From Macrostomum hystrix (Eukaryota; Animalia; Platyhelminthes), in NCBI GenBank assembly GCA_950097015.1, contig CATNEN010000002.1, forward strand, positions 6,820,001-6,884,000: a stretch of 64,000 nucleotides of DNA. Reading direction: 5' to 3'. The notes under the pieces are model-generated. The model was not told the DNA's origin and searched no databases. It was given only the letters and a program-made list of their open reading frames with translations. Made by a program: the position numbers and the translations under genes. This document shows, in pieces, positions 1 through 64,000 of this stretch; within the stretch, counting starts at the first letter, position 1; each line of letters begins with the position of its first letter.

Positions 1-930
1 GTGACCATTGATTCTTATGCTGGCCCTCTTGTATTGGCCTTTGTGGCTCGACCCGACAGCGAAGATACTCTGCTGTCTGGAGCTGTCTATCTCGACGCCT
101 TGAATATTCTTTTGGCCTGAGGTCGGTGCCGTCGTGCTGCTCTTGCACACCTTGGCGAAGTGGTTGAGCCTCCCGCACTTCGTGCACGCCTTGCCTCGTG
201 CCGCACAGCGCGGATCACTGCCTGTGCGGTGGCCTCGCTGGCCGCAGTGCGAGCAGCAGAACTGGTTCTGCTGACCCGTCTGGCGCTGCTTGGCGTCGTA
301 GGAAGCTCTCTTAAAGTTGATCTTCTTGATGCTGTCGTCGGCTGCTGTCTTGCCAGTCAGCGACTTCTCACTGTGGACCGCCATTTCCACCTGGGCTGCA
401 ATTTGGATTGCCCCGCCCAGCGTGAGCTCCTTCTCAAGTAGGAGTCTTTCGCGCACCTTTGAGGACGAGGTGCCAAAGATCAGCTGGTCCAGGATGAGGT
501 CGTCATGGAGGACTCCAAACTGGCAGTCCTTGGCGGCATGGCGCAGATTTGCCACAAAGGCTTGCACGCCTTCGGCGCTTCGCTGGACGCACTTCCGGAA
601 TTCGTGCCTCTTGGCATACACGCTCACTGCTGGCTGGAAGTGCTGCTTCAGGAGATCGCATGCCGCTGCTAGTGTTGTCGGAGCCGTTTCCTGGTCAGCC
701 GAGAGAGTCCGGTAGATTCGTACTCCTTCGCGCCCAAGGCAGTGGGTGAGCAGCGCAATCTTCCTGGCTTCTTGCAGGCTATCGATTCCGGATGCTAGCA
801 GGTAGGTGTCAAACTCAGCGGCCCAGATTTCCCACGAAACTGCAGGTGTTCCTGGGTTGTCCAGAAATGGTGGAGGTTCTCTGAGGTTCAGGCGTAGTGC
901 TGGCGCTGTGGCATTCTCAGTGCTACCCAT
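1..930 (-). CDS. gag: Ty3/Gypsy (Mag-like) retrotransposon gag(-pol) ORF, running off the left edge
   Basis: ATG at 930, open frame to position 1. It reads MGSTENAT...VSWEIWAAEFDTYLLASG...RKIALLTHCLGREGVRIY (Gypsy gag N-terminus), then two zinc knuckles CSHCGQRGHRTGSDPRC and CTKCGRLNHFAKVC, then ...ASIRINGH, which resembles the approach to the protease domain. Confidence 0.9.
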   Translation of the reverse strand, partial: MGSTENATAPALRLNLREPPPFLDNPGTPAVSWEIWAAEFDTYLLASGIDSLQEARKIALLTHCLGREGVRIYRTLSADQETAPTTLAAACDLLKQHFQPAVSVYAKRHEFRKCVQRSAEGVQAFVANLRHAAKDCQFGVLHDDLILDQLIFGTSSSKVRERLLLEKELTLGGAIQIAAQVEMAVHSEKSLTGKTAADDSIKKINFKRASYDAKQRQTGQQNQFCCSHCGQRGHRTGSDPRCAARGKACTKCGRLNHFAKVCKSSTTAPTSGQKNIQGVEIDSSRQQSIFAVGSSHKGQYKRASIRINGH

Positions 931-1073
931 TTCCGATTGGCTCAACTGGCTGACTTGCAGTTGTGAGTGCCGTATGAGTGCGAAAGTCGCTTAGTGGGCC
1001 TGGCTGCCGTGAGTTGATTGGCTGGACTGCGCTGGTTTGGGGGGTTTGCTCTAACCCCTGCTTGCGACGCCAG

Positions 1074-1241
1074 TGTTGTGGCTGCTAGCCAAATAAGCGA
1101 GGCGAGGCCAAGTCCAGTTAACCAAGGGTGAGGGTGCTCTCTCGCGTAGCGAGAGCCGTGTATATATATTATTGAACCTCACATGTACATTGATTACATA
1201 AGTACACTATGAGCAAATGTGCACATAGGTCATTCACAACA
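1074..1241 (-). mobile_element. 5' LTR (168 bp) of the Gypsy element, with PBS at about 1061-1072
   Basis: Terminal inverted repeats TGTTGTG...CACAACA. Immediately inside on the minus strand is TGGCGTCGCAAG (TGG-initiated PBS-like), then gag. A TATA-like TATATATA lies inside the LTR. Confidence 0.8.
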
Positions 1242-1945
1242 CTGAGATCTTGGGATCTGAGAACATGGGATCTGAAAACATGGGATCTGAAAATTTGAGA
1301 TCTGAGATCTTGGGATCTGAGATCTTGGGATCTGAGATCTTGGGATCTGAGATCTTGGGATCTGAGATCTTGGGATCTGAGATCTTGGGATCTGAGATCT
1401 TGGGATCTGAGATCTTGAGATCTGAGATCTTGGGATCTGAAAATTTGAGATCTGAGATCTTGGGATCTGAGATCTTGGGATCTGAGATCTTGGGATCTGA
1501 GATCTTGGGATCTGAGATCTTGGGATCTGAGATCTTGGGATCTGAGATCTTGGGATCTGAGATCTTGGGATCTGAGATCTTGGGATCTGAGATCTTGGGA
1601 TCTGAGATCTTGGGATCTGAGATCTTGGGATCTGAGATCTTGGGATCTGAGATCTTGGGATCTGAGATCTTGGGATCTGAGATCTTGGGATCTGAGATCT
1701 TGGGATCTGAGATCTTGGGATCTGAGATCTTGGGATCTGAGATCTTGGGATCTGAGATCTTGGGATCTGAGATCTTGGGATCTGAGATCTTGGGATCTGA
1801 GATCTTGGGATCTGAGATCTTGGGATCTGAGATCTTGGGATCTGAGATCTTGGGATCTGAGATCTTGGGATCTGAGATCTTGGGATCTGAGATCTTGGGA
1901 TCTGAGATCTTGGGATCTGAGATCTTGGGATCTGAGATCTTGGGG
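1242..1945. repeat. 15-bp tandem array (CTGAGATCTTGGGAT)n
   Basis: Near-perfect direct repeats; source of the RSQDL/SEILG pseudo-ORFs. Confidence 0.97.
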
Positions 1946-2223
1946 ATTATAATATTCGGGATCTAGAGCACTTTTCAAGCTATTCAGATAACAAGATCTT
2001 GAATCTAAAGGAAATAACTTCCTTCAAGAAGACTATTTTAGCCTATTCGTAATTAAATGACCTGTCTAAATCAATCTCTATCATTTCATCCCCGCCAGAA
2101 AGGGTCAGTTTGAGTTGATACTCAAAGCAGTGAAATTTTGTTAATAAAAGTCATTCAGTTCAGAGGAAAATGAGCATATATTTTGAAGTCCAAAACTCTC
2201 GAATTCCCTATTTTCAACTCCAG

Positions 2224-5200
2224 TCCTGGACAGACCAGCTGCTGCAGTGGGACCCGGCGCAGTACAAGGGCGTGTCCGAGGTTCGAATCCCGACTAGAGA
2301 CGTTTGGACTCCCGACATTGTGCTCTACAACTAGTGAGAAATTAAACACTTTTGATTTCACGTCCGAAAAAATTCGGACTTCTTTTATAAATAAAACAAA
2401 TCACCGCATCAACCTCACTCATCTCACAAATCTCACAAATCTCACAAATCTCACAAATCTCACAAATCTCACAAATCTCACAAATCTCACAAATCTCACA
2501 AATCTCACAAATCTCACAAATCTCACAAATCTCACAAATCTCACAAATCTCACAATTCTCACAAATCTCACAAATCTCACAAATCTCACAAATCTCACAA
2601 ATCTCACAATTCTCACAAATCTCACAAATCTCACAAATCTCACAAATCTCACAAATCTAAAAAATCTCACAAATCTTACAAATCTCACAATTCTCACAAT
2701 TCTCACAATTCTCACAAATCTCACAAATCTCACAAATCTCACACCGCAGCGCCGACGAGCGTCTCAAAGAGCAGCGCGAGGTGATGATCGTGACGAATCA
2801 CACGGGGCGGGTGATTTGGATTCCGCCGGCCATCTACAAATCCACCTGCCAGGTGGACATAAAAAACTTTCCGTTCGATCAGCAGAGCTGCCACCTGAAA
2901 TTCGGCAGCTGGACCTACGACGGCTTCAAGTTGGACATTCAGTTCTACCAGAACAAGTCCAACATCAGCACGGATGACTACATCCAGTCCAATGAGTGGC
3001 ACATTGTGGCCCTGCCAGCAACCCGCAATGTCAAATTCTACCCTTGCTGCAATGAGCCATACCCGGACCTCACATTCTTTCTGTTGTGAGTGCTCAGACC
3101 TTTGCTGACATTGCTGACAAATGCAACGTATACACTTCCCTACAGATCCCATGAAAACACTTCCCTACCCTTCAGATCCCATCCAGACACTTCCCTTCCC
3201 TTCACATCCCATGAAGACACTTTCCTTCCCTTCAGATCCCATGATGTTGCATACCCTTCAGATCCCATGATGTTCCATACCCTTCAGATCCCATGAAGAC
3301 ACTTCCCTACCCTTCAGATCCCATGAAGACACTTCCCTACCCTTCAGATCCCGTGATGATACTGCCCTACCCTTCAGATCCCGTGATGATACTTCCCTAC
3401 CCTTCAGATCCCGTGATGATACTTCCATACCCTTCAGATCCCGTGATGTTCCATACCCTTCAGATCCCGTGATGATACTTCTATACCCTTCAGATCCCGT
3501 GATGATACTTCCATACCCTTCAGATCCCATGATGATACTTGCCTACCCTTCAGATCCCGTGATGATACTTCCCTACCCTTCAGATCCCATGAAGACACTT
3601 CTATACCCTTCAGATCCCGTGATGATACTTCCCTACCCTTCAGATCCCGTGATGATACTTCCCTACCCTTCAGATCCCATGAAGACACTTCCCTACCCTT
3701 CAGATCCCGTGATGATACTTCCCTACCCTTCAGATCCCATGAAGACACTTCTATACCCTTTATATCCCATGAAGACACTTCCCTACCCTTCAGATCCCGT
3801 GATGATACTTCCATACCCTTCAGATCCCGTGATGTTCCATACCCTTCAGATCCCGTGATGATACTTCCATACCCTTCAGATCCCGTGATGTTCCATACCC
3901 TTCAGATCCCGTGATGATACTTCTATACCATTCAGATCCCGTGATGATACTTCCATACCCTTCAGATCCCGTGATGATACTTCCATACCCTTCAGATCCC
4001 GTGATGTTCCATACCCTTCAGATCCCGTGATGATACTTCTATACCATTCAGATCCCGTGATGATACTTCCATACCCTTCAGATCCCGTGATGATACTTCC
4101 CTACCCTTCAGATCCCGTGATGATACTTCCATACCCTTCAGATCCCGTGATGATACTTCCCTACCCTTTAGATCCCGTGATGATACTTCCATACCCATCA
4201 GATCCCGTGATGATACTTCCCTACCCTTCAGATCCCGTGATGATACTTCCCTACCCTTCAGATCCCGTGATGTTCCCTACCCATCAGATCCCGTGATGAT
4301 ACTTCCCTACCCTTCAGATCCCGTGATGATACTTCCCTACCCTTCAGATCCCGTGATGTTCCCTACCCTTCAGATCCCGTGATGATACTTCCATACCCAT
4401 CAGATCTCTATCAATCGTCTTCCACCCATACTAACCCTGTATCTCCCCGCTAGCCCATGATCCCAAAATGCCGATCTGCCACCCCGCAGTCTGAAGCGCA
4501 ACCCAGAGTTCTTCGCCTACCTGCTGGTGCTGCCCTGCGTGCTGCTGTCCTCCCTGACTTTGGTCATCTTCTGGCTGCCTCCTGAGAGCCCAGCCAAGAT
4601 GTTGCTAGGTAAGCAGTTGGAAGATTTGATATTTTTTTACATGAAAAATGTCTGACAGCTCCGTTTTTTTCCAACTCAGGCATGAACATTTTTGTCGCCT
4701 TCTTTCTGCTTTTGCTGCTCCTGGCTGAGTCAACTCCGTCAGCTTCAACAAGCGTGCCCTACATTGGTAAGATTTGGGATAAGCTGGTTTACCTCCGACG
4801 ATCCCTGTGGCGATTCCTGTGACGATTCCTGAGGCCATTCTTGGGAAGATTCCTGAAGCTTTTCTTGGGAAGATTCCTGAGGCCATTCTTGGGAAGATTC
4901 CTGAGGCTTTTCTTGGGAAGATTCCTGAGGCTTTTCTTTGGAAGATTCCTGAGGCTGTCCTTGGGGTGATCCCTGTTGCGATACCAGGGATGATTTCTGA
5001 GGCAATTTTCGGGACGATTCCTGAGTCTCTTCCACTGACAATTCCTGTGGGTACTCCTTGGACGCTTCCTGAGAGGATTACTTGGAATAAAAATAAATTA
5101 ATAATAATTATTATTATTACTTTAAAGTTTCTTTGGACGATTCCATGGAACCATTAGTAAGACAATTTTACGGGTGATTCCAAGAAAAGAATGTCCTGGG

Positions 5201-6271
5201 ACGATTGCAGAAACGAATCTTAAAAAGATTAAGTCTAGGATTCTTTGGGTGATATCTAGCGCTGGTCTAAGACGATTCCGTAAGCTTCTCAGTCTGATTT
5301 CTAAGAATTATTTTTTTCAAGTTTCTAGGCTACTTATGAAATAGACAATAAAAACAACGCATACTACTCGTCTGCAGGGTACTACTACTGCCTGAACATG
5401 CTGCTCATCACACTTTCCACCTTCTTGAGCGTCATAGTAATAAATTTGTACTTCCGTGGCGACAAGAGAAATCGACTGCCCGGCTGGCTCAAGAAGGTAC
5501 GATCGCTTTTTTTTATGCATTTTCTGTCATTAAATTGAGTTTTCGCAGTAAGAGATAAGGAGGGAAACACGAGTAAGGACGGGCCAGATGGTAAGAGCTA
5601 AAAAGGAGGGGGTGAGGAAAGATAGACGAGCAGCCAATCAGAGACGAGGGAAAGGAAAGAGAAGTGAATGTTATCTAAGAAGTTTAACACACAGAGGGAG
5701 AGAGGAGAATGTACAATAACAGAGCGCGCGAGCGTAAACAAACAAACAGAGCGTAAAAAGGGTGAAGCAATAATATTGACAGAATCGTCGAATAAAAAAA
5801 TATGGGCATTTGAAATACCCCGTGTTCTTTCTACTGCTGATAGAGGAAATTCCACTGAAAACTTTTCAGTGCATCGAGTTCTTGGCCAAGATGCTCTGCA
5901 TGCGGCAGGTGATTACCAAGAGTGAGACGGAGAAGCTGCGCCTCATTCGCTCTGAGATCAAGCACAACCGCCATCACAAGAAGAAGAAGCAGGGCCGGAG
6001 GGCGCAGGTTGTCGAGCTGGCGGGCGACAACAGCGGCGGCCCGACTTCGCTGACGTCGCAGCGGTTCCAGAACTACGTCGACGAGGCGTCGGTTCGAGAT
6101 TCAATCGCTGCGGCAACCGCGGCCGCTTCCGCTGGAGGCATCGGCGAACACTTCGGCGCGGGTGGCGGCGGCGGCGGCGGCTTCGACTATCAGCACCAGC
6201 AGCTGCTGCTCTCGCTTGGTGGCAACAGCGCCGCCAATCATCCCGGATATCCTGACGAGGCTCTGCTGATA

Positions 6272-6306
<35 letters not shown>

Positions 6307-6664
6307 TCTATTGAAGCAGGCCGAGGACTCGACAATCCACCTGACTCAGTCCATGGAGAGTGATCTGAGAGAGATCCGTCGGTCCATTCGCAACCTGATG
6401 ATGCGCCTGGCCCAGAAGGACGCCACGCAGAAGGTGGCGAGGGAGTGGCGCATGGTGGCGCTGGTGCTGGACAGAATCTTCTTCTGGTGTTACCTCATCA
6501 TCATCGTGACGGCGGGCTTCACCTTGCTAATGCCGACCACTCCAGCGGCCAGCCGGATTGAGGAGACCATCGAGAAGTACAGAGCGCAGGAGTACAAAAT
6601 CAAGCCAGCGCCAATGACCACCGCGCCACCGGAGCCCGCCGCAATGGGCTACTCAATGCTCTAG
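2224..6664 (+). CDS. Nicotinic acetylcholine receptor alpha-type subunit, predicted anion-selective clade; 5' exons lie outside the window
   Basis: Exons 2224-2333, 2750-3085, 4490-4608, 4680-4766, 5378-5496, 5870-6664, all GT-AG and phase-consistent. Motifs: loop [13 protein letters not shown], Cys-loop [15 protein letters not shown], loop B GSWTYDG, loop [10 protein letters not shown] (vicinal Cys), M1-M2 [30 protein letters not shown]4 [15 protein letters not shown]. No signal-peptide exon was found in the window. Confidence 0.95.
2419..2742. repeat. 9-bp intronic array (CTCACAAAT)n
   Basis: Direct repeats ending at the acceptor AG at 2748-2749. Confidence 0.95.
3135..4410. repeat. about 30-bp intronic minisatellite (CCCTTCAGATCCCGTGATGATACTTCCATA) with shorter deletion variants
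   Basis: Direct repeats inside nAChR intron 3086-4489. Confidence 0.95.
4800..5070. repeat. Degenerate 24-bp intronic repeat (GATTCCTGAGGCCATTCTTGGGAA)
   Basis: Direct repeats in nAChR intron 4767-5377. Confidence 0.85.
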
Positions 6665-7679
6665 TTCTAGAACTCGGGCAACGTTTGAGCAGCCGTAAAA
6701 TTTTCATTTATTCATCGATATCTGACAAGTTATTTGAATTTTCTAGACCTATTGTTAAGGTATCGATGCGATTAACTAAGTAGATAGAAATTGACCTGTT
6801 TGTCCATTGTTGAAACCCAGTTTCTATATTGAGAAAAACGTGTTCAATTCTGAGATTCAATATGAGTGTTCGGGATTTGAATTCAACTGGATTGTTGAGT
6901 TAGTAGGGATAAGAGAACCAAAGTGAGTGTTGAGCTAGGGATTTGAAATTCAAGGTGAGTGTTGTGGTTAAGATTTGAGATCAAGATTAGCAGAAATTAA
7001 GTCATAAAAAACTACCAATAACAAATATAAGGTTTCGACCATAGACAAACAAACAAATTAATATCAGTAATCCATTATTGTGGAATGACTTAAACGTAAA
7101 ATACAAGTACACATTTTTATGTATCTGTAAACATTTTCCGCTACTTGTAGTGTTAATCTAGAGTAGCTTTCTCTGCGCAGAATGTCCTGTCATAATGTTA
7201 AAAATGATCCATTTTTTACTGTTCTGATCATATTTTATTTCGCTACTTTTTGAACTAAAGGGTTGTTTGTAGAGAACCTATTCATTAGCTGTCATCGCCG
7301 TTGACAAAGAATTTACCGATCGTCATAAAAAATCTAAAAAAGCACACATGATGCTACTTACCAGTAGGCGTATGCGTGTAGGATGATATCAATTTTTGTA
7401 TCTTAAATAGTCTCGTATCGTACTGTAAATGCCAGTTAGTTCAATGTGATTTTCGCACTCGTCATTCAAACAAGACATTTAGTTTTTCATGCATTGCCGA
7501 AAAACATACTGTATGCAGCCTTGATCAATAAAAAACGCTTGAAGAAATTTACCCTCTTGGATTTCATGACTCATACGAAGTTATAGTCTTTTCGATTCAA
7601 TACAAGTTTTCATAAGTTTTTTTTATTATATGGCGTGTTTATAAGACTTGTGAGAGATCATTGAACATGATTCAACGGA

Positions 7680-8414
7680 GCCTGCTACGATTCTACGGAT
7701 CCTGCCACGATTCTACGGATCCTGTTGCGATTCTACGGATCCAGCTACGATTCTACGGATCCTGCTACGATTCTACTGGTCCTGCTACGATTCTACGGAT
7801 CCTGCCACGATTCTACGGATCCTGCCACGATTCTACAATCCTGCTGCGATTATACGAATCCTGTTGCGATTCTGCAGATCCTGCCACGATTCTACGGATC
7901 CTGCTGCGATTCTAGGAATCCTGCTGCGATTCTAGGAATCCTGTTGCGATTCTAGGAATCCTGCTGCGATTCTAGGAATCCTGTTGCGATTCTAGGAATC
8001 CTGCTGCGATTCTAGGAATCCTGTTGCGATTCTAGGAATCCTGCTGCGATTCTAGGAATCCTGCTGCGATTCTAGGAATCCTGCTGCGATTCTAGGAATC
8101 CTGTTGCGATTCTACGGATCCAGCAACGATTCTACGAATCCTGCTGCGATTCTACGAATCCTGCTACGATTCTTCGGATCCTGCTGCGATTCTACGGATC
8201 CTGTTGCGATTCTACGGATCCAGCTGCGATTCTACTGATCCTGCTACGATTCTACGAATCCTGTTGCGATTCTGCGGATCCTGCTCCGATTCTACGAATC
8301 CTGTTGCGATTCTGCAGATCCTGCTGCGATTCTACGAATCCTGCCACGATTCTGCGGATCCTGCTACGATTCTACTGGTCCTGCTACGATTCTACGGATC
8401 CTGCTGCGATTCTT
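7680..8414. repeat. 20-bp tandem array (GATCCTGCTGCGATTCTACG)n between the convergent nAChR and GALC 3' ends
   Basis: Direct repeats with variants. Confidence 0.95.
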
Positions 8415-9081
8415 GATAACAACATGTTGCAACACACAAAATTATGTTTGAAAAAAAATATCATTTGTTATATCGCGATTTTTTGTATAACTTAGTCAGA
8501 ATAAAGCAATCATTCAATTTTCTTATACTTCTAAAACATTAAAATCTTATTGATTTAACCGATGATCATTACATATTAAATATTATTCGAGAATAGAAAC
8601 TCAAATAATATTACAATCTTACTTCGTTCTTTACTGGATTGCAGGTATTGAAAACAAAAGTGCATAAATTGCTTTGCGCACATAATCAAACCTAAAAATT
8701 CACTATTAGTAATTTTGCTACGATAAATAAAGCTCTTGGGTTTTAATATATTGCTGGCTAGACTATTTAATTAAGAACTATTAAGCGTCATTTAAAAACA
8801 AGCTACGATGAAAAGATAAGCTAGCTAATTAATATCAGTGATTGCTTCTCAGCTTTTATTAGCAGACGCTAGACTAGCCAATCAGAGGCTAGCTGTAATT
8901 TTCTCTGCGCCAAAGCTGATAACGTTCATATCTAACTCGCCTCTTATTGGCTGATACTAGACTAGCCAATAAGAGACGAGCTACTATGTACAATATTCCA
9001 GGGCTTTTAAGCAATTAGAACTGGCTCGTTTTTTCCATTGGCAATCAAAAGCCTATTGGTTGGTTAGAAAAGAACTTCTCG

Positions 9082-12000
9082 TTAAAACTTCCCAGCCGCC
9101 AGTTTCTCAACCGAGAGGTCCTTGAAGTAGGCGACGCCGAACATCGACGTGCCGACGCCAGCCCAGCCGGATGGCAGCGACTCCCAGCCAGCCGTGCCGT
9201 TGTAGGCCAGCTGGCCGTTGACTTGCAACTGGACTAGACCCTTCAGCGACTGCAGTGACATCAAGATCCAGCTGTCACGCTTGAGACCGTCAAGCATTGT
9301 CGAATAGACAGCTTGATTCATGCCTGCGGGTTGTGAAAATTGCGTTTGTTATCAAGGCATCGATGCAAGTCTACCAAGCTATCAAGGTGGGAGTGATTGG
9401 CAGATTGGCAGTCTAACGCATCGATTCCCTTGCGAGACCAAATTTATTTGGTGGCGCAGCCGCAGAGAAAAGGCTTGGGGGGTTTGTCATGCAACTTCCG
9501 CATTTGAGGGCCAACCTCCAAAGCACAGTGAGAGTGTACAATGAAGATGAGAAACTCAGGGCAGATGTACACACAGGGTGGTTGGCCCCGAATTAATGTG
9601 GCCTCACCAATGATTTTAGCTCAGGGTCGTTACTGCTCGCTACTCAGCCCCAATTTTTTTATCACTTTTTCAGTCCAACCTCCATCTCCCAAGAGTGTCC
9701 TCAATTAGAGTGTCCTCAATTAGAGTGTGCTCAATTAGAGTGTGCTCAATTAGAGTGTGCTCAATTAGAGTGTGCTCATCCAGAGTCTTTATATTCAGAG
9801 TGTGCTCACCGTAGTCCTTGGTCATCAGCAGCAGAGCACAGTAGTTGCGGCATCCGGGTCCCTCGAACAGGAACAGCCAGGCGAAGATGCCAGTGGCCTG
9901 CGTTAGCGAAGCGCCGGCCGCGTTGGCCCGCAGCGTCAGGTACACGCCGGTGCTGGCGTTGCCCCAGCTCGGCAATAAAACTGAGCAGTTGATTCGCGAG
10001 TCAGTCCAGGTGTAGTCTCCTATGAGAGCGCCAGGTCTGGCGAATCTGGGATAGCACGTGTCAATAGGCGGCTGAGTCACCACCTGGGCCATCGCCCGCT
10101 GGCCGTCCTGGCTGTTTCGGACCTCCCAGACTCCGGCCTGGGGCGACAGGTAGCGTGGCTCTTCCTGATCGCGAAGGTCTGCGGGCGAGAGATGGCGTCG
10201 CTAAAGCCCTATAAGCTGGTAGTGCTCCCACTGAATCTCACCTGAGATCTGCCTTTCTTCCCGTGAGATCTGTCTTTCCTCCCCTGAGATCTGTCTTTCC
10301 TCCCCTGAGATCTGTCTTTCCTCCCCTGAGATCTCCAGTTTCTCACCTTAGATCTCTTATTTTTCATCCCAGATCTATGTTCTCTTACCTGGGACCACTC
10401 TTTTCTCACCTGAGATCTGTCCTTTCTCACCTGAGATCTGTACTTTCTCACCTGAGATCTGTCCTTTCTCAACTGAGATCTGTCCTTTCTCAACTGAGAT
10501 CTGTCCTTTCTCACCTGAGATCTGTCCTTTCTCGCCTGAGATCTCTCTTTCGAACCTTAGATCTCAGATTTTCATTTGAGATCGCTCTTTTCTAACCTGA
10601 AATCATTATCTAATTTGCTCACCTGAAATCCTAATGATCCTATCTTTTTTCTCGCCTAATGCTGTTTTTCTTTTTTCTGTTCTTGTCCTAGTGTGCTCTC
10701 ACCCGAGATATCCTCTCGATAGACATTGGGAAAGCTGGTCTCGTTCATCGGCGCCTTCTCGTCTACGATCTGCGACGGATCGTTCGTTGGCCCAAGATCG
10801 TCGGCCGTCGTCAGGGTCAGAACCGTGTTCTTATTCAGGGTCAGCTTTAAAGTGCCATTTGTGACCTAGAAAACGTTATAGTGTTCGAATTATTCTACTG
10901 TCAGTAGCGCGAACGATATTTAGGTGCTAAAATTAAGAAAAAACAAGTTGCATTTACCAAAAAGTCTGGCAGTTTTTGAAATAGGCGAGCTCTACGGTTG
11001 GCGTAGTCGAACACAGACTGGCGCACTTTTAATCGCGTAACTGACGACTAAAATAAAGCGTGCGGGTTTAGTGGCGCGAATTCAAATTCGCATGCAGAAA
11101 TAAGGAAATCAAATTGGATAAAAAAGATTATGCGCTTAATTACCAATTTGTCCTTGAACTTAAGCACTATAGTTTGCACATCCGCGATGGGATATTGTGG
11201 CATCGAGTAGAAGCAATGCGCGTCCTGCGGATCCATCGTCTCGATCACTATGGTGACAAGGCTGGCGTCCGGGGACACATACGTGATGTAGCTGCCGTTG
11301 CCAGGCAGCAACCCGCTCCCGCTGCCAACTGGCAGGAATCGCCAGCCGGGCTCCGCGAAGTGGGTGTGGTGCGCTGCGGATGACGGACGGACATTGGGGT
11401 GGGGATAACTGTAGAGGCCATTCCGAGCATGGGATCTTGATTTTGGGATACAGGCTCTCGACTCTCAGTTTGCGATTCTGGTGTCAATAAAACAATGCTG
11501 GCTCACCAGTAGCCCAAACTGGTGACTTGACCTGGTAGTTCCCTGACCATGGCTCCCTGGCCGACATCAGGCTGTTGTCCCAGTAGGGAAAGTCTTTATA
11601 GTAGCTGCTCAGCAGGTTCCACGCGATCGCTCTACGAAATTAAATATTAACCTCGTATTTCTTTCTTATTTTCAACAAGAAAGCAGAGGGTTTATTCTTA
11701 AAAGCTGCAACTATATACTTGCGTAAGAATATGTAAAAAAGCATACAAAAAATACCTCCACATAGTTTGAATTGTGCACCCACCACCCCAAACACCAGTC
11801 TACAAAGCTAAATTGCCGCACCCACCACCCAAAACACCAGTCTATAAAGTTAAATTGCCGCGCCCACCACCCAAAACACCAGTCTATAAAGTTAAATTGC
11901 CGCGCCCACCACCCCAAAAACCAGTCTACAAAGCTAAATTGCCGCACCCACCACTCCAAAAACCAGTCTATAAAGTTAAATTGCCGCGCCCACCACCCAA

Positions 12001-23253: not shown

Positions 23254-26200
23254 ATGGATCCAAATATTTTACATAAGCAATGGTTTTCTGGTCTTATACC
23301 AAAATACAGGGCTAAAAGAATAGACGATCTTCTTAAGCACAGTCATGATAGAGTTAAAGGACTTAAAGGGCTTAAAAATATGGTAAGATTTGTGTGCATC
23401 TCAGACATCCACACACCAAGCCGTATCAGAAAAGAAAGGTGAGCCGACTTAATTGTAATGATGTCTTTTGTAGGCCTAGTAATATAGCAAGCTGCGCTAA
23501 TGCGCAATAATAGGTTGTGTTGGCCACTGGTGCAGTGGTGGGCGTTATTGTCCAAGTTTGTCTTATTGCATTGCAAATTTTCAACTTATACTATCGTTGC
23601 ATAGCTTCGATTTCTATTTTAAAGTAGCTATAAAATGATAAAAATAGGTTATACTAATTTTTTTTATGTCATGAAGCCTCAATTAAGCCGCCTAAAAACC
23701 TTCAATGCCTCCTACTACAGGTTGTTTCTTCTAAACAGAACATCTATTCATATCAGCTGATTTGTGATAAATACTTCTAATTAGCTTATTAATTATAAAC
23801 AAAAAATGCTACCTATAATAGTATAAATAACTACAAGGCCATTGCTTATGCCTTTGTCTTTTAACTTGCTAAATGATCATTAATGTCATATAATTTGCAT
23901 GATACTATTTCCCATTCTTGGTTTAAACTTTGTTGTAACTAGAACTAGGCCTAGGCCTATTTTTGTTTGAAATTGTCATTCATGAGTGTAATAATTATCT
24001 AGGCCAAGTTTCTGTATCACATACTAATGCCATTTCACTTGACTTATACACATTGGACAGTATACTTCTATTAACAGTAGAACTACCAAGGGGGGATTCC
24101 CCCACTGACAATTTTTTTTGCTGCACCTGAACGGAATAATGCAAGCACACAAAACTCAAGAACATAGGCCAACTTTTTGTTGCACATCTTCTGAAACAAG
24201 AAACAAGTCACCAGCTCTTCAGACCATCGAGATATTCAATGTTTCTGGCCGAAGGTCCGATTTTTCCCATAAGAGCTAGTGTATTTAATACACCCCTATA
24301 CACTAATTTGCACTGCACCTCAGTGCGGCCTTTCCAGACTTTCAAACTTTATCAGCATGTCACCCAAATGTGCCTGCATCATCTCTGTCTTTGGTGGTCA
24401 CCTACCTTTATCTAGATGGACTGCGAGACCTTTAAATGCAAAAAAATGTGGAAATAGGCCACTCTGGACACCCTGATGCGAATTTCAAAAATTTCACTGC
24501 TGAAGCCTAAATATTAGGTGCAGCTCAACTACAGTACACCATCGCCTAGTCTGTCAACCAATCAGTCACCTTAGCTTTCAGGTTAGCTTTCAGGCGCTGC
24601 CAAAAATGTTCTCAGGAGGGAATTCCCCCCCCTTGGTATAAAAACGGATGGCAAAATGGCTTGGAAGTCCTACTGTTAACAGTTGATAGACCTATTGGAT
24701 ATTTTTAATACCTCTTATTTATGTATTTTCTATACCTTCCAAAATATTCAATCAATGCTATGACAACTTAGCGATCAATGTGGCTATTATTGTTAATTAG
24801 ATTGTATTGGTTTTATTGTCATTTTATACTATTGAACCAACATGCATTTGCCATAGAGGTTTATACAGAGCTATGTAAATTGTCATTTGAGCCAGTGTCT
24901 TTGAAAAGAATTTCTGAATATTTTGATGATGCAGAAATTGTTTATGTCGGCTGGCTTTGAAAGTTAGTTAAGGGTAGACTATTTTGATCTACCTTAGGTA
25001 TATGGTGGACTTTTGTGAAATTCAGTCATTTGGTTAGGTAGATATATAATTAACTATATAATGGATACTTAAATAACCTGTAGTCTTTCCTCAGGGGCAA
25101 AATAGCATAGTCTTTCAACTATTAACCAAGTCAGTATACTATGACACTTTCTTAGTAATTGTGGTATGAAATAGAATTTATAGTTACTCGTCCTGTTTAC
25201 CCTAAGATGTTGATTATTTGATTTTTCCGTATAAACTTTGTAGACTGACCTGGGAGTTTCCACCTGGCGATGTACTCTTGGTGGCTGGCGACCTAACCCT
25301 GCATGGATCCAAACGGGAGGTGGAGTCAGTAGCCAACTGGCTTAGTGAAACTCCCTACTCACAGAGAGTTGTCATTGCTGGCAATCACGACTTCTGCTTG
25401 GATCCAGACGATGATGACTACTCACCTGAGACTGAGGCATCACTGAGGCAGCAGTGCACCTACCTCAGGAACTCCAGCGCACTGCTGTTTGACAGCATTA
25501 GGGTCTATGGATCTCCGGTGACTCCCGAGTTTCACAGCATGGCATTCAATTTGCCAAGAGGGGATCGGATCAATGAGGTCAGCTATGCGGCTGCTTCAGG
25601 GGGGATTTCTGGTAGCCAGTTTTTATTGGCAATTAAATCCACCTTAATACAGGCTGTCTAGATAATCCCCTAAATACAGATTCTCTAGATAATCCCCTAA
25701 ATACAGATTAATCTGGATAATCCCCTAAATTCAGGTTCTCTAGATAATCCCCTAAATACAGGTTCTCTAGATAATCCCCTAAATACTTGTTGTCTAGATA
25801 ATCCCCTAAATACAGGTTCTCTAGATAATCCCCTAAACACAGGCACCTCTAGATAATCCCCGAAATACAGGTTCTCTAGATAATCCCCTAAATACAGGTT
25901 CTCTAGATAATCCCCTAAACACAGGCACCTCTAGATAATCCCCGAAATACAGGTTCTCTAGATAATCCCCTAAATTCAGGTTCTCTAGATAATCCCCTAA
26001 ATACAGATTCTCTAGATAATCCCCTAAATACAGATTAATCTGGATAATCCCCTAAATTCAGGTTCTCTAGATAATCCCCTAAATACAGGTTCTCTAGATA
26101 ATCCCCTAAATACTTGTTGTCTAGATAATCCCCTAAATACAGGTTCTCTAGATAATCCCCTAAACACAGGCACCTCTAGATAATCCCCGAAATACAGGTT

Positions 26201-27092
26201 CTCTAGATAATCCCCTAAATACAGGTTCTCTAGATAATCCCCTAAACACAGGCACCTCTAGATAATCCCCGAAATACAGGTTCTCTAGATAATCCCCTAA
26301 ATTCAGGTTCTCTAGATAATCCCCTAAATACAGATTCTCTAGATAATCCCCTAAATACAGATTAATCTGGATAATCCCCTAAATTCAGGTTCTCTAGATA
26401 ATCCCCTAAATACAGGTTCTCTAGATAATCCCCTAAATACTTGTTGTCTAGATAATCCCCTAAATACAGGTTCTCTAGATAATCCCCTAAACACAGGCAC
26501 CTCTAGATAATCCCCGAAATACAGGTTCTCTAGATAATCCCCTAAATACAGGTTCTCTAGATAATCCCCTAAATACTTGTTGTCTAGATAATCCCCTAAA
26601 TACAGGTTCTCTAGATAATCCCCTAAACACAGGCACCTCTAGATAATCCCCTAAATACAGGTTCTCTAGATAATCCCCTAAATGCAGGTTCTCTAGATAA
26701 TCCCCTAAATACAGTCTCTCTCGAATCCCCTAAATGCCTGCTTTCACACTGAAAGACATCAATGAATTTCCCAACAGGTGTGGTCTTCCATCCCTGACGA
26801 AACAGACATCCTGCTGACCCACGGGCCGCCCCTAGGCCACGGCGATCTGGTTCACAATGGCGTGCGAGCGGGCTGCGCCGATCTGCTCCGATGCGTCGAG
26901 GACCGGGTCAAACCCGCCTTCCACGTCTTCGGCCACATTCACGAGGGCTACGGTGTCACTAGCAACGGTCCAACAACCTTTGTGAATGCCGCCACCTGCA
27001 ATCTGCGCTATTTCTTAGAAAATCAACCGCTGCAGTTTGATTTCCCGCTTGTCTCGGCTAAATCTGCTGCTGTTACAGCCACGAAACAATGA
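23254..27092 (+). CDS. MPPED1: Metallophosphoesterase domain-containing protein (MPPED1/2 family), 277 aa
   Basis: Exons 23254-23438, 25244-25577, 26778-27092 in frame. Motifs VRFVCISDIH, LLVAGD, VIAGNHD, LLTHGPP, HVFGHIHEGYG, FVNAA. The symbol is family-level only. Confidence 0.9.
24075..24675. mobile_element. 601-bp TTAA-flanked MITE, copy 2
   Basis: TTAA|CAGTAGAACTACCAAG ... CTTGGAAGTCCTACTG|TTAA; inverted homolog of 15825-16425. Confidence 0.88.
25660..26735. repeat. 27-bp intronic satellite with a 327-bp higher-order repeat
   Basis: Unit AAATACAGGTTCTCTAGATAATCCCCT; the diagnostic variant ATCTGG recurs at 25711, 26038 and 26365. Confidence 0.93.
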
Positions 27093-27264
27093 AATGTCCG
27101 CACAATAGGGCCATGTCTTGTACCTTTGTTTCAGATTTTGTCGTTTAAGATTATAAATTATTATTACTCTTGTCTAGATGATTATGTCTTGTCTAGATAA
27201 ATGATTATTACTTAATAGATTATTACTCCATCGAATACTTTTTCGATGGTCGACCAACTCTCTT

Positions 27265-28320
27265 GAAGCGTCACTCCCTGACAGTTTAGTGTCCTGAAGC
27301 GTCACTCCCTGACAGTTTAGTGTCCTGAAGCGTCACTCCCTGACAGTTTAGTGTCCTGAAGCGTCACTCCCTGACAGTTTAGTGTCCTGAAGCGTCACTC
27401 CCTGACAGTTTAGTGTCCTGAAGCGTCACTCCCTGACAGTTTAGTGTCCTGAAGCGTCACTCCCTGACAGTTTAGTGTCCTGAAGCGTCACTCCCTGACA
27501 GTTTAGTGTCCTGAAGCGTCACTCCCTGACAGTTTAGTGTCCTGAAGCGTCACTCCCTGAAAGTTCAGTGTCCTGAAGCGTCACTCCCTGAAAGTTTAGT
27601 GTCCTGAAGCGTCACTCCCTGATAGTTTAGTGTCCTGAAGCGTCACTCCCTGACAGTTTAGTGTCCTGAAGCGTAACTCCGTGAAAGTTCATTGTCCTGA
27701 AGCGTCACTCCCTGACAGTTTAGTGTCCTGAAGCGTAACTCCGTGAAAGTTCATTGTCCTGAAGCGTCACTCCCTGAAAGTTTAGTGTCCTGAAGCGTCA
27801 CTCCCTGACAGTTTAGTGTCCTGAAGCGTCACTCCCTGACAGTTTAGTGTCCTGAAGCGTAACTCCGTGAAAGTTCATTGTCCTGAAGCGTCACTCCCTG
27901 AAAGTTCAGTGTCCTGAAGCGTCACTCCCTGAAAGTTCAGTGTCCTGAAGCGTCACTCCCTGACAGTTCAGTGTCCTGAAGCGTCACTCCCTGACAGTTT
28001 AGTGTCCTGAAGCGTCACTCCCTGACAGTTTAGTGTCCTGAAGCGTCACTCCCTGACAGTTTAGTGTCCTGAAGCGTCACTCCGTGAAAGTTCATTGTCC
28101 TGAAGCGTCACTCCCTGAAAGTTCAGTGTCCTGAAGCGTCACTCCCTGAAAGTTCAGTGTCCTGAAGCATCACTCCCTGAAAGTTCATTGTCCTGAAGCG
28201 TCACTCCCTGAAAGTTCATTGTCCTGAAGCGTCACTCCCTGAAAGTTCATAGTCCTGAAGCGTCACTCCCTGAAAGTTCATTGTCCTGAAGCGTCACTCC
28301 CTGAAAGTTCAGTGTCCTGA
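27265..28320. repeat. 31-bp tandem array (GAAGCGTCACTCCCTGACAGTTTAGTGTCCT)n
   Basis: Direct repeats downstream of the MPPED stop. Confidence 0.96.
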
Positions 28321-28599
28321 CTCCTGAAGCGTCAGACGTGCTATGATTATCCACTTTAGTTTATTTTGTTATCTAGGAAAATTCCTGTTACGTCATCGTG
28401 TCTCTAAATCTTTCTAGATTTTATTTACTGTTTTTACTTCAAGAAAAATCTAGTTTTTCAGTTTTTTTATTTTTTCGGCACTTATTTTGCTTAATATAAT
28501 TTATTCAGTTTTTTCCTAATTTTAGTTATTTGAATTGTGATAAAATGAATGAATCAATGAGTGAGGGTTTATTATTTTAGTAAATACTTGAGTAGTTAA

Positions 28600-28920
28600 T
28601 AAATAATAATTGCTGGAGGGCTGTGGGATATGGCACAACATTGGTGACTCTAGACCTGCAGCCAGTAAGGAGGCAGTTCTGCCCATATCGCTGACTCCTG
28701 AGCACACACGCACACAGATACTGTGCGCAGGCACACGCTCACACAGGTGTGTACATCTGCCCTGACTCTCATCGTCAGGCAGTGTACACTCTCACTGTGC
28801 CTTGGAGGTTGGCCCTAAAGGTGGTAAATTGCACGACAAGCCCCCAAGCCTTCTCTCCGCGACTGCGCCCTATTTGAATGTGGCCTCGTCCGCGAGCTCA
28901 GGGACCTTGGTGTGAAAGCC
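28600..28920 (-). mobile_element. tRNA-derived SINE family A copy
   Basis: Reverse-complement match to 62982-63350, including the body hairpin and AAT-rich tail. Confidence 0.8.
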
Positions 28921-29537
28921 ATCGGTTTTGAGGTTTCTATCCAGACTGTAAATGAAGTTTTGTGCTGACCGTTGAATGAAAATGTCATTAGTGAGCCTGT
29001 TCGGCCTACTCACAATGTCAAAGCAGTAGTCTGTGGCGTGTTTTGATTATTATATTTAGATTTTACGTATTCAAAACTGATTGACATCTTGATGTTAGAA
29101 AAAAAGTAGCAGTAACTCACAGGTGCAAGACATTCACTGATAACACTGCCAAACAATCAGATTTTTAGAACTAAAAATTTGATAATTTCATATGTACAAA
29201 TGTGTTTACAAACAAAAGTAAAAGTACAATGATATGTGAACTTTTAAAAGATAGTTTCTAATACACGATTGATACGTGATACGATATATGGTATGCAATA
29301 AACAATACCAGGTATTTATTTCACACAATACACATTGCTATAGTGATACGGGCATGACAGAATGCTAATAAAAAGAACGATTTAGTTAAATGCCTGAACA
29401 GAGTTACACGCAAATGAAAAGAATTCAGAATAAAAGGAACAGAATAGTTTTAACAAATTCAATCGGTAATACTTTGTTAGCCTCGTAATTTTTATAAAGT
29501 GAAGTCGGACACGCAAAATATAGTAGTTTTCTGCTTC

Positions 29538-29766
29538 GTTTCCATGGTTACACCAGCCGTTTAAATAACCATTGAAGTTAAAACGAACCGTTGTCATAGC
29601 AACAGTGCTATTCTTGGTGCCAAAGTATTCATGATTACGGACGTTTCATTCATGCATTCAATAGGTTGCTATGGGAACGAGGTGGAGCTTAAGAACTCCA
29701 AGTAAACACGCAATAATCGATCTAGCATATCAGGTTGCGCTTCTGATGGTAAGTTGTCATGGCAAC
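29538..29766. promoter_or_regulatory. Cluster of four RFX X-box motifs
   Basis: GTTTCCATGGTTAC 29538-29551, GTTGTCATAGCAAC 29590-29603, GTTGCTATGGGAAC 29665-29678 and GTTGTCATGGCAAC 29753-29766 all resemble the X-box consensus GTHNYY-AT-RRNAAC (the first with one mismatch). Confidence 0.75.
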
Positions 29767-29817
29767 CTGTAAGCAAAGCTGTCAACGTAGCTAAGAACAA
29801 TTAACAGTTGTCCTTGG

Positions 29818-49955
<20,138 letters not shown>

Positions 49956-50404
49956 GCCTATAACTGGCGACGTTGGCAACGCTCACAATGTCTTTTAAGC
50001 AAGTTTGTGTTTCGATTCTGTCGAATTCTTTGGAACTAACTTCAGTCTGTCTGTCTGTGAGTCTCCAGTGTGAGTCTCCAGTGTGAGTCTCGCTTTGCCT
50101 AAACATTCAGTCTTGAGCTCACAGATGGATTGCAGGATCGGACGGGCCAAGGTCCAATCGCAGCGGCACTGCTGATCAGTGAAGCCGCCCTGCGGGATTG
50201 GCTGGGCCGATTTGCTCAGCTCAACTACGATAGTGGATTGAGCAGTTTGAGAACAGATGAGTAGGTTTGAGCACTGCCCTTGGTCTACTAATATACTAAT
50301 ATCTTTTTGGCGTCGTTTATTATTGCCTTATATGGATGGACATAGCTCTGTGGCTAGTTGCAACAACAGAGAAATAAGTGCAAAAGAATACGGGAAAAAG
50401 ACAT

Positions 50405-52187
50405 GAGGTAGAGAGAGGAAGAAGGAGAGAGAAGGAGAAGGAGAGAGAGGGAGAAGAGAGAGAGGGAGAAGAGAGAGAGGGAGAAGGAGAGAGAGGGAGA
50501 AGGAGAGAGAGGGAGAAGGAGAGAGAGGGAGAAGAGAGAGAGGGAGAAGAGAGAGAGGGAGAAGGAGAGAGGGAGAAGGAGAGAGAGGGAGATTTAGAGA
50601 GAGTGAGAAGGAGAGAGAGGGTGAAGGAGAGAGAGGGTGAAGGAGAGAGAGGGAGATGTAGAGAGAGTGAGAAGGAGAGAGAGGGAGAAGGAGAGAGAGG
50701 GTGAAGGAGAGAGAGCGTGAAGGAGAGAGAGGGAGAAGGAGAGAGAGTGAGAAGGAGAGAGAGGGAGAAGGAGAGAGAGGGAGAAGGAGAGAGAGGGAGA
50801 AGGAGAGAGAGGGAGAAGAGAGAGAGGGAGAAGAGAGAGAGGGAGAAGGAGAGAGAGTGAGAAGGAGAGAGAGGGAGAAGGAGAGAGAGGGTGAAGGAGA
50901 GAGAGGGAGAAGGAGAGAGAGGGTGAAGGAGAGAGAGTCAGAAGGAGAGAGAGGGAGAAGGAGAGAGAGGGAGAAGGAGAGAGAGGGAGAAGGAGAGAGA
51001 GTCAGAAGGAGAGAGAGGGAGAAGGAGAGAGAGGGAGAAGGAGAGAGAGGGAGAAGGAGAGAGAGGGAGAAGGAGAGAGAGGGAGAAGGAGAGAGAGTCA
51101 GAAGGAGAGAGAGGGTGAAGGAGAGAGAGTCAGAAGGAGAGAGAGGGGGATGTAGAGAGAGTGAGAAGGAGAGAGAGGGAGAAGGAGAGAGAGGGTGAAG
51201 GAGAGAGAGTGAGAAGGAGAGAGAGGGAGAAGGAGAGAGAGGGAGAAGGAGAGAGAGGGAGAAGGAGAGAGAGGGAGAAGAGAGAGAGGGAGAAGAGAGA
51301 GAGGGAGAAGGAGAGAGAGTGAGAAGGAGAGAGAGGGAGAAGGAGAGAGAGGGAGAAGAGAGAGAGGGAGAAGAGAGAGAGGGAGAAGGAGAGAGAGTGA
51401 GAAGGAGAGAGAGGGAGAAGGAGAGAGAGGGTGAAGGAGAGAGAGGGAGAAGGAGAGAGAGGGAGAAGGAGAGAGAGGGAGAAGGAGAGAGAGGGAGAAG
51501 GAGAGAGAGGGAGATGTAGAGAGAGTGAGAAGGAGAGAGAGGGAGAAGGAGAGAGAGGGAGAAGGAGAGAGAGGGAGAAGAGAGAGAGGGAGAAGGAGAG
51601 AGAGGGAGATTTAGAGAGAGTGAGAAGGAGAGAGAGGGTGAAGGAGAGAGAGGTAGAAGGAGAGAGAGGGAGAAGGAGACAGAGGGAGAAGGAGAGAGAG
51701 GGAGAAGGAGAGAGAGGGTGAAGGAGAGAGAGACAGAAGGAGAGAGAGGGAGAAGGAGACAGAGGGAGAAGGAGAGAGAGGGAGAAGGAGAGAGTGAGAA
51801 GGAGAGAGAGGGTGAAGGAGAGAGAGGGTGAAGGAGAGAGAGGGAGAAGGAGAGAGAGTGAGAAGGAGAGAGAGGGTGAAGGAGAGAGAGGGTGAAGGAG
51901 AGAGAGGGAGAAGGAGAGAGAGGAAGAAGGAGAGAGAGGGAGAAGGAGAGAGAGGGAGAAGGAGACAGAGGGAGAAGGAGAGAGAGGGAGAAGGAGAGAG
52001 AGGGTGAAGGAGAGAGAGGGAGAAGGAGACAGAGGGAGAAGGAGAGAGAGGGAGAAGGAGAGAGAGGGTGAAGGAGAGAGAGTCAGAAGGAGAGAGAGAG
52101 TCAGAAGGAGAGAGAGTGAGAAGGAGAGAGAGGGTGAAGGAGAGAGAGGGAGAAGGAGAGAGAGGGTGAAGGAGAGAGAGGGAGAAG
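50405..52187. repeat. 1.8-kb GA-rich polypurine repeat (about 18-bp GAGAGAGGGAGAAGGAGA)
   Basis: Direct reading. Confidence 0.96.
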
Positions 52188-53149
52188 GATGTGTATCTAG
52201 AAAGATTTTCATTGCAGCATGAAACATTTAAGAATTTTTTACACAAACTTGGGAGCCAATCGCTAACGAACACAAGGCGCTGCCTTACCAAGAAAAGCAT
52301 CAATTTCAGTTGCCATTAATTTGCAAATCTTGTAGACATTTTTTACCCACCTCCTCAGTTGAGTGGTTGGCAAAAAATTGGCATTTTGTGCTGACAAAAA
52401 GTGGCTGCATCTCTGGTTAGCAGGGCAGTGAACTATAAACAGCCAGCCTTGCTCATCCGGTACCAACTACCGCAGCTGCAGTCGGCGGCAAACAACAAAG
52501 ACAAGTTTGGAAGGCGCGCAGACCTACTACAAGCAGAGAGAGAGAGAGACAGAGTGAAATGACTCCTACGCCACACACAATGAGTAGCTCCGTCTTAAGC
52601 CGCATTCTCAACTTCATCGCCAGCGAGAGAAGGAGCAGCAGAATAGGAAAAAGTCATCAACGGGTTTTTGTTGCAAACTGGGAGAGCAGGCAAAGTGGCC
52701 ACCAAAGCTAGTTGGGGAAAAAAGTGAAGCAAAAACAAGGGAGAAATGGGAGTGAAGGGAGGGAAAAATGGGCTGCAGCCAAGCCAATTCAGAAGGTAAT
52801 GAGACTGGCAATGAGGGGCGTGGGCCCGGGTCTGCGGTCTCAACGCTTTTTTGTGCCCGGAGTTCGCCCGAGAAAACTATTCTCAATTTCTTTTTTTTCT
52901 TCTTCAGATGCCAGAATACGTGAAGTCAGGGCGATAGTTTACATTGGCAACCACTTCTGGGAGTTCAGTGTTAATCGGTGGTGAGTGGACACCCCCGGAT
53001 GCGGAATGTGGAATCCGGAGCTTTGAGATTGGAAAATTTGACGAAAATTCTTAAAATGACGAATGGGTTTTTAAGTCAAGGAGTTTCTATATTTTATTGC
53101 AATTGCGAAATTATGAGTATTGCTGTGGGATTCGGATAAAGGCTTAGAA

Positions 53150-54212
53150 ATTCCGAGGAAGGTTTTAGAATTCAGGTGGAAGGTTTTAGAATTCGGGTGG
53201 AACGTTTTAGAATTCGGGTGGAACGTTTTAGAATTCAGGTGGAACGTTTTAGAATTCGGGTGGAAGGTTTTAGAATTCGGGTGGAAGGTTTTAGAATTCG
53301 GGTGGAAGGTTTTAGAATTCGGGTGGAAGGTTTTAGAATTCGGGTGGAAGGTTTTAGAATTCGGGTGGAAGGTTTTAGAATTCGGGTGGAAGGTTTTAGA
53401 ATTCGGGTGGAAGGTTTTAGAATTCGGGTGGAAGGTATTAGAATTCGGAAGAAGGTTTAGAATTCCGAGGAAGGTTTTGAATTCGGATGGAAGGTTTTAG
53501 AATTCGGATGGAAGGTTTTAGAATTCGGAAGAAGGTTTTAGAATTCGGGTGGAAGGTTTTAGAATTCTGGTGGAAGGTTTTAGAATTCGGAAGAAGGTTT
53601 ATAATTCCGAGGAAGGTTTTGAATTCGGATGGAAGGTTTTAGAATTCGGGTGGAAGGTTTTAGAATTCGGGTGGAAGGTTTTAGAATTCTGGTGGAAGGT
53701 TTTAGAATTCGGAGGCAGGTTTTAGAATTCGGAGGAAGGTTTTGAATTCGGAGGAAGGTTTTGAATTCGGAGGAAGGTTTTAGAATTCCGAGGAAGGTTT
53801 TAAATTCGGATGGAAGGTTTTAGAATTCGGGTGGAAGGTTTTAGAATTCTGGAGGAAGGTTTTAGAATTCTGGAGGAAGGTTTTAGAATTCTGGTGGAAG
53901 GTTTTAGAATTCGGAGGAAGGTTTTGAATTCGGAGGAAGGTTTTGGAATTAGGAAGAAGGTTTAGAATTCCGAGGAAGGTTTTGAATTCGGGTGGAAGGT
54001 TTTAGAATTCGGGTGGAAGGTTTTAGAATTCGGGTGGAAGGTTTCATAATTCGGAGGCAGGTTTTAGAATTCGGAGGCAGGTTTCATAATTCGGAGGCAG
54101 GTTTTAGAATTCGGAGGAAGGTTTTAGAATTCGGAGGAAGGTTTTAGAATTCGGAGGAAGGTTTTAGAATTCGGAGGAAGGTTTTAGAATTCGGAGGAAG
54201 GTTTTGAATTTA
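53150..54212. repeat. 21-bp tandem array (GAATTCGGGTGGAAGGTTTTA)n
   Basis: Direct repeats. Confidence 0.96.
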
Positions 54213-54849
54213 GGAATGGGCTACGAGTTGTAGTTCAACTGTTAAATCGGATCATGCTAACGAAGCGCAATAAAAGTAAAAAAGGTCTCATTGACATTGA
54301 TTGAGGATCGCATCATGTGATATCCCAAGTCTTACAGTCAGCAGCTTGGCAACAAGAAGCGGGCTTCCCATATTCGGGAAGCGAACAGGCGGTTCGAATC
54401 AATTCGCGTGGGCGGATCAGTCTGCCTTTGTTCCCACAGAATCTGCTCGATCCCAGGCTGGGCAGTTGTGTTGAATCCCCTCTGTAGTAAAAATATAAAC
54501 GATTTACTAGGCAGCGAATCTAGGGGCATTGTGACTGCTTTCGGCTGTTTAAGGAAAAAAGAAAATAAAAGTAGTTTCTCGAATTCATCGACAAGGACCA
54601 GCGGAATCCGTCAACTTTGGCAAGCTTCGAATTGCTGTACAAAAAATTGATATGCCAAAATCATTGTAATATTTCCCTTCTAAATTTAAAATACGCGAAT
54701 GTGGAAGTTCGGTTTAAAACAACTGATAATTAGTAAGTAAAAGTAAATCAACTTTGGCTGACGGTAATTTCAAAATAAGAAGAATGGCAATGTAAAAAGA
54801 AAGCCGAATTTAGAATGAGCCCGCAAATTTTGTGTAGAGGAAGGATTTT

Positions 54850-55370
54850 GGAGAGAAAAGAGCAGATTGTAGGGAGAAGAGAGAGGATTGTAGGGAGAAG
54901 AGAGCAGATTGTAGGTAGAAGAGGGCAGATTGTAGGTAGAAGAGAGCAGATTGTGGGGAGAAGAGAGCAGATTGTAGGGAGAAGAGAGCAGATTGTAGGG
55001 AGAAGAGAGCAGATTGTAGGGAGAAAAGAGCAGATTGTAGGGAGAAGAGAACATATTGTAGGGAGAAGAGAACATATTGTAGGGAGAAGAGAGCAGATTG
55101 TAGGGAGAAGAGAGCAGATTGTAGGGAGAAGAGAGCGGATTGTGGGGAGAAGAGAGCAGATTGTGGGGAGAAGAGAGCAGATTGTAGGGAGAAAATAGCA
55201 GATTGTAGGGAGAAGAGAGCAGATTGTAGGGAAGAAGAGAGCAGATTGTAGGGAAGAAGAGAGCAGATTGTAGGGAGAAGAGAGCAGATTGTAGGGAGAA
55301 GAGAGCAGATTGTAGGGAGAAGAGAGCGGATCGTGGTGAGAGGAGAGCGGAAAGTGGGGAGAAGAGAGCG
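54850..55370. repeat. 21-bp array (AGAGCAGATTGTAGGGAGAAG)n just downstream of the EGF-gene stop
   Basis: Direct repeats. Confidence 0.95.
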
Positions 55371-55407
55371 CAGGATTCTGTAAAGGTCACGATTCGCTGG
55401 GACATTG

Positions 55408-58400
55408 TCAAAACTCCTGCAACACCTGCTGATTCTGCAGTTGCTCCCGCAGCTGCCGCAGTCGCGCAGCGTCATCGTCGTCGCCGCCGCCTGTATCCTC
55501 GTTGAAGGGCAAGGTGGATCGCCGCCGATTGGGCCGCCAGTCGTCTTGGCGACGTCGTGGCACGAAGATGCTAGCACGCTGGTAGCTGAGGCGCCGGTTT
55601 TCGCCCTCATCCGGGCTGGGGTTCGACGGCCGTCGCGGCATCCCCGGCGCCGTTGGTTCTGGCGTTGATGGCTCCGGAGTCGGCGGCGTTGGCGTGAGCG
55701 GATGGCTCGCCATCGCCGGCAAGGGCTCTTCAGCCAGCGGCTCCTCCGCGACTTCCTGACGATCGGCATCTTCGCTCGAGTTTGCATCGCCTCTGTCAGC
55801 ATCGGCAGCATCCGCGGTAGACGTCGACTGTGCGAACGCCTGTGATTCCGGGCTGCGGGAGACAACAGATCAGTTTAGATGCTTTCTGTGATTGGTTTGG
55901 ATCATGGAGCAACTGTAGTGCGGTTGATAATGAAGCGTAGGATTGGCTGTTGTGAGATGGCTAGCGGCGTGTGCATTGCTGGCGGAGTGAGGTGGCTAGC
56001 TAAGGGTGCATGGCTGGCTGAGTGAGGTGGCTTGCTGAGGGTGGCGGAGTGAGGTGGCTAGCTGAGGGTGCATGGCTGGCGGAGTGAGGTGGCTAGCTAA
56101 GGGTGCATGGCTGGCTGAGTGAGGTGGCTAGCTAAGGGTGCATGGCTGGCTGAGTGAGGTGGCTAGCGGAGCGTGCATGGCTGGCGGAGTGAGGTGGCTA
56201 GCTGAGGGTGCATGGCTGGCGGAGTGAGGTGGTTAGCTGAGGGTGCATGGCTGGCGGAGTGAGGTGGCTAGCGGAGCGTGCATGGCTGGGGGGACCCTTA
56301 ACACTTTTTTCCTATTATTTTTTGTTTATCCTCTCCATCCTCTGCAGTCTATTCCATGTATGTTTATGAAAAATAACTGATATATAAGTCTACATTAAAA
56401 AACGTTGCAAAGAGCAGATCAATCAGAATGAGCAGCAGTGCGTGTCAAGTCATTGGAACAGAGAAGAATGCAAATCGAGCACACAGCAAATGAAAATTCA
56501 CTGATAAACACATTTAGAGTGACACAGTAGCAGAGTGAGAGAGAACCAGAGTGACAGAGAACCAGAGTGACAGAGTACCGGAGTGACTCACCGGCTCTTG
56601 GCCACAGGCAGCACGACAGGCGCCCGCTGGCTGGCCAGGATGAGGGTGGCGGCGATGGCGCAGATGCAGGCCGCCAGGCCAAGGAGGATGGCGGCGAGCT
56701 GCCAGGCGGGCAGCATCGACTGGCAGTTGGTCAGATTCTCCGGGCACACGCAGCTGAGTAGTTGAATCAAGTTAAAAAACAAGCTGCATTTCTAATGCCA
56801 CCTACTATTAGTAGAAATTAACTACTGTGACAAGAATTTGAAAATACGGCGATTGAAAGGAATCGTCTCGTGAGAGTGACAGAAGAAGCCAGAGTGACAG
56901 AAGAGGCCAGAGTGACAGAAGAGGCCAGAGTGACAGAAGAGGCCAGAGTGACAGAAGAGGCCAGAGGGACAGAAGAAGCCAGAGTGACAGAAGAGGCCAG
57001 AGTGACAGAAGAGGCCAGAGTGACAGAAGAGGCCTGAGTGAATGAGTGACAGAAGAGGCCAGAGTAAAAGAAGAGACTAGAGTGACAGAAGAGGCCAGAG
57101 TGAAAGAAGAGACTAGAGTGACAGAAGAGGCCAGAGTGACAGAAGAAGCCAGAGTGAAAGAAGAGGCCAGAGTGACAGAAGAGGCCAGAGTGACAGAAGA
57201 GGCCAGAGTGAAAGAAGAGACTAGAGTGACAGAAGAGGCCAGAGTGACAGAAGAGGCCAGAGGGACAGAAGAAGCCAGAGTGACAGAAGAGGCCAGAGTG
57301 ACAGAAGAAGCCAGAGTGAAAGAAGAGACCAGAGTGACAGAAGAGGCCAGAGGGACAGAAGAAGCCAGAGTGACAGAAGAGGCCAGAGGGACAGAAGAGG
57401 CCAGAGGGACAGAAGAAGCCAGAGTGACAGAAGAGGCCAGAGTGACAGAAGAGGCCTGAGTGAATGAGTGACAGAAGAGGCCAGAGTGACAGAAGAGGCC
57501 TGAGTGAATGAGTGACAGAAGAAGCCAGAGTGACAGAAGAGGCCAGAGGGACAGAAGAGGCCAGAGGGACAGAAGAGGCCAGAGGGACAGAAGAGGCCAG
57601 AGGGACAGAAGAAGCCAGAGTGACAGAAGAGGCCAGAGGGACAGAAGAGGCCAGAGGGACAGAAGAGGCCAGAGGGACAGAAGAGGCCAGAGGGACAGAA
57701 GAAGCCAGAGTGACAGAAGAGGCCAGAGGGACAGAAGAGGCCAGAGGGACAGAAGAGGCCAGAGGGACAGAAGAAGCCAGAGTGACAGAAGAGGCCTGAG
57801 TGAATGAGTGACAGAAGAGGCCTGAGTGAATGAGTGACAGAAGAGGCCAGAGTGAAAGAAGAGACTAGAGTGACAGAAGAGGCCAGAGTGAAAGAAGAGA
57901 CTAGAGTGACAGAAGAGGCCAGAGTGAAAGAAGAGACTAGAGTGACAGAAGAGGCCAGAGTGAAAGAAGAGACTAGAGTGACAGAAGAGGCCAGAGTGAC
58001 AGAAGAGGCCAGAGTGACAGAAGAGGCCAGAGTGACAGAAGAGGCCAGAGTGACAGAAGAGGCCAGAGTGACAGAAGCAGGTTGCACTCACTCGTAGCCC
58101 CTGAACTTGTCCACGCAGACGTAGGGCGACGGGCAGGGCGAGGACGAGCAGTCGTCGAAGTCGATCTCGCAGCGGTCGCCAACCCAGCCGGTGGGGCACT
58201 GGCAGAGGTAGCCTTGGTTGAAGAACCCGTCCGAGCGGACGAGGCTGATACAGTCGGGATCCCAGGACGGACCTGGAGTTGCATTGTTACAAAACTGTCT
58301 TCAAATCTGTTCACATGCTAGATATTCAGAACGGAAATAGTTCAATTATAAACTGCCCGATGCCTCTCACCCCAGCAGCGGCCCTCGTTGACGCACGGAT

Positions 58401-61400
58401 TCTGCAGGATGTAAACCCGGATGTACAGCCTGGCCTGCAGCCTGTACTTATCGGTGTAGGCCAGAACGAACCGGTCCACTCCGGTCTGCAGCAGGCCGGG
58501 CCGATACCGGACCAGGTGGGACAGCCAGGACAGCTCAGCGGGTGAGTAGGGCAGGCTGAGGTTGCAGGGATGCCAGGTGGTCAGGCCGGTGTCCCAGTTT
58601 GTCAGGTTTCGCAGGGCCAGGCGCTCACTGTCCGTCAGGTTGCAGTCCAACGGTTCGTCTAAAATCGCAGTTGAAATGCTCGAATTGAGCGGGTTGATCA
58701 GCCGGCCAAGTCGCGGAGTCCCATCGTCGGGCAATTCAACACGGATGGCTTCGTTGGAGTCGTAGTCGAAGACTCCGGCAGTGAACAGGAGGTCGGAGTA
58801 AGCCGTGTTGTTTCCCGTGTTCTGCTCCACGGCCAGGGTGAGATTGCGGTACTGAAGGCGTACGGGATCGAAGTCGGTGAGCTCCATGGCCAGGCCGTAG
58901 CGAGAGGCGAACACCAGCGGATAGTCGGGCTCCTCGTCAATAAATATCCTGTACATGGTGCGAGCGACGTAGTCGGAGCTACTCGAAGTCTCCTCTATGG
59001 TGATGTTGAGCATGGCCACGCCCGTCTTGTGCTGCAATAGGTTGACTTAAGTTTTAATTTAATCTGGGGGGAAGGAGGGGTTTGAAGCCCATTAATAGTC
59101 TGGGCAGGGATAGAAACCCACTATTTGCCTGGGCAGTTGTTATTAAGTTTGGGGTAAAACACAGTGTTTTTCAGGCCCTGCTCCCCGCGCATCAGCCGAA
59201 GCTCTTACGCTACAATTTTATTTAGAAATTTTTGGAGTTATGAGCGGTACATATTACTTTTTTGGAAATTATAATATAGCAGTGGTTGACGGTGTGCCTA
59301 TATACGTGAGTTGGGTCTAGCTATACCAGGGGTCGGAAAACTCCGGCCCGCGGGCCAGATGCGGCCCTCGAAGCTCCCAAATCCGGCCCGTTGCCCCTTC
59401 TGACATCTACAGTGTCCTGTTTCATCTCTCTCGTGTCTAATCTCTCTCGTGTCTAATCTCTCCCGTGTCTAATCTCTCCCGTGTCTCATCTCCTCCGTGT
59501 CTAATCTCTCCTGTTTCTCATCTCTCCCGTGTCTAATCTCTCGCCTGTCTTATCTCTCCCGTGTCTCATCTCTCTCGTGTATCATCTCTCCTGTGTCTCA
59601 TCGCTCTCGTGTATCATCTTTCTGTGTCTCATCTCTCCCGTGTCTAATCTCTCCCGTGTCTCATCTCTCCCGTGTCTAATCTCTCCCGTGTCTCATCTCT
59701 CCCGTGTCTCATCTCTCCCGTGTCTCATCTCTCCCGTGTCTCATCTCTCCCGTGTCTCATCTCTCCCGTGTCTCATCTCTCCCGTGTCTCATCTCTCCCG
59801 TGTCTCATCTCTCCCGTGTCTCATCTGTCTCGTGTATCATCTTTCTGTGTCTCATCTCTCCCGTGTCTAATCTCTCCCGTGTCTCATCTCTCCCGTGTCT
59901 CATCTCTCCCGTGTCTCATCTCTCCCGTGTCTCATCTCTCCCGTGTCTCATCTCTCCCGTGTCTCATCTCTCCCGTGTCTCATCACTCCCGTGTCTCATC
60001 TCTCCCGTGTCTCATCTCTCCCGTGTCTCATCTCTCCTCTATCTCATATTTATACAGTCAATGCGGCCCGCTGTCGTCTTTTAGGTTCTCTCTTTGGCCC
60101 GCCAGCAAATAAGTTTGCCTACCCCTGAGCTATACCATTTGCTTCTGAGCTGACCCAGATAGCTTTCCAGTCCTGTTTTTTGCTCTCAGCATGTTCCTGG
60201 TTGGTTTTGCATGCATTTACTAGGCAAAGTTAAATTAAGCTATATAGTCACATAAAGTCAAGTTACTAAGCATTAAGCATAAGTAGTAAGCAATGCAAAT
60301 TATTAAACCGTCTGTGCTTGTAGGTTTCCGATCTGTTTATTGCTAATTTTCTTTAGTTGTTGGAGCAGTGGAATGCAAGTCCTTTGTGCTAGTGAGATAT
60401 CAGTGACGCTGTCTAGTCCATGTATTTTGTTAGCACTAGCCCGTAGGTACCACCTACTGGCAAGATCATCAATTCTGGTTTTAATTGGTTCAACTTTAGA
60501 AAGTCTTTGTAGGAAGGCAGCTTTGCAATACTTAGGAGCATCATGGCAGTGACGCAGAGCACGATTTTGAATGACCTGCAGTCTATCCATATGATATTTA
60601 TTAAGTAGAGTAAGTAGAGAGTGTTGAAGCAGTGAGCTGAGAGTGTGAGTTGAGGGTCAAGAGTGACTCCAAGGAATTTGACGTTTGGTTGATAGTTAAT
60701 GGTGGTTCCGTTGAAGGTGATAGGAGGAGGCTGTCCGAAGTTTTTGGTTTTGTGGATGAAGTCGATGGCTTTACTCTTGTTTGGGTTGACTTTGATGCCG
60801 TATTTGCTTAACCATTTTTGGTATTCCTCAACGAACTCCTGTGTGAGTTTGCCAGCTACGCTAGCTTTCAGTGACTGACACCATATCGATGTGTCGTCGG
60901 CAAATTGACTGGCTCTGACTCTGATGTCTTTGGGTTAGGACATTGTGGCAACCACAATGAGGAAGAGGATTGGGCTGAGTACTCCACCCTGAGGAACACC
61001 GGCCTCGGGCGTGAAGTAGTCACTGAGTTGACCGTTAGCTCTAACGGCAATCTCACGGTCAGACATATAGTTGGAGAAGATCCTGGTCAGTCTGGTGGCT
61101 ATTTTGATTTTGTGGAGGAGTCTGTAGCGCAGTGCGTCATGCCAGATTTTATCAAAAGCTCCTTCCACATCAAAGAAAACTCCGATAGTTGATCTGTTTT
61201 TGGTTTTACCTTCCATAATGTCATGGACAAGTCTGGCTAAATTTTCATGCGAGCAATGTTTCTCTCTGTAGGCACATTGGTTATGTCCAAGTGTGTTATT
61301 TTCTTGTAGGAATTTGTACAGCCGCCTTTTCACTATTTTCTCAAACACTTTCCCTATGCATGAGGTGAGGCTAATGGTCTGCTTTGTAGAGCATCTTGGT

Positions 61401-62792
61401 GTGGGCTTTTTTCCAGGCTTTTGGGAAGTAGCCTAGTTTGAGACAGTTGCCTAGGATTTTCGTGAGCACTATGATGGACGAAGGGCTGAGACCTTTTTTG
61501 AGTATGATATTGGGAATACTGTCTGGGCCCGGAGCACCTCCCGACCTAAGGTCATCTGGGCTAGTTCCCAGGTGACGTCTGCTATTCGGATTGGTTCTGT
61601 GAGGTAGGTATTGGTTTTGATTTGGGTCTGGGTTGTTAGCGGCTGAAAGTTGGTATGGCTGCTAGTGATAGAGGCCACTTTGGTTTTGAACTTTCTAGAG
61701 GTACTGGGTTCTGGCCTCATTTTATCACTTTGTGATTTAGCTAGTAGATTAGCTTTGTCATAGTCCGTGATGGCAGTAGTATTATTATAGACTAGAATTG
61801 GAAAATTGGTTAGTTGCCTCTGGGTACCCATAATGATCCGGATGTCTTTCCAGAATTTACTGTTGTTGAATTTAAGGCTTGCTTGAGTTGAGTGATCTTG
61901 GTGCATAGGCTATTGAATTTGTTAACTCTAAACTGTTGGATCTCCTTCCTAATCTGAGATGCAAGTCCGTTGGCTGAAACTCTGAATTCGTCTATCCTAG
62001 TTTGGTGATACGCTTGTCTGGGCAGGGCGGGACTGAAGCCATTAATAGTCTGGGGTAGGGTTGGGGTTGAAGCCATTAATAGTCTGGGGTAGGGTTGGGG
62101 TTGAAGCCATTAATAGTCTGGGGTAGGGTTGGGGTTGAAGCCATTAATAGTCTGGGGTAGGGTTGGGGTTGAAGCCCATTAATAGTCTGGAGCAGGGTTG
62201 GGGTTGAAGCCCATTAATAGTCTGGGGCAAGGTGGGGTTGAAGCCCATTAATGATCTGGGGTAAAGGAGAGCGTTAAAGCCTATTAACGATCTAGGTTAA
62301 AGGAGGGGGTTGAAACACTAACGATCTGGGGCAGGGAGGGTTTGGGGCCAATTAAAATTGATTAGTAGGGGGCCGAAGCCTATCAGTGTTCTGTGGCAGA
62401 AAAAGGAATGACGATTTATTAAAGATAGGGCCTACATGCGGGCAAACTGTGATTTCGAATGATCGAAAGCCAAAAATTAAAAGAGGCCAAAAATAATTAT
62501 CATTTGCACCAAAGCTCACCGGTCGATGGTTGAAGCGTATAGTTCCGTCCCTTTCGATAGTCCAGTTCCCCTGATCCACCCAATCGGATGTGTTTAACAG
62601 CCGGTCAAATACAACGCAATTCACGCATTCGGGGACGACACCAATGTTGAACGTGTCGGGCACTGAGTGCTCCTGCGTTTGAGCTTTCAGGGTGAAAAAG
62701 TGCAGATTGTCCTGCAGGTTGCAGTTGCAGACAGCCGGTTCGGCACCCTCCACCGTTTGCCAAACTGCTGGCAGCAGCAGCAGCAGCGGCAT
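55408..62792 (-). CDS. Single-pass membrane protein with two EGF-like domains, about 601 aa
   Basis: Exons 62792-62436 (donor GTAGG is less certain), 59031-58371, 58272-58092, 56753-56592, 55852-55408; 1806 nt in frame. Signal peptide MPLLLLLPAVWQTVEG; EGF NPCVNEGRC...GYLCQCPTGWVGDRCE; Ca-EGF-like DFDDCSSSPC..CVDKFRGYDCVC; TM LAAILLGLAACICAIAATLIL; acidic/Pro/Arg-rich tail. Confidence 0.8.
55955..56290. repeat. 35-bp minisatellite (GGCGGAGTGAGGTGGCTAGCTGAGGGTGCATGGCT)
   Basis: Direct repeats in the last intron of the EGF gene. Confidence 0.9.
56875..58078. repeat. 18-bp intronic satellite (AGAGTGACAGAAGAGGCC)n
   Basis: Direct repeats beginning a few nt from the donor at 58091. Confidence 0.96.
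59327..60127. mobile_element. 801-bp non-autonomous hAT element (Buster/Charlie-like) with an internal 17-bp array
   Basis: TIRs CAGGGGTCGGAAAACT / AGTTTGCCTACCCCTG; perfect 8-bp TSD AGCTATAC at 59319-59326 and 60128-60135; subterminal GGCCCGCGGGCC/GCGGCCC motifs; internal (CCCGTGTCTCATCTCTC)n at about 59420-60045. Confidence 0.93.
60200..62030 (-). mobile_element. Decayed 5'-truncated non-LTR retrotransposon (Jockey-like LINE) reverse transcriptase fragment
   Basis: Motifs NQCAYR, VFFDVEGAFDKIWH, AGVPQGGVLSPILF, QFADDT, KFLGVTLD, LQVIQNRALR. There is an in-frame stop at 60935-60937, plus frameshifts and a deletion. Confidence 0.92.
62030..62345. repeat. 34-bp G-rich minisatellite (GAAGCCATTAATAGTCTGGGGTAGGGTTGGGGTT)
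   Basis: Direct repeats; a related single unit lies at about 59080-59108. Confidence 0.9.
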
Positions 62793-62981
62793 CTGGTTGA
62801 TCAGTATCAAACAGGTAGGTTCAACTGTCTAACAGGTAGGTTTAATTTTCTAACAGGTGGTTTTGACAGTCTAACAGGTGGGCTACCGGTCTAACAGGCG
62901 GGTTTATATCTAACAGGTGGATTTTCCCTATCTAACAGGTGGTTTGCGTGTCAATTACGTGGGTTTTTTTCTAACAGGTTG

Positions 62982-63350
62982 GCTACATGTTTACCATGGG
63001 AGTCGGTGGCAGAGCGTTTGCCTCTCGCACCATGGTCCCTGAGTTCGATTCCACGGCGAGGCCACATTTATTTGGGGCCTAGCCGCGGTGAGAAGGCTTG
63101 GGGGCTTGTCGTGCAATTTACGCCCTTGAGGGCCAACCTCCAAGGCACAGTGAAAGCGTACACTGCCTGACGATGAGAAAATCAGGGCAGATGTACACAC
63201 CTGTGTGAGCGTATGCCTGTGTACAGTATCTGTGCGCTCGTGTGCTCAGGAGTCAGCGAAATGGGCAGAATTGCCTCCTCGCTGGCTGCTGGTCTATTGT
63301 CACCAAATGATGTGCCATTGCCCGCAGCCCTCCTGCAATAATAATACTTA
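62982..63350 (+). mobile_element. Full-length-looking tRNA-derived SINE family A copy inserted in a CTAACAGGTGG minisatellite
   Basis: A-box-like TGGGAGTCGGTGGCAGAGCG, B-box GAGTTCGATTCC, shared body and (AAT)n tail. The same minisatellite continues on both sides (62810-62980 and 63362-63440). Confidence 0.8.
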
Positions 63351-63600
63351 TTTTTATTACATTTCTAACAGATGGATTCCCTATCTAACAGGTGGTTTGC
63401 CTGTCTAACAGGTGGGCTAAATGTCTAACTGGTAAGTTTCCTATTTAATTTAGTCGGTTCCTTGCCAAGCAAGGTAGGTACTCCTCATATAAGCTTCAAA
63501 TAGGCATAAGCTTAGCTTACCAACAACTTTCCCATCGCAATACGGTTGGCAGTACTTTTGCAAGTCGAATTCACTCAAGACTGCTCAGTGCACAGCTCAC

Positions 63601-63777
63601 CTGCGATAAATGATCTAATATTGCGCGCAACTTTATTTTCTAACGGCGCTTGCCAGCTCTCCCGCTCAACTGCCTAATAGCAATCCGCTCGTATCTTATC
63701 AGCGGTAAACTTTAGAGGCCACCCAAGCCTTCACAGTTTAACCTAACAGTAATTTTAAGTCTCGTTTCCATGGTGAC
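63601..63777 (-). promoter_or_regulatory. X-box (63764-63777) and putative non-coding first exon of the EGF gene
   Basis: GTTTCCATGGTGAC, then an ATG-free minus-strand segment ending in the donor CAG|GTGAGC at 63600; a matching acceptor CCAG sits directly before the ATG at 62792. Confidence 0.55.
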
Positions 63778-63884
63778 TTTTTTTCAGCAGTCTGCGATTC
63801 AGTGTAAAAAACTGCATAGGCAACTTTGGAGTACTTTTACATTTGTTTTGTATACCACTCAGTTGATACTAGCCAGGTTTTTAT

Positions 63885-64000
63885 TGGGTGGATGTCATCA
63901 TGGATTTGGGTGGATGTCACCATGGATTTGGGTGGATGTCATCATGGATTTGGGTGGATGTCATCATGGATTTGGGTGGATGTCATCATGGATTTGGGTG
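63885..64000. repeat. 22-bp array (GGGTGGATGTCATCATGGATTT)n running off the right edge
   Basis: Direct repeats. Confidence 0.92.

Follow-up and report, generated by a model that had tools for sequence, protein, structure and literature searches.

What kind of channel is encoded by a flatworm receptor gene that combines the binding loops of a nicotinic acetylcholine receptor (nAChR) with the pore linker of a chloride channel? The question is raised by positions 4490-4766 of the window, by which we mean the whole stretch of 64,000 nucleotides of Macrostomum hystrix DNA that was analyzed. Judged from sequence comparison, the gene most probably encodes an alpha-type nAChR subunit of the spiralian Pro-Ala clade, which would act as an acetylcholine-gated chloride channel, possibly as a homomer. 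We give this reading a probability of roughly 85%.

The segment at 4490-4766 is not a single open frame. It is made up of two exons (4490-4608 and 4680-4766) and the 71-base intron between them, all belonging to a Cys-loop receptor gene on the plus strand. An earlier note on this DNA had delimited the segment, and both of its end points, 4490 and 4766, proved to be exact exon ends. The parts of the gene that lie in the window are as follows.

2224..2333, plus strand: exon A, carrying two loops of the ligand-binding domain, D (SWTD...LQW) and A (WTPDIVLYN)
2750..3085, plus strand: exon B, carrying the Cys-loop, loop B (GSWTYDG) and loop C with its vicinal cysteines; donor TT/GTGAGT
4490..4608, plus strand: exon C, carrying the pre-M1 region, M1, the M1-M2 linker LPPESPAK and then M2 positions 1'-3' (Met-Leu-Leu)
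4609..4679, plus strand: intron between exons C and D, 71 bases, GT..AG, interrupting M2 between 3' and 4'
4680..4766, plus strand: exon D, carrying the remainder of M2 from Gly 4' on (with Asn 6', Val 9', Ala-Glu 19'/20'), then the M2-M3 loop
5378..5496, plus strand: exon E, carrying M3 and the beginning of the intracellular loop; junctions 4766/5378 and 5496/5870 from spliced contigs, exon also matched by tblastn
5870..6664, plus strand: last coding exon, carrying the intracellular loop (with Gly and Gln runs), M4 and the C-tail; stop codon at 6662-6664

Together these exons give the architecture of a Cys-loop receptor, with a ligand-binding domain that contains a 13-residue Cys-loop followed by M1, M2, M3, and M4. 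Pfam Neur_chan_LBD was matched by exon A (1.6e-11) and exon B (4.1e-32), and Neur_chan_memb by exon C (6.2e-07) and by the last coding exon (8.5e-08), which is 81% identical to its Macrostomum lignano counterpart. Exon A was matched at 2224-2331 when the M. lignano ortholog was used as a tblastn query; it is bordered by acceptor ccag/t and donor TA/GTGAG and ends in phase 2, such that TA + C makes Tyr. Exon C lies between acceptor cag/t and donor G/GTAAGC. With one tblastn match per exon, there were no extra copies of the pore exons within the gene. A further coding exon lies upstream at G000:C2:6815725-6815922, about 4.1 kb ahead of window position 1, and it was the only one to turn up when 20 kb of upstream sequence was searched for a signal-peptide exon.

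Assembled contigs from three public runs (X2, X3, and X5) support the gene model at 100% identity, joining 3085/4490, 4608/4680, 4766/5378, and 5496/5870. They contain exons only and skip 4609-4679, 4767-5377, and 5497-5869, each of which begins with GT and ends with AG. The loose end of a contig ahead of 4490 consists of the final 30 bases of exon B, and at the last coding exon contigs run over 5868-6262 and 6313-6819, with coverage extending into the 3' untranslated region to about 6819. All of these contigs come from one study whose run kinds are not on record; because the introns have been spliced out, we infer that they originate from RNA and represent spliced transcripts of the receptor gene. 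Most of this single-copy, transcribed Macrostomum gene lies within the window.

The introns and flanks of this gene are densely occupied by minisatellites, with periods of 9-42 bases (9, 15, 24, and 30 bases among those in introns) and up to 47 copies. Arrays were recorded at window positions 1242-1944, 2421-2743, 3138-4406, 4800-5032, 7669-8413, 10236-10604, and 11779-12969. The intron ahead of exon A is about 6.3 kb long, vs about 0.2 kb in M. lignano, and the intron ahead of exon C is about 1.4 kb, vs about 0.76 kb. Because of the intronic arrays, many spurious long open reading frames arise on both strands, and one might ask whether the receptor frame is itself a chance product of repeat-rich DNA, or else a decaying gene copy. 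The spliced contigs of the three runs argue strongly against this, as does the pattern of substitution. Across the 253 codons of exons A-E, there are 83 silent and 6 replacement changes relative to the M. lignano ortholog, every intron position is common to both species, and the reading frame is free of stops and frameshifts. We therefore rejected a pseudogene or repeat-born frame, on the basis of the spliced contigs and the 83:6 ratio, as having almost no chance of being correct.

The comparison with M. lignano also speaks to constraint on the pore. Alignment with the locus in that species (L045 in GCA_002269645.1) is confined to exons, at 78-90% DNA identity, and the intron that splits M2 sits at the same position as 4609-4679. 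In exons B-D, identity between the window gene and its M. lignano ortholog (P0235, PAA85942.1) reaches 99-100%, with 99% in exon B and 100% in exon D. Silent codon changes number 13 in exon C and 12 in exon D, and the 25 in these pore exons are accompanied by no replacement changes, a pattern that points to strong purifying selection on the pore. Errors were noticed in two public gene models of relatives. In one (P0008, M. lignano A0A1I8FLR1), the ligand-binding part is fused to a "GPS domain" protein and the model reads into the intron past M1, while in the other (P0004, UPI0007A2ED7B) the 28-residue M2 exon is omitted and PAKMVLG is joined directly to YYYCLNM.

Other coding sequence was seen elsewhere in the window. 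On the minus strand, 21645-22346 is a single open frame of 234 amino acids in which a nucleoside diphosphate kinase domain (2.7e-45) precedes a Dpy-30 motif (1.2e-16), the architecture of ciliary or flagellar NME5-type kinases. Two adjoining open frames at 13626-14490 on the plus strand correspond to the opening and closing portions of the Snf7 (ESCRT-III/CHMP) family and probably represent two exons of a single gene. There is also an exon with an immunoglobulin domain at 33045-33449 on the minus strand (ig, 8.7e-07) and a weak calcineurin-like phosphoesterase exon at 25218-25658 on the plus strand (7.9e-05).

The pore of the receptor was read by alignment. The linker LPPESPAK aligns ungapped with LPADSGEK of a fish alpha7-like protein (P0101). 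Specifically, the distance from the M1 Pro-Cys to Lys 0' is equal in the two proteins, so that no gap is required, and the Pro-Cys, Gly 4', and Ala-Glu 19'/20' all stay in register. The resulting assignment is Pro -2', Ala -1', Lys 0', Leu 2', Asn 6', Val 9', Leu 13', and Glu 20', which confirms the residues that had been proposed for the linker and for -2', -1', 6', and 9'. At -1', where cation-selective alpha7-like receptors have the Glu of the intermediate negative ring, the window gene has Ala. Replacement of Gly-Glu by Pro-Ala at -2'/-1' is the hallmark of the family and is treated as the determinant of anion selectivity (PMC4055736).

The binding site is that of an alpha-type nicotinic subunit. 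The loop A Tyr, WTY, and YPCC on which the earlier note had based its description as alpha-nicotinic were found in exons A and B, outside 4490-4766. Alignment with the alpha7-like protein and with subunit B of Lymnaea stagnalis recovered all of the aromatic residues of the acetylcholine site, namely the loop A Tyr, the loop B Trp, the loop C Tyr/YxCC...Tyr, and the loop D Trp. The predicted site thus appears complete on both its principal and complementary faces.

Less can be made of the remaining pore residues. Asn 6' and Val 9' had been taken as signs of nonstandard gating, but they are majority residues of the clade. Among 142 distinct Pro-Ala sequences, the M2 consensus reads Asn 6' (91 sequences), Phe 8', Val 9' (80 sequences), Ala 10', Phe 11', and Phe 12', and the same two residues occur in Lymnaea B, which gates in oocytes. 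Because they are typical of the clade and present in a functional channel, Asn 6' and Val 9' are no pointer to unusual gating, and we dropped that suggestion. Only one pore residue of the window gene is uncommon, namely Leu 2', which occurs in 7 of the 142 sequences and is located at the pore's narrow end.

Where, then, does the gene belong? Exons were queried individually rather than as a joined protein. When only the ligand-binding exon was compared with 1.84 billion representatives, 7485 relatives were found. The search returned mainly Pro-Ala subunits of flatworms and molluscs, and nearly all of the top matches that include M1 had PPESPAK-like linkers. The named relatives among the matches came from trematodes, a cestode, gastropods, and cephalopods. 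Word searches added full-length relatives, including the M. lignano ortholog, Lymnaea B, I, and K, and Biomphalaria "type B," along with proteins of annelid, brachiopod, nemertean, bryozoan, and rotifer origin. Among solved structures, the best match to exon B was the human alpha7 nAChR (3.5e-30), and the 60 best chains were nAChRs or acetylcholine-binding proteins only.

Two trees built from alignments free of pore residues agree with these searches. The first used 111 residues of exon B and included 26 Gly-Glu sequences, all of which fell on one side of a branch (support 98/79; present in 99% of bootstrap trees), while the window gene lay on the opposite side, adjoining its M. lignano ortholog. 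The second used full-length proteins, with the M. lignano ortholog standing in for the window gene, and excluded 66 alignment columns, which run from the linker through M2 into the beginning of the M2-M3 loop; here the split between Gly-Glu and Pro-Ala proteins was supported at 95/99. Lymnaea B, I, and K were in the same Pro-Ala clade as the window gene in both trees. The Gly-Glu proteins that define these splits were few (26-31) and picked by similarity, the trees lack a GABA/glycine outgroup, and Lymnaea subunit F is absent from the comparison set. In the second tree, the Macrostomum ortholog fell inside a flatworm clade (100/100) together with schistosome proteins resembling SmACC-1 and SmACC-2, and this clade was itself part of a larger one with Lymnaea B, I, and K. 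These results uphold the earlier assignment to a lophotrochozoan Pro-Ala clade, and with Lymnaea B, I, and K and the SmACC-like proteins included, the gene did not cluster with cation-selective alpha subunits. By descent, then, the window gene can be placed in the already known spiralian family of Pro-Ala nicotinic-type subunits (Lymnaea B/F/I/K and the SmACCs).

Within the flatworm clade, the full-length tree placed Macrostomum, weakly (85/65), as sister to two neodermatan groups. Proteins of the first are about 900 amino acids long and alpha-type (YPCC), and they include a 915-amino-acid protein of Schistosoma mansoni (P0359). Those of the second are about 610 amino acids long and without vicinal cysteines, and they include a 613-amino-acid S. 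mansoni protein and Cryptocotyle "acetylcholine-gated chloride channel-2." PMC4055736 describes SmACC-1 as alpha-type and 92 kDa and SmACC-2 as non-alpha. Because the presence or absence of YxCC and the size class fit these descriptions, the 915- and 613-amino-acid proteins are probably SmACC-1 and SmACC-2, an identification made by those two features rather than by accession.

The members of this family with reported function allow a prediction for the window gene. Lymnaea B (ABA60381.1) has the same LPPESPAK linker, YxCC, Asn 6', Val 9', and Ala-Glu 19'/20', and from -5' to 21' its pore differs from that of the window gene only at 2' (Leu in Macrostomum, Gln in Lymnaea) and 13' (Leu and Val, respectively). 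Exon identities to Lymnaea B and to the alpha7-like protein were 59/49 (the ligand-binding exon), 72/49, 79/32 (exon D), and 73/22%. Lymnaea B nevertheless belongs to the molluscan rather than the flatworm branch, its ligand-binding exon is only 59% identical, and its intracellular loop is much shorter (the protein has 527 amino acids). It is reported to conduct anions (PMC4193815, citing van Nierop 2005, and PMC4055736) and, in PMC4193815, to be a homomer opened by cholinergic agonists. Closer kin are SmACC-1 (Smp_176310, KF694748; MacDonald et al. 2014) and its trematode orthologs of ~900 amino acids, which share the flatworm clade (100/100), have the alpha-type YPCC and an identical linker, and are 82-93% identical to the window gene in exons C and D. 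The Macrostomum gene differs in branching, again with weak support (85/65), ahead of the split between SmACC-1-like and SmACC-2-like proteins and in having a shorter intracellular loop than SmACC-1. According to PMC4055736, SmACC-1 forms a chloride channel as a homomer, and cholinergic agonists open it. The SmACC-2 group (Smp_142690, KF694749), to which the Cryptocotyle protein belongs, shares the Pro-Ala linker and the flatworm clade and was sister to the window gene in the tree of the ligand-binding exon (94/82), yet its members lack vicinal cysteines and have Ser 4' and Lys 16' in M2, where the window gene has YPCC and Gly 4'.

Two other kinds of receptor invite comparison. Vertebrate alpha7 (e.g., PDB 7KOO and 8C9X) is the best match among solved structures and has the same aromatic box and the same spacing from M1 to 0', but it reads Gly-Glu-Lys where the window gene reads Pro-Ala-Lys, is 32% identical in M2, and falls on the opposite side of the main split in the trees. 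The ACC-1 family of Caenorhabditis elegans has the physiology predicted here, in which acetylcholine opens a chloride channel, but the nematode type is of separate origin. PMC4055736 groups the ACC-1 family with GABA and glycine receptors, while the solved-structure matches to exon B of the window gene were restricted to nicotinic receptors and acetylcholine-binding proteins and give no sign of a ligand-binding domain of GABA/glycine descent.

An argument can be made that the channel is cation-selective or poorly selective despite its Pro-Ala motif, with Leu 2', Leu 13', Glu -4', and Glu 20' overriding it. Galzi et al. are said to have needed more than one change to convert alpha7 in 1992, reportedly combining a Pro insertion with Glu -1' to Ala and Val 13' to Thr, and Leu 2' is uncommon among Pro-Ala sequences. 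Yet the pore is nearly identical to that of anion-conducting Lymnaea B, which likewise has Glu -4' and Glu 20', and the ring of Glu at -1' that cation channels require is missing. We consider such an override very unlikely. The chloride selectivity of the window receptor is predicted from motif and kinship only, and an acetylcholine-gated chloride channel is what would be expected because the -1' Glu ring is absent and the constriction is Pro-Ala-Lys. In the proposed mechanism, five subunits would assemble into one channel gated by acetylcholine. The channel may be a homomer, because the gene supplies both faces of the binding site, as SmACC-1 and Lymnaea B do. Acetylcholine binding at the interface between loops A-C and loop D would open the M2 gate. 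With the negative intermediate ring gone and Pro-Ala-Lys at the constriction, chloride rather than cations would pass, and acetylcholine would thereby inhibit the cell.

The genome offers no shortage of potential partners. A search with exon C found at least 15 further loci with the linker LPPE[ST]PAK at 64-74% identity, below which identity fell sharply to loci with Gly-Glu-Lys (at least 25 loci, 33-49%). Three examples of the further Pro-Ala loci are listed here.

C38:20668836-20668949: further Pro-Ala locus
C29:4719906-4720022: further Pro-Ala locus
C1:18443132-18443245: further Pro-Ala locus

Two of the further loci have the linker FCLPPEAPAK. Including the window gene, the genome has at least 16 Pro-Ala loci, which suggests a large Pro-Ala subfamily in this free-living flatworm. 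With this many loci, heteromers are possible, and SmACC-2-like relatives without vicinal cysteines resemble non-alpha partners. It could thus be that the window subunit is inactive alone, either as an obligate partner in heteromers with subunits from some of the 15 or more other Pro-Ala loci or because it is gated by another ligand, such as choline or another amine. However, the window gene retains YxCC and every aromatic residue of the principal and complementary faces, and the subunits of known function nearest to it, SmACC-1 and Lymnaea B, act as homomers gated by cholinergic agonists. We regard a subunit that is silent alone as improbable, albeit less so than a cation-selective pore, and continue to favor an acetylcholine-gated chloride channel that may be homomeric.

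No recent duplicate of the window gene was found in the genome, where the next ligand-binding exon is 49-58% identical. It is conceivable, at somewhat less than even odds, that in Macrostomum a single gene, never duplicated, corresponds to both the SmACC-1-like (alpha) and SmACC-2-like (non-alpha) groups, having kept the ancestral alpha-type site along with its uncommon Leu 2'. If this is true, and if the receptor is a homomeric acetylcholine-gated chloride channel, it would display the ancestral state of flatworms and offer a genetically tractable, free-living model for the channels of parasites. The gene had been proposed as a target relevant to anthelmintics; because Macrostomum is free-living, it can serve at most as a model for parasite channels rather than as a drug target itself.

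The family itself had been described beforehand, in 2005 from Lymnaea and in 2014 from Schistosoma. The M. lignano ortholog was already public as well, labeled only "hypothetical protein" (PAA85942.1). Our understanding of how Pro-Ala channels select ions is unchanged by the window gene. What our analysis adds is a verified gene model with evidence of expression, an indication of strong constraint on the pore, and a tally of Pro-Ala loci, at least 16, for the genome of a free-living flatworm. The placement obtained here also suggests that two groups of schistosome subunits have a single Macrostomum gene as their counterpart. Macrostomum could therefore become a convenient model of inhibitory cholinergic signaling in flatworms.
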